Part shown: positions 1 to 64,000 of the stretch, piece after piece
How positions within the stretch are numbered: position 1 is the stretch's first letter
Layout of the letters: every line of letters starts with the position of its first letter
Assembly (NCBI GenBank): GCA_051251855.1
Contig: JBPOGI010000005.1
Coordinates: 128,001-192,000, forward strand
Length of the DNA: 64,000 nucleotides
Source: Roseibacillus sp.
GTDB taxonomy: Bacteria > Verrucomicrobiota > Verrucomicrobiia > Verrucomicrobiales > Akkermansiaceae
Reading direction: 5' to 3'
Translations under genes and position numbers: made by a program
Notes under the pieces: model-generated
The model's database searches: none
What the model saw: only the letters and a program-made list of their open reading frames with translations
Told to the model about the DNA's origin: nothing

Positions 1-721
1 GGGGGGCGTCTAGGGTTTGGAGGGTGAAGCCGAGGTCGGTGTAGAGTTCTTCGATGCGGGGGGTGAGTTGGTTGGAGAGGGCTACCGGGCCGGGGTGTTG
101 CTTGAGCCAGTGGGCGAGGCGGACTTGGTCGTCCCAGTTGAAGCCGCCAGCGGAGTATTGTGTGAACTCGACGTCGTAGGGTGGGTCGGCGTAGATGAAA
201 TCTTCGGGCTTGGTTTTGAGTTTCTCGAAGTCACCGCATTGGAAGGTCCAGTGGGCGAAGACGGGTTTGAATTCGAGGAAGTCTTCCTTGTAGTTGATGG
301 TCTTGTAGCGGCCGAAGGGGACGTTGTAGAATCCGGACTTGTTGAAGCGGCAGAGTCCGTTGAAGCAGGTGCGGTTGAGGAAGTAGAAGAGTTGAGCGGC
401 TTCTGGTGTTTCGTGCTGCTCGGCTTTGATGAGATCGTTGAAGCGTTCGCGTTGGCGATAGAACAGCTCAGAGTTGTTTGCCATCTCGATGTCGACGGTG
501 AGGCCGGACTTGAGGTGGCGGTAAAAGTTGAGAAGGTGGGGATTGATGTCGTTGAGGAGAGCCTTCCTAGGAGTGAGGCCGAGAGTAACGGCAAGACCAC
601 CGCAGAAGGGTTCTACAAGGCGGCGAGAGGCGTGTTCTTGCCAGACTGGTTGGAGGTGTGGGACGAGCCAACGCTTGCCTCCTGCCCACTTAAGGGGTGG
701 ATTGTGTATAGTATCAGGCAT
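1..721 (-). CDS. dam: Dam-family DNA adenine methyltransferase (3' end outside window)
   Basis: Manual translation from ATG at 721: MPDTIHNPPLKWAGGKRWL...VEPFCGG...NDINPHL...YFLNRTCFNGLCRFNKSGFYNVPFG...FIYADPPY...LDAP. Contains the KWAGGK, EPFxG and DPPY motifs. Not in the ORF track because the stop lies outside the window. Confidence 0.93.
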   Translation of the reverse strand, partial: MPDTIHNPPLKWAGGKRWLVPHLQPVWQEHASRRLVEPFCGGLAVTLGLTPRKALLNDINPHLLNFYRHLKSGLTVDIEMANNSELFYRQRERFNDLIKAEQHETPEAAQLFYFLNRTCFNGLCRFNKSGFYNVPFGRYKTINYKEDFLEFKPVFAHWTFQCGDFEKLKTKPEDFIYADPPYDVEFTQYSAGGFNWDDQVRLAHWLKQHPGPVALSNQLTPRIEELYTDLGFTLQTLDAP

Positions 722-730
722 CTGAATTTT

Positions 731-1813
731 TTACTCAAGTTCGAGGAGTTTACGGGCGTCGGGCGTGAAGTGTGAACTGATCAGCTTGTGACGAATGACC
801 TCTTGGTCGAACGGATTGTATGGTTCATCCAGCAGACAAGGGGTTAAGCTCACTGAATAGTCGAGTGAAGAAGGCATAGCAAAATAGTAATCTACTTCAA
901 AACCAGCCAGTGCGGCCCGAATGTCTCTCTGGTCGCCGAGCGAACAGCGACAACCAAATACGACTCTCTTGATTAGGTTTCTGTTGTATCCTCGGACATA
1001 CAGCCAATCATTGCGTTTTATGAAGTGAGGGTAAATAGAATCGTTAGCGTTTTTATCAGTAGATAAAGTTTCAGCCATTTTAAGAGGAAGAAGGACGCGG
1101 AATTCTTTCTCATAACTCCAATTATTGGATTTCCAAAAAAACTGTTGGAATGTCGTTTCAAGGCTTAGTTCCTTTGGAAACGAATACCGTTTCTTTTCGT
1201 ATCGGACTTTTCGAATATTGCCGATAAACTCTCGACTAGGAAGATCTGAGGGCATTGGTTTGTTGGCCATTTGGTGGCAGTCAGTAAGGAGGTCGAACCA
1301 GGAATCAGAGGAGTCGTATCCCACGCAAAACCCAGTATGTTTGTTTGCGTAGTGGCTCCACATCAGGTAACTCTCTGGATCGCTAGAAAGACATAGAACT
1401 CCAAACATTTCAGAGAGTTGACTTTGAACTTTCTGCTGTCGTGAAGACTCGAGTGGGTTTTGTTTTTGTGGTGAGGTTGCTTCGACAACTTGCTTCCAAG
1501 CTTCTTCAGGTAGAATATCTTTTAGTTTTTGAGACTCGAAATGACAACGTAGAGTATCCGGAGGCGCTTGCTCAAAAATCTTCTCGAAGAGTTCATGGAG
1601 GTTACTTTCTTCGATCAGCTGCCCTATGGTCATGTTGAGAACTATTTCCTGATGAGATGTGAAAGAGTGGTCTGACTGAATTGGGTCTGGAACTGCAGAC
1701 GCCTCAAAAGGGTCATTGAAATCAGTTAGAAGTGTGAATTTGATTGAGCCTTCAGAGACAGTTTTTAGAGACCCCTCTGAGCAATCTAAATATTTGTAGA
1801 GGAGTTTTTTCAT
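731..1813 (-). CDS. DUF2971 domain protein
   Basis: LYKY start, FNDPFE, LMWSHYANKHTGFCVGY and KSNNWSYEKEFR motifs; AT-richer than neighbours. ATG 1813 preferred over the TTG at 1894. Confidence 0.85.
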   Translation of the reverse strand: MKKLLYKYLDCSEGSLKTVSEGSIKFTLLTDFNDPFEASAVPDPIQSDHSFTSHQEIVLNMTIGQLIEESNLHELFEKIFEQAPPDTLRCHFESQKLKDILPEEAWKQVVEATSPQKQNPLESSRQQKVQSQLSEMFGVLCLSSDPESYLMWSHYANKHTGFCVGYDSSDSWFDLLTDCHQMANKPMPSDLPSREFIGNIRKVRYEKKRYSFPKELSLETTFQQFFWKSNNWSYEKEFRVLLPLKMAETLSTDKNANDSIYPHFIKRNDWLYVRGYNRNLIKRVVFGCRCSLGDQRDIRAALAGFEVDYYFAMPSSLDYSVSLTPCLLDEPYNPFDQEVIRHKLISSHFTPDARKLLELE

Positions 1814-1874
1814 TTTTTGACGATAGGCAGCATGGTGTTCTCGGACTTGTAGAAGATTTTCTTGTCCGTAATTT

Positions 1875-2042
1875 TTATTTTTCTCTGGTGCCAATTTTGC
1901 TTCTTCGCATTTCCTGTCTCGCTTCCTTGTGATGCTGAATGACCTGTTGGCGGACTTCCTCGATGGTCCGCTGCTTGGGCGGTAGTTTGGATAGCGCGGC
2001 GTTGACGGCTTGGAGTTTTTTGGAGGGGCCTTGGACTTTCAT
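1875..2042 (-). CDS. Small basic hypothetical protein (55 aa)
   Basis: ATG 2042 to TAA 1875: MKVQGPSKKLQAVNAALSKLPPKQRTIEEVRQQVIQHHKEARQEMRRSKIGTREK. Fills the gap between Abi and DUF2971 in the same orientation. Confidence 0.5.
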   Translation of the reverse strand: MKVQGPSKKLQAVNAALSKLPPKQRTIEEVRQQVIQHHKEARQEMRRSKIGTREK

Positions 2043-2060
2043 CTGAGGGGGAGGTGCTTG

Positions 2061-3170
2061 TTATTTCGGCGCTAGGGTTGCCAGTTTTTCTTGCCAGTCA
2101 GAAGGGAAGCCCATGGGTTCGAGGGTGACTGAGGGGTGTTTTTCAATGAGTTGGGTGAGGTGTTCGAGCCATTTGGATTCTGGTTCGATTGACCATAAGC
2201 AGTAGAGGACCGTTGCAATCTGGGCGAATAGGAGATCGTTAGATTGAAGGATGTGCTTCAAGTTCTTTTTCTTTGAGGGGCAAAAGATGAAGCGGCGATC
2301 CCACAAGCGACTGTGATGTGCGCAGGCGTTTCTGAGATTGGTGAGGGCGTGAATCCATGAGGTGAGTTCGGGTGTGCTCGCGCGGAAGTATCTGGCAACC
2401 GGTTTTTGGTCTGAGGCTTCAGCTAACATACCGTAAGCTTTTGACCAGTTGCCCATGCTTAGAACATCAGCTAGCATCCAGCACGGGGGAATAGGAGGGT
2501 CTCCATAGGTTGCGTAGTAGTGCTTAATGGAGAGGGATTCTTTGTTGCGGCGGGCTTCCTCGTAGGTTTTGATGAGAAATTCCTGATGGTTAAAGAGGAG
2601 TTCGTCGGAGTTTTTTTTGGTTTTCTTACTGAACCGGTTGGGGTCCATAAACCAGTGAGGCCCATAGCGAGTCGCCATGGTATCGTTCAAGCGTTCACGG
2701 AAGGCGATTTCGATTCGTTCGATGGCATCGAGAACGAGTAGGCGAAGGTGTCGATCAAATTGGTAGAGATCGGTGAGATGCTCGAATCGCGTCCCTTCTT
2801 TGTAGGAGTCGGTGAGCCTTCCATTCTCGTCTTGTATTCGGAATTGAAGTCCGAAACCTGAGAGGCGGTAGTAGCCAACTTTATGGAGCCACTCGAGGGC
2901 GACTGCTTTGTCGTCTATTGCGACACCTCGTTCACTCAAGATTTGAATGAGCTCTTCTTGGGATTGATGCTCTTTCTGGAAGGTGTTCGCAGTTTGATAT
3001 CCCGGTACAGAGAAAGGCGCGACCTGGTTCGCTTCCGAAAATCGGAGTCGCGTGCCGCGCACTGTCGTGGCTTCTATCGTTGATATGTCGCTATGATTCA
3101 AGAGAAAACTGCGCAACTCAGACTCTAAAACACTGTCTGGAGTTGGGTTTTCTTCCTGATTTTCAGTCAC
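2061..3170 (-). CDS. Abi family (Abi_2, AbiD/AbiF-like) HEPN protein
   Basis: VGYYRLSGF, LYQFDRHLRLLVLDAIERIEIAFR, PPCW and HEPN motif LRNACAHHSRLW. Start uncertain (GTG 3170 or GTG 3062). Confidence 0.9.
   Translation of the reverse strand: MTENQEENPTPDSVLESELRSFLLNHSDISTIEATTVRGTRLRFSEANQVAPFSVPGYQTANTFQKEHQSQEELIQILSERGVAIDDKAVALEWLHKVGYYRLSGFGLQFRIQDENGRLTDSYKEGTRFEHLTDLYQFDRHLRLLVLDAIERIEIAFRERLNDTMATRYGPHWFMDPNRFSKKTKKNSDELLFNHQEFLIKTYEEARRNKESLSIKHYYATYGDPPIPPCWMLADVLSMGNWSKAYGMLAEASDQKPVARYFRASTPELTSWIHALTNLRNACAHHSRLWDRRFIFCPSKKKNLKHILQSNDLLFAQIATVLYCLWSIEPESKWLEHLTQLIEKHPSVTLEPMGFPSDWQEKLATLAPK
3017..3060 (-). ncRNA. Candidate Abi-associated structured RNA (nested hairpin)
   Basis: Sense strand GCGCGG-CACGCGAC-TCCGA-TTT-TCGGA-AGCGAACCAGG-TCGCGC: outer stem with a G-U pair and an inner perfect 5-bp stem, just ahead of the conserved Abi core. 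Confidence 0.4.
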
Positions 3171-3227
3171 TTAGGATTTTGTTCGGTGGCGAATGGAGCG
3201 TGTCCTAACCTGGTCTTGCGGGGAATT

Positions 3228-3252
3228 GCGCAGGCGGGACGCCTACGCTCCT
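3228..3252. repeat. REP-like palindrome downstream of nrdA
   Basis: GCGCAGGCG-GGA-CGCCTACGCTCC, an imperfect inverted repeat just after the nrdA stop. Confidence 0.5.
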
Positions 3253-3256
3253 TGAG

Positions 3257-6200
3257 TTATTGGCAGGCTTCGCATTCTTCGCCGTTGCGCATGGCTTCGA
3301 TGGAGCAGGCGGCTTGTTCGGCGGGGGTGTAGGATTTGGAGGCGGCTCCGGCTCCGGCGGGGACGGTCGATTTCTCGATGTTGGAGGCTTGGAGGGTTCT
3401 GAGGTAGTAGGTGGTTTTGAGGCCGGTGGTCCAGGCGCGGCGATACATGTGACTCAAGGTCTTCATCTCGGGGGCGGCTAGGAAGAGGTTGACGGACTGG
3501 GACTGGTCGATCCACTTCTGGCGGCGGGCGGCGGCGTCGATGAGGTAGTCGTGGCCGATGCTGAAGACGGTGAGGTGTTTCTTCTTGAGGTGCTCGGGGA
3601 TGCCGTCGATGTCGGCGAGCTCGCCGTCGAAGTATTTGAGCTGGTCGAGCATCTCTTGGTTCCAGAGGCCTTCTTTCTTGAGGTCGTTGACGAGCTCGCG
3701 GTTGAGGACGATGAAGTCGCCGCTGAGGTTGCTTTTGACGAAGAGGTTTTTGTAGCTGGGCTCGATGCAGGGGGTGGTGCCCATGATGTTGCTGATTGTT
3801 GCGGTGGGGGCGATGGCGAGGACGTTGGAGTTGCGCATGCCGTTGGCGGCGATTTTGTCGCGCACGACGCGCCAGTCCATTTTGCCGCCGCGGGGGACTT
3901 CGATGTCTTGTCCGCGCTCTTCTTGCAGGAGGTCGAGGGTGTCCTGGGGGAGGAGGCCGCGGTCCCACTTGGATCCTTTGTAGCTCTGGTAGCTGCCGCG
4001 CTCGCCGGAGAGGTCGCTGGAGCTACTGTAGGCGTAGTAGGCGATGGCTTCCATGAATTCGTCGTTGAAGTCGACGGCTTGCTCGGAGGCGAAGGAGTAG
4101 CCTTTCTTGTAGAGGGCGTTTTGGAGGCCCATAACGCCGAGGCCGATGGGGCGGTGGCGGCTGTTGGCGGTGGCGGCGGCATCGGTGGGGTAGAAGTTGA
4201 TGTCGATGACGTTGTCGAGGGCACGGATGGCGACGAGGATGGTCTCGCGCAGCATGTCGTGGTCGAGGGCACCGTCGTCGGTGATGTGGGTGTCGAGGAC
4301 GACGGATCCGAGGTTGCAGACGGCGGTTTCTTCTTCGGAGGTGTTGAGGGTGATCTCGGTGCAGAGGTTGCTGCTGTGGATGACGCCGACGTGGTCCTGG
4401 GGGCTGCGCACGTTGCAGGGGTCTTTGAAGGTGATCCAGGGGTGGCCGGTCTCGAAGACCATGGAGAGCATTTTTTTCCAAAGGTCGATGGCGGGAATTT
4501 GGCGGGACCAGATTTTGCCTTCGGCGGCTTGTTTTTCGTAGTCTTCGTAGCGGGCTTTGAAGGCGGCTCCGTAGAGGTCGTGGAGGTCGGGGGTCTCGTT
4601 GGCGCGGAAGAGGGTCCAGTTCTGGCGGCCTTCCATGCGTTGCATGAAGAGGTCGGGGATCCAGTTGGCGGTGTTCATGTCGTGGGTGCGACGGCGCTCG
4701 TCTCCGGTATTGACGCGGAGTTGGAGGAAGTCCTCGATGTCGTTGTGCCAGGTCTCGAGGTAGGCGCAGCCGGAGCCGCGTCGCTTGCCGCCTTGGTTGA
4801 CGGCGATGAGTTGGTCGTTGTGAAGCTTGAGGAAGGGGATGACGCCTTGGGACTCGCCGTTGGTGCCTTGGATGTAGCCGCCGGTGCCGCGAACGGCGGT
4901 CCAGGAGCCGCCGAGTCCGCCGGCCCACTTGGAGAGGTAGGCGTTGTCGGCGATGCCGCGCTGCATGATGGACTCGATGCTGTCGTCGACTTTGTAGAGG
5001 TAGCAGCTGGAGAGTTGGCTGTGGAGGGTGCCGCTGTTGAAGAGGGTGGGGGTGCTGGAGCAGAAGCGGCGGCCTTTGTAGAGGTTGTAGAGGCGGATGG
5101 TCCAGTTGTTGCGGCGGGTCTTTTCGGCTTTGAAGAGGCCCATGGAGACGCGCATCCAGAAGAACTGGGGGGTCTCGAGGCGACGGGGCTTTTTGCCGGT
5201 CTTGTCGATGATGAGGTAGCGGTCGTAGAGGGTCTGGATGCCGAGGTAGTCGAAGTCGAGGTCGGCGGTGGGGTCGAGGGCGTCGGCGAGCTTTGCGATG
5301 TCGTAGCGGCCATCTAACAGGTCGGGGCTGAGGCGCTTGATTTTGACGCCGTGCTTGAGGTAGGCGCGGAAGGCTTTTTTGTGGGCGGCCTTGAGGCCTT
5401 CGATGCCGTCGCTGATGATGTTCCAGTCGAGGACTTCTTCGTAGATGTAGGAGAGGAGGATGCGGCCGGCGAATTTGGCCATGTCGGCGTCTTTCTCGAT
5501 GAGGGCGCGGGCGTTGAGGCAGATGGTTTTCTGGAGGTCTTCGGCGGAGATTTCGGCGCCGATGGAGCGGCGGAGTTCGCGCTCGAGGGTTTCTTCGTTG
5601 AGGGTGAGGTCGAGGCCGATGGAGGCGAATTGGATGCGCTTCTTGAGCTCTTGTCCATTCCAGAGGTCGGATTGGCCGTCGCGGTTGACGGTGACGAAGG
5701 ATTCCTGGTTGGGGTCTTCGGCGGGAGTGGTTTGGAGCTCGCGCATGCGGGAGCGGTCGTCGCGGTAGCGGACGTAGTGGGCGGCGACCTTGAAGTGGCC
5801 TTGGCGCATGAGTTCTTCTTGCACGAAGTCCTGGACGTCTTCGATGTGGACGAAGGCTTCTTCGCTGTCGCGGACGCGGCCGGTGACGGCGCGGGCGATG
5901 TCGTGGGCGGCGGCGGGGTCTTCTTCGAGGGTGAGGAAGGCGCGGGCGGTGGCGGATTCGATTTTGGTTTCGGACCAGGGGACGACGTTGCCGTTGCGAC
6001 GAATGAGGCGCACGGGCATGGTGGCGGGCTCTTCGTCGAGGGAGATTTCGCCGTTGTTCTCGAGGCTGCGCTTGAAGACGAGGGATTTGGCGACGTCGTG
6101 GGCGTCGTTCTCGATGAGGGCTTTTTCGATGAGGAGGTAGAGGTCGTTCTGGGTGAGCTTGAGGGTGTTGCCTTTTTGAACCTGCTCCATGAGGCGCTTG

Positions 6201-6508
6201 GAGACGCTGTGGGCGACGGCGGAGACGAAGCTGCGGTTCTCGTCGTTGAAGATGGAGGCGTGTTCGCGCTTGCGAGCGATGAGGAGGTCGGTGAGGGATT
6301 CGCCAATGGCGTCGGCGACGTTGGCGAGGGAGAAGTGTTCTTCGGTGCCGCCGTTGGTGACGGTGATTTCGGGGACGGGGGTGCGGTCAGCGGAGAGAAG
6401 GGTTTCGCGCCAGTTGTGGGGCTGGAAAGCTTCGTTGGTGTTGTGGAAGCGGTTGGAGATTACTTCTTTGAGAGCGATGTCTTCTTCTAGTGTTATCGAG
6501 CGGTACAT
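3257..6508 (-). CDS. nrdA: Class I ribonucleotide reductase alpha subunit with three N-terminal ATP-cone-like domains
   Basis: STPTLFNSGT, LSSCY, SNLCTEI, VCNLGS, APTATIS, KTTYYLR and C-terminal CEACQ motifs. Confidence 0.97.
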   Translation of the reverse strand: MYRSITLEEDIALKEVISNRFHNTNEAFQPHNWRETLLSADRTPVPEITVTNGGTEEHFSLANVADAIGESLTDLLIARKREHASIFNDENRSFVSAVAHSVSKRLMEQVQKGNTLKLTQNDLYLLIEKALIENDAHDVAKSLVFKRSLENNGEISLDEEPATMPVRLIRRNGNVVPWSETKIESATARAFLTLEEDPAAAHDIARAVTGRVRDSEEAFVHIEDVQDFVQEELMRQGHFKVAAHYVRYRDDRSRMRELQTTPAEDPNQESFVTVNRDGQSDLWNGQELKKRIQFASIGLDLTLNEETLERELRRSIGAEISAEDLQKTICLNARALIEKDADMAKFAGRILLSYIYEEVLDWNIISDGIEGLKAAHKKAFRAYLKHGVKIKRLSPDLLDGRYDIAKLADALDPTADLDFDYLGIQTLYDRYLIIDKTGKKPRRLETPQFFWMRVSMGLFKAEKTRRNNWTIRLYNLYKGRRFCSSTPTLFNSGTLHSQLSSCYLYKVDDSIESIMQRGIADNAYLSKWAGGLGGSWTAVRGTGGYIQGTNGESQGVIPFLKLHNDQLIAVNQGGKRRGSGCAYLETWHNDIEDFLQLRVNTGDERRRTHDMNTANWIPDLFMQRMEGRQNWTLFRANETPDLHDLYGAAFKARYEDYEKQAAEGKIWSRQIPAIDLWKKMLSMVFETGHPWITFKDPCNVRSPQDHVGVIHSSNLCTEITLNTSEEETAVCNLGSVVLDTHITDDGALDHDMLRETILVAIRALDNVIDINFYPTDAAATANSRHRPIGLGVMGLQNALYKKGYSFASEQAVDFNDEFMEAIAYYAYSSSSDLSGERGSYQSYKGSKWDRGLLPQDTLDLLQEERGQDIEVPRGGKMDWRVVRDKIAANGMRNSNVLAIAPTATISNIMGTTPCIEPSYKNLFVKSNLSGDFIVLNRELVNDLKKEGLWNQEMLDQLKYFDGELADIDGIPEHLKKKHLTVFSIGHDYLIDAAARRQKWIDQSQSVNLFLAAPEMKTLSHMYRRAWTTGLKTTYYLRTLQASNIEKSTVPAGAGAASKSYTPAEQAACSIEAMRNGEECEACQ

Positions 6509-6540
6509 GGTGGTTTGGGTGTGGAAAGGTTGGTTGGGGT

Positions 6541-6576
6541 AGAGTTTTTTAGTGTTCAGTTTGCAGTTTGCAGTCC
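6541..6576. repeat. Heptamer tandem array C (downstream of the four-helix-bundle gene)
   Basis: + strand TTTTAGT GTTCAGT TTGCAGT TTGCAGT CC. Confidence 0.75.
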
Positions 6577-6586
6577 TGGGTTGTGG

Positions 6587-6961
6587 TTAGTCTTTTGACT
6601 GGAGATTTAGGGAGTTGATGAGGCCTTGGAGCATGGCGGTGATTTCCTTGGTTTCTTGGATGAGGTGGTCTGCCTTTTTGAGGGCAGGTTTGTTGGTTTC
6701 TTTGCGGATTTTTTGGGAGATGTAAATTTGGGTCCGGAGCTCGCCGCAGGAACCTTTGGCGTATCGGAGGAATCTGGCGAAATCCTTTTGGCTGTCGCGT
6801 TCGCTGCCTTCGGCAATGTTGGAGGCGATAGAAACGGCGGCGGCTTGCATTTGGGAATTGAGGCGGAAATCGTTGGAATCTTCGGTGGCGAGGTAGGTGT
6901 CAACTGCGAGTCGGGAGGCTCTTTTCCACACTTCTAGGTCTTCGAAAGTCGTTAGAGGCAT
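6587..6961 (-). CDS. Four helix bundle protein (23S rRNA IVS protein / Avd-like fold)
   Basis: MPLTTFEDLEVWKRAS...QMQAAAVSIASNIAEGSER...FLRYAKGSCGELRTQ. ATG 6961 chosen; the longer ORF-track extension translates the repeat array. Confidence 0.92.
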   Translation of the reverse strand: MPLTTFEDLEVWKRASRLAVDTYLATEDSNDFRLNSQMQAAAVSIASNIAEGSERDSQKDFARFLRYAKGSCGELRTQIYISQKIRKETNKPALKKADHLIQETKEITAMLQGLINSLNLQSKD

Positions 6962-6966
6962 GGGGA

Positions 6967-7076
6967 GGAAGTTTGTTAGTTGGGAGTTTTCAGTTTTGAA
7001 GTTGGCAGTTTTCAGTTTCGGTTCGGTTGGCATCGGTCCGGACTGAAAACTGCACACTAGCAAACTGAAAACTTCC
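6967..7076. repeat. Inverted heptamer arrays B (6967-7016) and A (7042-7076) forming a long hairpin
   Basis: B: TGTTAGT TGGGAGT TTTCAGT TTTGAAGT TGGCAGT TTTCAGT. A: ACTGAAA ACTGCAC ACTAGCAA ACTGAAA ACTTCC. Confidence 0.8.
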
Positions 7077-8168
7077 TTACAGATCGTCGTCGTCGGCGCC
7101 GGCGAGGGCGCTGGCTTTTTGGTATTCGGTGACTTTGCCTTCGAAGAAGTTTTGCTCTTTCTTGAGGTCCATGGATTCGGAGAGCCAGGGGAAGGGGTTT
7201 TCGACGCCGCCTTGGAGGGGCTCGAGGCGGCAGTTGACGAGGCGACGGTCGGAGATGTAGTCGATGTATTGCTCGAATTCTTCGCAGCTGAGGCCGACGG
7301 CGCTGACGGGGAGGCAGTCGCGGATGAACTCTTTCTCGAGACGGACGCCTTCCTTCATGGTGTTGCGGAGGTCTTCTTGGAACTCGGTAGTCCAGATGTC
7401 GGGGTTCTCGGTGATGAGGGTGTTGAGGAGGTTGCGGAAGACTTCGATGTGATTGGATTCGTCGCGCAGGGTGTAGCGGAACATTTGGCCGATGCCGGGG
7501 AATTTGTTCTGGCGGTAGAGGCTCAAGATCATGCCGAAGAGGCCGTAGAATTGGGTGCCTTCCATGACTTGGCCGAAGATGAAGATGTTCTTGGCGAGGG
7601 CTTGCTTGTTCTCGAGGACGGTGAGGTCGACGTCGCGGCGAAGGGCGCGGCTGTTGGAGACGACGAAGTTGTTCTTGGCCTTGATGGTGGGGATGTCCTC
7701 GAACATGGCTTCGCATTCGTGCGGGTTGATGCCGAGGGAGGAAATCATGTAGACGAGGGAGTCGGCGTGGATGTTTTCCTCGTGAGCGTGGCGGCCGAGG
7801 ACGAGCTTGAGCTCGGGGGCGGTGACGAGCTCGCGGACGACGTGGAGGATGTTGTCTCCGACGATGCCTTCAGCGGCGGAGAAGTAGCCGATGCCCATTT
7901 TGATGATCCAGCGCTCGACGTCGGAGATGTCGCTGCCTTGCCACTGCTGGATGTCGGTCTGCATCTGGATGTCCTCGGGCTCCCAGTGGTTGTTCTTCAT
8001 CGTCTTGTAGAGGTCGTAGGCCCACTGATATTTGAGGGGCAGGATGTTGAAGAACATGGTGTCGCGACCATTGATGACGGCTTTGGCGTCGATGGCGGCT
8101 TGGGCCTTGTCTTGGTCGAGAATGAAAGTGCGTTCTCCGACGGTGTAGGTGGTTGTATTGGCAGACAT
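7077..8168 (-). CDS. nrdB: Ribonucleotide reductase beta subunit, class Ic-like (R2c)
   Basis: Ferritin-like ligands FSAAEG, EENIH, MEGTQFY, RDESNH; C-terminal NFFEGKVTEY. Leu at the radical-Tyr position. Confidence 0.95.
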   Translation of the reverse strand: MSANTTTYTVGERTFILDQDKAQAAIDAKAVINGRDTMFFNILPLKYQWAYDLYKTMKNNHWEPEDIQMQTDIQQWQGSDISDVERWIIKMGIGYFSAAEGIVGDNILHVVRELVTAPELKLVLGRHAHEENIHADSLVYMISSLGINPHECEAMFEDIPTIKAKNNFVVSNSRALRRDVDLTVLENKQALAKNIFIFGQVMEGTQFYGLFGMILSLYRQNKFPGIGQMFRYTLRDESNHIEVFRNLLNTLITENPDIWTTEFQEDLRNTMKEGVRLEKEFIRDCLPVSAVGLSCEEFEQYIDYISDRRLVNCRLEPLQGGVENPFPWLSESMDLKKEQNFFEGKVTEYQKASALAGADDDDL

Positions 8169-8298
8169 CTTTGTTGAGCAGTTGTGCGTGTGAAACGGGG
8201 TGATTGGAGCTTCTGAGAAGGGCTTCTTTAGAGGAGAATTGCACCTTGCCAGTAGCGTTGCTAGGATAGCTTCTTTCGAAGTTCAGGGTCAACGTGAT

Positions 8299-8346
8299 TC
8301 CGGACATGTGGTAGTCCACAAATTATTCACATACTAGATGTTGTGG
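8299..8346. promoter_or_regulatory. Tandem NrdR boxes upstream of nrdB
   Basis: 8331-8346 ATACTAGATGTTGTGG matches all core positions of the NrdR consensus acaCwAtATaTwGtgt. A degenerate copy TCCGGACATGTGGTAG lies 32 bp away at 8299-8314. Confidence 0.7.
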
Positions 8347-8981
8347 TTTTGGGGTTTTTTAGGAAAGACTGGATTTGCGCTTGAAAGGGCGCAAGAGCTT
8401 GAGCGTGGGAGCTTTTTAGGGGGCTTCTAACAAAAGGCGGGAAAAGTGGCTGGTGGGAAAAAAAGATTGCGGAACTTGAGCTCTCAAAATGCTCCCCAAG
8501 ACTTTTAAAAAATATGGCGAAAGTAAGGCCTGTGAATGGCTGAGAGGGGGGAGGCAGGGCGCAAAGTGAGGTGCCAAAGGGTACTAAATTTTATTTGTTA
8601 ACTTTACTTAAATAAGCTTTACAAGAAGGAGTAAATCCCCCAACGCCTGATATTGCTTGAAAAGGCATTTTTGATCTAACAGGGGTTGGGGGAGGCTGGA
8701 AGGGGAGCGTTATGACAAAAGGGTGGGGGATGGAATCAGAAGTAGTGAATGGTAGGGATTGTCTTTTGATCACTAAGACGGATCCCCGGGGTTGGATGGA
8801 CGGACTGCTGGGGTTTCACAGAAGGACGCAAAGGATCGCAAAGTCAGGGTTGGGCGGACTTTGTCTGGTGTTTTGTCCTGTTGAAAGAGGGGGGTGTCTT
8901 TCCAGGAAGAATTTGGGCACGACAACGCTACCGAAATCCTGTCGGTGTGCGGAGGGAAGTCCGTTGAGAAGGTGGGCTGTA

Positions 8982-9107
8982 CTAGAAGCCGAAGGTGCGG
9001 GCCGCGGACTTGAGGGTGCGGCCGGGGACTTGCAGGGTTCTGCTAACGAGCCCGCAAGAAGAAAGGAACATGGTGGCGAGGAGGGCGATGGCGATGAGCT
9101 TCTTCAT
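8982..9107 (-). CDS. Small lipoprotein (41 aa)
   Basis: MKKLIAIALLATMFLSSCGLVSRTLQVPGRTLKSAARTFGF; signal peptide with lipobox LSSC; below the ORF-track cutoff. Confidence 0.65.
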   Translation of the reverse strand: MKKLIAIALLATMFLSSCGLVSRTLQVPGRTLKSAARTFGF

Positions 9108-9242
9108 GGAGTGAGTCTGGCAGTTTGGGTGGGGTTGGTCAATCCTGGGGGTTGGATAGGGGCTTAGTTGGAGTTTTTGACTTGGACTCTTCAGTGGAGA
9201 GCTCTTTCCCCAGGAGGAAGGTGGCGGGGCCTAGATTCTTCC

Positions 9243-9632
9243 TTATGTTGATTGCCCTTGGTTTGTGGGGTCGGTAGGTAAGTTGCTAGTGAGGAAGCTT
9301 TCGAGTTCTTTGTTGCGGCGGACGATGGCGTGAATGCGAATGGTGGCGATTCCCATGAAGATGGCGAAAGAGAAAAGGGAGAAGGGCCAGCTGATGTCAA
9401 AGAGGATAAAGTAGAGGGGGTCATCATAATCTAAGAACGGACGCTTACCGGAGCTCCTCTCGATGAAGCTACCTACGGTTGAAAGGCAGGAGATAAGAAG
9501 GCTGTAACCGGCAGCGATGCAGGTTTTTCCTGCTATTGTTCGATAGAGGAGAATGCTCACCGCTAACCAAGTGACATCAATGATGATCCAAGAGATGGGG
9601 ACGAGCCAGTTTTGTAGCCATTCGATTGTCAT
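9243..9632 (-). CDS. Hypothetical membrane protein
   Basis: 129 aa with about three hydrophobic segments. Confidence 0.6.
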   Translation of the reverse strand: MTIEWLQNWLVPISWIIIDVTWLAVSILLYRTIAGKTCIAAGYSLLISCLSTVGSFIERSSGKRPFLDYDDPLYFILFDISWPFSLFSFAIFMGIATIRIHAIVRRNKELESFLTSNLPTDPTNQGQST

Positions 9633-9701
9633 TGGTGGATTCTACGAAGCTTGTAAAGAAGGGGTGTTTGCTCGGTTTTGGGAGCGGATCTTGCTCTGTT
9701 G

Positions 9702-11480
9702 TTAGAGCGCTTTGCGGTCGAGGGATTCTTGCCGGCGTTGAATTTTTTTGTCTATGGAGTCGGCTTCGTCGACGTCGCCGGCTTTGCGGTAAGCTTTGGA
9801 GACGCGACGGAAGAGTTTGAGCTCCATGTCGCCGCGGAAGAACTCGGCGGAGTTGCTTTCGGCGTGGCTCTTGTAGAATTTTTCGAGGTCGCTGGGGATT
9901 TCGGTGGCGACCTCGGGAAGGCGGCTGCCGTGCTTTTGGTAGCTGGTCATGAGCTTGCCAAACATTTCGAGGTCTTCGCCGTATTTGCGAAAGCTGCTCT
10001 TGTAGAGGCTGCGCAGGGCTTTGGCCGATTTCTTTTCGACGAGGATGGTGGCGAGGGAGGAGACGGCATCGGAAACGAGGTCGCCTTCGCTGCCGTTAGA
10101 GCGGGCGACGCTGCGGATTTCGCTTTCGAGGGCTTTGATCATCTCGGCGTCGTCGAGGGTGGGGAGGAGGTGTTCTTTGCGGATGGAGGCGATGTCTTCG
10201 AGGATGTTGGGGTGCTCGTCGTAGTTGCGTTCCATGGAGGCGAGGAGCTGTTTCCAGTCCTCGGATTGTCCGTCTTTGCTTTTGGTGAGGGCGACTTTTT
10301 CTTTCCAAATGTCGACGACGAGAGGAGCGGTGCGGCGAGCTTGTTCGAGGAGTGCGAGGGCGGTGTCCCATTTTTCTTGGGAACGGGCAGAGCGGGCGAG
10401 TTCGAGGAGGAGAAGGATGGGGACGCGTGATTCGTCTTGGTAGTCTTCGGTGCTTTCGAGCCACATGAGGCGGGAGGAGACGCTTTTGCCGCGCTGGGGA
10501 TCGTAGACGAAGCCGTTGATGATGCCTTGGCTGCCATAGGATTCCCAAGTGTTGTCTTTGGGCATGAACTCGACCCAGGCGTGAGGACCACGGTCGCCGG
10601 TGCCGTGGACGTAAGTGGCGGGGATGCCGCGTGCTTTGCCGCTTTGGGCAGAGTAGTGAGCTTGGTCGCGACAGACGCCGCCCTCGGCGAGAATCTCGGA
10701 GAGGATGTAGTATTGGTAAGGGTTTTCGTTTTCGACGGCGCGCTCCATGAGGTATTCGATGTCGCTGTAGGTGGAGCCCCAGGTTTTGCGGGACTCGCGC
10801 ACTTTCTTGAGGGACCAGTCGATTTCGGCGCGGGAAATTTTTAGGTCCACCACGCGGATGAGTTCGCGCGGAGTCATCTGGGCGCAGGAGGTTTCGAGTT
10901 GGTTGTTCTCGGAGGCGTCGACGAAGTAGCGGTAGCGCTCGTTGAGGGAGAGGGAGGGGTAGTATTGGTTGGCGACAACGCGAACGTTGCTGCGCTTGTC
11001 GTAGATGAGGGCTAGGGCGAGAGCGAGGGGTTGGTATTTTTCGCGAAAAGCGGGGTTTTCTTCGGCGCTCCAGAGTTGGGACCAGATGGTGAGGACTTGG
11101 GTGGCATTGTCCTCGGGACGGAGTTCGTTGAGGAGGCTGCCGAGTCGTTCGGGGGAAAGAAAGAGCCAGGTGAGGAAGTCGCGGTGCTCGGCGGTCCACT
11201 TGCGATTGCTGATGTCTTTAGCGGGAAGTTTGTTGAGGATGCTGAGGAGGAGAAGGCGGGTTTTGACTTCGTCTTCGCGCAGGGCTTCGGTGAGTTGGGT
11301 AGTGGTGAGATTGGAGACGAGGCTAGTGGCGTCTTTGCGTAGGCTATCGCGGAGAAGATCGTAGCGATAGGAGAGGAGTTGTTCGCCGAGGATGTCTTGC
11401 TCGGTGAGGGGAGGGAGGGTGACAGCGGAGAGAGATTGCCCCAAGAGGACGAGGCTGAGGAGGAACCGGTGCTTTTTCAC
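9702..11480 (-). CDS. Secreted protein with transglutaminase-like Cys-His domain
   Basis: Signal peptide from GTG 11480 (VKKHRFLLSLVLLG); GGVCRDQA...GIPA...GPHAWVEF. Confidence 0.7.
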   Translation of the reverse strand: MKKHRFLLSLVLLGQSLSAVTLPPLTEQDILGEQLLSYRYDLLRDSLRKDATSLVSNLTTTQLTEALREDEVKTRLLLLSILNKLPAKDISNRKWTAEHRDFLTWLFLSPERLGSLLNELRPEDNATQVLTIWSQLWSAEENPAFREKYQPLALALALIYDKRSNVRVVANQYYPSLSLNERYRYFVDASENNQLETSCAQMTPRELIRVVDLKISRAEIDWSLKKVRESRKTWGSTYSDIEYLMERAVENENPYQYYILSEILAEGGVCRDQAHYSAQSGKARGIPATYVHGTGDRGPHAWVEFMPKDNTWESYGSQGIINGFVYDPQRGKSVSSRLMWLESTEDYQDESRVPILLLLELARSARSQEKWDTALALLEQARRTAPLVVDIWKEKVALTKSKDGQSEDWKQLLASMERNYDEHPNILEDIASIRKEHLLPTLDDAEMIKALESEIRSVARSNGSEGDLVSDAVSSLATILVEKKSAKALRSLYKSSFRKYGEDLEMFGKLMTSYQKHGSRLPEVATEIPSDLEKFYKSHAESNSAEFFRGDMELKLFRRVSKAYRKAGDVDEADSIDKKIQRRQESLDRKAL

Positions 11481-11635
11481 AAGGGTGATTAAAGAGGGAG
11501 GAGTGGGGTGGGGCAAGGGGGAACGCTGGGTGTGGGGCGGACGAGGATGGGGGCGAGGTGAAGACTCGCGGTCCGTTGGAGGCGAACGTTGATTTCGTTT
11601 TTGTGATCGGAGGAAAAGGAGTAACTTTGGGGGAG

Positions 11636-12898
11636 ATGAGAGAGATTTTATTGGCGAATGAGACTTTTGGAATGGCGGCGGAGCAGTTTGACCGGACGGC
11701 GGAGTTTCTGGAGTTGGATGAGTCGGTGCGAGAACGATGCAAGTGGCCGAAGCGGATGTTGTCCTTTTCGTTGCCAGTTCATATGGATGATGGGCGGACG
11801 GAGGTGTTCTTTGGGCACCGGGTGCAGCATCATTTGTCGCGGGGTCCAGTGAAGGGGGGAATTCGTTATTCGCCGCATGTGGAGTTGGGGGAGGTGGCGG
11901 CGTTGGCGATGTGGATGAACTGGAAGTGTGCGCTGATGAAGTTGCCGTATGGGGGAGCAAAGGGAGGGATTGCGTGCAATCCGAGAGAGATGTCGATCGG
12001 GGAGCAGGAGCGGTTGACACGGAGGTTTGCGCAGGAGCTTTTGCCTTTCATTGGGGAGGATATTGATATTCCGGCTCCGGATATGGGGACGAATGCGCAG
12101 ACGATGGCTTGGATCGTGGATACGGCTTCGACGCAGGCCGGTAAGTTTGTGCCTGGGATTGTGACTGGCAAGCCGCTGGAGTTACAAGGTTCGGCGGGGC
12201 GGACGCAGGCGACGGGGCATGGAGTGGCCTTTACGGCGACGCGGGCGTTGAGTCGCTTGGGGATTGATTGTGATAAGGCTTCGGCGGTGGTGCAGGGGTT
12301 TGGCAATGTGGGCAGTTACGCGGCGGAGACTCTGATGTTCGATGGCGTGAAGGTGAAGGGGGTGTCGGATATTTCAGGGGCGATCTGGAATGATGGTGGT
12401 TTGGATATTGTTCAGCTGAGAAAGCATGTGGCGAAGACGGGAGGGGTGGCTGGTTTTGAGAATTCGGAACCCATCGATCCGGAGGAGATGATGATTCAAA
12501 AGGTCGATATCCTGGCGCCTTGCGCGATGGAGAGGGCTATTAATAAGGAGATGGCGGTGAAGCTACAGTGCCGGGTTTTGGCGGAGGGGGCGAATGGTCC
12601 GACAACTCCGGAGGCGGATGCGATCATTGAGCAGCGGGGGGATATCTTTTTGATTCCTGATGTGATGTGCAACGCGGGCGGGGTGACGGTGAGTTACTTC
12701 GAGTGGGTGCAGAATTTGCAGCGCTTTTCGTGGACGGAGCGGGAGGTGATTTCGAAGTTAGAGACGCTGATGGCGGCGACTTTTGACCGTTTGGTAAGCT
12801 TTGCGGAAGCACGCAAGTGTGGGCATCGGGTGGCGGCGCTGGCGCTGGGGATTAAAGAGGTGGCGGATGTGAAGAAGACGCGGGGTCTTTACCCGTAG
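11636..12898 (+). CDS. gdhA: Glu/Leu/Phe/Val dehydrogenase (glutamate dehydrogenase)
   Basis: GPVKGGIRY, GGAKGG, PAPDMGT, VQGFGNVG, EGANGP, NAGGVTVSYFEW. Confidence 0.93.
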   Translation: MREILLANETFGMAAEQFDRTAEFLELDESVRERCKWPKRMLSFSLPVHMDDGRTEVFFGHRVQHHLSRGPVKGGIRYSPHVELGEVAALAMWMNWKCALMKLPYGGAKGGIACNPREMSIGEQERLTRRFAQELLPFIGEDIDIPAPDMGTNAQTMAWIVDTASTQAGKFVPGIVTGKPLELQGSAGRTQATGHGVAFTATRALSRLGIDCDKASAVVQGFGNVGSYAAETLMFDGVKVKGVSDISGAIWNDGGLDIVQLRKHVAKTGGVAGFENSEPIDPEEMMIQKVDILAPCAMERAINKEMAVKLQCRVLAEGANGPTTPEADAIIEQRGDIFLIPDVMCNAGGVTVSYFEWVQNLQRFSWTEREVISKLETLMAATFDRLVSFAEARKCGHRVAALALGIKEVADVKKTRGLYP

Positions 12899-12950
12899 GT
12901 CAAGTGGCCTGGGGTTGGTTTGTGGGGGTGTTCTGGAGGGGGGCGCTCGA

Positions 12951-12990
12951 GAGACCTTGAAAGACTCAAAAACCAAAGTTGTGGACTTGG
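12951..12990. repeat. Partial copy of the octamer-array element
   Basis: CCTTGAAAGACTCAAAAACCAAAGTTGTGG matches the left arm of the element at 37405-37521. Confidence 0.6.
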
Positions 12991-13114
12991 GAGGGGGCGG
13001 GGTTTGCTCTTCGTTTTTTGGCGGTGGGGTACTTTTTTGACGAAGTAATGAGGCTCTGCTGCTGGAAGCATCAGGAACGGACTGTCGCTAGAAGCGACAG
13101 CTACGTTGGCTGGA

Positions 13115-13720
13115 CTAGTAGCTGGTGAATTCGTCGGGGTTTTTAGCGATGAGGAAGGCGGTGATTTCGGCGACTTGTTGGGCGCTGTAGGTTTGGCCCC
13201 AAGGTTGCATCTTGGCGCCGTTGTGGCCGGTGGAGTCGGCTGGGGTGCCGTCGTTGATGATCTTGAAGATGTCGAGAGGGGTGGCTCCGTATTTCCATTC
13301 GCCATCGTTGAGGGCGAGGCCGGGAAGAGGGATCTTCTGGTCGCCAGCAATCATGGTGGCGGACATGTCTGCGGCGTGGCAGCCGATACAGACTTGGTTG
13401 TAAATAGCTTCGCCGCGAGCGATGCGGGCGGAGTCAGTGGCCCACTCGTGAACGAGGGTTTTGTCGTCGAGCTTGGAGAGAGTGGCGGCGAGGGCAGTCT
13501 TGCGCTCTTCGGCGATTTGCTGGATTTCGGCGCTGACTTTTTGTTGGTCGGTTTTGAACCAGTCGGTTTTGTAGTAGAGGCCCCAATCGACGACGAAGTA
13601 GACGATGGCAGCGTAGAGGGTGTAGAGCCACCAGTTAGGGAGCTTGTGATCGTATTCCTGAATGCCGTCGTAGGCGTGGTCGCGCAAGGGAGCTTCTTCT
13701 TCGGGATGCTTTTTTTTCAT
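13115..13720 (-). CDS. ccoP: cbb3-type cytochrome c oxidase subunit III (single heme)
   Basis: DHAYDGIQEYDHKLPNWW N-terminal motif; one CIGCH. Confidence 0.9.
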   Translation of the reverse strand: MKKKHPEEEAPLRDHAYDGIQEYDHKLPNWWLYTLYAAIVYFVVDWGLYYKTDWFKTDQQKVSAEIQQIAEERKTALAATLSKLDDKTLVHEWATDSARIARGEAIYNQVCIGCHAADMSATMIAGDQKIPLPGLALNDGEWKYGATPLDIFKIINDGTPADSTGHNGAKMQPWGQTYSAQQVAEITAFLIAKNPDEFTSY

Positions 13721-13796
13721 GGAAAAGTTAAGGGCTGGGAGTTCACCGTACAGAGCAAGGAAGGGCGCTCAGGATGGCTGTTCTTTTTTGGAAGCG

Positions 13797-13964
13797 TTAG
13801 TTGTTAGGTGAGTCGTCGAGGGGGAGGGAGGCGAGATGATCGCGTTTGTCTTTTTTCATGACGACAGCTCGGATCAGCACGCCGATGAAGACGGTGAAGG
13901 TGAGGAGGAAGGCGGCAATGGGGATAACGGCAACCCAGTTTTCGTGAATGATACGGTGAAACAT
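13797..13964 (-). CDS. ccoQ: cbb3 oxidase subunit IV-like small membrane protein
   Basis: 55 aa with one TM helix and an ASLPLDD tail, between ccoO and ccoP. Confidence 0.75.
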   Translation of the reverse strand: MFHRIIHENWVAVIPIAAFLLTFTVFIGVLIRAVVMKKDKRDHLASLPLDDSPNN

Positions 13965-13995
13965 GGAGATATGATTGGTGAGACGTTTTCGGTAG

Positions 13996-16542
13996 TTAGT
14001 TGCTGACGGTGCGCTGGGTGTCGGGGTCGAGAAGTTTCGGCTTTTGGTCGCCTTCGAGTTCTTGCACCGTGTAGCTGCCGAGCTTTTGAATATAGGCAAT
14101 TAGAGAGATGATCTTTCGCTCCGATAAGTAGCGGGTGAGTTCCGGGCCGCTGAGGTCAGGCTGGCTGGGAAGGTAGGCGGTCGCTTCAATGTTCTTAGCG
14201 ATAGCGAGAGCTTGCTCACGAGCGTGTTGTTCGATGCGGTGCTTGTCCAATTTCGGATAGTCTTGTGTGAAGGGGACGCCGACTTTGACCTGAGCTTTGA
14301 TGCGAGCTGGAATCCCCTTGAAGTCTGTCTTCTGTTCAAAGAGCCATGGATAGGCGGGCATATTGGAACCAGGAGAGGTCTGGCGAGGGTTGAGGAAGTG
14401 GTTGAAGTGCCAGAGATTATCGCGCTTGCCGATCCGGACCAAGGGGTCGGCTTCGGTGGCTGGTCCACCTTCGCGAGCGAGGTCGGGTCCGGTGCGTTTG
14501 GAACCCCATTGGAAGGGGTGGTCGTAGAGGCTCTCGCCGAGGTGGGAGTAGTCATCGGTGATGATGTCGCCGTTCTCGTCGGAGCGAGCGTAGCGCATGA
14601 CGTCGGGCTTGAGGGTCCGAATCATTTGCGAGTGACAGTTGTAGCAACCCTCAGCAATGTAGGTGTCGCGTCCCACGAGTTCGAGGGGGGTGTAGAGCTC
14701 TTGTAGGCGACCTTCGACGTTCTCGTCCTTGTTAACGATGATGGAGGGAATGATTTGAATCACGCCGCCCAAGGCCACCGCAATGAAGGTGAGGAAGGTG
14801 AAGGGGAGGTAGTTCTCTAACAGTTGGTCGTAGTAGTGGGACCAGGACTTGTTGTCTTTCTTGAAGGCGACGACCATTTTCCAAGTGAAGAATATGGTTA
14901 AGAGAATCGCTACCTTGTCTGCATGAGAGGGTAAGAAGAAGGACAGGGTGAGGAAGAAGATGATAGCGAAAACGTAGACTAGGAACTCTGAGCCAAACCA
15001 CTTCTTAGCTGGTAAGGAATCGTGCTCAGGAACTTCCGCGACCTCGATGGTGTCGACGATGGGCACGGATCCTTTGACTGTTTTATAGATGTTGATGGCG
15101 CACATCACGAACCCGAGGATGTAGAGGATGCCGCCATAGGTGCGGAAGGCGTAGAGTGAGAAGAAGCTCTTAAGGGTGACGTGGTTGCCGTCGCCGTCGC
15201 CGTTGATGGCTTGGAGAGTTTGCACGAACTGATACTTGAGGCCGGTGCCGCCGTCGTTGAGTTCCCCGAGCATGAGACCCTGCAGAATGCCTGCGGTCCA
15301 CATTGAGCCGACGTAAAGAAGGATGCCGACGAGGGCGAGCCAGAAGTGCATGTTGGCCCATGCTTCGCTCCAAAGTTTGCCGGGCTTGCCGTCTTTACCT
15401 CCCCAGAAGCGGGGGGCCATCCAGTAGAACATACCGGCGGCCATCATGCCGTTCCAACCGAGGGTTCCGGAGTGAACATGACCGATGGTCCAGTCGGTGT
15501 AGTGAGAAAGTTCGTTGACGGCACGGATGGCGAGAAGGGGGCCCTCAAAGGTGCACATGCCGTAGAAGGTAACGCCAACGGCGAAGAACTTGATCACGGG
15601 GTCGGTGCGGAGTTGGGACCAGCCGGTGCGGAGGGTGAGGAGGCCGTTCAGCATGCCACCCCAAGATGGAGCCCAAAGCATGAGGGAGAAGAGCATACCG
15701 AGCATTTGCAGCCAGCGAGGGAGAGCGGTATTGAGAAGGTGGTGGGGACCGGCCCAGATGTAGATGAAGACGAGAGACCAGAAGTGGACAATGGAGAGAC
15801 GGTAGGAGTAGACGGGGCGATTGGCGGCCTTCGGCAAGAAGTAATACATGATGCCGAGGATGGGAGTGGTCAGGAAGAAGGCGACCGCGTTGTGGCCATA
15901 CCACCATTGAACAAGGGCGTCTTGGAGACCGCCGAATATAGAGTAGGAGTGGGTGAGGCTGGTGGGAATCTGGAGGTTGTTAACGATGTAGAGCATTGCT
16001 ACGGTAACGATAGTGGCAATGTAGAACCAGAGGGCGACGTAGAGGCTGGGCTCGTTACGCTTGGCGAGTGTCCAGAAGAAGTTCCAAGCGAAGATGACCC
16101 AGATGAGGGCTACTGCGATATCGAGTGGCCAGATGAGTTCGGCGTATTCCTTGGATTGGGTGAGGCCGAGAGGAAGGGTGATGGCGGCACCGACGATGAT
16201 GCCTTGCCAACCCCAGAAGTGAATCTTGGAGAGGAGGTCAGAGGCGGTGCGGCATTTGCAGAGGCGTTGGGTGGAGTAGTAGATACCGGCGAACATCATG
16301 TTGCCTACAAAGGCAAAGATGGCTGCATTGGTATGTAGGGGACGGAGGCGGCCGAAGGTGATGTATTGGAGACCATCACCCTTGAATGCGCCGAAGGTGA
16401 GCGTCTCAAGGAATTTTCCATTGGCTTGCCACCAAGAAAGTTGGGAGGCGGCGATGATACCAACGAGCATGGCGACGAGTCCCCAAATGAGGGACGCGAT
16501 CATGAAGTGGCGCGGGGTCTTGTTATCGTAGGTGATGGTCAT
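13996..16542 (-). CDS. ccoN: Fused cbb3-type cytochrome c oxidase subunit I/II
   Basis: GRLRPLHTN, WWYGHNAV, GPHH, WTIGHVH (CcoN), then EGCYNCHSQMIR, WGSKRTGPDL, SNMPAY (CcoO). Confidence 0.97.
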   Translation of the reverse strand: MTITYDNKTPRHFMIASLIWGLVAMLVGIIAASQLSWWQANGKFLETLTFGAFKGDGLQYITFGRLRPLHTNAAIFAFVGNMMFAGIYYSTQRLCKCRTASDLLSKIHFWGWQGIIVGAAITLPLGLTQSKEYAELIWPLDIAVALIWVIFAWNFFWTLAKRNEPSLYVALWFYIATIVTVAMLYIVNNLQIPTSLTHSYSIFGGLQDALVQWWYGHNAVAFFLTTPILGIMYYFLPKAANRPVYSYRLSIVHFWSLVFIYIWAGPHHLLNTALPRWLQMLGMLFSLMLWAPSWGGMLNGLLTLRTGWSQLRTDPVIKFFAVGVTFYGMCTFEGPLLAIRAVNELSHYTDWTIGHVHSGTLGWNGMMAAGMFYWMAPRFWGGKDGKPGKLWSEAWANMHFWLALVGILLYVGSMWTAGILQGLMLGELNDGGTGLKYQFVQTLQAINGDGDGNHVTLKSFFSLYAFRTYGGILYILGFVMCAINIYKTVKGSVPIVDTIEVAEVPEHDSLPAKKWFGSEFLVYVFAIIFFLTLSFFLPSHADKVAILLTIFFTWKMVVAFKKDNKSWSHYYDQLLENYLPFTFLTFIAVALGGVIQIIPSIIVNKDENVEGRLQELYTPLELVGRDTYIAEGCYNCHSQMIRTLKPDVMRYARSDENGDIITDDYSHLGESLYDHPFQWGSKRTGPDLAREGGPATEADPLVRIGKRDNLWHFNHFLNPRQTSPGSNMPAYPWLFEQKTDFKGIPARIKAQVKVGVPFTQDYPKLDKHRIEQHAREQALAIAKNIEATAYLPSQPDLSGPELTRYLSERKIISLIAYIQKLGSYTVQELEGDQKPKLLDPDTQRTVSN

Positions 16543-16555
16543 TGGAGAGAGTTTG

Positions 16556-16750
16556 TTAGTTTTTCGGATTGCTGGTTTTCAGTGGCTCCGGAGTGGGGAC
16601 GGGTGCGGTAACGGGCTCGTCGTCGAGAGGGAGGAGAGAGGTGTGTTCGAGGGAGTTCTTACGCGGCTTGATGATCTCGCAGGTAAAGCAGACGAGGAAG
16701 ATGACTGCGAGGATAAGAGAAACGAGGATGGTGAGAGCGAGAACGTCCAT
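16556..16750 (-). CDS. ccoS: cbb3 oxidase maturation protein CcoS-like
   Basis: MDVLALTILVSLILAVIFLVCF...; short TM protein directly upstream of ccoN. Confidence 0.65.
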   Translation of the reverse strand: MDVLALTILVSLILAVIFLVCFTCEIIKPRKNSLEHTSLLPLDDEPVTAPVPTPEPLKTSNPKN

Positions 16751-16775
16751 GAGTAGCGGGATGAGTAGTAGTGGA

Positions 16776-17318
16776 CTATCGAACGATTGGCTTCGCGCTC
16801 GTTGCGAGAGGCTGCTCATTTTTTGCGGGAGAAGGGTCGCCTCCGCCGTCGATCCACTCGAGAAAGGCGTCACCAATGACACCGACTACCTTTTTAGAGT
16901 CGAAGCGTTTTTGGTTGAGGTGGAGGTGAAAGCTCTTGGTTTCGGGCTCTTTACAGGCGAGGCAGACTTGGAAGATATGTGGGTGGCCGGATGTTTGCTC
17001 AATGGTGCCCGGACCTTCGATGACGGAGCCGCCCATTTTGGCTAAAGTGAGAACGAGGTCTTCGTCTTCGGTGCGAAGCTGGTTGGCGAGGGGGCTGTTG
17101 CTGAGACGGCGAAGGAGTTTGTCGTCGAAAGCTTTCCAGGAAAGGGAGGGGAGATCGCCGAATTCGTTTAGATATTCTGCCAAGGGGGTGGCGATAGAAG
17201 GTTGGCAGGCGGGGCAGTTGACGTCGACCGCGATGGAATAGGCGGGGACGGCTAGCGCGGGTGGACGTTGTAAAATCCAGCGTGAGCAGTCGGTGAGTTC
17301 AGAAGGGAGAATTTCCAC
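16776..17318 (-). CDS. Hypothetical protein, degenerate cytidylate-kinase-like, two CxxC motifs
   Basis: SIAVD...IATPLAEYL...WKAFDDKLL pattern recalls cytidylate-kinase-like proteins; CPAC and CLAC motifs. Confidence 0.55.
   Translation of the reverse strand: MEILPSELTDCSRWILQRPPALAVPAYSIAVDVNCPACQPSIATPLAEYLNEFGDLPSLSWKAFDDKLLRRLSNSPLANQLRTEDEDLVLTLAKMGGSVIEGPGTIEQTSGHPHIFQVCLACKEPETKSFHLHLNQKRFDSKKVVGVIGDAFLEWIDGGGDPSPAKNEQPLATSAKPIVR
16787..16830 (-). promoter_or_regulatory. Conserved cco-regulon motif, copy 1 (upstream of ccoS-NOQP)
   Basis: TTGGCTTCGCGCTCGTTGCGAGAGGCTGCTCATTTTTTGCGGG; TTGCG half-sites at 16802 and 16823 (21 bp apart). Confidence 0.6.
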
Positions 17319-17348
17319 GAAGCAAGAAGCTATCGCTTAGGGCAAGCT

Positions 17349-17392
17349 TTGGCTTCGCATTGATTGTGGAAGGGTGTGCGTGATTTGCGGGG
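17349..17392 (-). promoter_or_regulatory. Conserved cco-regulon motif, copy 2
   Basis: TTGGCTTCGCATTGATTGTGGAAGGGTGTGCGTGATTTGCGGG; half-sites at 17364 and 17385. Confidence 0.55.
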
Positions 17393-17519
17393 GAGGGAGC
17401 CCGAGGGTAGTTCGTTCAACGCGGAGTAGCCGCAGAGATTTTTTTAACCGTCGCAGATCGGGGTATGTAGAAGAGGGAGAGACAGGGCTTCCGTGCTGCT
17501 GGAAGCGTCAGCTACGATT

Positions 17520-18026
17520 TTAGTAGAGGGTTTTGCGAGGTTCGACGGGGGGCTTTTTGCCGTCGTTGGCGTCTTTGACTTTTTCGAAGTCGCCTTCCTC
17601 GCAGCAGCGGACGAAGCCTTCGGCATAGCACTTGAGTTTATCCCAGTGCATGCGGATGTCTTCGGATTCGTCACCGTCGATGGAGTTGTCGAGGGCGGCT
17701 TGGGAGATGCGGGTGAGGAGGACGGAGAATTGAGATACGATCTCGTTGGTGGCGGGGAGGTATTCGAAGCCTTTTTCGCAGGCTGAATCGGGATTGCGGA
17801 CAAAGTAGCCGCCGGACTGGGCGCAGATCCACTCCACGATGCGTGGGTCCTCGGTGAGACGGACGATTTCGAGGATACGGTCGAGGGGGTTGCGGGAGCC
17901 GGAACCGGTGGAGGATTGTTCCTGGGCCCACTTGTAGACGAGGGAAAGGGAGACCCCGAGCTCGGCGGCTACGGCTTTGGGTGAGGTTTCTTCAAACGCT
18001 TCCTTTAACACTTCGTGCGATTCCAT
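17520..18026 (-). CDS. Phage regulatory CII-like HTH protein
   Basis: MESHEVLK...PKAVAAELGVSLSLVYKW...NPLDR HTH followed by helical C-terminus with ALDNSIDGDE. Confidence 0.7.
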   Translation of the reverse strand: MESHEVLKEAFEETSPKAVAAELGVSLSLVYKWAQEQSSTGSGSRNPLDRILEIVRLTEDPRIVEWICAQSGGYFVRNPDSACEKGFEYLPATNEIVSQFSVLLTRISQAALDNSIDGDESEDIRMHWDKLKCYAEGFVRCCEEGDFEKVKDANDGKKPPVEPRKTLY

Positions 18027-18082
18027 ATCTATGTATTTAGCGAGAAGGGGCGGCGGGGGGAAGCAAGTTTTCGTAGCCAAAG

Positions 18083-18116
18083 AAAAAGCCAACCCTCGGA
18101 TGAGGATTGGCTTTTT
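18083..18116. terminator. Rho-independent terminator after the FKBP gene
   Basis: AAAAAGCCAA-CCCTC-GGAT-GAGGA-TTGGCTTTTT. Confidence 0.75.
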
Positions 18117-18138
18117 GAAAAGAGGGTTGGGAGGTTGC

Positions 18139-18858
18139 CTATTCAGCAGCAGCTTCCGGCGCTTCAGCTTTGGTGATTTCGAGGAGCTCGACTTCGAAGA
18201 CGAGGGTCGCTCCAGGTCCAATTTTTGGTGGAGATCCTCTTTCGCCGTAGGCGAGGTCAGAAGGAATGGTGAATTTGAACTTAGAGCCGACGGACATGAG
18301 TTGCACGCCTTCGGTCCAGCCTTTGATGACTCCGTTGAGGGGGAAGTCGATGGGCTGCCCGCGATCGACTGAGCTGTCGAAGACGGTTCCGTCAGTAAGG
18401 GTGCCGTGGTAGTGAACTTTGACGGTGTCAGCGGCAGCGGGCTTGTCGCCTTCGGCTGCGGTGAGGACTTCGTATTGGAGGCCAGACTCGGTGGTGGTGA
18501 CTCCTTCGCGTTTTCCGTTTTCATCGAGGAAGGCTTTTCCGGCAGCAGCGTTCTCAGCAGCAGCGGCGGCAGCGGCAGCCTGTTGCTTGGCCTGCACCTC
18601 TTGTTGGAACTTCATCATCACGGCCTGGGCGTCGGCGTCGGCAATTTGTGACTCAGTGCCAGCGGAAGCTTCTTTGAGGCCAGCGTGGAGAAGATCGAGG
18701 TCGAGCTCAAGGCCGTCAGCCTTCATGCTTTCTCCGATATTACGACCAATGAGGTAGGATGCCTTTTGGGTGTCGGTTTCGAGGGTCAGGTCCTCGGCGA
18801 GGCCGAGGGGCGAAAAGGCGGCCACCATTAGGCCCGCTGTCAGGAATGATTTCATCAT
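18139..18858 (-). CDS. FKBP-type peptidyl-prolyl isomerase (FkpA/Mip-like)
   Basis: Signal peptide, ASYLIG dimerisation domain, TESGLQY, VHYHGTL, FDSS, VIKGWTEG, LAYG. Confidence 0.95.
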   Translation of the reverse strand: MMKSFLTAGLMVAAFSPLGLAEDLTLETDTQKASYLIGRNIGESMKADGLELDLDLLHAGLKEASAGTESQIADADAQAVMMKFQQEVQAKQQAAAAAAAAENAAAGKAFLDENGKREGVTTTESGLQYEVLTAAEGDKPAAADTVKVHYHGTLTDGTVFDSSVDRGQPIDFPLNGVIKGWTEGVQLMSVGSKFKFTIPSDLAYGERGSPPKIGPGATLVFEVELLEITKAEAPEAAAE

Positions 18859-19039
18859 CGGCGGCACTTTCGGGGCGTTATGGGGGGCGGTCAAACCCTT
18901 ATCTGACCTTTTTCAGGAGATTTTCAGCGGGTTTTTGATGAGAAGAGAAGGTGCCGAGGGCTCTTGTTGGAGGAGGGCTTTTGTTGCAGAGAGCGACAAA
19001 AGGTTCGCCAAACTAGAGGAGAAAGAGTGCGATAACGGG

Positions 19040-19825
19040 GTGGGTGAGCCATTTTTAGAAATCGAGAAGGCGACGGTGTGGCAGGGTGATACAGAGGCTT
19101 TGCGTGGGGTCTCGTTGAACTTTCGTTTGGGGGAGAGTGTGGCGATTTTGGGGCCGAATGGGGCGGGGAAAAGCACTTTTCTGAAGTTGTTGACGGGGGA
19201 GTTGCGGCCGGCCGCAACGGAGGGGATGAGGTGTCGCTTATTTGGGGAGAAGTATTGGGATTTGGATACCTTGCGGGAGCGGGTGGGGATTGTGATGCCG
19301 GAGGAGGTGAGGCGTTTTCATCCGGAGGAGGCAGCGTTCGATGTGGTGTTGTCTTCCTTGCGAGGGGCTTATGGGCGGACGCGACAGATGCGGTTTTCGC
19401 AAGCGGATCGAGAGGCGGCGGTGAGGGCGATTGAGCGAGTGGGGATGGGTGGGTGTATTGAAAAGGATTTTGGTGGGTTGTCGTCGGGGGAGCAGCGTCG
19501 CTTTCTGATTGCGCGGGCGCTGGTGCACGAGCCGGAGGTGATTGTGCTCGATGAGCCTTCGACGGCGTTAGACTTTTCGGCGGCGCTGACGTTGAGCGAG
19601 CTTTTGCGAGGGTTGGCGCGAGAGGGACAGACGCTGGTGTGGGTGACCCATCATCCGGGAGAGATTCCTCCGGAGGTTCAGCGGGTTGTTCTCCTGAAGG
19701 AGGGGAAGGTTTTTCGAGATGGGAAAAAGGAGCAGGTGATCGCGAGTGGGTGTTTGAGTGAGCTCTACGGCTTATCGTTGAAGGTGGCGTGGAATAAAGG
19801 TTGGTGTCAGGCGCGGGTAGCGTGA
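19040..19825 (+). CDS. ABC transporter ATP-binding protein (ModF-like)
   Basis: GPNGAGKST, LSSGEQRR, LDEP, VTHH. Confidence 0.9.
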   Translation: MGEPFLEIEKATVWQGDTEALRGVSLNFRLGESVAILGPNGAGKSTFLKLLTGELRPAATEGMRCRLFGEKYWDLDTLRERVGIVMPEEVRRFHPEEAAFDVVLSSLRGAYGRTRQMRFSQADREAAVRAIERVGMGGCIEKDFGGLSSGEQRRFLIARALVHEPEVIVLDEPSTALDFSAALTLSELLRGLAREGQTLVWVTHHPGEIPPEVQRVVLLKEGKVFRDGKKEQVIASGCLSELYGLSLKVAWNKGWCQARVA

Positions 19826-19936
19826 GTTTATGCTATTTCTCGTAGTCGGAGGTTGGGATGCTTCGCCGTAGCATCCGCTTCTTGAGTAGTCAGAGTCTGG
19901 CTCTTTGCGGACTTCTCGGCGAGACGTCCCTACCGT

Positions 19937-20791
19937 TTAGAGGATGTCGGAGACGAAGCTTTCGCGTTGGAAGGGCTGGAACTTGTTGGGTTCCTCGCCG
20001 GTGCCGATGAAGAGGGGAGTGATGCCGAGTTCCTGCTGGATGGAGACGGCAATGCCGCCTTTGCCGGAGCCGTCGAGCTTGGTGACAATGAGGCCGTCGA
20101 GTTTGGCTGCTTTGTTAAATTCTTTCGCTTGTGCAAGGGCGTTGGAGCCGGTGCTGGCATCGACGACGAGGATCGTTTTGTGGGGGGCGGTTTCGTCTTG
20201 CTTGGAGAGGGTGCGGCGGATTTTGCCGAGTTCTTCCATGAGGTTGTGACGGGTGTGGAGGCGGCCGGCGGTGTCGCAGATGAGGTATTCGGCACCCTCG
20301 GCAATGGCGGCTTCGTGTGCTTTGTAGCAGACGGAGGCGGGGTCGGCTTGGTGTTGTCCGACGGTGATGGGGAGATCGAGACGCTGAGCCCAAGATTGAA
20401 GTTGTTCGACGGCGGCGGCACGGAAGGTGTCGGCAGCTGCGACGCGAACGGTGTGACCGTAGACGCTGAGGAGGTGGCCGAGTTTGGCGGTGGAAGTGGT
20501 TTTACCGGTGCCGTTGACACCGACGATGAGAAGGACGGTAGGTTTGCCGGATTCTTGCAGGGCGGGGGGGAAGGCTTGATCTTCGGGAAAGACTTTGGAG
20601 ATGTGGCCGCGGGTGGTGGTGACGACGTCTTCGGCGGTGATATCGCGACCGAGTCCGCGCAACTCGTCGACAATGGTCATGGTGAGCCGGGGGCCGAGGT
20701 CGGCGGCGATGAGGTCGGCCTCGAGTTCGTCCCAGTCGATCTCGGCCTTGTTGGTGACTTTGTTGAAGAGATTTTTGAAGAAGCCTGCCAT
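19937..20791 (-). CDS. ftsY: Signal recognition particle receptor FtsY
   Basis: GVNGTGKTT, DTFRAAA, DTAGR, TKLDGSGKGG. Confidence 0.96.
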   Translation of the reverse strand: MAGFFKNLFNKVTNKAEIDWDELEADLIAADLGPRLTMTIVDELRGLGRDITAEDVVTTTRGHISKVFPEDQAFPPALQESGKPTVLLIVGVNGTGKTTSTAKLGHLLSVYGHTVRVAAADTFRAAAVEQLQSWAQRLDLPITVGQHQADPASVCYKAHEAAIAEGAEYLICDTAGRLHTRHNLMEELGKIRRTLSKQDETAPHKTILVVDASTGSNALAQAKEFNKAAKLDGLIVTKLDGSGKGGIAVSIQQELGITPLFIGTGEEPNKFQPFQRESFVSDIL

Positions 20792-20931
20792 GTGGGGGGA
20801 GCCTCTTGAATCCAGAGTCCAGAGTCCAGACTTGGTTTGGAGAATGTGGGGGAGGGGTATTTTTAACCGCAGAGTCGCAGAGGACGCTGAGGAACGCGGA
20901 GTTAAGAAAAATGAGTTTTTTTGAGGTTGGG

Positions 20932-21047
20932 ACTGGGAGCGCTGGTCTTTTACCGGCCCCGTTGGCTCGTTGTTTCGGACCGTTGTTTCGGACCGGTGGG
21001 GCCCCGACTCTGTCGGGGGAACCCGGTCGAAGACCAGCGCTCCCAGT
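20932..21047. repeat. REP/BIME-like element with 18-bp perfect terminal inverted repeats
   Basis: ACTGGGAGCGCTGGTCTT ... AAGACCAGCGCTCCCAGT; internal tandem duplication CGTTGTTTCGGAC x2. Confidence 0.75.
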
Positions 21048-21056
21048 GGACGATTC

Positions 21057-21815
21057 TTATTTACTCAGTTCTTTGCGAAGGGCGCCGGGGCGGTCGGTGG
21101 TGATGGTTTGAGTGCAGTAGCCGACGAAGCGGCGGGCGGTTTTGGCATCGTTGATGGTCCAGACGTGGTGAGAGTAGCCGGCACTACGGAGGCGATTGAC
21201 GAACTTTTTGTTTACGGCGCGATGGGTGTTGGTGGAGAGGCCGTCGGCTCCGGTGGCTTTGAGCAGGGCGAGGGTTTTGTCGGCGGAGGGAGAAAGGCCC
21301 CAGCGCTTGCGGTTGTGGGAGATGATGAGGCTGGTGTAGCAATCGGGGCAGGCTTTTTTCCAGGCAGTGACGAAGTCGGCATCGAAGGAGATAACGACGA
21401 TTTGGTCGGGTTGGAGGCTGCTCGCGGCGAGAGCTTTTTTAAGAGGAGCGACCATTTCGGGTCCGGTTTTGACCTCGATGAAGATTTTCTTCTTCTCGGG
21501 AATGGTGGCGAGGACTTGTGCGAGAGTGGGGATGCGGGTGCCGGCGAATTTCTTGCTCTTCCAGCTGCCGACATCAAGGGCTTGCAGTTGAGCGAGGGTG
21601 GATTGGGCGACGGAGAGCTTTTTGCTGGAGACTTTCTCGGTGTCTTCGTCGTGAATGCAGACAATGTGGCCGTCTTTGGTAAGCTGAAAGTCGCCTTCAA
21701 TGGCGTCGGCTCCTTGCTGCCAAGCGAGTTCGAATGCGGGCAGGGTGTTCTCGGGGGCATCGGCAGAAGCTCCGCGGTGGGCGACGATGAAGAAGGCGAT
21801 GATGAGTTCGACCAT
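21057..21815 (-). CDS. Glycerophosphodiester phosphodiesterase
   Basis: AHRGAS...PENT, EGD, IHD, IEVK, VWTIN motifs. Confidence 0.93.
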   Translation of the reverse strand: MVELIIAFFIVAHRGASADAPENTLPAFELAWQQGADAIEGDFQLTKDGHIVCIHDEDTEKVSSKKLSVAQSTLAQLQALDVGSWKSKKFAGTRIPTLAQVLATIPEKKKIFIEVKTGPEMVAPLKKALAASSLQPDQIVVISFDADFVTAWKKACPDCYTSLIISHNRKRWGLSPSADKTLALLKATGADGLSTNTHRAVNKKFVNRLRSAGYSHHVWTINDAKTARRFVGYCTQTITTDRPGALRKELSK

Positions 21816-21902
21816 GATGTAGGAGCGAGGGTGGACTGGGTTTTGGGCAAAAAAATGGAAATTTTTGTCACCTCATAGGGGTGGGTTTGCTCTTCTCAGG
21901 TA

Positions 21903-24557
21903 ATGGCAACTGGTGTGGATGAGGTTCGTGAGCTGGCTTTGGTGCAAAAAGCGCGAGGCGGGGATGAGCGTGCCTTTGTGGAATTGGTGGGAGTCTATCA
22001 GAATCTGGTGACCTCGGTGACGCTATCGGTATTGGGGGAACGGACCTTGAGCGAGGATGCGGCGCAGGAGGCTTTTGTGCGGGCGTGGAAGAGCTTGGGA
22101 CAGTTGCGGGAGGAGAAAAAGTTTCGGCCCTGGCTCATGGCAATCGCACGGCGCAGTGCTTTGCGGATGCTCTCGGAGCGGAAGGGGACGAAGGTAAATT
22201 TAGTGGGTGAAGAAGAGTCGGGGCCAAGGCCTGATGAGTTGGCGGCGCGGAGTGATGACTTGGAGTTGGTGATGTCGAGCTTGGCGGGTTTGCCGGAGAA
22301 GTATCGCCTGCCGATGATTTTGTTTTATCGTGAAGGAGAGTCGGTGGCAGTGGTGGCGGCGAAATTGGATTTGCGACCAGATGCGGTGAAGCAGCGTTTG
22401 AAGCGGGGGAGGGATTTATTGCGGGAGAAGGTGGAGTCGCGGATGGCGCGAGCCTTACGCATGTCGGCTCCGGGGACTGTGTTTACAGTGGGGGTTGCGA
22501 CGATGGTTTCTCAGGTGGGGGGTGCCGGGACGGCGGTTGCTGCGGGAGCGGCAGGAAAAGTTTTTGTCACCTCGGGCTCGGCAGCAGGCACTTCATCAGT
22601 AGCCAGTGGGGCGACGATGATGAGTTCGAAATTTTCTACTATTACAGCAGTAGCAGTGGTGCTCGTGGCAGTGCCAGTGGGCTATGGAGTGCGGGAAGCC
22701 ATTACACAAGGAGAGCCGAGTAAGGCGGTAGTGCCTTCGGTTGTTAGAGAGAGGGACGCGGGGGCGTTGGAGGTGCTTCGCAAGAGGCCGCTACCCCCTA
22801 GCCAAGTGGTGGATGAATGGGAGCGGCTGTTAGAGGCGCACGGGAGGACTGGGGCTGGGATGGCGGCCATCCATGAAGAAGTGAGTGAGTTAGAGGTGGG
22901 CTTTGTGCGGAAGGCGTTGAGGAGTGTTGTGGTTACGGAGTGGGTAAGGTTAGATGCGAGGGGAGGCTTTGAGGCGCTCTTCAACGGTCGGGATAGGGAG
23001 AGTAGATACCTGTTTCTGGAAGAGTGGATGAAGGCGAATCCAAGCGAGGCTTTGGAGGCTACGGTGTCTTGGGTGAAGGCTGATTCGGACCGGATGTTTC
23101 CGTTAGGAGCGGCGCTCATCCTAGCGGAAAGGTCGCCGGAACTTTTTATGGATGCTTTGTTGCAGCTACCCGACCAGCTGGCATCGAGTGGTTCGGCCAC
23201 TGAAGGGTTGGCTCTGATTGCGAGTCAAAGACCCTTAGAGTTAAGGGATGTCGCTATGAGGCTGGACGAAGGTCCCCGGCGGGAGGTGCTGGCGCCGGCG
23301 TTGAAGGGTTGGGGGGAGTTCGCTCCGTTGGCGGCCTTAGATTGGATCAAGTCGAATGAGGCCGAGGACGAAAGGATTCAATCGAATCGGTTCTTTTGGG
23401 TGACTGAGGGGTGGTCTAAAGAAAGGCCGAGGGAATTCTTAGCAAAATTGAATTCGATTTGTGAGGCAGGTCCGAAGGGGTGGAAACGGGAGGTTCTTTA
23501 TTCGAGGCTGGCGACGATGGCTCTGGCGGAGTTGGCGAAGGAAGACTTGGAGGAAGCTTTCCGCTGGTGGGGAAAGCATAGAGATGAAGTGAGTATCAAT
23601 CAGGGCCATCATAAGATGACTGCTGTCATTCGTGAGGAGGTGACTCGCAATCCTAGAAGAATGATTGGGATTTTGGATGAGTATGATTTGTTAGCTGAAA
23701 CAAGAACCTTGTTTAATAACACGGGGAACACTTCTGATTTGGGTGCCAAGTGGCAGGAGTTAGGGGAAGCGGTGAAAGAGGTGGAGCGGAGTGGTGGGCG
23801 GGATCGGTTAGTGAGGTCGGTGGCGTTGGAGTTGCAGGAGCGCTCTCCTGATGAGGCGATCGCTTTTGTAGAACTTGCCGATGGAGGGCTAAAGGATTCG
23901 TGGGCTAGAAAAAGCGTGGCAAGCAAAATGGTGGGGCAGGATGTGAATTTGAAACGGGTCGAGGAGTTGGTCCGGAAATTTCCTAAGTGGAGAAACGACT
24001 TTCAAGCGGAGGGGTTGCAGAAGGTCTTAGTGAAGAGTCGAGAGAGCTGGGGTGAGTTGAATTATCGGGAATGGATTCCCATGTTTGAGGAATTGGCTGC
24101 AAGGGATTACTTTGAGGGGTTCAATGACTATCAGCCCTTTATGCTTCATTTTGGAGGGCCCTATCTGGCGGAGGAGCCAGAGGCTGCCTTGAGTTGGATG
24201 CACGGAGTGATGGAGGGGCGAATGGACGCAAATATTGAGGACAATTTTGTGGGGCAGGCTATCGGAATGTGGCTGAAGGAGGAGCCAGAGCGAGCGATGG
24301 CTTGGGCTTCTGAAAAAGGTCTCGAGACGTTTTCGGATGAAGTGTTGGATGGAATGACTTGGGGGGTGGAACGAGAGGAAGTGGGCTTGCCGTTCTTCTG
24401 GAAGATTTTTGAGGCATCTGAGCCGGGAGGGAGCAGAGTCAATATGGTATACTCGCTGGTAGAAGACCTTGGAGTTGAGAAAGTGCGCGCGGGCCTGGAG
24501 GGAATTGAGTTGACGGCAAAGGAGCAAGCAATAGTGGAGGTTTTTTTGAAACGATGA
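21903..24557 (+). CDS. ECF sigma-70 factor fused to a TM segment and a large C-terminal repeat domain
   Basis: sigma2 (EDAAQEAFVRAW...FRPWL) and sigma4 (LPEKYR...VKQRLKRGR), hydrophobic helix, then W-x3-(D/N/E)P-x2-A helical repeats. Confidence 0.85.
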   Translation: MATGVDEVRELALVQKARGGDERAFVELVGVYQNLVTSVTLSVLGERTLSEDAAQEAFVRAWKSLGQLREEKKFRPWLMAIARRSALRMLSERKGTKVNLVGEEESGPRPDELAARSDDLELVMSSLAGLPEKYRLPMILFYREGESVAVVAAKLDLRPDAVKQRLKRGRDLLREKVESRMARALRMSAPGTVFTVGVATMVSQVGGAGTAVAAGAAGKVFVTSGSAAGTSSVASGATMMSSKFSTITAVAVVLVAVPVGYGVREAITQGEPSKAVVPSVVRERDAGALEVLRKRPLPPSQVVDEWERLLEAHGRTGAGMAAIHEEVSELEVGFVRKALRSVVVTEWVRLDARGGFEALFNGRDRESRYLFLEEWMKANPSEALEATVSWVKADSDRMFPLGAALILAERSPELFMDALLQLPDQLASSGSATEGLALIASQRPLELRDVAMRLDEGPRREVLAPALKGWGEFAPLAALDWIKSNEAEDERIQSNRFFWVTEGWSKERPREFLAKLNSICEAGPKGWKREVLYSRLATMALAELAKEDLEEAFRWWGKHRDEVSINQGHHKMTAVIREEVTRNPRRMIGILDEYDLLAETRTLFNNTGNTSDLGAKWQELGEAVKEVERSGGRDRLVRSVALELQERSPDEAIAFVELADGGLKDSWARKSVASKMVGQDVNLKRVEELVRKFPKWRNDFQAEGLQKVLVKSRESWGELNYREWIPMFEELAARDYFEGFNDYQPFMLHFGGPYLAEEPEAALSWMHGVMEGRMDANIEDNFVGQAIGMWLKEEPERAMAWASEKGLETFSDEVLDGMTWGVEREEVGLPFFWKIFEASEPGGSRVNMVYSLVEDLGVEKVRAGLEGIELTAKEQAIVEVFLKR

Positions 24558-26287
24558 GAGCGTTCTTCATGGGAAATCAGGGGAGGTTCTTACTCTTGGG
24601 ATTGCTGGCTTTGGCGGTTGGTTATTTTTGGAGTCTGGTGGGGAGTGAGAGCCGAATCGGTGCAAGCGGAAAGAGAGTGGCTGCCACTAAGTCGGAGTCA
24701 GGTAAAAAGAGTGGTCAGCGGAGTTCGGTGATTCAAGGGCTGACGCGTTTGCAGCGGTCCGAAGGAGGTGGGGAGAATTGGCTGCGCTGGGTGGCAGAGT
24801 TGGAGAACGCGGAGCAGGCTGATATGCTGCGCTTTCTTGAGCATCTCCCGGAGCGCAGTGGGTTGGCACTGGATTTATTGGTCGAGCGTTGGATGGAGTT
24901 GGGGCCTGAAGAGGCTTTCGAGTATTTAGCCAAGCGCTTCGAGGATGGTGAGATGGAGATGGAGTATAACGGAAACGAGATGCAGCTTTCGCGTAAATTA
25001 GTTCGACTGTGGGCTGAGCGGGATGTGGAAGAAGCATTGGCGGCGGTTGAGGGCGTGGAAGCCTTTCCTCATTTGGAGCGGATTTATCGGGATTTGATGG
25101 TACGGTTGTGCAAAGTCGATCCAGAGCGTGGATTACGCTTTGCCCTCAAGCAGGGACTGAATCGGGGTGGCTATGCTTTTTCGCTGGGAGGGAAGGAGCT
25201 GAGGCAGCTGATTGATAAAGATCCTAAGATGGCGGGAGAATTGATATTCAAATGGAGCGAAAGGACTACAGAGGAGGCGAGGAGTGAGCTGGTTAAAAGG
25301 TGGGGAGAGAACAATCCCATGGAAGCGATTCGCTTTGGTTTGGAGCGAGGAGATTCGATTGGGGGAACTTTTGCGGATGAGGTCTTTGTGGCGTGGGCTC
25401 AGAAGGACTATGAGGGTGCTTCGGCTTGGGTGGCGGAAGAGGCGAGTGACGAGGAGGCGGACTTGTTTATCGCTCCTCTGGTGGATGTGTGGGGTAAAAA
25501 AGAGCCAGTGACGGCGTTGAAGTGGGCGGAAGAGCAGTTGACAGAATCTGCTTTGGAAGAGTCGGTGACGCGTTTGGTTGTTGGTGCCATTGACCGCAAG
25601 GATGTCAATGCAGGCGAATTGCTGCAGATTGTGGAGTCGCGGGAGCTTCATCAACAGGCGGCGGAGGCCTTGGCCAAGGAGTTGCGAGAAGTGAGTAATC
25701 GAAGCTCGGACAGGAATCGGGAGAAGCTGTTAGAGAAGCTAGCGTGGTTTGATCATATCACCGATGCAAAGACTTTGAACGGGGTGTTCGCTGACCTGAT
25801 GAGTGTGGCTAGGCAGACAAATTCGGAGTGGCTGGAAGACTTTGTGCGGAGTGAGAGAATGGGTGCTTTGGACCGCAATCATGCGCCTTTGGTGCTGTGG
25901 GAACTCGCTGATGCAAAAGACTTTGAGAAGAGCTTGGATATGGTGGAGTTCGTAGCCGAGAAGCATCGTGACGAGTGTTTTACCGGCATGGTGGAGAGGT
26001 GGTTTTCGCGGGAACCGGAAAAGTCTTCCGCTTGGTTGGAGAAGAAGGGGGTGACTCCGATTCAGCGGAGTATGTTGAGTGAAATGATGGTGCAGAGGTT
26101 CTTTTCGGGAGTGGCTGAGGATGACTTGAAGGCGATTCGGGAGAAGGCTCAGACTTATCCTGAATTCATGAAGGAGTTCGTTCGCGAAGGCGTTAGAAAA
26201 CATCAGATGTTGGCAGAGGAGGAAGGTTACGATGATGAGGCTTCCCCCCAGATGATGAAGGATGTTCTACAGGCGCTCTCTGAGTGA
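24554..26287 (+). CDS. Membrane-anchored hypothetical protein with W-x3-DP-x2-A helical repeats
   Basis: ATGA overlap with the sigma gene; N-terminal TM; repeats such as WGENNPMEAIRF and WGKKEPVTALKW. Confidence 0.75.
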   Translation: MRAFFMGNQGRFLLLGLLALAVGYFWSLVGSESRIGASGKRVAATKSESGKKSGQRSSVIQGLTRLQRSEGGGENWLRWVAELENAEQADMLRFLEHLPERSGLALDLLVERWMELGPEEAFEYLAKRFEDGEMEMEYNGNEMQLSRKLVRLWAERDVEEALAAVEGVEAFPHLERIYRDLMVRLCKVDPERGLRFALKQGLNRGGYAFSLGGKELRQLIDKDPKMAGELIFKWSERTTEEARSELVKRWGENNPMEAIRFGLERGDSIGGTFADEVFVAWAQKDYEGASAWVAEEASDEEADLFIAPLVDVWGKKEPVTALKWAEEQLTESALEESVTRLVVGAIDRKDVNAGELLQIVESRELHQQAAEALAKELREVSNRSSDRNREKLLEKLAWFDHITDAKTLNGVFADLMSVARQTNSEWLEDFVRSERMGALDRNHAPLVLWELADAKDFEKSLDMVEFVAEKHRDECFTGMVERWFSREPEKSSAWLEKKGVTPIQRSMLSEMMVQRFFSGVAEDDLKAIREKAQTYPEFMKEFVREGVRKHQMLAEEEGYDDEASPQMMKDVLQALSE

Positions 26288-26387
26288 AGGTTTGGCGGGG
26301 GACGAGTTCAAATGTTCTAAGGGAGGGGAGATGGAGAGTTTTTTTGTCCTTGGCTTATGGTGTCTTCGTTGCTGATGTTTTGAGGTT

Positions 26388-26618
26388 ATGAAAAAGGTCG
26401 TCTTAGTTTGCTTTTGCCTAGGATTGGTGGGGTGTGCAATGATGGACAAGCCTTCTGAGAAGGTGGAAAGTCCTCAGGTGTTTAAAAATGTGGACGGACA
26501 TTGGTCCTTTGAGAATGAGAGTCAGGTCAAGAAGCGGAAGAAAAAGAGTGACTGGGTCAAAGTGGAAGAGGCTCTTCAGCAACAGCGGAACCAGTTACCA
26601 AATTCGGAATATCACTGA
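26388..26618 (+). CDS. Small lipoprotein
   Basis: MKKVVLVCFCLGLVGC lipobox; GAGG RBS upstream. Confidence 0.65.
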   Translation: MKKVVLVCFCLGLVGCAMMDKPSEKVESPQVFKNVDGHWSFENESQVKKRKKKSDWVKVEEALQQQRNQLPNSEYH

Positions 26619-26648
26619 GAATGGGATGAGGGCTTGATGTCGGGGCAT

Positions 26649-26677
26649 AAAAAAGAGCGGCTGGATAGCCGCTCTTT
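26649..26677. terminator. Rho-independent terminator between convergent genes
   Basis: AAAAAAGAGCGGCT-GGAT-AGCCGCTCTTT. Confidence 0.8.
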
Positions 26678-26704
26678 CGAAAGATGAGAGTGAAGGGAGG
26701 AAGA

Positions 26705-27442
26705 CTAGAGTTCCTTCAGGTAGAGATTTTTCCAGAGGATGTCGCCGGATTTGCCGCTATGGACTTGGAGGGCGATGAAGCCCTTGAGGGTGGTGTGTTC
26801 TTCGTCGGTGTCGGTGAAGTTGGCACGTTGCTCACCATTGAGCCAGGTCTGGAGTTGGTTGCCTTGGCATTTGATGACGATGGTGTTCCAGCCGTCCCAC
26901 TTGAAGAGTTTTTCGCCTTGGGCGGTAAAGGCGGCCTTTTCGTCGTCGGTAGCGTTCTTGGCAGGATCGAGCCAGCCGCGACGAGCTTCGTCAAAGATGC
27001 CGGCGGTCCAAGAGCGTTGCACGGCTTTGAAGTTATCGTGCTCGCACTGGTAACCGGTGACGCGGCCATCGGGGTCCTTTTCGGTGGGTTCCTTGTGAAG
27101 TCCGCGGAACATGCAGCCGGAGTTGCCGGTCTTGTCGTTGAATTTGAATTGGAAGGCGAAGATGAAGTCGCCGAATTCGTCTTCGGTGCGGAGGAAGGTG
27201 TTGCCTTTGACGTCTTTGCCAAAGCCTCGGATGGAGTCGCCTTTGGGCTCATACTCGGCGGTGCCACCGGTCTTGCGCCAACCGGTGAGGTCCTTGCCGT
27301 TGAAGAGATTTTTGAAGCCATCTTTCTCAAGAGCGGCGGTGTCGACTGCGGAAGGAAGGCCGGCTGGCAGTACGGGAGCTTCTTTGTGGTGGTCGGCGAT
27401 GGCGGGAGCTGCGAGAAGCAGCGTGAGGAGGAGTGATTTCAT
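26705..27442 (-). CDS. DUF1080 / 3-keto-disaccharide hydrolase family protein
   Basis: LFNGKDLTGW, NSG, GYQCE, WN, GFIALQVH motifs; signal peptide. Confidence 0.92.
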   Translation of the reverse strand: MKSLLLTLLLAAPAIADHHKEAPVLPAGLPSAVDTAALEKDGFKNLFNGKDLTGWRKTGGTAEYEPKGDSIRGFGKDVKGNTFLRTEDEFGDFIFAFQFKFNDKTGNSGCMFRGLHKEPTEKDPDGRVTGYQCEHDNFKAVQRSWTAGIFDEARRGWLDPAKNATDDEKAAFTAQGEKLFKWDGWNTIVIKCQGNQLQTWLNGEQRANFTDTDEEHTTLKGFIALQVHSGKSGDILWKNLYLKEL

Positions 27443-28332
27443 TTTTTTGGTAGGAAGAAGCCTTTCTGTTTGTCGGAGATGGTCAAGCCCAGCTTTTCCA
27501 TCACTACGAGCATGTCTTCCCAGATTTTACGTTTTTCTGAGAGGGCGTCCTTGTCTTCGAGGAGAAGAAAGGAGGGGTGATGGCTGATGCGGACGGGAAC
27601 ATTGGCAGCTTCTTGCCAGTTTGAACGTAGCTCATCGAAACTTTCTTCACTTTCGAGAAGTCCATGAGCGGCGGCAGCTCCGAGGGCGATGATGACTTTG
27701 GGTCGCACAATTTCGATTTCGGCGAGAACGAAGGGGCGGGAGAGTTTGATCTCCTCGGGGCGGGCTGGGCGGTTGTTTCGCGTTTGGCCGGGTAGCGCGG
27801 GGCGAAATTTACAGAGGTTGGTGAGGTAGACCTGCTCGCGGGAGAGGCCCATGGCCTTGAGGATGGCGTCGAGTTTTTCGCCTGCGGGACCGGCGAATGG
27901 TTCGCGCTTTTGTTCGTCTTGGAAGCCGGGGGCATCGCCGATGAGCATGAGGTCGGCAGTGGGTTTGCTTTGGGAAAAGACGAGGGTCTTGCGAAAAGAG
28001 CCGAGGTCGCGGAAGGAGGGCCAGTGCTCGGCGAGGTCGCGCAGGTTGGCGAGTTTTTCCTCGGGAGTGTCGCCTTGAGGAGTGGGTTTGGGGATGTTGA
28101 GAGGAGCCTTGCGTTCGTCGCCATAGGCGGGACGAGGAATCATGGTCGTGCGTTGCGGAGCGGCAGCACTTGCGCTAGCTGGGGCAGTTTGCAGGGCTGC
28201 TTTTGAGACGGCTTTGTCTCCGAAGGTGATTTCTCCTTTGTAGATTTTACGCAGCACTTCGCGGGCCTCGGGTGTGACCGCGAGGTGGGTCTCGCCTTTG
28301 GCGAGGAGTTGGCGCAGATAGGGGAGAAGCAT
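27439..28332 (-). CDS. Uracil-DNA glycosylase, family 4-like
   Basis: LIGDAPG...EPFAGPAG, YLTN, NRP, ALG, HPSFLL. Confidence 0.88.
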   Translation of the reverse strand: MLLPYLRQLLAKGETHLAVTPEAREVLRKIYKGEITFGDKAVSKAALQTAPASASAAAPQRTTMIPRPAYGDERKAPLNIPKPTPQGDTPEEKLANLRDLAEHWPSFRDLGSFRKTLVFSQSKPTADLMLIGDAPGFQDEQKREPFAGPAGEKLDAILKAMGLSREQVYLTNLCKFRPALPGQTRNNRPARPEEIKLSRPFVLAEIEIVRPKVIIALGAAAAHGLLESEESFDELRSNWQEAANVPVRISHHPSFLLLEDKDALSEKRKIWEDMLVVMEKLGLTISDKQKGFFLPKK

Positions 28333-28476
28333 CTGGAAGGAAGAGTCGAGGATTGCGAGACCTTCGTCAAGGATGGGGCCCCCACATGTGGGGAAGACTG
28401 TCTATTTAGGGCCTTGTTTCAAAATAAGATTATTGAGAAAATCAGGCTCGACTTACAATCGAGGAACAACAACAAA

Positions 28477-29211
28477 ATGAACAATCAAAATCAGGGGCTT
28501 TCCGTGCCTTTTTTCGGAGCTTTGGTGGGGGTAAGCCTTTCACTATCGGCATCAGTTTCGGCTCAACTTCAAGGCCTTGACGTGCTGAACACGACAAACG
28601 GATCCTTTTCGGTGAGTGAGATGCAGTTCGGGGACGATGTCCTCTATTTCATCGATATCTTAAATGGGGGTTCTCTCGGAGGAGTGATTTTTTCATTCGA
28701 TGGCGGCGAAGGAGAGACAGATCCTCGTGGTGGCCTTGGTGGATTGGATGAACGCGAACCGATTGAGGAAGGACCGTTCGATGAAGGTCCCGGGAGTGAA
28801 GGATTCGTTTCCTTTTCAGGTGAATCGGTGTTTGCTCCTTGGGGGGTATCGTTCATGAGTGAGGAGAGTTGGAACGAGGGGGTGAACATTCAAATGGGCG
28901 GAGGAGTTCACTCGACGCTGGACCTTGGTTCATTTGGTTCTTTGTTTGGCTTGGATGATAATTATGCGGTCCTCTATTCTGATGTGTTGGGAGGTAACGC
29001 GATGACTGAGTTGAACGATGTTGATGGCTTGAACGCCGGCAATTTTGAGGAATACGCTCCTCATTTTGTGAGATATACGGGTGAGATCGCGACCAACGGG
29101 CTCTTTTTTGACGGCAATGGGGTGGTGATTGGTTCGACTGTGCCTGAGCCGACTTCCGCTCTGTTGGTGGCGTTGGGTTCTTTGGTTTTGCTAGGTCGGC
29201 GACGGAGCTAG
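28477..29211 (+). CDS. PEP-CTERM sorting domain protein
   Basis: Signal peptide; C-terminal VPEPTSALLVALGSLVLLGRRRS. Confidence 0.9.
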   Translation: MNNQNQGLSVPFFGALVGVSLSLSASVSAQLQGLDVLNTTNGSFSVSEMQFGDDVLYFIDILNGGSLGGVIFSFDGGEGETDPRGGLGGLDEREPIEEGPFDEGPGSEGFVSFSGESVFAPWGVSFMSEESWNEGVNIQMGGGVHSTLDLGSFGSLFGLDDNYAVLYSDVLGGNAMTELNDVDGLNAGNFEEYAPHFVRYTGEIATNGLFFDGNGVVIGSTVPEPTSALLVALGSLVLLGRRRS

Positions 29212-30299
29212 GATTTTCGGATCGGCAATAGCAGGCGGGAGAACCCGTGTGCGAGCACGACTCCCAGAAAAAGAACATTGCGAAGTAGCAGGAGGGGATG
29301 GAAGGGAAGTCGAATGGAGCAGGGATGAAACTCTGCGGTCGCCTTCGCTAAGGTCTCGAATTGGTAAACTTTCACGGGGAATTCTAGGATGGGAGTCATC
29401 CATTTTTTAGGAAAGGAATCGGGGCCATGGAGAGTGCCGCAAAGGGCACCCAAAATGGCTCCGGTAGTGTCGGTGTCTCCGCCTGCCTCCCAGATGGCTG
29501 GGAGTGCTTGCTCGGGTTTCCAATGATTTTTCATGCCACAGTGGAGGATGGCTGCTAGAGTGTGGTAGCAGTAGCCGGAGACCCCTTTCTGCGGTATTCC
29601 TCCGATGGCTTTGAGGAGGTTGTCCAGGGTTCCTTCGTTTTCGAGGTTGGCGCGAACTTCTTCTAGCAATGTTCGGAAGGAGGAGTTGGAATCGGGAAAG
29701 ATGATGGTCGACCAAATTTCGTCGGGTGTTGGAGCTTCTCTTCTGTTAGAAAAGAGGGCGGCGAGTTCGACGACAGCTCGCGAGCAGGATTCCGCTTTGG
29801 GGTCGGTATGGGTAAGGCGGGTTTGGATGCGGTTGAATTCTTGGCGTTTGTCCGGTTCATCGTGAAAGACGACACCGAGTAAAGCAGCGCGCATGCAGGG
29901 GCCATTGCCTGCGGACAAGACACCTGACTTCTCAGGAGAGGCTCCAAACCAGAGTTTGATGATTGCGCGGGCGGTGGCTAATCCGACTCCTGCGGGTAGA
30001 AAGAGAAACCAGTGCTTGAGACCGCGAGCTAGGAGGCGTTGAAATTTGATAGGGTCGCCGCCGGAATGGTTGAGAGCTTGGGCGAGAATGAGGGTGTGTT
30101 CGGTATCGTCGCTCCACAATCCTTTGGCAAACAAGAGGTGGTGCTGCCAGTCGGGAGCCCAGCCTCGTTTAGCAATGGAGGCGGGTGAGAGCCCCTCTGC
30201 AGGAAGACCGACGGAGTCGCCAATGGCGGTGCCGATGAGGAGTCCGTGGATTCGGATTGCAGTCTCAAGTTGAGGGGAAGATCTGATGTCCTTGCTCAT
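29208..30299 (-). CDS. ADP-ribosylglycohydrolase (DraG/ARH family)
   Basis: GTAIGDSVG, WSDDTE, SAGNG...MR, TH, GGDTDTTGA; hydrophobic C-terminal extension. Confidence 0.93.
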   Translation of the reverse strand: MSKDIRSSPQLETAIRIHGLLIGTAIGDSVGLPAEGLSPASIAKRGWAPDWQHHLLFAKGLWSDDTEHTLILAQALNHSGGDPIKFQRLLARGLKHWFLFLPAGVGLATARAIIKLWFGASPEKSGVLSAGNGPCMRAALLGVVFHDEPDKRQEFNRIQTRLTHTDPKAESCSRAVVELAALFSNRREAPTPDEIWSTIIFPDSNSSFRTLLEEVRANLENEGTLDNLLKAIGGIPQKGVSGYCYHTLAAILHCGMKNHWKPEQALPAIWEAGGDTDTTGAILGALCGTLHGPDSFPKKWMTPILEFPVKVYQFETLAKATAEFHPCSIRLPFHPLLLLRNVLFLGVVLAHGFSRLLLPIRKS

Positions 30300-31498
30300 A
30301 CTGCTTCGTGAAGGTGGAGGGGGGCTTCGTTTGTGCCGTTTTCGAGGCGGATGAGTTTATCGGGGTTGCGCTCTTGGGCGACGAGGATGGCGGTGAGGTC
30401 GGCGTTGGCGGTTTGGAGGTAGGTCCACTCTTGGGCGCGGAGTTCTAGCAGTTGCTTGCGATGGGTCTCTTCGGTGGCTTGGCGTTGTTTGAGGAGTTGG
30501 AGTTCGAGTTCTTCTTCTGCTTGGCGGGTGGCGAGGGTGGCGTTACGGTTTTCCTCTTTTTGCTTCAATTCGTGTTCGAGGGTGCGCTCTTGTTCGGCGC
30601 GATTGAGGAGGGCGCGTTCGTGTTCGTGGGTTTGTTGGAAGTCGGCGATTTCCTGACGGCGTTCTTCGGTCTCGGCTTCGAGGACGAGGGCGGTGCGGGT
30701 TTCGATGGCGTGGTCGTGCATTTGCTGGAGTTTGTTGGGGGCGAGGTAGCCGCGGTAGACGACTTTGGTGACGTCGTAACCGATGCGTTCGGCACCGCGT
30801 TGGAGTTCGCGGTAGGTGGTCATTTCGTTGAGGATGGCGGCTTCGGTTTTGAAGTCTTCGAACTTGCGTTTGCCGGCGAAGCGGATGATGTCGGCGGTAA
30901 GTGCATTGATGAAGTCGGCGATGGGGTCGTGGGTTTGGGCGAGCATGCGCTCGATGTCTTGGAGCTCAAAGAAGAGCATCACGCGCACGGTGATGAGGGC
31001 TTCGTCTGCGGTGCGAACGCCTTCGACATCGAAATACATTTGGTCGGGGATAATGCGCAGTTTGGTGAAAGTGAGGGCGCGGGGAATTTTTTGGCCTTTG
31101 CCGTTGTCTCCGTGCCAGCGGAACTGGTGCAGCCATTCGTTGGGTTGGGGGACGTAGACGGCGGGGCCGGGTAGAATGCGGTGGGTGACTTCGCGCTCGA
31201 CCTCGCGGTAGATGACGACGGCTTGGTTGGCGTCAAGGTTGATGGCTCGCTTGACTTGGACGGTCTGGTGAAGGAGAGGATCCATCCAGAGGTCAATGGG
31301 GCCGGCAAGGTGTTCGGTGGTGCCGTCGTGGTTGGCGACGATGAGGTATTCGCCATCGCGAGCGATGAAGCGTTGTAGGTATTCTGCGCGTTCGTTGAGG
31401 GTGAAGAGGACTTTGGGTCCTACGACGATGCGGCGGGTTCCGTTGCGGTGCCAGAGGGCGGCGGCTTGACCGTCTTGGATGGTGGTAGGGAGGATCAT
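30296..31498 (-). CDS. Major-vault-protein-like SPFH (Band 7) protein
   Basis: Three short repeats each containing GP, an SPFH/shoulder-like core (VRTADEALI...DPIADFINAL...FEDFK) and a long E/Q/R-rich coiled coil. Stop overlaps the ARH start (ATGA). Confidence 0.75.
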   Translation of the reverse strand: MILPTTIQDGQAAALWHRNGTRRIVVGPKVLFTLNERAEYLQRFIARDGEYLIVANHDGTTEHLAGPIDLWMDPLLHQTVQVKRAINLDANQAVVIYREVEREVTHRILPGPAVYVPQPNEWLHQFRWHGDNGKGQKIPRALTFTKLRIIPDQMYFDVEGVRTADEALITVRVMLFFELQDIERMLAQTHDPIADFINALTADIIRFAGKRKFEDFKTEAAILNEMTTYRELQRGAERIGYDVTKVVYRGYLAPNKLQQMHDHAIETRTALVLEAETEERRQEIADFQQTHEHERALLNRAEQERTLEHELKQKEENRNATLATRQAEEELELQLLKQRQATEETHRKQLLELRAQEWTYLQTANADLTAILVAQERNPDKLIRLENGTNEAPLHLHEAV

Positions 31499-31529
31499 GG
31501 TTCTGGTCTTTCTGGTTTGAGGTTGGAGT

Positions 31530-31583
31530 TTTATAAGTGTAAAAAATACACAAGTCAAGGTGAAGGTGTCACTTTTACACTTT
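31530..31583 (-). promoter_or_regulatory. Sigma70 promoter with two NrtR-type operators
   Basis: Minus strand TTGACT-N17-TATAAA (31558-31530); palindromes GTGT-N7-ACAC at 31537-31551 and 31566-31580. Confidence 0.75.
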
Positions 31584-31737
31584 GGGTGGGTGTGGGGGTG
31601 GGCAGAGTCGCTGAGGTTGCAGAGTTGACGGACCGGTGGGGAAAGAGAGTTTTCTTGGGGGGAGGTCCCTTTTTGGGGGAGCGAGTGGCCGAGACCGATT
31701 GGAAAGGTGGGTGACCTTTCAATGGCGAATTTGGGCG

Positions 31738-31762
31738 CGGTAGGGCCGCCGACGCCCTACCG
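31738..31762. repeat. GTAG-type REP-like palindrome
   Basis: CGGTAGGGC-CGCCGAC-GCCCTACCG; a related arm (ACGTCCCTACC) lies at about 19924-19934. Confidence 0.5.
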
Positions 31763-31779
31763 GGAGGGGGAAGGGTTTG

Positions 31780-32712
31780 CTATGCGCTGAGCTTTTGAAG
31801 CTGTTGCTCGCGCCAGATTGAGGGGGAACAGCCGTTTATTTTGGCAAAGGAGCGGTTGAACTGGGAGAGGGATTGGAAGCCGACTTGGAAGGCGATCTCG
31901 GAGACGCGGGTGGAGGGCCGGAGGAGTTCTTTACGCGCCCAGGCGATGCGGGCGCGGGTGACGTAGTCGGTGAGGGTGAGGCCAGTGATTTCTTTGAAAA
32001 CCCGGCAGAAGTGGCTTTCGGACAGGCCTGCTTGGTGGGCGATGACACCGAGGGGTAGGGGTTCGTCGAGGTTGGCGTGGATGAAGGTGCGGGCTTTGAG
32101 GATGGCCGCGGGTTCCTTGCCTTCTTCCATCATGGCGAGTTCTTCGGCGTGTTGGGAAAGTTGATTGCCGAAGGATTCGAGGAGGGCGACCATGGATTCA
32201 TAGCGCTTGGGATCGACGGTTTGGGTTTGGAAGTAAGCTTCCTTGAGGGGAGAAAGGTTGGATTCGTCGATGCCATCGGCGACGAGGGTTTTGGCGACGG
32301 CGTCGAACTTGCCTTCGGTGGGGAGTTGCCGGAAGACTTGGCCGGTTTTGAGGAAGCCGATGGTGGTGGCACCGATGCGGATGGGAACGGCGGTGGCGCA
32401 AAGGCCCGCGAAGCAGCCGCAAGACGAGGGGCCGGCGACTTCTGCCTGCGCCATGAGCTTGTGGTTGACGGCTTTGCATTCGCTACAGGCGGTGCTGCAG
32501 CGGTGAAGCATTTCGCAGAAGGGGGATTGGTTTTCGCGATGCTCGTTGAGGCACCATTGCTCGTCGGAGCGCATGAAACGGAGGGGGAGGCCGGTGGCGA
32601 GGCGGAAGGCGTCGCAGTAGTTTTTGAAGAGTTCGGACTCTTGGAGACGCAGAAAGAGAGCTTGCTCGAAGCTGGGGAGCTTAGCTGTTTTCTTCTGTGC
32701 GTTTGTCTTCAT
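31780..32712 (-). CDS. AraC-family regulator with N-terminal PocR-type sensor domain
   Basis: FRLATGL...SPFC...CFAGL...AVPI...GQV sensor domain; AraC HTHs (SESHFCRVFK, IAFQVGFQSLSQFNRSF). Confidence 0.9.
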   Translation of the reverse strand: MKTNAQKKTAKLPSFEQALFLRLQESELFKNYCDAFRLATGLPLRFMRSDEQWCLNEHRENQSPFCEMLHRCSTACSECKAVNHKLMAQAEVAGPSSCGCFAGLCATAVPIRIGATTIGFLKTGQVFRQLPTEGKFDAVAKTLVADGIDESNLSPLKEAYFQTQTVDPKRYESMVALLESFGNQLSQHAEELAMMEEGKEPAAILKARTFIHANLDEPLPLGVIAHQAGLSESHFCRVFKEITGLTLTDYVTRARIAWARKELLRPSTRVSEIAFQVGFQSLSQFNRSFAKINGCSPSIWREQQLQKLSA

Positions 32713-32807
32713 GGCTTCTGGCGGGGATACTGGAGAAACGGGCCCTCTCTTGCAAGTCGAACTCGTTCGTTTTGGCGGGAGAGGTCTCTTTTGTGGAATT
32801 TTGTTGG

Positions 32808-33746
32808 TCAGCTCTTTTGTCGGGGAGATTCCATGGTGACGGTCTTGGAGAGGCGGGTGACAGCGGCGTTGAGGTCGCGGATTTGGTTGGAGAGGGTGGC
32901 GACTTGATGGGGGAGGTCGAGGGTGCTGCTAGTACCGTCGAGGGCGGCTTCGGCTCTTTTGATGGCTTCGATTTCGGCATCGACGCGGGCGTCGTCCATG
33001 CCGTTGACGATGACGCCAATGACGAGGTTGAGCATGACCATGGTGCCTAAGAGGACAAAGGAGACGAAGTAGGCGGTGGCGAGGATGGGCTGGGCTTTGG
33101 GCTCGAGAGGGGGATAGTGGGAGGCGAGGCTGGCGGCGCTGATGTTGTAGCCTTCGTAGACGTGGGAGCCGTAGATTTGGAGATACATGACGTCGGTCCA
33201 GTCCTCGAGGGTGACGATGCGGAAGAGGGAGAGGAGGGCGTCGAAGATGTTGCCGAAGTGGACGGGGTCGTTTTTGGCGAAGAACATCACTCCGGCGACG
33301 GCGTAGACGTAGAAGAGTAGGAGGAGAAGAACGGTGACGTAGAGCATGGAGGGGAGGCTCTTGAGGAGTGCGTTGACGAGCAGTTGGAGCTTGGGGACGG
33401 AGGAGAGGAGGCGAAGGACTCGTAGGAGGCGGAAAAGTCGGAGGACGGGGCCGAAGCTTCCGCTGGCAGGAATGAGGCAGACGGCGACGATGATAAAGTC
33501 GAAGACGTTCCAGCCGTCTTTGAAGAAGTCTTGGGGACGGGGGGCGAGGGCGACTATCTTGATGACGATCTCGGCGATGAAGATGAGAAGGACGAGCCAG
33601 TCGAGCGTTTTGAGAAGGGTGTGATATTTCTCGTAGGTGGGCTCGTGGGTTTCGACGCCGACAAGGATGCCGGCGAAGACGATGACCGCGATGATGAAGC
33701 GGTTAAAGAGAGGGGAGTTGACGAGAGCCTGGCAGCGTTCTTTCAC
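32808..33746 (-). CDS. Bacterial voltage-gated Na+ channel (6TM ion transporter)
   Basis: DGWNVFDF, S4 RLFRLLRVLRLL, filter TLEDWTD, S6 LNLVIGVIV, C-terminal coiled coil. Confidence 0.92.
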   Translation of the reverse strand: MKERCQALVNSPLFNRFIIAVIVFAGILVGVETHEPTYEKYHTLLKTLDWLVLLIFIAEIVIKIVALAPRPQDFFKDGWNVFDFIIVAVCLIPASGSFGPVLRLFRLLRVLRLLSSVPKLQLLVNALLKSLPSMLYVTVLLLLLFYVYAVAGVMFFAKNDPVHFGNIFDALLSLFRIVTLEDWTDVMYLQIYGSHVYEGYNISAASLASHYPPLEPKAQPILATAYFVSFVLLGTMVMLNLVIGVIVNGMDDARVDAEIEAIKRAEAALDGTSSTLDLPHQVATLSNQIRDLNAAVTRLSKTVTMESPRQKS

Positions 33747-33863
33747 AGCGGAAAGGAAAGGTGTTCGTCGCTGGGAGGCAAGTCGAAAGGGAGTCTGGGG
33801 AGGTGGGAGAAGGAATTCGTTTGGCGCAGAGTTGCGGAGGCCCGGTTCCTTTGAATCTGTTCG

Positions 33864-36224
33864 TCAGGGGTTTGTGGGGAGGACTCTTGAGAGTGGAAGG
33901 TCGGGGGCTGTGGGGGAGGTCTTGGCCTTGGGTTGGATTTGGGCGGAGGCGATGGCGAGGGAGGCGAGGCTGCTGAGGGGCATGAAGATGGCGGCGAGGA
34001 GGGGGTTCATGTGACCCATGAGGCAGAAGGTGATGGCGGTGGTGTTGTAGACGATGGTGAAGGCAAGTACTCGGCGAACAATGCGGTGACGCCAGCGAGC
34101 GGTTGCGAGGAGGTGGGGGAGGAAGCTGAGGCCGGGTTGGGTGAAGAGGAAGTCAGCTTTGGTGTCGAGGAGTGAGCGGTCGGCCACTGGGCTGCCGGTG
34201 GCGAGGGCGGTGTCGAAGGCAATGGAGTCGTTAGCCCCGTCGCCGAGGAAGAGGGCGGGGTTGAGCTTGGAAAGGTGGGCGGCTTTGTCGTCGGGGCTAA
34301 GGTCGCCGTGGGCGAGGTCGGGGTCGAGTTGGAGGGAGGTGGCGAGGGCTTTGACGCGTTGGGCTCCATCGCCGGAGAGGATGTGGACGGGGATGTGGGT
34401 GGCGGCGAGGGCGCGGGCGGCGTCGGGGCGTGCGGTTTCGAGGAAGTGGAAGGTGGCGATGGTTTGGTCGTCGCGGGTGAAGGTGGTGGTGGGGCCTTCG
34501 GGTTGTTCGGTGTCAGGAGAGGAAGGAGTGTTGGGCTTGCCGAGGTGGTATCTGGTGCCGTTGATGGTTGTTTCGATTCCTTGGCCTGGGCTTTCATTTA
34601 TTTGCTCCGGTGTGGCAATGCTTCCAAAGGAGTCTGTGGCGAGAGCGGCGTGGAGAGTTCGTGAAAGGGGGTGGAGGGAGGAGGCGGTGAGGTGAAGGAG
34701 AGCTTGGCGGTCGTTGGTAGAGAGGGTTTCTAACAGTTCGGGGTTTTGGAGGGTGGGATGTTCGAGGGTAAGGGTACCTGTCTTGTCAAGGACGAGGGCT
34801 TTGAGGTGCATGAGGCGTTGCCAGAGAAGGGTGTTTTGCACGAAGACACCAAAGGATTGCAGGTGGGTGGCGGCGCGGCGGTCGGCGAGGGGGATGGCAA
34901 CGCCGAGGGCGCAGGGGCAAGAGACGATGAAGATGGAGATGGCGACTTGGAGGGCGTCGACGGGGTTCTTGGCGACGATGAGCCAGGCAAGTCCACCGCC
35001 CACTCCGATGATGAGGACGATGAGGAGATAGATTTTGAGGAGTTTTTGCAGGAGGGGGGAAGATTGGGTGCGGTCGGACGACTGGGTGAGCTTAGCGACG
35101 AGGGAGTCGGGGAAGTCTTCGTCTGCTGTGAGGGTCAGGGATTGCGCGCTGAGGTTGACAGCACCCGAGGGAATGCGTTGTCCGGTCTGGAAGTGGCGGG
35201 GTTCGGGTTCGCCGTTGATCCACGCGAGGGAGAGGGAGGCGTCTTCGTCTTGGAGCATGGCGGTGACGGGGAGGGGTTGGCCGACGGGGAGGAGGAAGCA
35301 GTTGCCGTTGGTGAGGGCGCGGGTGGGGATTTCTTCTTTGCCGTCCTCGGTGATGAGTTCGATGCTTTCGGGGAGGGCGCTGGTGCGGGTGAGGTTGGAG
35401 CGCGCTTTTTCGGAGGCGGCGAGGTGCAGGTAGCGACCGCCGAGCATGAGGGTGGTGAAGATGGCGACGAAATCGAAGTAGAGGAGGCGTTCTTCGCCAA
35501 TGAAGTAGCCGATGAGGGAGCCGATGAAGGCGAGGATGAGTCCGAGGGAAATGGGGAGGTCGATGTGGAGGGTGCCACGGCGGAGGGCGGCGATGGCGCG
35601 GGTGAAGAAGTAGGTGCCACCGATGAGGAGGGCGAAGGTGGCGGAGAGGAGGGTGACGATTTCGAAGATTTGTGCGAAGGCGAAGTCGGGCTTCATCCCG
35701 AGGTAGCGCGGGAGGGTGAAGGCCATCGCGTTGAGGGCGAAGGCGGAGGTGATGCCGAGGCGGGCGAGGAGCTTGGAGGACTCCCTCACAGGTTGTTTGG
35801 TTGTGTCGAGGGCGCTGAGGGTGTAGCCGTAGCGGGGGAGTTCTTGCGCGAGGGTGAGGGTGGGGTTGTTACCTTCAGACCATGTGAAGTTTGCTTGTCC
35901 GGTGTCAGGGAAGATGGCGCAGGTTTGGGCGCCGGGGAGGCGGAGGAAGAGCTTTTCGATGAGCCAGACGCAGCCAATGCAAGTGACACCGTTGACGGCG
36001 ACGGTGAGGGTGGTTTGCTCGTTGGTGGCCTTCTCTAACCAAGCGAGGTCTTGCGGTTGGAAGGGGCGGTCTTTGACGGGGATGCCGGTGTTTTTCCCTT
36101 TGAGGTCGTAGAAACGGTCGAAGCCTTCGGAGGTGAGGGTTTGGTAAACGAAATCGCAGCCAGAGCAGCAGAACTGAGCTTCGGGGCTGGGATTGGGAGT
36201 TCCGCAATGGAGGCAATTGGACAC
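33864..36224 (-). CDS. ccoI: cbb3-associated P1B-type ATPase
   Basis: N-terminal CLHC...FCCSGC, CIGC, SCPCAL, DKTGTLT, HP, GDGAND. Confidence 0.9.
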   Translation of the reverse strand: MSNCLHCGTPNPSPEAQFCCSGCDFVYQTLTSEGFDRFYDLKGKNTGIPVKDRPFQPQDLAWLEKATNEQTTLTVAVNGVTCIGCVWLIEKLFLRLPGAQTCAIFPDTGQANFTWSEGNNPTLTLAQELPRYGYTLSALDTTKQPVRESSKLLARLGITSAFALNAMAFTLPRYLGMKPDFAFAQIFEIVTLLSATFALLIGGTYFFTRAIAALRRGTLHIDLPISLGLILAFIGSLIGYFIGEERLLYFDFVAIFTTLMLGGRYLHLAASEKARSNLTRTSALPESIELITEDGKEEIPTRALTNGNCFLLPVGQPLPVTAMLQDEDASLSLAWINGEPEPRHFQTGQRIPSGAVNLSAQSLTLTADEDFPDSLVAKLTQSSDRTQSSPLLQKLLKIYLLIVLIIGVGGGLAWLIVAKNPVDALQVAISIFIVSCPCALGVAIPLADRRAATHLQSFGVFVQNTLLWQRLMHLKALVLDKTGTLTLEHPTLQNPELLETLSTNDRQALLHLTASSLHPLSRTLHAALATDSFGSIATPEQINESPGQGIETTINGTRYHLGKPNTPSSPDTEQPEGPTTTFTRDDQTIATFHFLETARPDAARALAATHIPVHILSGDGAQRVKALATSLQLDPDLAHGDLSPDDKAAHLSKLNPALFLGDGANDSIAFDTALATGSPVADRSLLDTKADFLFTQPGLSFLPHLLATARWRHRIVRRVLAFTIVYNTTAITFCLMGHMNPLLAAIFMPLSSLASLAIASAQIQPKAKTSPTAPDLPLSRVLPTNP

Positions 36225-36280
36225 TTTTGGTTGTTTGGGGTCGGTGGATTGTTCGGGGTGGTTCTGCTTATAGAATAGTC

Positions 36281-36398
36281 GGTGAGGCCTTGAAAAACCG
36301 AATATTCAAAAACTCAAAAACCAAAGGATCGTGCTAAAGTGTCGTGGGGTAATCGAGGTCGGAGTTTTGGTTTTTAAGTTTTTGGGATTTCGGTTTTT
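36281..36398. repeat. Octamer-array inverted-repeat element
   Basis: About 33-bp imperfect IR: AAAAACCGAATATTCAAAAACTCAAAAACCAAA ... TTTGGTTTTTAAGTTTTTGGGATTTCGGTTTTT. Confidence 0.75.
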
Positions 36399-36413
36399 AC
36401 GAACGGAGTGGGT

Positions 36414-37130
36414 CTAGTGGCAGCAGCTGGGGAGTTCTTCTGCAGGTTGCTCGGTGGTGGAGGGTGCGGGGGTGAGGAGAGGGACGGTGTCTTGGAGGCG
36501 GAAGAGCATGACGGCGGCGGCGACGACAGCGAGGGTGCGCTGGAGGTGGGTGAAAGTGGTGGCGGGGATGAGTTTTTTAATTTGAGTGAGGGATTGTTGG
36601 GCGGCCCAGAGGAGAGGGATGGTGCCAAGGCCGAAGGCGAGGGCGAATTCGGTGCCGCGCAGGGGGGAGCCAGTGAGGAGGCAGGCGGCGAAGAGGAGGT
36701 AGAGGGGGCCGCAGGGAAGAATGGGGGTGGCGAGGCCGAGGAGAAAGCCGCCGTGGGTGGAGGACATGCGAAAGGCGCGCATGCGTGCTTTGGCAAAGAG
36801 TTTGTCGAAGAACTTGGGGCGCGGGAGTTTTTTCCAGAGGCCAAGGGCGGTGACGAGGAAGACGGCGACCATGAACCAGGGGAGGAGGACGGCGGGGGTG
36901 TTGAAGACCCACTTGAGAGGTTGTTGGCCGAGGTAGCCACAAAGGGCACCGATGCTGCCGTAGGAAATGAGGCGGCCGAGGTGATAGGTGGTGGCTCCGA
37001 TGAGGCGGGAGGTTTCGCTGCCTTTCATGGAGGAGACGGTGCACGCGAGGGGCCCACACATGCCGATGCAGTGCACACTCGTGACGAGGCCTGCGATAAG
37101 GGCAGCGGAGATGGTGGTGACGCTTTCCAT
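36414..37130 (-). CDS. DsbD_2 / TauE-SafE-like membrane protein of cbb3 assembly clusters
   Basis: HCIGMCGP, YHLGRLISY, LPCG, FGLGTIP. Confidence 0.88.
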   Translation of the reverse strand: MESVTTISAALIAGLVTSVHCIGMCGPLACTVSSMKGSETSRLIGATTYHLGRLISYGSIGALCGYLGQQPLKWVFNTPAVLLPWFMVAVFLVTALGLWKKLPRPKFFDKLFAKARMRAFRMSSTHGGFLLGLATPILPCGPLYLLFAACLLTGSPLRGTEFALAFGLGTIPLLWAAQQSLTQIKKLIPATTFTHLQRTLAVVAAAVMLFRLQDTVPLLTPAPSTTEQPAEELPSCCH

Positions 37131-37146
37131 GAGGGGACGCGCGTAT

Positions 37147-37296
37147 TTAAGGCTGGTGGTTGGTCTGATGGGTCATTTCGACTTTCTCAGGGCGGAATTT
37201 GACCGCGATGGTGATGAGGGAGGACCAGGCGGTGATGAGGATGCCGAAGCAGAGGACGAGCAGTAACCAGGGATGTTTGCAGAGAAGGTTGGTCAT
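37147..37296 (-). CDS. Small membrane protein, CcoH/FixH-like position (49 aa)
   Basis: MTNLLCKHPWLLLVLCFGILITAWSSLITIAVKFRPEKVEMTHQTNHQP; PW-led TM helix between ccoG and the DsbD_2 gene; not in the ORF track. Confidence 0.6.
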   Translation of the reverse strand: MTNLLCKHPWLLLVLCFGILITAWSSLITIAVKFRPEKVEMTHQTNHQP

Positions 37297-37328
37297 GACG
37301 GTGTGGAAGATGGGGAAAAAGGAAGATT

Positions 37329-37372
37329 TTGGCTGCGCGTGGGTTGCGAGAGGATGGGCGGATTTTGCGGGG
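37329..37372 (-). promoter_or_regulatory. Conserved cco-regulon motif, copy 3
   Basis: TTGGCTGCGCGTGGGTTGCGAGAGGATGGGCGGATTTTGCGGG; half-sites at 37344 and 37365. Confidence 0.6.
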
Positions 37373-37404
37373 GGATTCGGGGGGGGCTTTTTTTGGGGAA
37401 AGTG

Positions 37405-37521
37405 GGTGAGGCCTTGAAAAACCGAAAAACCAAAGACTCAAAAACCAAAGTTGCGGCTTGGTGGTCATTTACGCAGGGCAGCGTTATTTTTTGGTTTTTG
37501 AGTTTTTAGCATTCGGTTTTT
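37405..37521. repeat. Octamer-array inverted-repeat element
   Basis: First 22 bp (GGTGAGGCCTTGAAAAACCGAA) identical to 36281-36302; arms at 37417-37449 and 37490-37521. Confidence 0.75.
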
Positions 37522-37537
37522 GAAGTCGAGGGGGACT

Positions 37538-38959
37538 TTAGGGTGTGCGTTCGTTGCCCGATTTGAGGGAGTTGGGATTGGGGCCTATGAAGCGGAGGGT
37601 TTGGGTGAGGACGGTGTTGCCGGGGTTGGCGGTGGCGCGAAGTTGGACTTCGACAGGGCCGGTGAAGTGCTCATAGTCGCAGACGATGATGGCGGGGCGG
37701 TTGAGCTCGCCTTTGGCTTCAATGGTGAGGGTTTTGTTTTCGCCTGAGAGGTTGAAGCCGGGTGGGGGAGAGATGAGGTCGAAGGTGACGGTGGCGGGCT
37801 GGTTGCGCTTGTTGATGAGGGTGACTTCGTAGTGGTTGCGCACCATATTGCCGTCGGTGTAGTGGGGTGGGCCGGCCATGCGAGTGACGGACCAGGTGTA
37901 GGGGCGGGCGCGCTGGAGGATGGTGCCAACCAAGGCGGTGGTGCCGAGGGCGGAAAGGATGAGATAGAGAATGATGCGGGGGCGGATGATGCGGCGCTTT
38001 TTGCCCTCAAGGCCGTTCATGGAGTCGTAGCGAACGAGGCCTTTGGGCTTGTCGATTTTGACCATGATTTCGTCGCAGGCGTCCACGCAGGCGGAGCAGC
38101 CGATGCACTCAATTTGGAGCCCGTTGCGAATATCGATACCGGTGGGGCAGACGTTGACGCAGCGGCGGCAATCGATGCAGTCGCCTTCGGCTTTGCCTTT
38201 GGCTCCGCGGGGTTCGCCACGAACCTCGTCATAGCCAATGATCATGGAGTCGTCGTCGGTGAGGACAGATTGAATACGGCCGTAAGGGCACATGATGATG
38301 CAGAATTGTTCGCGGAAGAAGGCGAAGCAGCCGTAGAGGACGGCGGTAAGGAAAGCGACGACGGCAAAGGGGGTGAAGTGCGCGAGGGGATTCTCATGCA
38401 TGAATCCGTAGAGGCCCTTGAGGGACACGAAGTAGGAGAGGAAGATGTGGGCAAGGAGGGCGGCGGAGAGGATGTAGATGCCGTGTTTGAGGATGCGTTT
38501 CCAAGCTTTTTCAAAAGACCATGGGGCGGCAGCGAGCTTGCGGCGGGCGGGAGCATCGCCGTCGATGAGGCGTTCGACACGGCGGAAGATGTGCTCCAAA
38601 AAGATGGTGTAGGGGCAGGCCCATCCGCACCAGAGACGACCAAGCAGGGAGGTAACGAAAAAGAGGGTGAAGCCGAGGCCCGAGATGAGGAAGAAGAGGA
38701 CCCAGAGGTCTTGGGGAGCGAGGGTGAGGCCGAAGAGGTGAAAGCGGCGTTGGGCGATGTCGAGGAAGACGGCTGGGTTGCCGTTGATTTGAATCCAAGG
38801 AAGGGCGACGTAGACGAAGAGCATCACGGCGGCGACGAGGCGGCGCAGCGTGTTGAATTTCCCGCGGACATCGGCGGGGTGAAGCACGTAGTGGGAGCCG
38901 TCATCGTTGATGGTGGTGACGGTCTCGAGGTTGGGCGCTTTTTTAATTGGCTTGGGCAT
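37538..38959 (-). CDS. ccoG: cbb3 oxidase accessory protein CcoG (4Fe-4S)
   Basis: GRLWCGWACP, REQFCIIMCPYGR, CIDCRRCVNVCPTGIDIR, ECIGCSACVDAC. Confidence 0.95.
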   Translation of the reverse strand: MPKPIKKAPNLETVTTINDDGSHYVLHPADVRGKFNTLRRLVAAVMLFVYVALPWIQINGNPAVFLDIAQRRFHLFGLTLAPQDLWVLFFLISGLGFTLFFVTSLLGRLWCGWACPYTIFLEHIFRRVERLIDGDAPARRKLAAAPWSFEKAWKRILKHGIYILSAALLAHIFLSYFVSLKGLYGFMHENPLAHFTPFAVVAFLTAVLYGCFAFFREQFCIIMCPYGRIQSVLTDDDSMIIGYDEVRGEPRGAKGKAEGDCIDCRRCVNVCPTGIDIRNGLQIECIGCSACVDACDEIMVKIDKPKGLVRYDSMNGLEGKKRRIIRPRIILYLILSALGTTALVGTILQRARPYTWSVTRMAGPPHYTDGNMVRNHYEVTLINKRNQPATVTFDLISPPPGFNLSGENKTLTIEAKGELNRPAIIVCDYEHFTGPVEVQLRATANPGNTVLTQTLRFIGPNPNSLKSGNERTP

Positions 38960-39003
38960 GGCTGCAGGTGGGACTGAAGGGAAGATGCCTTATGTCCGTT
39001 TAC

Positions 39004-39066
39004 TTTGCCTCGCATCGCTCATTTTTTGCCGCGCATGGATTGCGGTGACCCCTTTGTTGTTTGGGA
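39004..39066 (-). promoter_or_regulatory. Conserved cco-regulon motif, copy 4 (upstream of ccoG)
   Basis: TTTGCCTCGCAT and TTTGCCGCGCAT direct repeats 21 bp apart; TTGCG 39040 and TTGGG 39061 are colinear with the other copies. Confidence 0.5.
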
Positions 39067-39200
39067 AAATCGATGACTAGCCAGGGGTGGGTGAGCCCGT
39101 TGGGTCTGCCGGCGCCTAGCCGAGATAGGGCGAACGACTGAAGTCGCCCCTCCGTCCGAACGTGGGATTGGGGCTTGGACGGACCGACGCTCCTAGTGCC

Positions 39201-40361
39201 CTACTCTTCTTCCAAGCGCCAGACTTCGGCGACGATGGCTTTCTTGAGGGCGAGGGGCTCAATTTTGCCGGTGTGGCGGTAGAGGACTTGGCCTTCGTTG
39301 CCTATGAGGAGGGTGTGGGGCATGGCGCCGTTCCACTCGGGGTCGAGGGCTTTGGCGAGGTCTTCGGTGTCGCCGTCAAAGAGGTAGTTGTTGGTGTTGC
39401 GGCTGTCTTTCTTGAGAAGCTGCTTGGTGCGGGATCCGGTGCCGACGTTGTGCTCTTTGAGGAAGTCGGTGACCTTGTCGATGTCCTTGGGTGGGTCGAG
39501 GCTGATGGTGATGAACTCGAGGTTCTGTAGCGAGTATTGCTTGTAGATGGCGGCGAGGTCAGGGAACTCGGCGACGCAGGGTCCGCAGCTGGTGGACCAG
39601 ACGTTGAGGAGGCGGAAGGTGGATTTGGCTTCGTTGGAGACAAGTTTACCGACGGTGGCTGCGTCGATGGTTTCGACGTCGACGGGTTGGGCGTTCCATT
39701 TTTTATCGGACTCGGCGACGGCTCCGGCTTTTTCGAGCCACTTGGTGGTGCAACCTGTGGGGCGGGTTTTGATAATGGCGGGCTCTTTGCCAGCGACGAT
39801 GGCGGTGAGGGCATCACGGGCTTCGTTCTTTTTGGCGGGGCCGAGGCTGCGGCGTCCGTCGTCCATGCGGCCGTTGTATTTGAGCTTGAGGTCGGCGTCG
39901 AAGATGAAGATGTGTGGGGTGGAGACCGCTCCGTAGGCTTTAGCGACTTCTTGGGTTTCGCCATCGTAGAGATAGGGGAGATTGAATTCGGATTCGGCGG
40001 AGACGAGTTTCATGTCTTCGAAGGAGTCGCTGTAGACGGTGAATCTGAGTTCGTCGAGGCGGAGGCCTTTGGGGGAGTTGCTGTTGATGGCGGCGAAGCC
40101 GACTCCTTGGGATTCGAATTGCTCGACGAGGGCTTTCATGCGGCCGATGCAGGCGATGGCATCGGGGCAATGATTAGTGGTGAAGATGATGGCGGTGGCC
40201 TTTTCGCCTTTGACATCGGCGAGGGTGAGGGTTTTGTCGTCTACGTTCACGAGGGCGAAGTCGGGGGCGGTGGCTCCTTGTTCGAGGGGAGTGGGAGTGT
40301 AGGCGAGGGTCATCGCGGCGGTGGACGCGAGCGCGCAGGTGGCGAGGATGAGTGTTTTCAT
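39201..40361 (-). CDS. Secreted redoxin with two thioredoxin-like domains
   Basis: Signal peptide; APDF...NHCP...YNGRMDD (AhpC-like) and NVWSTSCGPCVAEFP (TlpA-like). Confidence 0.88.
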   Translation of the reverse strand: MKTLILATCALASTAAMTLAYTPTPLEQGATAPDFALVNVDDKTLTLADVKGEKATAIIFTTNHCPDAIACIGRMKALVEQFESQGVGFAAINSNSPKGLRLDELRFTVYSDSFEDMKLVSAESEFNLPYLYDGETQEVAKAYGAVSTPHIFIFDADLKLKYNGRMDDGRRSLGPAKKNEARDALTAIVAGKEPAIIKTRPTGCTTKWLEKAGAVAESDKKWNAQPVDVETIDAATVGKLVSNEAKSTFRLLNVWSTSCGPCVAEFPDLAAIYKQYSLQNLEFITISLDPPKDIDKVTDFLKEHNVGTGSRTKQLLKKDSRNTNNYLFDGDTEDLAKALDPEWNGAMPHTLLIGNEGQVLYRHTGKIEPLALKKAIVAEVWRLEEE

Positions 40362-40396
40362 AGCGGTGAGTTTACGGGGTGTGTTCGAGGTTCTAT

Positions 40397-40837
40397 TCAC
40401 TTTTTTGAACGGCTTGCTTTGCGGATTTTTTTGAGAAGGGCGGTGATCAGTTGGCTTTCGCGATCGGTGAGGGTAGCAAAGAGGGGTCCGAAGATTTGGT
40501 CGCGCTCGGCGGTGAGCTGGCGAAGGGTTTGTTTGCCAATTTTGGTGACGTCGACCCAGACTTTGCGGCCGTCTTTTTCGTCGCGGTGGGTGGCGACGAG
40601 GTCGCGGGAGCCGAGACGTTGCACGGCGGAGGTCATGGAACCGCTGGTGAGACCAACTTTGGGGGCGATTTGGTTGACTGGGCGAGGGCCTTTTTTCTGA
40701 AGGTAGGAAAGGATGGCGAGGTCGGAGGCGCAAAGTTTGTGAGAAGAGAGGAGGGAGCGCTCTTGGTCGGCGAGGAGGGACTCGGTCTCGGTGATTAATT
40801 TTCGGGCTTGGAGGGCTTCCGAGTCCTTTTTCTTCAT
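40397..40837 (-). CDS. MarR-family transcriptional regulator
   Basis: LTSGSMTSAVQRL...DGRKVWVDVTKIG. Confidence 0.88.
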   Translation of the reverse strand: MKKKDSEALQARKLITETESLLADQERSLLSSHKLCASDLAILSYLQKKGPRPVNQIAPKVGLTSGSMTSAVQRLGSRDLVATHRDEKDGRKVWVDVTKIGKQTLRQLTAERDQIFGPLFATLTDRESQLITALLKKIRKASRSKK

Positions 40838-40924
40838 GGGTGGAGTCTGGGCAAAAAAGAACTCCGCGAAAAGCTCTCGTTAAAGAACCTTTGGCGGAGT
40901 GAAAGCTAAGTAGGGGTAAGTGAC

Positions 40925-41200
40925 TTAGAACCAGCCTTTATTACCGGTGATGTAGGTGTCGACGAACTCTTGGTCGCTCTTGGTGAGGTAGATAATTCCC
41001 TCGATGAGGCCGATGATGCTACCGGCTCCACACGTCACGAGTGAGACGACGAGTTGGATGATTCCTTCTTTCTGATATCCAAGGTAAAATTTGTGAATAC
41101 CAAGGCTACCAAGGAGGATTCCAAGGATACCTGCGACCATTTTCTTATCGGCTCCGGGGATTTGGGCGCCGCCTGCTGGTGGAGTGCTTTCTTCTGACAT
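40925..41200 (-). CDS. TM2 domain protein
   Basis: KKMVAGILGILLGSLGIHKFYLG...IEGIIYL. Confidence 0.9.
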   Translation of the reverse strand: MSEESTPPAGGAQIPGADKKMVAGILGILLGSLGIHKFYLGYQKEGIIQLVVSLVTCGAGSIIGLIEGIIYLTKSDQEFVDTYITGNKGWF

Positions 41201-41296
41201 CAAGACTAGAAAATCAGAAACCGTCGTGTTTTCAAGGATGGAATCACGTTCTCAAGACTTTTCGAGTCTGGAAAGAGGAGTTAGCGTCTCGGCGAG

Positions 41297-41836
41297 ATGG
41301 ACGATGTTTTTGCCGACTTTAGCAGTGATGAATACTTTATGCAGATGGCGCTGCGTGAGGCGCAAAAGGCATTGCGGGCGACCGAGGTGCCGATTGGGGC
41401 CGTGATTGTGCGGGGGATGGAGGTGATTGCGAAGGGCTGGAATCAAGTGGAAACGCTGAAGGATGCCACGGCTCATGCGGAGATGATTGCGCTGACTTCG
41501 GCTCAGGAGGCTTATGGGGATTGGCGTTTGGAGGGGTGCACTCTGTATGTGACGAAGGAGCCCTGCCCGATGTGTGCGGGGGCGATTGTGCATTGTCGTC
41601 CCGATCGGGTGGTCTTTGGGTGCGGGGATCCGAAGGGGGGAGCCGCAGGAGGCTGGATTAATTTATTGGAGTCGAATCCGCCGTTGAATCATCGTTGTGA
41701 GGTGACTTCTGGGGTTTTGGGCGATGAGTGCGGGGGGCTGATTCAAGGTTTTTTTCGCGAAGCGCGGGCAAAGAAGGCGGCGGCGAGGACGTTGGAAAAA
41801 TATGGGGATGAGGGGCCACCACCGGAGCAAAACTGA
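41297..41836 (+). CDS. tadA: tRNA adenosine deaminase
   Basis: EVPIGAV, TAHAE, EPCPMCAGA, DPKGGA. Confidence 0.92.
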   Translation: MDDVFADFSSDEYFMQMALREAQKALRATEVPIGAVIVRGMEVIAKGWNQVETLKDATAHAEMIALTSAQEAYGDWRLEGCTLYVTKEPCPMCAGAIVHCRPDRVVFGCGDPKGGAAGGWINLLESNPPLNHRCEVTSGVLGDECGGLIQGFFREARAKKAAARTLEKYGDEGPPPEQN

Positions 41837-41839
41837 GGG

Positions 41840-42253
41840 ATGAAGATGAGAGCAGTTATTTTGTGGTGGATTTTGATGGGGTTTGCGCAGGCGGATTTTG
41901 CGGTGGAGGTTTCGGGAGTGACTGGAAAAGAGGGGTTCGTGCGGGCGCTGGTGTTTGCGACGAAGGAGGGGTTTCCCGAGAGTCGGGGCAAGGCGATGAA
42001 GGGAATTTCGGTCAAGGCTTCAGAGGCAAAGGGTGGTAAGATTATGTTGAGGTTTGTGGGGGTGAAGGTGACGGAGGGGGTGGTGTCGGTTTTTCACGAT
42101 CAAGATGGTAGTGGAACGATGAAGAAGTCGCTGATTGGGGTGCCGAAGGAACCGGTGGCGATCTCGGGTTGGAGCGGAAAGGGGCGACCGAAATTTGAGA
42201 AGTGTTTTGGAAAATTGAGTGGGACGTTGCGAGTGGTTTTGAAGAAGATGTGA
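41840..42253 (+). CDS. DUF2141 domain protein
   Basis: Signal peptide; VFHDQDGSG...IGVPKE. Confidence 0.8.
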   Translation: MKMRAVILWWILMGFAQADFAVEVSGVTGKEGFVRALVFATKEGFPESRGKAMKGISVKASEAKGGKIMLRFVGVKVTEGVVSVFHDQDGSGTMKKSLIGVPKEPVAISGWSGKGRPKFEKCFGKLSGTLRVVLKKM

Positions 42254-42346
42254 ATTATCGAGGGTTAGCTTTAGTTGGAAGGGTCAGCTACGGATGGAAA
42301 AACAAGTCGCACGTGGGTAAAGCTGTGGTATTGGTCGTTCGCGAAA

Positions 42347-43870
42347 ATGGCTAAGAAACGTGTGATTGTAATTGGAGCCGGCCCTGGAGGTTTGGCGTCG
42401 GCGATGATTTTAGCCCACCGGGGTTTTGAGGTCACAGTTTTAGAGAAGAAGGAGCGCGTGGGGGGGCGGACTTCTTGTATTGAGCGAAATGGTTTCAAGT
42501 TCGATTTGGGGCCAACTTTCTTGCACCAGAAATTTACGCTGGATGAGATTTTTGCGGAGACGGGGCGGAAGTCGGAGGACTACATCGACTTTGTGGCTTT
42601 GAAGCCAATGTCGAAGTTGACTTGGGGGGACGTGAGCTTGGAAACGACCTCCGACCAGGACCAGATGGCGGAGAATATCGAGGCGGCGTTTCCGGGGCAC
42701 GCGGAGGGCTATCGTCGGTTCATGGAAGACCATGCGGTGAAGTTAAAGACGATTTTTCCGTGCTTACAGAAACCCTACTACAAGCTGACTCATTATTTGC
42801 GGAAAGAGATGCTGCGGGTGATGCCCTATGTCGCGACGCCGAAGAGTGTGGTCGATGTGTTAGAAAATTATTTTGAAGATGATCGGCTGAAGTTGGCGTT
42901 CACCTTTCAGTCGAAGTATCTGGGGATGAGCCCGTGGAAGTGTCCGGGACTCTTTAGTATTCTCAGTTACATCGAGTATCGTTACGGGATTTATCATACT
43001 CAAGGGGGGTTGGCCGCGATTCCGGAGGCGATGGCTAAGGTCGTTGAAGAGGAGGGGGGCACGGTGCGTCTGGGGACTGCCATCAAGGAGGTTCTTTTCT
43101 CAGGAAAGAGGGCGACGGGTGCTCTGTTAGAGAATGGCGAGAAGTTGGAGGCAGACGATGTGGTGATGAATTCGGACTACGCTCGCTCGATGACGACCTT
43201 GATGAATGGGCATTCGAAGAGTGATGAGGAGATGCGTGGTAAGAAGTTCTCGTGCTCAACTTTCATGCTCTATCTGGGGCTGGATAAACTTTATGCTGAG
43301 GAGCCGCATCATCACATTATTTTTGCCGATAACTACCGCAAGAATGTAGAGGAAATCGGAGGCGAGACGACGCCTTCGGAAGACATGTCCATCTACGTGA
43401 GGAATAGTAGCATCACGGATCCAACAGTGGCACCGGAGGGGATGTCGCAGCTCTATATCTTGGTGCCGACGATCAATACGCGTAATGGTCTCGATTGGGA
43501 GGTAACGAAGAAGGAGTATCGAGATAAGGTCTTGGCTCGCATTGAGGAGAAGACGGGGATGAAGGACTTGCGCGACCACATTGTGGAAGAGGTGATTTAT
43601 ACGCCGGAGAGCTGGCGGGATGAGGGGGATATTTTCCTCGGGGCCACTTTCAATCTCGCTCATACCATCGACCAGATGATGTACTTCCGGCCTCATAATC
43701 GTTTGGACGGATTTGAGAATGTCTATCTGGTGGGAGGGGGGACGCACCCGGGGAGTGGGCTACCGACGATTTTCGAGAGCGGGCGCATTTCATCGAACAT
43801 GCTTTGTGATGCGAGGAAGGTGGAGTACGGGAGAGCTGATCTCTCTACAGAGGTTTTGGCTGCGGGGTGA
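42347..43870 (+). CDS. Phytoene desaturase family (CrtI/CrtN/CrtP-like) FAD oxidoreductase
   Basis: VIGAGPGGL, FDLGPT, YLVGGGTHPGSGLP. Confidence 0.9.
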   Translation: MAKKRVIVIGAGPGGLASAMILAHRGFEVTVLEKKERVGGRTSCIERNGFKFDLGPTFLHQKFTLDEIFAETGRKSEDYIDFVALKPMSKLTWGDVSLETTSDQDQMAENIEAAFPGHAEGYRRFMEDHAVKLKTIFPCLQKPYYKLTHYLRKEMLRVMPYVATPKSVVDVLENYFEDDRLKLAFTFQSKYLGMSPWKCPGLFSILSYIEYRYGIYHTQGGLAAIPEAMAKVVEEEGGTVRLGTAIKEVLFSGKRATGALLENGEKLEADDVVMNSDYARSMTTLMNGHSKSDEEMRGKKFSCSTFMLYLGLDKLYAEEPHHHIIFADNYRKNVEEIGGETTPSEDMSIYVRNSSITDPTVAPEGMSQLYILVPTINTRNGLDWEVTKKEYRDKVLARIEEKTGMKDLRDHIVEEVIYTPESWRDEGDIFLGATFNLAHTIDQMMYFRPHNRLDGFENVYLVGGGTHPGSGLPTIFESGRISSNMLCDARKVEYGRADLSTEVLAAG

Positions 43871-43957
43871 GTTTTTCGATCGTGTTGAGGAGTAGCAACT
43901 TGAGCGAGGGTTGATTCTTTGAAGTGGCCTTTTGTTGCTTAATGCTGTCTTTAGAGG

Positions 43958-44632
43958 GTGATGAGAACTTTTCTAGCTGCGCTCGTAGCCCCCTTTTTTC
44001 TAAGTAGCTGTGCGCAATTTTTCGTTAAGGAAAAGACTTACGAGACAGCGGGTGGCAGCGAGGTGAACGGTGCTGCGGTGACGAGCGCGGTGAAGGGTAT
44101 GGGTGGAAAGGCAGGAATCTCGGTCTCGGCGATGGTCTACAATGCGGCGACGGGCGAGACTGACGGGCCGTTTCTCTGGCGTATCGAGGCGCGGGGTCAA
44201 GAAGGAGTTCATGAATCGCTTACGGTTCATAGCTTGCGGGTGAAGACTGAGAAGACGAAGCGTAACGAGCCTTTTCCAAGTAAGTGGCTGAACAAGGCGG
44301 CTCCTTTTGAAGAGATGAAGGGGAAAAAGAATGAGGGGGTTGTTTTTGCGAAGTTTCAGCTGCCAGGCAAGTTGGAGGTGTTTCCCGAGGTTGATGGGCA
44401 AATCACGATGGAGGCCGATCTTTCGGTGAAAGCAAATGGGCGAACGGAACGCAAGAAGCTCAGCTTTGTGATGGAACCTCAAGTGGGCCGCAGGAATGAG
44501 ATGATCTTTCTTCCGAAGGAAATTGTAACGAGCTTTGGCAAAAAGGATCCTACGGAATGGACTTGGAATAATACTCCGGGGGCAGATCGCTATGGTGATG
44601 AGTTCTGGGGCGCCGATGGGCGGGGCTATTGA
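43958..44632 (+). CDS. Hypothetical lipoprotein
   Basis: Lipobox LSSC; codon usage like neighbours. Confidence 0.7.
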   Translation: MMRTFLAALVAPFFLSSCAQFFVKEKTYETAGGSEVNGAAVTSAVKGMGGKAGISVSAMVYNAATGETDGPFLWRIEARGQEGVHESLTVHSLRVKTEKTKRNEPFPSKWLNKAAPFEEMKGKKNEGVVFAKFQLPGKLEVFPEVDGQITMEADLSVKANGRTERKKLSFVMEPQVGRRNEMIFLPKEIVTSFGKKDPTEWTWNNTPGADRYGDEFWGADGRGY

Positions 44633-44666
44633 TTTGCACCCTGCAGATTTTTGCCAGGGTTTGGCT

Positions 44667-45605
44667 CTAATCAAGAGCTTCGAAGTCGAGGATGAGTCCC
44701 TTGCTTTTCCAAAAGAGGATAAGCTTTTTTTCAAGGTCGGCGGGGACTTTTTCTAAAGGGTTGGATTGGGTGTTTCGCTTGTCGGTGAGTCTTTGCTGGA
44801 AAAAATCTGACAGTTGTCCTCGGCGTTTTGATCCGCCTTCCAAGTAATAGTGTGCCAGAAGGAGGGCTGCGGCGTAGGAGCGATAGCGGTCTTCGGGGGG
44901 GGCGAGACGATTGGTGCGAATCCATTCTTTCGAGGAAAGGGAAGCGACTTCAGCGAGCCGCGGTAGGACGAGAATTGGGAAACGTTCGTGGGGGTAAAAC
45001 TTGCGAATGTGCTGCTGAATTTTTCGCTGAGTGTCTGTAAAGTCGTAGCGGCCCTTTCCAAGATGGCAGCTCGAAAAATACTCGGCGATTCCTTCGGCTA
45101 ACCACGGGGGGATGGCTCCGTATCGATGCATGGCGAGGTGGCAAAGCTCATGGATCAGGAGGTCGCCATCGGGACTCAGCTGCAAGCTTGTTCCAGTTGC
45201 TTGAGGAGGGTTGAGCAGTAAGTCGCCTCGGACGAGGACGATTGCTTGTCGGCCGTGGTAGTAACCTGCTGCTCCGAGAGGACCTCCTCTTGCGACGAAG
45301 CTGGTTTCGTCTCGGCAGAGCCGGATTTCAACCTTGGAGTCTTGGGGAGGGACCCAAAGTGAAAGCGGGAGGGATTGGAAGAGGCGGGGGACGCTCTCGA
45401 TGACTTGGGTAAAATCAAGAAGCCGCTGCTTGGGGAGTTCGGTCTCGCTGACGAGGATGAAGTGAGGGGTTTCCCAAGCGAGGGCCTCATCTTTATTGGG
45501 TAGTCGTTTGAGTTTAGGCGGGGTGGTCTCAAAGTGAGTGGGCCACTTTTCCTGCGCGGGTAAGGGGAGAATGAGAAGAGCAAAAAGAAGCACTACCGCT
45601 GGCAT
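44667..45605 (-). CDS. Secreted zincin-like (DUF1570-like) protein
   Basis: AAGYY, HELCH, WLAEGIAEYF. Confidence 0.75.
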   Translation of the reverse strand: MPAVVLLFALLILPLPAQEKWPTHFETTPPKLKRLPNKDEALAWETPHFILVSETELPKQRLLDFTQVIESVPRLFQSLPLSLWVPPQDSKVEIRLCRDETSFVARGGPLGAAGYYHGRQAIVLVRGDLLLNPPQATGTSLQLSPDGDLLIHELCHLAMHRYGAIPPWLAEGIAEYFSSCHLGKGRYDFTDTQRKIQQHIRKFYPHERFPILVLPRLAEVASLSSKEWIRTNRLAPPEDRYRSYAAALLLAHYYLEGGSKRRGQLSDFFQQRLTDKRNTQSNPLEKVPADLEKKLILFWKSKGLILDFEALD

Positions 45606-45814
45606 AGAGGAACGATAAGAGGGGATGTTACCGAAAAGAAGCGGACTTTTGTGTGAATTGTTCTGGAAAAGGGGCGTTGTGAGTGTTGAGGGCGACTTTT
45701 CTAGATGAAATGAGAAGAACGTGGCGTTTTATAAAGGGAGAAAGTCCCTCCAAAGGTGTTGCCGTTCTCAGGGCTCGCAAAGACCCAAAAATGATGCATC
45801 GTAGTTGAAATCAA

Positions 45815-48028
45815 ATGAAGCAAATCGCGATAATTTTCCTCGCTTGGGCGACAGTTTTTTGTCCTGCCCAAGAAGAAGCGGCAGCCCAGCCAGAGTTGAG
45901 CCCAGAGGAGTTGGAGCTCCGTGAGCAGGCTTTGATGATTGCCGATTTTGACGGTCAACGGCGTCGTCGACCGGAGGATGCTTCGGTTGAAACGCGTACA
46001 AATGCGCGAGCCATTACTCGTATCGTCCCTGCGCCGCGCGGAATTATCACCGACCGGAAGGGGCGTCCCATGGCGCGCAACAAGGTGGCCTACTATTTTG
46101 GGGTTCAGTTTCCACAGTTCGCTAACGACGTCACGGATGAGGATGTCATTGCGTGGTCTCAGCGGCGCTTGGATCAGGTGGCTGAGTTGGTGGGCAAAGA
46201 GGTGACCGTTAAGGATAAGGATCTTCTTGCGCATTATCGTGAGCGCCGCTGGGTGCCGATGCTTTTACCTCACTTGGCTGATGGGGATCAGAAGTCACGC
46301 TGGGAGCCGAAGTTGATGCGAGGTCTTCAGTTTCAGGGGATTTACTTGCGGGACTATCCTGCCAAGTCAGCAGCGGCACATATTATTGGCTATGTGCGTA
46401 GTTTAGGAAAGTTGCCCAAGGGGCCGATTCTTTCTGATGAGCCTATTTGGGAACAGACTTATGGCGAAGAGGGGCTCGAGAATACCCTTGATGATGAGCT
46501 GACGGGGACGCCCGGGGAATGGACCTTGCTGGTGGATGAAAACGGCGACCGTCTCCAAGACGAGCTGACGAAGGCTCCGGTGATTGGCAATACGGTGGTG
46601 ACTACTTTGGACCTGACATGGCAGGAGCATGCGGAATCAGTGTTAAGGCGTTCTTGTCGCCGAGGTGCCTTCGTCGTGGTCGACATTCAGACGGGTGAGA
46701 TTCTCGTTTTGGCTTCGCGCCCGAGCTACGATATTAATAAGTGGATTCCTTTCATCTCGACCGACGATTACAATGAGCTGCGCGAAGATGAGACGTCACC
46801 GATGTTCGCGCGCGCTTTTCGGGGGGCTTATCCACCGGCTTCAACTTTTAAGCCTGTGGTTGCGGTGGCGGCGCTGACTACAGGTGAGATTTCCGAGTGG
46901 TCGAAGTTCAACTGCCCACCCTTTATTACAATCGGTTCTCGCAAGTTTCATAACCACAGCAGCCGCCATGCGGGGATGGTGGACGTGAAGCTCGCGCTGG
47001 CAATTTCGAACAACCCATGGTTTTACCAAGTGGGAATGAAGGTGGGGCCGACTTCGTTCTTATCAGTGGCTCGGCGAATGGGCTTTGGGGTTCGGACGGG
47101 TGTTCCGCTTTACAATGAGTCCCCTGGAAGAATTCCCACTCAGGAGTATATGATTCAAAAGGAGGGTCGCCCTTTCACCGATGGTGATACCGCTAACTCC
47201 GCGATTGGACAAGGCTATGTGGCGGCGACGCCCTTGCAGGTGGCGCAGGCGATGGCGGCGCTGGGTAATGGTGAAATTCTGCCTCAGATGCGATTGATTC
47301 GTCAGATTCAAGACCACGAAGGAGGAGTGTTGGAGGCCACCGTGCCGACGAAGAGAAATTCTTTAGGTATTACCGCAAGTTCCGCTCGTATTGCACGCAC
47401 GGGTATGATGCAGGTGGTTAATGCAAAATACGGAACAGGTAAAAAAGGGGGAGTGAGTTTTTGCCGGGTGGCCGGTAAGACGGGAACCGCGCAGTGGCGT
47501 GGTAGCGGCCGTAACAAGCAGGAGCTGGCTTGGTTTTCGGGGTTTCTACCCTACGATAATCCACGTTTTGCCTTTGCGGTTTTATACGAAGGTTCTCCTG
47601 GTCAGTCGGTGAGTGGAGGCAACTATGCCGCACCAATGGTGGGTCGTTTCTTCAATCGCTTTTCGGGCGAAATTATGCAGAAAGCGCGCACCAAAATCGC
47701 TTTGCCAACTGATGAGATGGAGGAAGAGGAGGTCGATGATAGTGCAGAGGAGATGGAGCGCGACGAACAGCGCGAGCTCATTCTACGAGCGCTTCCTATC
47801 GACGGTGCGGGAACAATGCCAACGCCACAGCCTGGAGGAGCTGACGAAGGTTCTAATGGAGGGATGCTCAACAATACCCCTACTCTTCGTCCCTTGCAGC
47901 GTGCCCCTGAGAACGAGGGCTTATTGCGAGCGGTGCCTGTGCCCGATGATATCGAAGAAGAGGTGGTCCCTGCACTCGAGCCAACAACCGAGTCGGGTGC
48001 GATTCCTGCCCTGCCGATTGTGGAATAG
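45815..48028 (+). CDS. mrdA: Penicillin-binding protein 2-like transpeptidase, copy 1
   Basis: APRGIITDR, STFK, SNN, KTGT; acidic, Pro-rich tail. Confidence 0.9.
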   Translation: MKQIAIIFLAWATVFCPAQEEAAAQPELSPEELELREQALMIADFDGQRRRRPEDASVETRTNARAITRIVPAPRGIITDRKGRPMARNKVAYYFGVQFPQFANDVTDEDVIAWSQRRLDQVAELVGKEVTVKDKDLLAHYRERRWVPMLLPHLADGDQKSRWEPKLMRGLQFQGIYLRDYPAKSAAAHIIGYVRSLGKLPKGPILSDEPIWEQTYGEEGLENTLDDELTGTPGEWTLLVDENGDRLQDELTKAPVIGNTVVTTLDLTWQEHAESVLRRSCRRGAFVVVDIQTGEILVLASRPSYDINKWIPFISTDDYNELREDETSPMFARAFRGAYPPASTFKPVVAVAALTTGEISEWSKFNCPPFITIGSRKFHNHSSRHAGMVDVKLALAISNNPWFYQVGMKVGPTSFLSVARRMGFGVRTGVPLYNESPGRIPTQEYMIQKEGRPFTDGDTANSAIGQGYVAATPLQVAQAMAALGNGEILPQMRLIRQIQDHEGGVLEATVPTKRNSLGITASSARIARTGMMQVVNAKYGTGKKGGVSFCRVAGKTGTAQWRGSGRNKQELAWFSGFLPYDNPRFAFAVLYEGSPGQSVSGGNYAAPMVGRFFNRFSGEIMQKARTKIALPTDEMEEEEVDDSAEEMERDEQRELILRALPIDGAGTMPTPQPGGADEGSNGGMLNNTPTLRPLQRAPENEGLLRAVPVPDDIEEEVVPALEPTTESGAIPALPIVE

Positions 48029-48115
48029 GTTTTCGATTTGTTCGGTGGGGAGGTTCGAAACCTTTCTGAGTAGAGTTCTTGCGCTGGGCTAAACGTTTTC
48101 ATTGAATGGAAGGTG

Positions 48116-50032
48116 ATGAAAACAAATCAGTCGCTGAACGCGCTTCTCGTAGTGGGAGCTTGGCTTTGTGGGTGCGCCTTCTTGGGGGCTGATGCCAATG
48201 AGGGTGGGGCTGCTTTTCCTGAAAAAAAGAAAGCGCCTGCGGATGCTGTTCGCGTGATTACTCGGAAGATTCCGGCTCCGCGCGGTTCCATTACGGATCG
48301 GAATGGTCGAGTGATGGCTGGTAATCGAGAGGTTTATTACTTTGCTCTGCAATTTCCACAGTTCTCCGCAGAGGTGACGAATGAGGAGGTGTTGAAATGG
48401 TCACGGGAAAGGCTTGAGCAAGTGGTGGAACTGGCAGGGGAAGAGGTCGCCGTCAAAGATGAAGCGCTTATGAGCCACTACCAAGAGCGTCGTTGGGTGC
48501 CGATGCTTCTGCCTTACTTGGCGGAATCAAAGCAAAAAGGGGAGTTGGAGCCCAAGCTAAAGGAGGGGTTAAGATTCCAAAAAGTTGACTTGCGTGACTA
48601 TCCTGCGAAGTCGACAGCGGCCCATGTCATTGGCTATGTGCGCAGTCGAGGGAAGTTGCCAAAGGGACCGATTGAGGAAGGGGAGCCAATGTGGGAGGAA
48701 ACTTTTGGTCAGGAAGGTTTGGAGAGGACTTTGGAGAAGAAGTTGGCGGGGCAGCCGGGGAAGTTGACCTTAAGTGTGAGCGAATCTGGGGAGCGAATCG
48801 CTGAGGAATTGACCCAGTTGCCTGTTACTGGAAATACAGTAGTGACGACTCTGGACCTCACTTGGCAGGAGCACGCAGAGTCGGTGCTGAAGAGGTCCTG
48901 CCGGAGGGGAGCCTTTGTGGTATTGGATATCGAGACGGGAGAGATTCTGGTGCTGGCATCGCGTCCCAGCTACGATATCAACAAGTGGATTCCTGCTATT
49001 TCGTCCGAAGATTTTAACAGGTTACGTGAAGATAAGGCCTCTCCAATGTATGCTAGGGCGTATCAAGGAGCCTATCCTCCGGCTTCAACCTTTAAGCCCG
49101 TGGTGGCGGTGACAGCTTTGACGACAGGGGTTATTACAGAGTGGACGAAGTTCAATTGCCCGCCCTACGTCACGATTGGCTCTCGCAAGTTTCACAACCA
49201 TAGTAAGGAGCACGCTGGAATGGTGGACGTGAAGAAGGCTCTGGCAACTTCGAACAATCCTTGGTTCTATCAAGTAGGGATGAAGGTGGGGCCGACGGCG
49301 TTTCTTTCGGTGGCACGCCGGATGGGTTATGGGGTCCGCACGGGGGTGCCGCTTTACAATGAGGCGCCCGGTCTGATTCCGACTCAGGAGTATATGAAAG
49401 AGAAAGAAGGCCGTCCCTTCACGGATGGTGACACCGCGAACTCGGCGATAGGGCAGGGTTATGTTTCGGCGACGCCATTGCAGGTGGCGCAGTCGATGGC
49501 GGCTCTGGGCGATGGCGAGAATCTGCCGCAATTGCGATTGATTCGAGAGATTCGGGATTCGAAAGGAGCGGTTTTGGAAGCGACGAAGCCAGCGAAGAGA
49601 AATTCTTTAGGTATTACGGATCGTTCGAGTCGAATTGTTCGTAAGGGGATGATGCAGGTGGTGAATGCCAGTTATGGGACGGGTAAGAAGGGTGGAACGA
49701 GCTTCTGTCGGGTGTCTGGTAAGACGGGAACCGCGCAATGGCGGGGTTCAGGGAAGACCAAACAGGAGTTGGCGTGGTTTGCGGGGTTCTTACCCGATGA
49801 GAATCCGCGCTATGCGTTCGCGATTTTGTATGAAGGGACGCCTGGTCAGTCGGTCAGCGGAGGAAGCTATGCGGCACCGATGGTGGGTCGCTTTTTTAAC
49901 AAGTTTAAGGATGAGATTATGGCTAAAATTGGTGCCAAAGCTGAGACTCCGGATGATGATGCCGCGAGAGAGGCTGTTTCTAAGCCTGCTGCTGACCAAG
50001 AAGAAGCGGTCCCGGCTGCGATTGAGGAGTAG
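48116..50032 (+). CDS. mrdA: Penicillin-binding protein 2-like transpeptidase, copy 2
   Basis: APRGSITDR, STFK, SNN, KTGT; closely similar to copy 1. Confidence 0.9.
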   Translation: MKTNQSLNALLVVGAWLCGCAFLGADANEGGAAFPEKKKAPADAVRVITRKIPAPRGSITDRNGRVMAGNREVYYFALQFPQFSAEVTNEEVLKWSRERLEQVVELAGEEVAVKDEALMSHYQERRWVPMLLPYLAESKQKGELEPKLKEGLRFQKVDLRDYPAKSTAAHVIGYVRSRGKLPKGPIEEGEPMWEETFGQEGLERTLEKKLAGQPGKLTLSVSESGERIAEELTQLPVTGNTVVTTLDLTWQEHAESVLKRSCRRGAFVVLDIETGEILVLASRPSYDINKWIPAISSEDFNRLREDKASPMYARAYQGAYPPASTFKPVVAVTALTTGVITEWTKFNCPPYVTIGSRKFHNHSKEHAGMVDVKKALATSNNPWFYQVGMKVGPTAFLSVARRMGYGVRTGVPLYNEAPGLIPTQEYMKEKEGRPFTDGDTANSAIGQGYVSATPLQVAQSMAALGDGENLPQLRLIREIRDSKGAVLEATKPAKRNSLGITDRSSRIVRKGMMQVVNASYGTGKKGGTSFCRVSGKTGTAQWRGSGKTKQELAWFAGFLPDENPRYAFAILYEGTPGQSVSGGSYAAPMVGRFFNKFKDEIMAKIGAKAETPDDDAAREAVSKPAADQEEAVPAAIEE

Positions 50033-50118
50033 CTTCAAGAGGTTGAGATGCTATAGGTGAGAGTGATGTTCGTATCGAGGTTATCGATGAGGTTAATGGC
50101 CAGCGTTTTGGTAGTTTC

Positions 50119-50817
50119 TTGCTGATGAACGAAACAAAGTCTTCAGCTCTCGCGTGGCATTACTTGTTGCCTGCTCTTTTGGTCCCCTTGTTGGGGTCCT
50201 TATTTTATTTCGTGTGGTTGCCTGGGAACGCCTTTGCGCAATTGACCTATGGTGCGACCAAAGTCTTTACGCTGGTCTATCCGCTCTGCTTTGTGGGGTG
50301 GAAAGACTTGTTCACGGAGCGTCCGGTAGTGAGTTGGAAGAAGGTGATGGGCTGGGGAATGGGCTCGGGACTTTTGATTTGTGGTGCGGGAGTGTTGTTA
50401 ATGGTTTCGCCGGTTGGGGAGATGATTCGGGCGGGGGCGGGTCCGATTCAGGAGAAGGGTGAGTTGTTGGGCTTTACGGAGCATTTTCTGCTCTTTGCGG
50501 TCTTCATTTCTCTCTTTCACTCAGCCTTGGAGGAATATTACTGGCGTGGTTTTGTTTTTGGAAAATTGCGGGGGCGGGTGGGGGAGATGGCGAGTCACGT
50601 CCTCGCGGCTTTGGCCTTTGCGGCACACCACCTGGTTGTCACTTGGCAGTTTTTTGACCCTCCCTTGGCGATTTTCTTAGCGTTCTGTGTGGCGGTGGGA
50701 GGTTTTCTTTGGACTTTGCTCTATCAAAAACAGGGAACGCTCTTGGGATGTTGGCTGAGCCACCTTTGCGTAGACGTTCTGCTCATGGTGGTGGGGTATC
50801 AATTGATTATGAGCTGA
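50119..50817 (+). CDS. CPBP (CAAX-protease-like) intramembrane metalloprotease
   Basis: EEYYWRG, FAAHH, SHLCVD. Confidence 0.88.
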   Translation: MLMNETKSSALAWHYLLPALLVPLLGSLFYFVWLPGNAFAQLTYGATKVFTLVYPLCFVGWKDLFTERPVVSWKKVMGWGMGSGLLICGAGVLLMVSPVGEMIRAGAGPIQEKGELLGFTEHFLLFAVFISLFHSALEEYYWRGFVFGKLRGRVGEMASHVLAALAFAAHHLVVTWQFFDPPLAIFLAFCVAVGGFLWTLLYQKQGTLLGCWLSHLCVDVLLMVVGYQLIMS

Positions 50818-50872
50818 TGCCGTTTTTCGAAATCATTGGACAGGTTGCCGTTTGAGGTGAACTTGCTCGGTT

Positions 50873-51481
50873 ATGAAATGGATACCTTTAGCAATGGCTT
50901 TTGCAACTTCGACATCTTTATTGGCAGACTCAGAAGCAAGTGAATTGGCGAGTGTGAGTTCGCCTGAGTTTGTGTTGCAGTTTGAAGACTCGGAAACGGA
51001 ACCGGAATGGCGTTCCGTCAATGACGGGGTGATGGGTGGGCTTTCGCAAGGGGCCGCAGAAATGAAGGATGGAGTGATGGTTTTTTCTGGGACTCTTTCC
51101 CTGGAAAATAATGGCGGATTTTCGTCGGTGAGAACCAAGAGTGGTCTCTATGATTTTACGGGTGCGGAGGGAATTGCGCTGCGAGTGAAGGGGGATGGCC
51201 GAACCTATCAATTGAGGCTTTCGACGGATGCGAGGCATCGAGGCTCCTTGGTTTCCTATCAACGAAAGTTTGAGACGAAGGCGGGAGAGTGGATTGAAGT
51301 GAGGGTGCCCTTTGAGGAGATGAAGCCTGGTTGGCGTGGTCAGATGCTGAGCGGTCATGTGCTTGATTTCTCTCAAGTGAGCCAATTGGGTATTCTGATA
51401 GGCGATAAGAAGGAGGGGGACTTTCAGATCGAGTTGGATTGGATGAGAACCTATCGCCCGGAATTGGGGGCGGCTTCCTAG
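50873..51481 (+). CDS. CIA30 family protein
   Basis: WRSVNDGVMGGLS, LSLENNGGFSSVR, KGDGRTY. Confidence 0.92.
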   Translation: MKWIPLAMAFATSTSLLADSEASELASVSSPEFVLQFEDSETEPEWRSVNDGVMGGLSQGAAEMKDGVMVFSGTLSLENNGGFSSVRTKSGLYDFTGAEGIALRVKGDGRTYQLRLSTDARHRGSLVSYQRKFETKAGEWIEVRVPFEEMKPGWRGQMLSGHVLDFSQVSQLGILIGDKKEGDFQIELDWMRTYRPELGAAS

Positions 51482-51570
51482 GCCTGCGGCGATTCGAATA
51501 GACCCTCGCAGTAATCTCTGGAAAAAGGGCTGGACCTCAGGGCGCTGGGCAGGCAGTTAAGGGGCCGATT

Positions 51571-51993
51571 ATGGATTTTCAAATTGCCACTCTCTGTGAC
51601 TACGCTGCCGACCACCAAGGAAAAATGACCGTGGTTGCTCCCTTTGACGCTCTCGCTGCTCGTGAGCTTCCTGTTCGTCATCCTTCCTGCGCGCTTGCGA
51701 TGCGAGTTTGTATGACCCCCGAAGACAATGGCGAGCACACCATGCTCATTAGCCTGATTGACGAGGACGGTGCCGCAGTGAACCCACAAATGCCCATCAA
51801 GGCGGATCTTCCCGTGAAGATGCCTGATGATGTTGCTTTCGTAACTCGTAACCTGATCGTAAATTTTCAAGGCCTCGAGTTTAAGAAGACTGGAGTTTAC
51901 TCGGTAGATATCACTCTTGATAATGAACTCGCGGTGCGCATTCCTCTCCGCGTGGTGCAAGTTGACGAAAAAGGTCAGCAGCAGCCTGCATAG
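51571..51993 (+). CDS. Conserved hypothetical protein (DUF6941-like)
   Basis: LCDYAADHQGK...FD beta-sandwich pattern. Confidence 0.7.
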   Translation: MDFQIATLCDYAADHQGKMTVVAPFDALAARELPVRHPSCALAMRVCMTPEDNGEHTMLISLIDEDGAAVNPQMPIKADLPVKMPDDVAFVTRNLIVNFQGLEFKKTGVYSVDITLDNELAVRIPLRVVQVDEKGQQQPA

Positions 51994-52011
51994 TTCTTGT
52001 CCTCACATTTT

Positions 52012-52497
52012 ATGAAAAGCGACGTTGGGTTTATCTTCCTGACGTCGCTTTTTCTTTGGATATTAAGCGGATGTAGTCAGCCATCCTCGAAGTTTACCAA
52101 TCAGGAGGAGACCTCCTTTGAGGCCTTGCCATCTGTTCCGGCGGGGAAAGCGCGCTTGGTCCTCATTTTTGACCAGTCTCCTAAGACTTGGCGTATTTTT
52201 CCGATGGTCTTCTCGGTGGACCATAAGTTGGCACTTGAGATTCGAAGCATTCGCCGCTTTGCAGTGATTGATGTCGAACCTGGAGTTCGGACGATGCATT
52301 TTGGTTGGGGGCCTTATACCGAGCTTCTTAAGCCTCTCGTTTTTGACTTTCGACCCCAAGCGACTGGATACTTTCTGGTGAGTTCGGTTCGAGGCTTGTC
52401 AGAACCTCATGTCATGGGAGGGAGGAGCACGGAGATTGAGGTCACTGAGATCAGCGCCACCGAGGCCGCTCGTTTGATTGGGAATGATTCTCGGTAG
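52012..52497 (+). CDS. Hypothetical lipoprotein (DUF2846-like)
   Basis: Lipobox LSGC; GKARLV...IDVEPG. Confidence 0.55.
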   Translation: MKSDVGFIFLTSLFLWILSGCSQPSSKFTNQEETSFEALPSVPAGKARLVLIFDQSPKTWRIFPMVFSVDHKLALEIRSIRRFAVIDVEPGVRTMHFGWGPYTELLKPLVFDFRPQATGYFLVSSVRGLSEPHVMGGRSTEIEVTEISATEAARLIGNDSR

Positions 52498-52544
52498 TCA
52501 GCATGGGAGCTTGAAACTTTGAATCCCGCAGCCACCTTTCTCGC

Positions 52545-53357
52545 ATGAGCACGTCATACGAAACAGCCCTCGTCACTGGTGCCTCCGCCGGTCTAGGGGA
52601 GGAGTTTGCCACCCAGCTTGCATCTCGGCTTTCTCGGCTGATTCTGGTTGCTCGTCGCGAAGAACGATTGGAAGAAGTTGCGACGAACCTGCGAGCAAAG
52701 TTCGACGTCGAAGTTCTCGTTTTGACGGCCGATGTTGGTGAGTCCAGTGAGCGGGAGCGGCTTCATCATGAAGTGACCAAAAAGGGTTGGGAGGTGGATG
52801 TGCTCGTAAATAATGCAGGTCTGGGAGATTACGGCGAATTTCAAACCTCTGACTGGCCCCGCAACGAGGCCATGCTGCGGGTGAACTGCGAAGCTCTCAC
52901 TCACCTGTGCCATCTTTTCTTGCCTTCCATGATTGCGCGTGAAGGAGGCGCCTTCGTCAATGTGAGTTCGCTGGCGAGCACTCTACCGATTCCTGATTTT
53001 GCTGTCTACGCGGCGACAAAGGCATATGTGAGCAGCTTTTCGGAGGCACTTCGGATGGAGGTGCGCGACTTGGGGGTGGAGGTCCTCGCGGTTTGTCCTG
53101 GTCCGGTGCAAACGGAGTTCGGAGGCATCGCCGCGCGAGAGGAGGGTGGCCCAGGAATGCCCGGTGGTCGCAAAAATTTCTACGTTTCCAAGCAACAGGT
53201 GGTTGCGGAATCATTGGCCGCTCTCGAGGCTGGTCGGGCAACTGTTTATCCGGGTTGGAAAGTTGCGCTCGCCGCCGCCGGTATTTCTTTACTGCCGATG
53301 GTTGCGATTCGCCTCATGATGAGTTCTCGCCCCCGTCGTCAAAAGCTTCTTGAGTAA
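52545..53357 (+). CDS. Short-chain dehydrogenase/reductase
   Basis: TGASAGLG, NNAG, YAATK. Confidence 0.93.
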   Translation: MSTSYETALVTGASAGLGEEFATQLASRLSRLILVARREERLEEVATNLRAKFDVEVLVLTADVGESSERERLHHEVTKKGWEVDVLVNNAGLGDYGEFQTSDWPRNEAMLRVNCEALTHLCHLFLPSMIAREGGAFVNVSSLASTLPIPDFAVYAATKAYVSSFSEALRMEVRDLGVEVLAVCPGPVQTEFGGIAAREEGGPGMPGGRKNFYVSKQQVVAESLAALEAGRATVYPGWKVALAAAGISLLPMVAIRLMMSSRPRRQKLLE

Positions 53358-54738
53358 AATAATGAAATCGTCCCCCAATAAAAATACGATTTGGAAAATC
53401 CTCTGCACGGTTCTCGCGGTGCTGGTGGTAGTTCTTGGTCTGCGTAAGCCTCAGACAGAAACGGTGGAAAAAATCGTGGAAGTTCCTGTTGAGAAAGAAG
53501 TGATCAAGGTGGTGGAAAAAATTGTGGAGGTGGAGAAGCCGCCTGCACCGACCCCCAACCTTGGAGTCTCGAGTGATGCCGACTTGAGGGAAACCTCGAA
53601 GGGTTTTTCGTTTCGTTCTCGGCTAGAGTTGGAGAACGGCGGATTGGCGACCACGGAGAGAAAAGAGAAATCGGCCTATAAGGCAGAGCACGTTCTCACG
53701 GTCCGTGTTCCTCGTGCGGCAACCACTCTTGAAGAGTTGCAAGTGGGCAGTCCAGCCTTGGGCTCTCTCTTACCTGGTCTCGCTCCACTCGTTGAGGATG
53801 CGACCATTTCTAATTTTTTCGAGAAGCTCTACAGCAACAAAACGAGCCGCCTCAAAGACGACTCCGCAAAGTTGGGAAGCTTGCTGACCTCCCATAATTT
53901 TTTCGACTGTCAGACGATGCTAAATTTGACGGCCGATAACGGTCGCAAGGTCTTTTTATTGCAGGGAGACATGGATGTGGTGAGTGACGGTTCCGATGGA
54001 GATCGCTTACCTGAGATGCCTGATGATATCGTAAATTCGACCTACTATCAGCCGACTACGAGTTACGGGTGGGCCAAGGTTGGCAATGTTCCTAATCCCC
54101 TCATCAAAGGCTATGAGCGTCGTCTGGCTGTCGCGAAAAGAGAGCTGGGTGACTCAAGTGTGGATAAGGACCGAAAGGATTGGGTTCGCTCGCGGATCAA
54201 GAGTGTGATTCTGCCACGTATTGAGGAAATGAAACGCCGCAGTTTCCTCATTGCTGACTACGATCCTTTCATCGTGATTCCGATGAACATCATTCTTGAT
54301 AAATTGAATCTCAGCGGGCCGAGGGTAGGGGACAAGTGGGGGCCGAAGGTGGGTGACTACGCGGTTGTTCTCCATGAAGGAATTCTCTATCCTGCGATCG
54401 TGGGGGATGCTGGGCCCACCTTTAAGGTTGGCGAGGCTTCGCTGAGATTGGCCCGCCAGATTGATAGCCGGTCGAGTCCTTATCGTCGTCCTGTGAACGA
54501 CCTTTCAGTTACTTACATTTGCTTCCCTGGAACAGCCGAGAAGCCTCACCGACCCCCGAATTACGACGATATTCGCGAGAGGTGTCAGAGCCTGTTAGGT
54601 GAGATCGGTGGCGTGAAGGAGGGGGTAGAACTCTTCCGTTGGGAGAATACTCTTCCTGTAAGCGAAGAATCTGAGGAGTCCGCTCCTGAACAAGATGGTG
54701 AATCTTCCGAAGAAGATTCCGATCAAGACCCTAATTAG
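53350..54738 (+). CDS. Membrane-anchored glycoside hydrolase family 75 (chitosanase-like)
   Basis: DMDVVSDGS, PFIVIP, VGDYAVV, AIVGDAGP, GEAS. Confidence 0.75.
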   Translation: MSKIMKSSPNKNTIWKILCTVLAVLVVVLGLRKPQTETVEKIVEVPVEKEVIKVVEKIVEVEKPPAPTPNLGVSSDADLRETSKGFSFRSRLELENGGLATTERKEKSAYKAEHVLTVRVPRAATTLEELQVGSPALGSLLPGLAPLVEDATISNFFEKLYSNKTSRLKDDSAKLGSLLTSHNFFDCQTMLNLTADNGRKVFLLQGDMDVVSDGSDGDRLPEMPDDIVNSTYYQPTTSYGWAKVGNVPNPLIKGYERRLAVAKRELGDSSVDKDRKDWVRSRIKSVILPRIEEMKRRSFLIADYDPFIVIPMNIILDKLNLSGPRVGDKWGPKVGDYAVVLHEGILYPAIVGDAGPTFKVGEASLRLARQIDSRSSPYRRPVNDLSVTYICFPGTAEKPHRPPNYDDIRERCQSLLGEIGGVKEGVELFRWENTLPVSEESEESAPEQDGESSEEDSDQDPN

Positions 54739-54751
54739 AAATAGACCCTCC

Positions 54752-54961
54752 GTGGAAAAACTCGAACAAGGACAAGTCTGGAAAGCAGGCGAAGATTATT
54801 ATCGTATCGTTACCTGGCAGCGGCTGGCCATCGAATACAAGCACATCACGGACTGGGAGACTCGAGAGGGCACAGTGCATAAAGTGACGAAGAAAGAGTT
54901 TTGCCGCTTGATTCGGAGTGCCGAGTTATTCGTTCCTGAGGTGCCAGAGAGTGATGAGTGA
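54752..54961 (+). CDS. Small hypothetical protein
   Basis: GTG start, [11 protein letters not shown]...; overlaps the next gene start. Confidence 0.6.
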
Positions 54962-55172
54962 GGGGAAGTCCAACGATCCTCTGCACGGTCTTACCTTAGA
55001 GACCATTTTGACCAAGCTGGTGGAAGAATATGGATGGTCTGAGCTGGGCTACCGTATTCGTATCAATTGCTTTCTCGCCGACCCGTCGATTAAATCGAGT
55101 TTGAAGTTTCTCCGCAAGACTCCGTGGGCTCGCAAGAAGGTCGAGGACCTCTATCTGGACAGTTTTTGGTAG
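54954..55172 (+). CDS. VF530-family (DUF2132) DNA-binding protein
   Basis: [10 protein letters not shown]...[28 protein letters not shown]. Confidence 0.92.
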
Positions 55173-55269
55173 CGATCTGAAGTTCGTCTTCTTTTTGTTT
55201 GAACGGATTGAATAGTCGGGGGTCTTAATTAATTGGAAACGCCGTTCCAGTGTTTCGGTTACCAGTATC

Positions 55270-55476
55270 ATGACTACCATCTATAAGCTCTGTTTCGCTT
55301 TGGGCCTTCTTGCCACGGGAGGGGAAGTTGTGAACCATGGCGATGAGCATGCCGCCACTATCAAGAGGTTGGCGGCTCCGCTCTTGCTTGACCGTCGCCC
55401 CGATAAGGGGATTAGAGAGATTCCCGTCTCCGACTTTGAACAACTCCCTAACGGGATTCAGAGGGTTCAAGACTAA
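55270..55476 (+). CDS. Hypothetical protein
   Basis: 68-aa ORF with hydrophobic N-terminus; no family recognised. Confidence 0.35.
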   Translation: MTTIYKLCFALGLLATGGEVVNHGDEHAATIKRLAAPLLLDRRPDKGIREIPVSDFEQLPNGIQRVQD

Positions 55477-55481
55477 CTTGC

Positions 55482-55694
55482 ATGTTTGGAATCACCGAGG
55501 CAGATATCATCGGTTGGATTCTATTCGGAGGGATAGGAATGATTGCCTGCGCTTGGGGCAAAATGAAGGGCTATTGGCAACCTTGGGTCTTGGGCTTTGC
55601 TTTGATGGTTTATCCTTATTTCGTGGGACAAGGTGTTTGGCTTTGGGTGGTTGGAGTTGTTCTCACAGCTCTGTTACCGTTTGCACGAGACTAA
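55482..55694 (+). CDS. Small membrane protein
   Basis: LFGGIG...WGK...LMVYPYFV; three short hydrophobic segments. Confidence 0.75.
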   Translation: MFGITEADIIGWILFGGIGMIACAWGKMKGYWQPWVLGFALMVYPYFVGQGVWLWVVGVVLTALLPFARD

Positions 55695-55718
55695 TTTCTT
55701 AGGAGCGGGCCGCAGTTG

Positions 55719-56378
55719 TCAGCGGCGACGGCGGATGGCGAAGCCGAGGAGAGCAATTGTTGAGATGACTGCTACGCTGGGCTCTGGAATGGCCTGGATG
55801 TTGTCGATCCAGAGGGTGGCATCGATTTGGTCGCCGGTGAGATTTCCTCCACCGCCTTCGCCTGGAATGCTGGCTGCTGCGAGGATTTCAAATTCGGTGA
55901 CGTTGGAGAAGGTGTCTGCGTAGATTCCAGTTCCGGAAGAACCTGCTGCTGATACGTCTCCGGGCTCGATTGAAAAGGAGAAGGATTGCAGGTCGGAGAT
56001 GCTCGTAGAATTGGCGAGCAAGGCGCTCGAAGTAATAAACCAACCGCCGGGGCCGTCGAAGGCGAAGCGCAAGTTGAGTGAATCAGTCCCTCCATTGAGG
56101 GCGTCGAGGTTGAAGCCGGTGACGCCGGATGTGAGATAGTCGCCGGTCCATTGTGAGCTGTTGAAAGTGGCTAGACGGGAACCGCGCCCACCTCCTCCTG
56201 AGGAGGTTACTTGAAGGTAAGAACCTCCCGCAAGGCCGGTGTCTTGGACCGAGGTGCTTCCGGCGTTGTTTCCCCAAGCAGCGAGGCCTGAGTCAAAGGT
56301 GTCGATTTGATTGAGAGTGACCGCGCCGGCGTTGCTCGTGAGAATGATGGCTGCAATGGAAAGATTTTGGAGCTTCAT
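55719..56378 (-). CDS. PEP-CTERM sorting domain protein
   Basis: Signal peptide MKLQNLSIAAII; C-terminal IPEPSVAVISTIALLGFAIRRRR. Confidence 0.9.
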   Translation of the reverse strand: MKLQNLSIAAIILTSNAGAVTLNQIDTFDSGLAAWGNNAGSTSVQDTGLAGGSYLQVTSSGGGGRGSRLATFNSSQWTGDYLTSGVTGFNLDALNGGTDSLNLRFAFDGPGGWFITSSALLANSTSISDLQSFSFSIEPGDVSAAGSSGTGIYADTFSNVTEFEILAAASIPGEGGGGNLTGDQIDATLWIDNIQAIPEPSVAVISTIALLGFAIRRRR

Positions 56379-56433
56379 AGGGGGAAGGCTAGGTGATGCT
56401 TCAAGTGGTGTCGAGTTTGGGATTCTTATTGGG

Positions 56434-57867
56434 TTAGCGACCTGCGGCGAGGCGTTTGGCCATTTGAGGAAAGAGGATCCAGTGCGCGGGAAGGACCGAG
56501 AACCAGTAGAGTCTTCCGAGGAGGCCTTGGGGGCGAAAGGTGGCGGTTTGAGAGAGGGTTCCATCTTTCACTTGGAACTCGAGCCAAGCTTCGCCGGGGA
56601 GTTTCATTTCGGCATAGAGCATGAGGCGTCCGGCCTCTCGGTCGGCGACGAGAACGCGCCAGAAATCAAGGGCGTCGCCGGGTCGGAGCTCGGTTGGGTG
56701 GCGGCGTCCTCTGCGGAGGCCAATTCCACCCACAAGACGATCGACCCAGCCTCGGAAGCTCCAAGCCCAGTTCATGGAAGGCCAACCTTTTTCGCCTCCC
56801 AAGGCCCAGATAGCATCGAGGGTGGCTTCTTTTTCGGTAGTGAGAGGGGTCTCTTGGCTATCGTAGTAGATACCGTGCTCAGGGACTTTGATCGCCTTCA
56901 TGAAGCGGGGGTCCATTCGGTCGTCTAACAGGGCGTCGGTCCAGCTGGAGGGAACGCGGTTTTGAGCAATGCGAGAGAGGGCGCGTTCGACGGCGACTTG
57001 GTAGGTGCAGAGCTCATGTGGAATCAGTTTTCGGATCTCGTTTTCACGACAGATGGTCTCGTTCTTCATGGAGGTAACCAGCGCTTGCGCAAGGGAGAAG
57101 CGGGTGGAGGTCATGAGGTAAAGCCACCAGGAGGAGAGATTGGGACTGAAGTAGGGAACGGGGATGAAGTGTCGGGAGAGGCCGCGAACTTTGGCGTAAC
57201 CTGCCAATAGGTCGCGATAACGAAGGACTTCGGGGCCACCAATGTCGAAGACTTTGCTGCGGGTTGCAGGGGTGGAAAGGAGAGTGGTGAGATAGTGAAT
57301 GACATCGCGAATGGCAATGGGCTGGCAGCGGGTGTTGACCCAGCGAGGGCAAATCATGACGGGGAGCTTCTCCGCCAAGTCGCGCACGATCTCGAAGGAG
57401 GCAGAACCTGAACCGACGATGATGGAGGCGCGCAGGACGGTGAGGTCGGCTTTGCCTGCAGCGAGAATATCTTCGACGTTGCGGCGGGACTTGAGGTGTT
57501 TCGAGAGTTCGCTTTCGTCGTCGCCAAGGCCACCGAGATAGATGATGCGCTCGCAGTCTCCGGTTTGAAGCCAGTGAGAGAAGTTATGGGCGGTTTGTTC
57601 TTCGCGTGCAGTAAAGTCGCCGGATGAACCCATGGAGTGGATGAGGTAGTAGGCGGCATCGAGTTTGGGTGGGAGCGGGGGGAGGCTTTCGCTGTCGAGG
57701 AGGTCTCCTTCGATGACTTGGAGTCGGTCTCCGGCATCACCGAATTCTTCCGAGGGGAAACGCCGCTTGTCACGAACGAGGGCGGTGACGGTGTGTCCCG
57801 CCGCGAGGAGTTCGGGCAGGAGGCGCAGGCCAATGTAGCCGTTCGCGCCGGTGAGAAGGAGATTCAT
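56434..57867 (-). CDS. NAD(P)-binding atypical SDR with C-terminal DUF2867 (YbjT-like)
   Basis: TGANGYIG, YYLIHSM, GSGSASFE, GDALDFWRV, AEMKLPGEAWL. Confidence 0.9.
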   Translation of the reverse strand: MNLLLTGANGYIGLRLLPELLAAGHTVTALVRDKRRFPSEEFGDAGDRLQVIEGDLLDSESLPPLPPKLDAAYYLIHSMGSSGDFTAREEQTAHNFSHWLQTGDCERIIYLGGLGDDESELSKHLKSRRNVEDILAAGKADLTVLRASIIVGSGSASFEIVRDLAEKLPVMICPRWVNTRCQPIAIRDVIHYLTTLLSTPATRSKVFDIGGPEVLRYRDLLAGYAKVRGLSRHFIPVPYFSPNLSSWWLYLMTSTRFSLAQALVTSMKNETICRENEIRKLIPHELCTYQVAVERALSRIAQNRVPSSWTDALLDDRMDPRFMKAIKVPEHGIYYDSQETPLTTEKEATLDAIWALGGEKGWPSMNWAWSFRGWVDRLVGGIGLRRGRRHPTELRPGDALDFWRVLVADREAGRLMLYAEMKLPGEAWLEFQVKDGTLSQTATFRPQGLLGRLYWFSVLPAHWILFPQMAKRLAAGR

Positions 57868-57947
57868 GCGGTATCATCGTCCGTGAATCAGATTTGTCGA
57901 GGCGTCTCCGTATCGACAGCGGCTTGCTTCCGAGATAGGATGAAGCC

Positions 57948-59156
57948 TTGAGCGAACGAGGGAAAAAATTGGCCATCATTGGGGGAGGTCCAGCAGGTCT
58001 GCGCGCGGCGGAGGTTGCTTCTGCGGCGGGATTGTCGGTGACGCTCTATGAGGCGAAGCGGTCGGTGGGGCGGAAATTTTTGGTGGCGGGAAAAGGTGGT
58101 TTCAACATTACTCACGCGGAGGAACTGGAGACCTTTGTGACTCGGTATCGTGGACCGGAGCAACCGGAGGGGTTTTGGGAGCGAGTGGTAGGAAGTTTTG
58201 ATAATGAAAAAATTAGAGGCTGGGCAGCGCGTTTGGAGGTCGGCACTTTTGTGGCGAAGAGCGGGCGGGTTTATCCCAAGGCTTTGAAGGCGGCCCCTCT
58301 TTTGCGTGCTTGGATTAAGCGGTTGAAGGAGCAAGGGGTGACCTTTGCGGTGAAGCATCGTTTGGTGGGCTTGGAGCATGATGGGCGTTATCACTTGCGC
58401 TTCGAGCATGAGGATGGCGAGCAGATGGTGGAGGCTGATGCGGTGGTGCTGGCTTTGGGTGGGGGTTCGTGGCCTCAGACGGGATCGGATGGGGGCTGGG
58501 TGAATTTGTTAGCGGGTTTGGGGGTGGGGGTGAATCCTCTTACCTCGGCGAATTGTGGTTGGGAGGTTTCATGGCCTGAAGAGGTGTTGGCTTTGCATGA
58601 GGGGAGTGCGCTCAAGAATTTGGTTCTTCGGGTGGGCGAGGAAGAGGTGAAGGGGGAGTTAGTGATCACCAAGTATGGCTTGGAGGGCGGGCCCATTTAT
58701 CAGTTGGGACCAGCTTTGAAGGCGATGAAGGAGCCGTCTTTGTTGATTGATTTTAAGCCCACCTTTACGGAGGACAAGTTGGTGGCTAAGATGGAGTCGG
58801 CGCGGCGTGATTTTTTGGGCGAGGCTCGAGTGCGTTGGAAGTTGAGTGCGGAGGCATGCTCGATCTTGGATTGGCAGTATGGGCCATTCGAATCGGCAGT
58901 GGATTTGGCAAAGGTGACGAAAGGGTGTTGCCTTCCGGTGAGTCAGCCGCGGCCGATTGCAGAGGCGATTTCGTCTGCGGGCGGGGTACGATGGGATGCG
59001 CTCGATGAGAGTCTGATGGTGAGGAGTCTCCCCGGTCTCTTTGTTGCGGGAGAGATGATCGATTGGGAAGCCCCTACGGGGGGGTATTTGATGCAGGGGT
59101 GTTTCGCGACAGGGACTTTGGTGGGGGAAGCGGTGATTGGTTTTTTGGGTTCATAA
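57948..59156 (+). CDS. HI0933/BaiN-like flavoprotein
   Basis: IIGGGPAGL, GRKFLVAGKGG, ALGGGSWP, GEMIDWEAPTGGYL. Confidence 0.9.
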   Translation: MSERGKKLAIIGGGPAGLRAAEVASAAGLSVTLYEAKRSVGRKFLVAGKGGFNITHAEELETFVTRYRGPEQPEGFWERVVGSFDNEKIRGWAARLEVGTFVAKSGRVYPKALKAAPLLRAWIKRLKEQGVTFAVKHRLVGLEHDGRYHLRFEHEDGEQMVEADAVVLALGGGSWPQTGSDGGWVNLLAGLGVGVNPLTSANCGWEVSWPEEVLALHEGSALKNLVLRVGEEEVKGELVITKYGLEGGPIYQLGPALKAMKEPSLLIDFKPTFTEDKLVAKMESARRDFLGEARVRWKLSAEACSILDWQYGPFESAVDLAKVTKGCCLPVSQPRPIAEAISSAGGVRWDALDESLMVRSLPGLFVAGEMIDWEAPTGGYLMQGCFATGTLVGEAVIGFLGS

Positions 59157-59347
59157 TTCAGCTTCTTCGGGGTGTTGTTTTTCCAAGAACGAGCCTTTCG
59201 AGCTTCGAAAGGCCCTAAAAGCAGCGTGCTTCGGCAGAAATCAGCTTTCATGAGAGGAGGGTCGGCAGAAGAAATGACGGTGGTGGGGCTTTTTGCGGGA
59301 TTGGAAAGCACGCATTTTAGCGTCGGTGTCGCTGATGCCTTAGACTT

Positions 59348-60148
59348 ATGGAAATTTGGGAAGCTATCGTGGTGGGTATCGTGCAGGGGTTGGCGGAGTT
59401 TTTGCCGATCTCGTCGTCAGGGCATATCGTTCTTACGCAGTTTTTGTTAGGTGTTGAATCAGATGGAATTCTTTTCGAGGTGGTTCTTCATGTAGGGACG
59501 CTCTTGAGTGTCTTGGTTTATTTTCGCAAAAAGCTCTGGGCCCTGACTCGTTCGCTTTGGACCAAAGAGATGGAGGATGAGCGAAAGTGGATTTTCTATC
59601 TCTTTCTGGCGACACTGCCGGCAGTGATTTTGGTGCTGACTCCACTGGGAGATCTTTTTGAATCTGCTTACGAAAATCCGGTGCTGGTGAGCGGCTTGCT
59701 TTTGGTGACGGGTTCTCTTTTGTTGGCTCCCAAGGTGATTAAGGCTAAGAGTAAGGAGCTTTCTTGGAAGACAGCGCTCTTTATGGGCGTGGGTCAGGCC
59801 TTTGCGATTTTGCCGGGGATTTCGCGTAGTGGTTCGTCGATTACGGCGGGTCTCCTGAGTGGAGTGAAGCCGGAGAAGGCGGCTGAGTTTGCTTTCTTGA
59901 TGTCGATTCCAGCGATTGCGGGTGCGGTGGTGAAGGAGAAGGATTCCTTCGCCGAGCTCTCCAATGATTTGGTGTTGCCCTATACTCTGGGTGCGCTGGC
60001 GGCCTTTTTGAGTGGCCTTTTTGCTGTTTATCTCGTGCTGGCGGCTATTCGTCGCGGGAAGTTCGCTTACTTTGCTTACTACTGTTTCGCGGCGGGTATT
60101 TTGGGAATGATTTGGTTCGGGTTCGTGAACACTGGTTGGAAAGTTTGA
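59348..60148 (+). CDS. uppP: Undecaprenyl-diphosphate phosphatase
   Basis: QGLAEFLPISSSGH, PGISRSG. Confidence 0.95.
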   Translation: MEIWEAIVVGIVQGLAEFLPISSSGHIVLTQFLLGVESDGILFEVVLHVGTLLSVLVYFRKKLWALTRSLWTKEMEDERKWIFYLFLATLPAVILVLTPLGDLFESAYENPVLVSGLLLVTGSLLLAPKVIKAKSKELSWKTALFMGVGQAFAILPGISRSGSSITAGLLSGVKPEKAAEFAFLMSIPAIAGAVVKEKDSFAELSNDLVLPYTLGALAAFLSGLFAVYLVLAAIRRGKFAYFAYYCFAAGILGMIWFGFVNTGWKV

Positions 60149-60149
60149 T

Positions 60150-60842
60150 ATGAGAAATAAGAAAAGTCTCGGTAGGATTATCATCGGGTTGCTGGTGGCA
60201 GCGGTCGTCTGGTTTTTGCAGGAGAAAGGTCTTCTTGAGAAAGACGGCGGCGGAGGTTCGGGAGCAAGGGTGCCCGTTGGTGATGTTTCAACGGAGAGTT
60301 TTTCGAAGGTTGAGACGCAGGTCGAAGATTGGACACACTTGAAAAATTGTCGCTTGGTCACGGGTCGCAATAGCGATGGCGACAGCTTCCATGTGAAGCA
60401 CGAGAAGGGGGAGACTGAGTTTCGCCTCTACTTTGTCGATACTCCCGAGAGTCAATATAAGACCTATGGCGGAGGAGAGAGCAATGGTAAGCGGATTGCT
60501 GAGCAGGGGGACTACTTTGGAGGGTTGGGTCAAGACGAGACGACCACGGTGGGGAAAGCGGGGAAGAACCTCGTGAAGAAGCTTTTGTCGAAAAACGACT
60601 TTCAGGTTTTGACCAAGTGGGAGGATGTCTATGGCCCAGACCGCAAGTATTGTCTGGTGGTGGTGCCTTGGGAGGGGAAAGAGGTTTATTTGCACGAACT
60701 TTTGGTGGGGAGCGGTCTGGCACGGATTCACACGCGTGGGGCTGATTTACCCAAAGGCCGTGGTTATCGTGACCAAAAGACCTATTTGAAGGCGATGGAG
60801 CAGGCGGCCCGAGAGAAAAAGGTTGGTGCTTGGGGTCTTTAG
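60150..60842 (+). CDS. Thermonuclease (SNase-like) family protein
   Basis: DGDSF...RLYFVDTPES...LVGSGLAR...AREKKVGAW. Confidence 0.85.
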   Translation: MRNKKSLGRIIIGLLVAAVVWFLQEKGLLEKDGGGGSGARVPVGDVSTESFSKVETQVEDWTHLKNCRLVTGRNSDGDSFHVKHEKGETEFRLYFVDTPESQYKTYGGGESNGKRIAEQGDYFGGLGQDETTTVGKAGKNLVKKLLSKNDFQVLTKWEDVYGPDRKYCLVVVPWEGKEVYLHELLVGSGLARIHTRGADLPKGRGYRDQKTYLKAMEQAAREKKVGAWGL

Positions 60843-60857
60843 AATCTAATCAGCGCC

Positions 60858-61622
60858 ATGCTTGCCAAACGAATCATCCCTTGTCTCGACGTTACCAATG
60901 GTCGGGTGGTGAAGGGCGTTAACTTTGTGGACCTGATTGATGCCGGTGATCCGGTGGAGTCGGCTGTGGCTTATAACGAGCAGGAGGCGGATGAGATTGT
61001 CTTCCTTGATATCACGGCCTCATCTGATGGTCGGGCGACGATGGTGGATGTCGTTGAGCGCACGGCCGAGCGTTGCTTCGTACCTTTGACGGTGGGGGGC
61101 GGGATTCGTGAAGTGGAGGATATGCGTATCATGCTAGGAGCGGGTGCCGACAAGGTCGGGATTAACACTGCAGCGATTCATCGGCCTCAAGTGATTGATG
61201 AGGGGTCCAGTACTTTCGGAAATCAGGCGATTGTAGTGGCTATCGACGCCAAGCAGCAAGGGCCGGGCAAGTGGGGAGTCTACACGCATGGGGGGCGTAA
61301 CCCGGTCGAAGGCCTCGATGCCATCGAGTGGGCCAAGGAGGTGGCAGACCGAGGCGCTGGCGAGATTTTACTTACAAGCATGGATGCCGATGGTACGAAA
61401 AACGGCTATGATATCGAGCTGACGGCCGCAGTGAGTGATGCGGTTGGGGTGCCGGTCATCGCCAGTGGAGGAGCAGGAAATCTCGACCATTTAGTCGATG
61501 TTCTCAAAGAGGGACGAGCAGATGCTGTTTTGGCTGCGAGTATTTTTCATTTTGGTGATTATACGGTGGCTCAGGCTAAAAACCGGCTGAGAAAGGCAGG
61601 GTTGCCATCACGTCTAACTTAA
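60858..61622 (+). CDS. hisF: Imidazole glycerol phosphate synthase subunit HisF
   Basis: [39 protein letters not shown]. Confidence 0.98.
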
Positions 61623-61690
61623 AAGTCAATATTTACTTACTTTAAAGAATACGTGATTACCTGATAAAATGATTGAAATTTGGCTCAAGT

Positions 61691-61706
61691 TGGCAGACGA
61701 TATGCT
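61691..61706 (+). promoter_or_regulatory. Candidate sigma54 (-24/-12) promoter
   Basis: TGGCAGACGATATGCT = GG-N10-GC, preceded by an AT-rich tract. Confidence 0.55.
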
Positions 61707-61790
61707 TGTGACTTAAATGACGAGCGGTTATTAAACCGCTGTTCACCGCGCCCCGGGGGGGAGTGGGAAGTCAAAATAACCAGACAGACT

Positions 61791-62483
61791 ATGAAAAAAA
61801 CAATCGCGCTTAGCGCAATCAGTGCAATGGCCCTCACTGGGTTTGCTTATTCGGAAATCGAAAGCTCCTTCAACGTGGGCTACAACTCCACCTACGTATG
61901 GCGTGGACAAGACCTCGGTGACAGCATGTATCAGTACGGTCTCGACTTCGGCGGTTCTTGCGACTGCGGACTCGATTGGAGTGCTGGTATCTGGTACGCG
62001 AACCCTTCTGATGCTGCGCTCAATGACGAACTCGACATCTATGGTGAGATTTCTAAGGACCTTGGAGTTGGAACTGTTGCTCTCGGATTTATCCATTATG
62101 AGTTCGACGAAAACGGAGCGGACAACACTGAAGCTTATGTGAGCCTTAGCACCAGCTATGCTGGCCTTGAGTTGGGAGCTACTTACTACCAAGTGATCGA
62201 CGGTAATATCGGAAACCCTTCTTGGGCTGAGCTCAGCGCTTCTTACGGGTTTGAAATCTCTGACAAGCTTTCTGCTTCTCTCGGATTGGGCCTCGGATCG
62301 ACTGTTGATACCGACGGTGGAGACAGCTACGTGAACTACAATGCTTCTTTAAGCTTCGACTACGCTGTGAGCGAGGACATCTCTTTCTCTCCTTACATCG
62401 CATACAACAGTGCTTCAGGTCTCGATGCACTCACTGACTTTGACGGTCTCTACGGCGGTGCTGTTGTGACCTTCAGCTTCTAA
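61791..62483 (+). CDS. Outer-membrane beta-barrel protein (TIGR02001/Gcw_chp-like)
   Basis: Signal peptide, STYVWRG, ELDIY, alternating beta strands, C-terminal Phe. Confidence 0.8.
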   Translation: MKKTIALSAISAMALTGFAYSEIESSFNVGYNSTYVWRGQDLGDSMYQYGLDFGGSCDCGLDWSAGIWYANPSDAALNDELDIYGEISKDLGVGTVALGFIHYEFDENGADNTEAYVSLSTSYAGLELGATYYQVIDGNIGNPSWAELSASYGFEISDKLSASLGLGLGSTVDTDGGDSYVNYNASLSFDYAVSEDISFSPYIAYNSASGLDALTDFDGLYGGAVVTFSF

Positions 62484-62506
62484 GCGAATCACTTAATCTG
62501 ATTTTG

Positions 62507-62540
62507 AAGAGCGGCTCCGAGTGATCGGGGCCGCTTTTTT
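62507..62540. terminator. Rho-independent terminator
   Basis: AAGAGCGGCTCCGA-GTGA-TCGGGGCCGCTTTTTT. Confidence 0.85.
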
Positions 62541-62553
62541 GTGCCTTGCCGTC

Positions 62554-62826
62554 TTAGTCTCGTTTTACTAAGCGAATGGCGATGGCGTGGCTGGCGAGAG
62601 GAGCGGTGACGAAGATGAGAAGTAGGGTAACGAGGCCGAGAAAGATGACAAAAGGTTCAGGAAAGCGAATCATGGCACCGGTCATCATCAGAACGACACC
62701 AAGGGAGGAGGCTTTCGTTGCGGCATGAAGCCGAGCCAGGGCGTCGGGCATCCGAAACAGTCCAAGGGATGCTATGATGAAGCAAAGGCTTCCTAGTAGA
62801 ATCAGGAGTTCAGCAAGGAGGATCAT
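62554..62826 (-). CDS. mrpG: Mrp/Mnh Na+/H+ antiporter subunit G
   Basis: GLFRMPD...RLHAATK..LG...TAP.ASH. Confidence 0.92.
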   Translation of the reverse strand: MILLAELLILLGSLCFIIASLGLFRMPDALARLHAATKASSLGVVLMMTGAMIRFPEPFVIFLGLVTLLLIFVTAPLASHAIAIRLVKRD

Positions 62827-63080
62827 GAGGAGGCAATTTTGGTTTTAAAGAGGCGGGAGAGGATCAGGGTAGAGATGAACCCTAACAGAGAAAGAACGAA
62901 GGCAAATTGAAGAGGGAGAGCATTCCGGTCGTGGAAGGCCAACACAATACTGAGGGCAATGAGTTCAAAGCTGAGAACATCAATCGCGATGACCTTGTCG
63001 ACTTCCGTGCGAGCGGTGAGGATGCGAAGGAGGGTCATCACGAGAGAGATGATGAGAAGAGTGGAAGCGATTGCTAGCAT
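62823..63080 (-). CDS. mrpF: Mrp/Mnh Na+/H+ antiporter subunit F
   Basis: R...DKVIAID...LLGFIST; operon position. Confidence 0.88.
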   Translation of the reverse strand: MLAIASTLLIISLVMTLLRILTARTEVDKVIAIDVLSFELIALSIVLAFHDRNALPLQFAFVLSLLGFISTLILSRLFKTKIASS

Positions 63081-63097
63081 ACGAGTAGGGTGAGATT

Positions 63098-63418
63098 CTA
63101 AATTGGGAGGCGAGCGACTAGTTTTTCATAGCGCTCTTTGATTTCCGTCAGGGTGCCCTCGGGGTCGTCGCCACCGTAGAGCGAGTGCACGAGAATGGTG
63201 CGTCCCTCGTCGACCTCATCGACTGCGAGGGTGCCGGGGGTCATTGTGATCAGGCTGGCAAGCAGAAGGCGCTTGCGGGGAGAATCAAGATCGATCGGGA
63301 CTCGTAAGAGAACAGGATTGATACGAGAGCGAGGAGTGAGCACGTCGTAGCCCACGTAGAGCGCGCCGGCGACGATTTCCTTGAGGTAGTAAAAGGGGAA
63401 GATGAGTAGAGCGATCAT
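63098..63418 (-). CDS. mrpE: Mrp/Mnh Na+/H+ antiporter subunit E
   Basis: LITMTPGT...VH motif. Confidence 0.9.
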   Translation of the reverse strand: MIALLIFPFYYLKEIVAGALYVGYDVLTPRSRINPVLLRVPIDLDSPRKRLLLASLITMTPGTLAVDEVDEGRTILVHSLYGGDDPEGTLTEIKERYEKLVARLPI

Positions 63419-64000
63419 GGAGAGATGGTAGAGCTGGAAGGCGTTCCTAGCACGGCGTCGAGATAAGCCTGGGGTTCGAGGAGAGACTGGGCGGCTGTAT
63501 GAGCGAGTTCAAAGACGGGACCGGCAGCGACTCCGATAGAGATGGTGACCACTGCGAGGGCTCCGGAAGTGAGAATAAGAACGAGAGGGGCTGGCTTGCG
63601 CACTTCGGAGGCGCCTTCCTCGGCTTCCCCCCAAAAGAGGTTTCGCCAAATCTTCAGCATCGAGAAAATGGTGAGAATTCCAACTAAAGCGACAAAGAGA
63701 GCGGCGAGCCAATCGCTATTGGCAAGAGTTGCCTTTAAGAGACTGAATTTCGCAAAGAATCCTGAGAGGGGAGGAAGGCCTGCTAAGGAGAGAGCAGGCA
63801 CTGCAAAAAGAAGAGCGATAATGGGTGATGAGCGGGCCACTCCGCGAATGGTCTCGAGGTTGGACGAGCCGGCGTGGTGCTCGACGAGAGCAGTCACGAA
63901 GAAGAGATTCGCCTTCACCACGATATGGTGGACGAGGTAGTAGATTCCGGCAGCGATGGCGAGGGGGGTGTAGATCGCAAGGGCGAGAGCCATATAGCCG
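63415..64000 (-). CDS. mrpD: Mrp/Mnh Na+/H+ antiporter subunit D (5' part outside window)
   Basis: HHIVVKANLF, LSLAGLPPLSGFFAKF. Confidence 0.9.
   Translation of the reverse strand, partial: GYMALALAIYTPLAIAAGIYYLVHHIVVKANLFFVTALVEHHAGSSNLETIRGVARSSPIIALLFAVPALSLAGLPPLSGFFAKFSLLKATLANSDWLAALFVALVGILTIFSMLKIWRNLFWGEAEEGASEVRKPAPLVLILTSGALAVVTISIGVAAGPVFELAHTAAQSLLEPQAYLDAVLGTPSSSTISP

Follow-up and report, generated by a model that had tools for sequence, protein, structure and literature searches.

The window, a 64,000-nucleotide stretch of a Roseibacillus sp. contig, carries on its minus strand a gene for a 400-residue protein resembling major vault protein (the MVP-like gene, P0001; 30296..31498) and, behind it, a gene for a 363-residue ADP-ribosylglycohydrolase (ARH, P0002; 29208..30299). 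The first-pass annotation had described the two genes as overlapping, and the open reading frames and the junction sequence, GTATGAGC, confirm this. The start codon of the ARH gene (ATG) and the stop codon of the MVP-like gene (TGA) share bases as ATGA, and this sequence indicates that the ARH gene is translationally coupled to the MVP-like gene. M1 of the MVP-like protein is nearly invariant in alignment A1 (55 members), so the ATG start was favored over a TTG at 31558. The 420-residue reading from that TTG was rejected; the TTG is the start of the putative -35 box, and relatives start at the ATG. By predicted structure and alignment, the protein consists of three MVP-type repeats (residues 1-124; 31127..31498), a shoulder or SPFH domain (residues 125-254; 30737..31126) containing the equivalent of the keyhole loop (residues 126-155; 31034..31123), a cap-helix equivalent of 109 residues and about 16 nm (residues 255-363; 30410..30736), and a C-terminal tail (30299..30409) closed by an H-x-H-E that is conserved in A1, all encoded on the minus strand.

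P0002 matched PF03747 with an E value of 5e-51 (174 bits, cut-off 26), and its acidic metal-site motifs GDS, SDDTE, and GDTDT are intact and align to MJ1187. A hydrophobic C-terminal segment at about residues 336-360 (29220..29294, minus strand) reached a Kyte-Doolittle value of 1.92 over the 19 residues from 342, which bears out the earlier description of an ARH with a hydrophobic tail; the motif RN..F...V..HGF.RL is the conserved form of this tail in the ARH subgroup of P0002. Orthology to DraG (76.5 bits against an NCBIfam cut-off of 337) and to Tri1 (28.5 bits against 490) was rejected. Upstream of the MVP-like gene, a putative sigma-70 promoter, TTGACT-17-TATAAA, lies at 31530..31558 on the minus strand. 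The pair had been credited with its own promoter, and this would apply to the putative site seen by eye, which is excluded by the rule of the scan tool. The tool itself returned a single 9-of-12 site, which is chance level (1 found, 1.1 expected), and terminator counts were also at chance. Two NrtR-type boxes, both GTGT-N7-ACAC, flank and overlap this promoter: operator 1, a palindrome, is just upstream of the -35 box (31566..31580), and operator 2 falls within the promoter spacer, between the two hexamers (31537..31551).

The predicted structure of the MVP-like protein has an alpha/beta core at residues 125-254 followed by one helix at 255-363; model confidence is low in the C-terminal tail, where pLDDT drops below 50 at residue 376 and beyond. 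In Foldseek searches with the whole model, ranks 1 to 12 were all MVP or vault entries (E 1.2e-13 to 1.5e-9), with stomatin behind them at 5e-8. The best VIA match was likewise rat MVP (Z 13.5, rmsd 11.8 over 355 aligned residues, model residues 1-370 on chain residues 320-766), although this whole-model comparison separates MVP poorly from canonical SPFH proteins (Z 13.5 versus 12.4). When only the repeats were modelled (residues 1-124; pLDDT 90.8), every Foldseek row down to rank 16 was MVP (E 2.9e-4 at best, TM no higher than 0.75), and VIA placed this model on rat MVP with a Z of 9.2 and rmsd of 2.8 over 124 residues, the next non-MVP match being at Z 5.4. MVP thus came first in the fold comparisons of both the full model and the isolated repeats, and the order of repeats, shoulder, and cap helix that had been proposed by eye, with three repeats, was recovered. 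These predictions make an MVP-type fold almost certain, and we place the 400-residue protein, as a short form, in the major vault protein lineage of SPFH proteins. No membrane anchor was found upstream of the SPFH domain (maximum 19-residue hydropathy 0.98), and a TM-like stretch occurred in 1 of the 55 A1 members and in 6 of the 104 members of a wider alignment, A2. A plain membrane SPFH protein was rejected on the hydropathy and the A1 count.

With a family-derived repeat profile, the repeats were located at residues 4-38, 43-82, and 86-124. The count of three agrees with the first-pass annotation; the repeat length, given there as about 45 residues, was found to be 41-43. Among 267 family proteins, 146 have 3 repeats and 46 have 5. 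HMMER reproduced three of the four by-eye alignments to human MVP (AI.LD.N, TAD, and D..D....A...F.DF); the fourth had set ARVVFGPE of MVP against the repeat-1 motif, and HMMER puts it on repeat 3. At the sequence level, likeness to MVP is marginal and weak. Vault_3 matched with an E value of 0.032 (14.8 bits, cut-off 28.8), and the protein reached no Pfam Vault or MVP_shoulder gathering score. At E values up to 0.1, Vault_3 was found in 8 of the 55 A1 members and MVP_shoulder in 2, and profile comparisons between the MVP-like family and MVP gave E values of 0.16, 0.0095, and 0.0047. A PDB search with the single MVP-like sequence returned coiled-coil noise and no MVP chain. With PF11978, neither this genome nor any control genome gave a match. 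NCBIfam had no match for the protein, PADLOC (library dated 2023, E 0.01) gave 0 families for it or for the ARH, and none of 7 pattern matches in IMG/VR was confirmed.

Three copies of residues 42-340 were modelled as a trimer, with a score of 0.45 compared to 0.00 for the best control; in the benchmark, 20 of 30 solved homo-pairs and 1 of 23 single chains scored this high. Runs agreed in at least 88% of contacts, with partner pLDDT of at least 78. Because the PDB already holds SPFH and MVP oligomers, the pass may reflect likeness to solved SPFH rings. In the most confident contact, R148 (the position of human L517) meets H190 of the neighbor (the position of P565), and these positions are the two sides of the human MVP pocket. 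Keyhole residues 126-147 were absent from the confident interface residues, and the modelling covered protein chains only. With the caveat on likeness, the trimer model supports side-by-side self-association of the MVP-like protein, and a ring-type oligomer is the probable outcome.

The NrtR core site is GT-N7-AC, and DNA binding by NrtR is suppressed by ADP-ribose (PMC2330246). Only 10 GTGT-N7-ACAC sites occur in the 4.96 Mb genome. Four have an AT-rich core: the two at the MVP-like promoter and two others, which precede pncB-nadE-Nudix and nrtR-pncA, respectively. A matrix built from the pncB and nrtR sites alone ranked operator 2 third and operator 1 fourth in the 4.96 Mb. The genome has its own nrtR (a Nudix domain plus a winged helix; PF21906, E 1.8e-29, at G000:C1:1624421), whose product scores 191 bits against NF050029, under the cut-off of 400. 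In the two well-flanked loci that lack NAD neighbors (L011 and L075), an NrtR-type box likewise stands directly before the MVP-like gene. These sequence data make it very likely that NrtR controls the MVP-like gene, which by the same sites is to be counted as an accessory gene of the NrtR regulon.

Peptide patterns were used to find the loci whose gene neighborhoods were compared, and all of them are close relatives (42-66% identity). Of these, 35 non-redundant loci were well flanked, with 2.5 kb or more of sequence on each side, and nrtR lay within about 6 kb of the MVP-like gene in 34 of them. The other neighbors were pncA (29 loci), any ARH (23), a NudE-like Nudix gene (20), nadE (19), pncB (17), and Tpt1 (14), and the neighbors varied by locus. 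Directly upstream, pncA was present in 33 of 58 loci; directly downstream, a Nudix gene was present in 28 of 64 and an ARH in 10 of 64, with the ARH type found here in 6. No ARH was present in 12 of the 35 well-flanked loci. No ADP-ribosyltransferase/PARP or TROVE family member was detected among the 80 and 42 neighbor ORFs scanned. The MVP-like gene was found in 2 of 401 genomes of the phylum and 7 of 121 related genomes; family records come from Verrucomicrobiota, Planctomycetota, Omnitrophota, and Sericytochromatia, and a search with one distant family member returned only 2 proteins. NrtR was present in 7/7 related genomes with the MVP-like gene compared to 53/121 overall, although these kin are not independent. 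Most NrtR genomes (46/53) lack the MVP-like gene, which is therefore dispensable for NAD salvage. The ARH type found here occurred in 6/7 related genomes with the MVP-like gene compared to 27/121 overall, and 21 of the 27 lack the MVP-like gene. The survey thus upheld the proposed link to ADP-ribose biology, in the form of an NrtR NAD-salvage regulon around the gene. In contrast, the dedicated pairing of a cage with an ARH was not supported, given the 10/64 adjacency and the ARH genomes without an MVP-like gene. The stable context of the MVP-like gene is the NrtR NAD-salvage regulon, larger than a two-gene unit, and the ARH is a co-regulated eraser rather than a dedicated partner.

In human MVP, NAD+, ADP, and ADP-ribose sit between two neighboring shoulders, according to the available text of two reports (PMC12280208; bioRxiv 2026.05.01.722283). 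Of the 12 pocket positions that could be mapped, 9 were at least 95% conserved in A1, compared to 60 of 130 shoulder positions (P 0.035); without R504, which brings the set to 12, the result was 9 of 11 (P 0.014). In A2, 0 of 11 reached 95% (P 1.0), and conservation at the pocket positions did not exceed that elsewhere in the shoulder. Human K506, P508, P520-D521, TAD, D566, and D570 align to identical residues, and W545 maps to F177 by ungapped count rather than by the HMMER alignment. The human phosphate and ribose contacts are altered: R511 corresponds to Leu, R504 to a variable position, and K573 to Asn, while no residue aligns to R437. By this alignment, two phosphate-binding arginines of human MVP are missing. 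In 55/55 A1 members, basic residues outnumber acidic ones in the keyhole region (4-8 K/R versus 1-4 D/E), and the polar residues W128, H129, K137, D152, Q153, H190, D191, D195, N198, and D203, which cluster between subunits, are invariant in A1, several of them varying in A2. Packing alone could explain the pocket conservation, because the conserved positions lie at the modelled subunit interface. We consider the case for nucleotide binding by the MVP-like protein to be evenly balanced.

The best reading of these data, to which we would give an even chance, is an ADP-ribose-induced ring or dome that binds NAD+ or ADP-ribose. NrtR would occupy the two operators over the promoter and be released when free ADP-ribose rises after NAD+ cleavage, a step drawn from what is established for NrtR and from strong evidence in the sequence. 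Expression of the MVP-like and ARH genes would follow, alongside nrtR-pncA and pncB-nadE-Nudix. In the modelled arrangement, subunits meet side by side at repeats 2-3 and at the shoulder, which could build a soluble ring or dome in the manner of a squat half-vault; each two-shoulder junction in it may hold NAD+ or ADP-ribose behind the keyhole loop as in human MVP. The role of such an oligomer would be to buffer NAD+ or free ADP-ribose, which is reactive, or to present them. Meanwhile, the ARH would free ADP-ribose from modified targets, the Nudix enzyme would split it, and PncA, PncB, and NadE would rebuild NAD+.

These results allow more than one other scenario. The ring or dome could be a scaffold with no ligand of its own that gathers Nudix, PncA, ARH, and Tpt1, possibly at the membrane via the ARH tail, with the keyhole region conserved for packing only. 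The usual position of the MVP-like gene between pncA and the Nudix gene, the coincidence of conserved pocket-equivalent residues with interface residues in the trimer model, and the conserved hydrophobic tail of the ARH subgroup would fit this. However, the neighbors differ among loci, as would be expected of co-regulation more than of a fixed complex, and the keyhole keeps its basic excess in A1 with residues 126-147 outside the confident interface; we consider a scaffold unlikely. Alternatively, the protein could be a generic stress-response SPFH protein that performs no NAD chemistry and is only co-induced with NAD salvage, ADP-ribose serving as an alarm. Its patchy distribution and the loss of pocket conservation in the distant members of A2 agree with this, but the protein lacks a membrane anchor, and the homologous eukaryotic shoulder reportedly binds the same ligand that controls the NrtR regulon, making this explanation improbable.

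The first-pass annotation had favored a closed mini-vault that encloses or partners the ARH as a dedicated two-gene defense against ADP-ribosylating toxins or phage effectors. Translational coupling and a common putative promoter at this locus, the enrichment of this ARH type in genomes with the MVP-like gene, and a second ARH type in relatives that scores 344 bits on the Tri1 immunity model (under the cut-off of 490) are in its favor. Against these stand the infrequent adjacency of the ARH, the lack of any ARH in 12 of the 35 well-flanked loci, the many genomes with this ARH type and no MVP-like gene, the lack of a PADLOC match, and neighbors that are housekeeping salvage enzymes with no ADP-ribosyltransferase among the ORFs scanned, so that we hold a two-gene defense to be quite improbable. 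That the oligomer is itself an enzyme, an NAD+ glycohydrolase or an ADP-ribose-processing enzyme with its active site between subunits, is very improbable: A1-invariant polar residues do cluster between subunits, and the gene is flanked by enzymes using the two products of NAD+ cleavage, but several of these residues vary in A2, the MVP literature available describes binding only, and an ADP-ribose-induced NADase would drain NAD+.

The ADP-ribose-induced ring or dome could be extended to a mini-vault of bacteria: a particle, either closed or dome-shaped, with NAD+ or ADP-ribose in its shoulder pockets, that houses or feeds eraser and salvage enzymes; we put this forward tentatively, as a possible but somewhat doubtful extension. 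If true, nucleotide handling would be the conserved core function of the vault lineage, and the 9-repeat vault would be the elongated form of a family with 3, 5, and 7 repeats, perhaps also present in molluscs and protists. The two recent papers that place NAD+ or ADP-ribose in the human shoulder do so, in their available text, by structure only. The operators and gene context tie a divergent bacterial relative to ADP-ribose-sensing NAD salvage in records from the four groups named above, which is independent genetic evidence for the same link. A small protein, a defined inducer, and cultured hosts (Haloferula rosea and Adhaeretor mobilis) offer a test system.

We found no published account of a short MVP-like protein in an NrtR regulon. 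Compared to eukaryotic MVP (rat 4V60/6BP7; human 9BW5, 9MXV with ADP, and 9MXJ with ADP-ribose), the predicted MVP-like protein has the same repeat fold, keyhole-loop shoulder, and long helix in the same order, and is likewise anchorless. It differs in size (400 residues and 3 repeats versus about 850-890 residues and 9 repeats), in its shorter cap helix (109 residues versus 42 turns; PMC3595041), and in not keeping R511, R504, R437, and K573, at about 17% identity. The vault itself is a closed barrel of 78 subunits in two halves, with PARP4, TEP1, and vault RNA as minor components, whereas salvage enzymes and erasers lie beside the MVP-like gene. Naegleria MVP-like proteins of 530-559 residues also have fewer repeats (PMC3595041). 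Full-length MVP homologues of bacteria and phages are already known (bioRxiv 872010; bioRxiv 2023.11.10.566534); the bacterial ones described, from Myxococcales, Cytophagales, and Oscillatoriales, have >50% identity to eukaryotic MVP, and the available text gives no NAD operon or NrtR link for them. Among canonical SPFH cages (stomatin, HflK/C, QmcA, flotillin, prohibitin, and erlin), the stomatin SPFH domain matched the MVP-like shoulder with a Z of 12.4 and rmsd of 2.4 over 106 residues, and one MVP-like repeat resembles the first subdomain of these proteins (Z 4-5, about 40 residues). P0002 has PF03747 and the acidic metal motifs in common with the ARH/DraG family (MJ1187 1T5J, T. thermophilus 2CWC, DraG, Tri1, and ARH3) and is set apart by its conserved hydrophobic C-terminal motif. 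The available passages from Table 1 of PMC2330246 list no SPFH or vault gene; the NrtR regulon described there resembles the present one in its GT-N7-AC palindromes and its pncA, pncB, and nadE targets, and includes nrtR-draG linkage in Streptomyces and pncB-nrtR-pncA in Blastopirellula.

Both ORFs of the first-pass annotation were confirmed on the minus strand, namely a short 400-aa protein resembling major vault protein (MVP) at 30296-31498 and a 363-aa ORF at 29208-30299, as was the ATGA overlap between them; the pair is a real feature. The second ORF matched PF03747 (E 5e-51) with acidic motifs intact, in agreement with its earlier naming as an ADP-ribosylglycohydrolase (ARH), and the hydrophobic tail ascribed to it was found as a hydrophobic C-terminal stretch. 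A C-terminal segment, RN..F...V..HGF.RL(LPP), encoded at 29220-29294, is conserved in the ARH genes of many loci and missing from a second ARH type; this tail may be a membrane helix or may fold back on the enzyme. A PEP-CTERM-like gene (28285-29211, plus strand) is convergent with the ARH gene, and since their stop codons overlap, there is no intergenic space for a terminator. The genes upstream of the pair (31780-33746, minus strand) encode a PocR-AraC regulator and an Ion_trans channel; neither recurred when the neighbours in related loci were clustered.

An AlphaFold2 model of the MVP-like protein, built from 55 close relatives (mean pLDDT 83, pTM 0.52), had three beta repeats, an alpha/beta domain, a helix at residues 255-363 and an unmodelled tail. 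The whole model returned MVP chains at Foldseek ranks 1-12 (E 1.2e-13 to 1.5e-9), with stomatin, flotillin and HflK/C next; in VIA the leading match was rat MVP (Z 13.5, rmsd 11.8 across 355 residues), with a stomatin domain close behind (Z 12.4). The sharper test of the MVP fold is the comparison of the repeats only (pLDDT 90.8), for which MVP occupied every row down to rank 16 among the Foldseek matches listed and reached Z 9.2 in VIA (rmsd 2.8 over 124 residues) versus Z 5.4, over one repeat, for the next family. Profile searches of PDB sequences also put MVP chains on top (E 0.16, 0.0095 and 0.0047) and reproduced three of the four MVP alignments that had been made by eye, but not the other one. 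As a single query against solved structures, the protein found no MVP chain. It failed the nine-repeat test and the Pfam test, the latter giving only a sub-threshold Vault_3 match (E 0.032), and is therefore classed as an MVP variant and not as a vault; it is probably homologous to MVP and putatively works like it. A search of the protein for a membrane anchor revealed none. A single one of the three MVP-type repeats (together encoded at 31127-31498) superposed over approximately 40 residues on the first subdomain of the SPFH proteins prohibitin, HflK/C, erlin, flotillin and QmcA, which suggests, at low Z values (3.4-5.4), that MVP repeats are multiplied copies of this subdomain.

The nearest named relatives were from Haloferula, Rubritalea and Oceaniferula (58-66% identity), which makes a verrucomicrobial host probable. 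One family search gave 1477 proteins at E <=0.001 from 7178 candidates, and a second yielded 1045 cluster representatives, of which 246 had E <1e-30. A repeat profile, by which distant repeats may go undetected, counted 3 repeats in 146 of 267 family proteins, 5 in 46 and 6-7 in a few. Repeat number was mostly 3 or 5 and at most 7 (P0017, P0049, the 809-aa P0125 and others), as if two-repeat duplications drove growth. In some members (P0131, P0153) the repeats are preceded by about 200 unrelated N-terminal residues, and at one MAG locus (L016:5779-6882) the gene is fragmented across more than one frame, by real decay or assembly error. The gene is rare: with this genome counted in both samples, 2 of 401 genomes from the phylum carry it, as do 7 of 121 related genomes. 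The closest ESM Atlas clusters carry Band_7, MVP_shoulder and Vault_3; members with a record in the top cluster were 67% eukaryotic, most commonly Mollusca, which is a lead only. Many eukaryotic proteins of 400-510 aa (Mollusca, Rotifera, Haptophyta) and phage clusters with MVP_shoulder were also among the nearest clusters.

Three copies of residues 42-340 were modelled together with two ADP-ribose molecules; the ligands were not scored. The homotrimer scored 0.45 against 0.00 for the best control, with at least 88% contact agreement between runs and partner pLDDT of at least 78. Among solved homo-pairs, 20 of 30 attained this score mark, as did 1 of 23 single chains; for the present trimer these rates apply only roughly. 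In a model possibly guided by solved SPFH rings, neighbouring subunits meet through two unlike faces, one formed by residues 45-49, 65-69, 87-91, 111-114, 148-153 and 247-251 and the other by residues 55-61, 97-106, 119-124 and 186-206, the kind of contact seen between ring-forming subunits. The best contact joins R148 to the neighbour's H190, corresponding to the two sides of the human MVP pocket.

In human MVP, a pocket behind the keyhole loop, between two shoulders, is reported to bind NAD+ and ADP at tens of micromolar (PMC12280208), and the shoulder pocket of native brain vaults to hold ADP-ribose (bioRxiv 2026.05.01.722283). HMMER alignments placed human K506, P508 and D521 at K137, P139 and D152; L517, F522, P565 and K573 at R148, Q153, H190 and N198; R511 at L142; R504 at a variable position; and R437 in a stretch absent from the MVP-like protein. 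W545 fell on F177 by an ungapped hand count. In the close alignment, 9 of 12 pocket positions were at least 95% conserved compared to 60 of 130 shoulder positions (P 0.035), while the wide alignment gave no enrichment; taken together, these data make binding of NAD+ or ADP-ribose plausible. That the protein is instead an enzyme scaffold with no ligand of its own seems doubtful.

The operon is in three parts in this genome: pncB-nadE-Nudix and nrtR-pncA, both on contig C1, and the pair. NrtR is the ADP-ribose-sensing repressor of NAD salvage genes; its published core is GT-N7-AC, and its DNA binding is suppressed by ADP-ribose (PMC2330246). Two GTGT-N7-ACAC palindromes lie upstream of the pair, at 31566-31580 and, within a TTGACT-17-TATAAA promoter-like site, at 31537-31551. 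Only 10 such palindromes occur in 4.96 Mb, four with an AT-rich core: these two, one before pncB and one before nrtR. A matrix from the pncB and nrtR sites alone ranked the pair's sites third and fourth genome-wide (18.9 and 17.0 bits; next 16.0). Two weaker NrtR-like sites were seen at G000:C8:113113 and G000:C9:251439 (15.6 and 15.1 bits). With a four-site matrix, 48 of 73 related loci had a site of at least 12 bits, a raw count in which the other 25 may include incomplete loci; in 46 loci, as read from printed distances, it was positioned in front of nrtR, pncB, pncA or the MVP-like gene. Two loci (L011, L075) had no NAD neighbours, yet the box was directly before the MVP-like gene. It is unlikely that the protein is merely a co-induced stress protein.

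The related loci come from a pool of 104, made up of 17 genome loci, the top 80 of 239 metagenome matches and 7 regions that genome searches had returned; reduction at 80% identity left 73. All are close relatives (42-66% identity), and their neighbours took their labels from BLAST matches to seeds identified with Pfam. Counted over the 35 loci flanked by 2.5 kb or more in each direction, nrtR was found in 34, pncA in 29, any ARH in 23 (the window type in 19), a NudE-like Nudix gene in 20, nadE in 19, pncB in 17, Tpt1 in 14, DUF4291 in 8 and macro in 7; a single locus had none of these. NADAR, PARG, NAD kinase, PnuC/NadR, prs and nadD were seen as further neighbours. Immediately upstream was pncA in 33 of 58 loci; immediately downstream was Nudix in 28 of 64, ARH in 10 and no labelled gene in 19. 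Four operons encode a 156-160-aa family (L029:8238-8720, L053:7982-8464, L074:5500-5976, L062:6501-6971), of which one member weakly matches Macro (E 2e-6) and three match nothing. Within the 121 related genomes, NrtR was present in 53 and the window ARH type in 27, 21 of these without the MVP-like gene; the 7 genomes with that gene had NrtR in all and this ARH in 6. The linkage to ARH claimed by the first-pass annotation is therefore real but loose, and the MVP-like gene belongs to a larger unit as an optional component. A selection of neighbour ORFs (80 + 42) contained no ADP-ribosyltransferase. A dedicated defence cage made of the MVP-like protein and ARH is quite unlikely.

As the likeliest mechanism, we propose that NAD+ cleavage would raise ADP-ribose, upon which NrtR would let go of its operators, the MVP-like ring would be produced along with ARH and the salvage enzymes, and NAD+ or ADP-ribose would be held at the ring's subunit junctions, as a buffer or a hand-over site. 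We rate this full chain, predicted nucleotide binding included, as having an even chance of being correct. That the MVP-like protein is itself an enzyme is highly improbable.

In the literature searched, which held few subscription journals, no title or abstract connected NrtR or NAD salvage with any short MVP-like protein; the supplements of PMC2330246 may list regulon members. For the comparison with SPFH proteins, PMC13100048 and PMC12624060 were consulted. Phage MVPs have been described in a report silent on NAD in the available part of its text (bioRxiv 2023.11.10.566534), and short MVP-like proteins have been noted in Naegleria (PMC3595041). In contrast to the short variant studied here, the bacterial MVP homologues described in bioRxiv 872010 share more than 50% identity with eukaryotic MVP.

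Follow-up and report, generated by a model that had tools for sequence, protein, structure and literature searches.

Gene organization and domain structure

On the reverse strand of the window (the whole 64,000-nt stretch of DNA analyzed), a gene for a 400-aa protein (P0001, from ATG; 30296–31498) overlaps by an ATGA stop/start (30296–30299) with a gene for a 363-aa ADP-ribosylglycohydrolase (ARH; P0002, 29208–30299). Using Foldseek and VIA-align, the upstream product was identified as a compact protein homologous to major vault protein (MVP). Its AlphaFold model (mean pLDDT 84; <50 in tail residues 377–400) comprises three beta-rich GP repeats (residues ~1–41, ~42–85, and ~86–126; 31121–31498), an alpha/beta SPFH core (~147–254), and a single 109-residue helix (255–363; 30410–30736) that corresponds to the MVP cap helix in shortened form. 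The third repeat sits where MVP has repeat R9 and where canonical SPFH proteins have their first subdomain, and it is followed by a loop and strand that correspond to MVP's keyhole loop (W128, H129, K137, P139, R148, and D152; 31040–31120). In a broad alignment, the SPFH/MVP shoulder domain (~154–254; 30737–31039) is the best-conserved part, conservation reaching 80% or more at 30 of 101 positions. The protein lacks a hydrophobic anchor (hydropathy maximum 0.98), whereas values >1.6 occur in 8 of 74 close homologues.

The downstream protein matched PF03747 above the family cut-off (E = 5e-51), and its intact acidic motifs (D28, S63-D64-D65, D275, and D277), which we take to be involved in metal binding, are invariant in all 39 aligned subfamily members. 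Its hydrophobic C-terminal segment (~336–360; 29220–29294) has a Kyte-Doolittle 19-residue maximum of 1.92 at 342–360 (1.1–2.3 across the 39 members) and may be a membrane anchor. Scores were far below the equivalog cut-offs for DraG (TIGR02662: 76.5 vs. 337 bits) and Tri1 (28.5 vs. 490 bits), and DraG/DraT nitrogenase control was rejected on the DraG score. No DraT, PARP, TROVE, or DUF4062 family match was found in the 95% complete host genome, where the DraT and PARP controls were also silent; the last three families bear on TEP1 and PARP4, which accompany vault RNA as minor components of canonical vaults.

Upstream of the gene pair lies a predicted reverse-strand sigma-70 promoter (31530–31558; TTGACT at 31558–31553, a 17-nt spacer, and TATAAA at 31535–31530). 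A generic promoter scan missed it and returned one chance-level site (1 found, 0.7 expected); the prediction is supported because related operons have the same layout upstream. A first-pass annotation made from the sequence alone had described the GP repeats, SPFH-like core, and long helical part of the 400-aa protein, the ATGA overlap, a hydrophobic ARH tail, and a promoter serving the pair. The open reading frames and model bear out the first two, the tail is real and conserved, and the promoter prediction agrees with the last.

Homology to the major vault protein

In a Foldseek search with the whole model, ranks 1–12 were all MVP (best E = 1.4e-13), with coverage of MVP residues 320–769, i.e., repeats R7–R9, the shoulder, and the helix. 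VIA-align against this part of rat MVP gave Z = 13.7 (rmsd 7.3, 360 aligned residues), and the structural alignment of the long helix extends to MVP 767–784. When residues 1–154 were modeled separately (pLDDT 92), MVP again filled the first 15 Foldseek rows (best E = 9.4e-5; 0.28 for the following row), with Z = 8.4 (rmsd 3.6, 132 aligned) compared to 4.9 for the next non-MVP structure. The SPFH domain also superposes closely on that of stomatin (Z = 13.2, rmsd 1.9, 109 aligned); SPFH chains match the MVP-like protein only from about residue 85 onward. Profile-profile comparison with 20 myxobacterial full-length MVPs gave an HH probability of 95.6% (95.3% for residues 85–173), but just 38.9% with the shoulder only.

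At the sequence level, the match is weak. PF17795 scored 14.8 bits against a cut-off of 28.8, PF11978 did not match, and profile-to-MVP E-values were 0.042 and 0.078, so that the protein reaches neither curated Pfam cut-off (Vault_3 or MVP_shoulder). A single-sequence PDB search returned only two coiled-coil matches (E = 0.19–0.46) and no MVP, and there was no NCBIfam or PADLOC match to the protein. PF11978 matched in none of 101 genomes of the same phylum, in which the controls were silent as well. MVP homology with three repeats, as proposed in the first-pass annotation, was supported by Foldseek, VIA-align, the repeats-only model, and the profile-profile comparison. Among its five by-eye pairings with human MVP, VRTADEALI, DPIADFINAL, and KFEDFK agree with the best HMMER stretch and KRAINLDANQ corresponds to a weaker alternative stretch; RRIVVGPK was out of register, given that MVP 478–485 aligns to the third repeat (106–113). 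Based on the modeled fold, we consider it confirmed that the gene encodes a compact MVP homologue, half the length of the eukaryotic vault protein.

Compared to eukaryotic MVPs (rat 4V60 and 6BP7; human 9BW5, 9R86, and 9MXJ), the protein shares the repeat fold in tandem N-terminal copies, the order of repeats, SPFH-type shoulder, and long helix, and the keyhole-equivalent loop. It differs in size (400 vs. 861–893 aa), repeat number (3 vs. 9), and helix length, at 13–19% identity, and therefore falls short of the canonical form of nine repeats in ~850 aa, which builds a closed cage of 78 subunits. Full-length bacterial, phage, and Asgard MVP homologues are on record (bioRxiv 872010; PMC3762200; bioRxiv 2023.11.10.566534; PMC12962969). 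These share the MVP fold, but the bacterial open frames that we compared are mostly 800–970 aa and pass PF11978, which the compact family misses, and in the Asgard form the repeats number five. Canonical SPFH cages (stomatin, HflK/C, prohibitin, erlin, flotillin, and QmcA) share the SPFH core and long helix, but carry a membrane anchor where the compact protein has two further repeats. Band_7 matched 7 of 74 family members at E ≤ 0.1, with no match to this protein.

The keyhole-equivalent segment aligns to human MVP 500–521 and to myxobacterial MVPs, with which the compact protein shares Arg at the L517 position. This loop has been called unusual to MVP, and the shoulder of human vaults is a binding site for NAD+, ADP, and ADP-ribose (PMC12280208; bioRxiv 2026.05.01.722283 for the binding). 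Residues W128, H129, K137, P139, and D152 are invariant in 74/74 close homologues; human K506, P508, and D521 align to K137, P139, and D152, which are kept in only 51–52 of 78 sequences in the broad alignment. Most basic pocket residues differ. By sequence alignment only, 3 of the 13 residues of the human inter-subunit pocket (PMC12280208) are identical and 1 similar in ungapped register, and the others are different or fall outside the alignment: phosphate-binding R511 is matched by L142, K573 by N198, and R507 by I138, and R437 has no counterpart. Pocket-aligned positions were invariant in 7/12 cases, compared to 42/128 across the region (P = 0.052).

NrtR-type operators and genomic context

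Two 21-bp palindromes with the GT-N7-AC core of NrtR operators were found at the promoter, one upstream of the −35 element (31563–31583; 19.7 bits, genome rank 3) and the other, 29 bp away, between −35 and −10 (31534–31554; 19.3 bits, rank 4). The matrix was built from 105 sites found upstream of nrtR in other genomes (55 of 58 regions) and scanned against the 4.96-Mb genome, whose own nrtR lies at C1:1623977–1624654. All five genomic sites >15 bits lie just upstream of the MVP-like operon, nrtR-pncA, or pncB-nadE, and the next site scores 11.8 bits. Single sites >19 bits arise 1.25 times per shuffled genome, so the case for the operators rests on position and tandem spacing; no tandem pair >15 bits occurred in 60 shuffled genomes. 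The operators and their pncA, pncB, and nadE targets resemble the NrtR regulon described in the available part of PMC2330246, where that of Blastopirellula comprises pncB-nrtR-pncA and nadE, and where the regulon listing names no MVP-like member. From their operators, the three operons are predicted to be induced together, which would couple the MVP-like gene to NAD recycling and ADP-ribose removal.

To survey the neighborhood, we used the best 80 of 161 genome loci and the best 80 of 282 metagenome loci, which are related rather than independent. NrtR lay within 6 kb in 60/80 of these genome loci, together with PncA (51), any ARH (47), Nudix (43), NadE (32), KptA (31), PncB (30), PARG (18), NADAR (8), and Macro (8). 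In the best 80 metagenome loci, NrtR was present in 50, and in 23 of 25 with both flanks at least 3 kb. The gene directly downstream was an ARH in only 7/80 genome and 8/80 metagenome loci (best 80 of 161 and of 282), and a Nudix gene in 31/80 and 34/80. Of the 60 genome loci whose flanks both reach at least 3 kb, 20 had no ARH of any kind. The link spans Verrucomicrobiota, Planctomycetota, Acidobacteriota, Armatimonadota, and others at 42–66% identity with much-changed gene order, and an operator still lies ~60 nt upstream of the MVP-like gene at three loci without nrtR (L033, L035, and L058). What is stable around the gene is the NrtR regulon (NAD salvage, Nudix, ARH, PARG, NADAR, Macro, and KptA) rather than ARH, and two genes of this regulon remain in the window; chance adjacency was rejected. 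The initial proposal of a link to ADP-ribose biology was upheld through this regulon, with ARH turning out not to be a fixed neighbor.

Among 301 genomes of the class, this ARH subfamily occurs in 18, only 2 of which have the MVP-like gene (16 do not), and the MVP-like gene occurs in 4, 2 of which lack a match to this ARH. A congener retains nrtR and ARH, but just 33 codons of the MVP-like gene, which is rare and dispensable. One clade of 10 loci (Gemmataceae and Myxococcota; SH-aLRT 99) lacks both the regulon genes and the operators, and therefore the family can work outside the NrtR context. Full-length myxobacterial MVP loci had regulon genes or operators in 0/13 cases, a control based on PVC-derived queries and matrix that may miss divergent myxobacterial genes or sites. 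Eukaryotic members exist in diverse protists; the quick tree (96 rows, excluding L032, L042, and L062) leaves their long branches unplaced and gives no transfer direction. Proteins of 738–2105 aa yielded no relatives at E ≤ 0.01, which is weak evidence because 762- and 809-aa members surfaced in another search. In viral contigs, the search found no relative (6 pattern matches, none confirmed), and a viral fold search returned SPFH-type proteins (best E = 7.8e-10).

A proposed role in ADP-ribose handling

We propose, with a probability of roughly 55%, that the protein forms a self-assembling MVP-type ring or half-cage that is induced by ADP-ribose and serves NAD and ADP-ribose clean-up. NrtR bound to the tandem operators would keep the operon off until NAD+ cleavage or ADP-ribosylation of macromolecules yields free ADP-ribose, which is established to release other NrtR proteins (PMC2330246). 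The three operons would then be induced jointly, with nrtR-pncA and pncB-nadE restoring NAD+ and the MVP-like gene, together with ARH, removing ADP-ribose adducts. As in vaults and SPFH proteins, the fold suggests that subunits may line up laterally to form a ring or half-cage. In the least certain step, which we rate at slightly below even odds, the inter-subunit keyhole site would most likely bind ADP-ribose, NAD+, or ADP-ribosylated material, and so buffer or gather ligand for the clean-up enzymes. ARH would be a frequent co-regulated partner rather than fixed cargo, a role we regard as unlikely. More tentatively, the protein may form a mini-vault in bacteria, with ADP-ribose or NAD+ bound in its shoulder pocket, that acts in recovery from NAD+ depletion and hostile ADP-ribosylation. 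If so, the vault fold would have handled ADP-ribose since ancient times, before PARP4 and TEP1, and the carrier would represent a second lineage of MVPs that vary in height (3 to ~11 repeats) and occur in diverse protists as well.

A rather unlikely alternative is that an SPFH-type cage on the inner membrane shields or organizes proteins under ADP-ribose stress with no nucleotide bound, in which case the ARH tail could put the enzyme on the same membrane. SPFH cages rank directly behind MVP (stomatin E = 4e-8, Z = 11–13), NrtY of other NrtR regulons is an SPFH protein, and most of the basic residues that bind phosphate in the human pocket are not retained; the missing anchor in this protein and the keyhole-equivalent loop with its invariant residues argue against it. 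In its favor, a vault subpopulation is membrane-bound (PMC13100048).

More doubtful is the dedicated two-gene system of the first-pass annotation, i.e., a mini-vault binding or enclosing the adjacent ARH against ADP-ribosylating toxins or phage enzymes. It would fit the ATGA coupling, the same ARH subfamily directly downstream in the closest relatives (L003–L005, L062, and L134–L136), and the silent DraT and PARP searches. NrtR-controlled ARH operons without a cognate transferase have been proposed to reverse viral ADP-ribosylation (PMC9503650), and these anti-ADP-ribosylation operons share ARH, Macro, and NADAR partners with the present loci; the words vault, MVP, and SPFH do not occur in the text of that paper. 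The rarity of ARH directly downstream, the well-flanked loci without it, the separate occurrence of the two genes among the class genomes, the congener remnant, and the lack of a PADLOC match all speak against a dedicated pair. That the gene is a passenger with an unrelated job, picked up a single time by a mobile NrtR operon and carried along since (2 changes on the tree would allow one such capture, the gene is easily lost, and an unlinked clade and eukaryotic members exist), is very improbable, because NrtR control persists across several phyla despite many gene-order changes and the operator is kept even where the gene stands alone.

What vaults do has long been an open question, and in recent structures NAD+ and ADP-ribose are located within the MVP shoulder, beside an ADP-ribosyltransferase and an NADase. 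Bacterial gene regulation is an independent line that links an MVP homologue with this metabolite, because an ADP-ribose-released repressor is predicted to control it among NAD-salvage and ADP-ribose-removal genes; in the literature searched, we found no earlier description of a compact MVP homologue under NrtR control. With a 400-aa protein, a defined inducer, and carriers that are in culture (Haloferula rosea, Oceaniferula spumae, Adhaeretor mobilis, and Cerasicoccus), it offers a simple system for testing the vault NAD/ADP-ribose idea. Longer family members have 5 to ~11 repeats, and the variants with 3, 5, 7, 9, and ~11 allow one to ask how repeat number sets cage size.

A compact MVP homologue and its relatives

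The 400-aa protein (window 31498–30296, minus strand) is a real, compact major vault protein (MVP) variant encoded within an ADP-ribose-responsive NAD regulon. We put the probability of MVP homology, judged from structure models and profiles, at roughly 0.93. The search retrieved 1,477 relatives (E ≤ 0.001) among 7,178 candidates, and a structure model was built from 74 relatives (pLDDT 84). MVP structures, against which the first-pass annotation had proposed a Foldseek check, filled ranks 1–12 with the whole model (best E 1.4e-13; stomatin next, 4e-8), and VIA-align placed residues 1–374 on rat MVP 320–769 (Z 13.7, rmsd 7.3, 360 aligned). SPFH domains scored nearly as high (Z 12–13), with alignments from about residue 85 or later. 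The decisive test of homology was a model of the repeats alone (residues 1–154, pLDDT 92), for which the top 15 Foldseek rows were exclusively MVP (best E 9.4e-5; next 0.28) and VIA-align gave Z-scores of 8.4 (rmsd 3.6, 132 aligned) and 6.9 for MVP and 4.9 for the next fold; the N-terminal repeats match the MVP repeat fold, as had been claimed from the sequence. Against 20 full-length myxobacterial MVPs, the profile-profile probability was 95.6% (residues 5–120) and 95.3% (residues 85–173). Sequence profiles reached eukaryotic MVP at E 0.042–0.078 at best, and the Vault_3 match (14.8 bits) fell under the 28.8 cut-off. Because of the structural and profile matches, the protein is read as MVP repeats R7–R9, the shoulder and a shortened cap helix. 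No hydrophobic anchor was found in it. Taken singly, the repeats (model of window 31121–31498) resembled, with low scores (Z 3.9–4.9, ~41 residues), the SPFH subdomain that comes first in prohibitin, HflK, erlin, flotillin and stomatin, a hint that MVP repeats may be multiplied copies of it.

Longer family members, among 18 chosen proteins, added two-repeat units to reach 5, 7, 9 and ~11 repeats, the higher counts being taken from spacing since some repeats score weakly. P0124, P0126–P0128 and P0191 (629–809 aa, ~7–11 repeats through two-repeat-unit duplication) reached near canonical MVP length independently. Six of ten distant members looked up carried protist labels (Paulinella, Copromyxa, Lenisia, Pelomyxa, Pellita, Lithocolla), and 67% of those members of the closest Atlas cluster that have a record are eukaryotic; contamination is possible in both cases. 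Earlier reports describe full-length bacterial and phage MVP homologues and a five-repeat Asgard form (bioRxiv 872010; PMC3762200; bioRxiv 2023.11.10.566534; PMC12962969). Neither a three-repeat form nor an MVP within an NrtR regulon was found in the literature covered, mostly papers outside subscription journals, and a term search of bioRxiv 2026.09.04.749371 gave no matches; the family could still appear in PMC12962969, in its tree of shoulder domains (Extended Data Fig. 5), or in the site tables of PMC2330246.

Probable membership of the NrtR regulon

The conserved context of the MVP-like gene is the regulon of NrtR, an ADP-ribose-sensing repressor. Across the best 80 of 161 genome loci (flanks up to 6 kb), neighbours included NrtR (60), the NAD-salvage genes PncA (51), NadE (32) and PncB (30), the ADP-ribose-related genes ARH (ADP-ribosylglycohydrolase; any, 47; window's subfamily, 41; other subfamilies, 23), PARG (18), NADAR (8) and Macro (8), and also Nudix (43), KptA (31) and DUF4291 (5). 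At least one was present at 67/80 loci, on the same strand for every match but one. The 60 loci flanked by 3 kb or more on each side gave NrtR 51 and ARH 40; the best 80 of 282 metagenome loci, a set partly overlapping the genome set, gave 50 and 26 (23 and 12 among the 25 with full flanks). Thirteen genome loci had no such neighbour: L033 and L035 carry an operator ~60 nt upstream, L042 is disrupted and has little upstream sequence, and the other ten form a single clade (SH-aLRT 99, quick tree). This clade (L070, L072–L080; Gemmataceae, Myxococcota and others) lacks both NAD/ADP-ribose neighbours and operators; the related P0133 and P0135 have long N-terminal extensions, and genome G368 encodes the clade's short form plus a full-length MVP. 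Around full-length myxobacterial MVPs, no NAD/ADP-ribose genes or operators were detected in 13 regions of 13–18 kb (13/20 loci, those on longer contigs), a control limited by its PVC-derived queries and matrix.

A palindrome carrying the NrtR-type GT-N7-AC core (PMC2330246) occurred upstream of nrtR at 55/58 loci, and those 105 sites, none from the window's genome, formed the operator matrix. Five sites exceeded 15 bits in the 4.96-Mb genome (next best 11.8): one before pncB-nadE (22.0 bits), two before nrtR-pncA (20.9 and 15.8 bits), and operators 1 (31563–31583; 19.7 bits) and 2 (31534–31554; 19.3 bits, between -35 and -10) before the MVP-like gene. Site count alone shows no excess, because shuffled genomes average 8.8 sites >15 bits (1.25 >19 bits). 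All five real sites lie directly before expected genes, and tandem operator pairs arose in 0 of 60 shuffles; the MVP-like gene is very probably a regulon member. A congener (L115, genome G529) has the order operator, nrtR, the first 33 MVP-like codons (1507–1605; 79% identical) and ARH, and the arrangement in close relatives is nrtR-(pncA)-MVP-like-ARH. Given the operators and these gene orders, the window's operon looks like the remnant of a larger one with its operators retained. Under the pncB operator, nadE is followed by a free-standing Nudix domain akin to the N-terminus of NrtR (L130:3845–4249; G000 C1:1043844–1044248), likely the regulon's ADP-ribose pyrophosphatase in this genome.

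ARH as a non-obligate partner

The 363-aa ARH (30299–29208, minus strand; PF03747, E 5e-51) is joined to the MVP-like ORF by an ATGA stop/start overlap; the overlap, the ARH identity and the hydrophobic C-terminal segment of the first-pass annotation were all borne out, the last being conserved in the subfamily. Its acidic motifs are invariant in 39/39 subfamily members, and it falls outside the DraG equivalog. An ARH of any subfamily is a neighbour at 47/80 genome loci; ARH lies directly downstream in only 7/80 genome and 8/80 metagenome loci (best 80 of 161 and of 282), where a Nudix gene does so in 31/80 and 34/80. Among 301 class genomes, the ARH subfamily (E ≤ 1e-30) occurs in 18, the MVP-like gene in 4 (of which one matches partially, at the end of a contig) and both in 2. 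ARH is not an obligate partner, and its direct pairing with the MVP-like gene is usual in the Verrucomicrobiales lineage closest to the window's genome. Enclosure of ARH by an MVP-like assembly is improbable. Two more ARH-family genes (G000 C1:1581069–1581968 and C1:744257–745036, the latter inside a 579-aa frame) lack a top-scoring operator.

Possible shoulder pocket and proposed mechanism

Human MVP is reported to hold NAD+, ADP and ADP-ribose between adjacent shoulders, behind a keyhole loop, with 13 named residues (PMC12280208), and ADP-ribose was observed in this pocket in native brain vaults (bioRxiv 2026.05.01.722283). HMMER aligned human K506, P508 and D521 to K137, P139 and D152, each invariant in 74/74 close homologues and kept in 51–52/78 of a broad set; W545 meets F177 under an ungapped reading only, HMMER placing an insertion there. 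Other pocket residues differ (human/400-aa protein: R511/L142, K573/N198, R507/I138, P565/H190, L517/R148), and R437 is unaligned. Invariant positions made up 7/12 mapped pocket positions versus 42/128 in the region (P = 0.052). A conserved site at the pocket's position is plausible from the alignment, and nucleotide binding is a tentative proposal, somewhat short of even odds.

ADP-ribose from NAD+ cleavage or adduct removal would most likely lift NrtR repression; PncA, PncB and NadE would rebuild NAD+, and ARH would remove adducts. The MVP-like protein, which is likely to form a large oligomer, could assemble as a ring or half-cage and bind or collect molecules that bear ADP-ribose. Phage, toxin or metabolic stress may be the trigger; the patchy distribution of the MVP-like gene (3/41 relatives, one a fragment) and the proposal made for similar ARH operons (PMC9503650) lean towards conflict. 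PADLOC returned no match.

Other genes in the window

PocR-AraC regulator and Ion_trans channel genes (31780–33746) lie upstream of the MVP-like operon on the same strand, and neither was among the relatives' recurring neighbour clusters. DUF2971 and Abi_2 (abortive-infection-like) genes (734–3170) sit beside the ribonucleotide reductase operon, in a stretch of lower GC. An ECF-type sigma factor of 884 aa (21903–24557), which has a long extension at its C-terminus, is followed by a 577-aa gene without a Pfam match.
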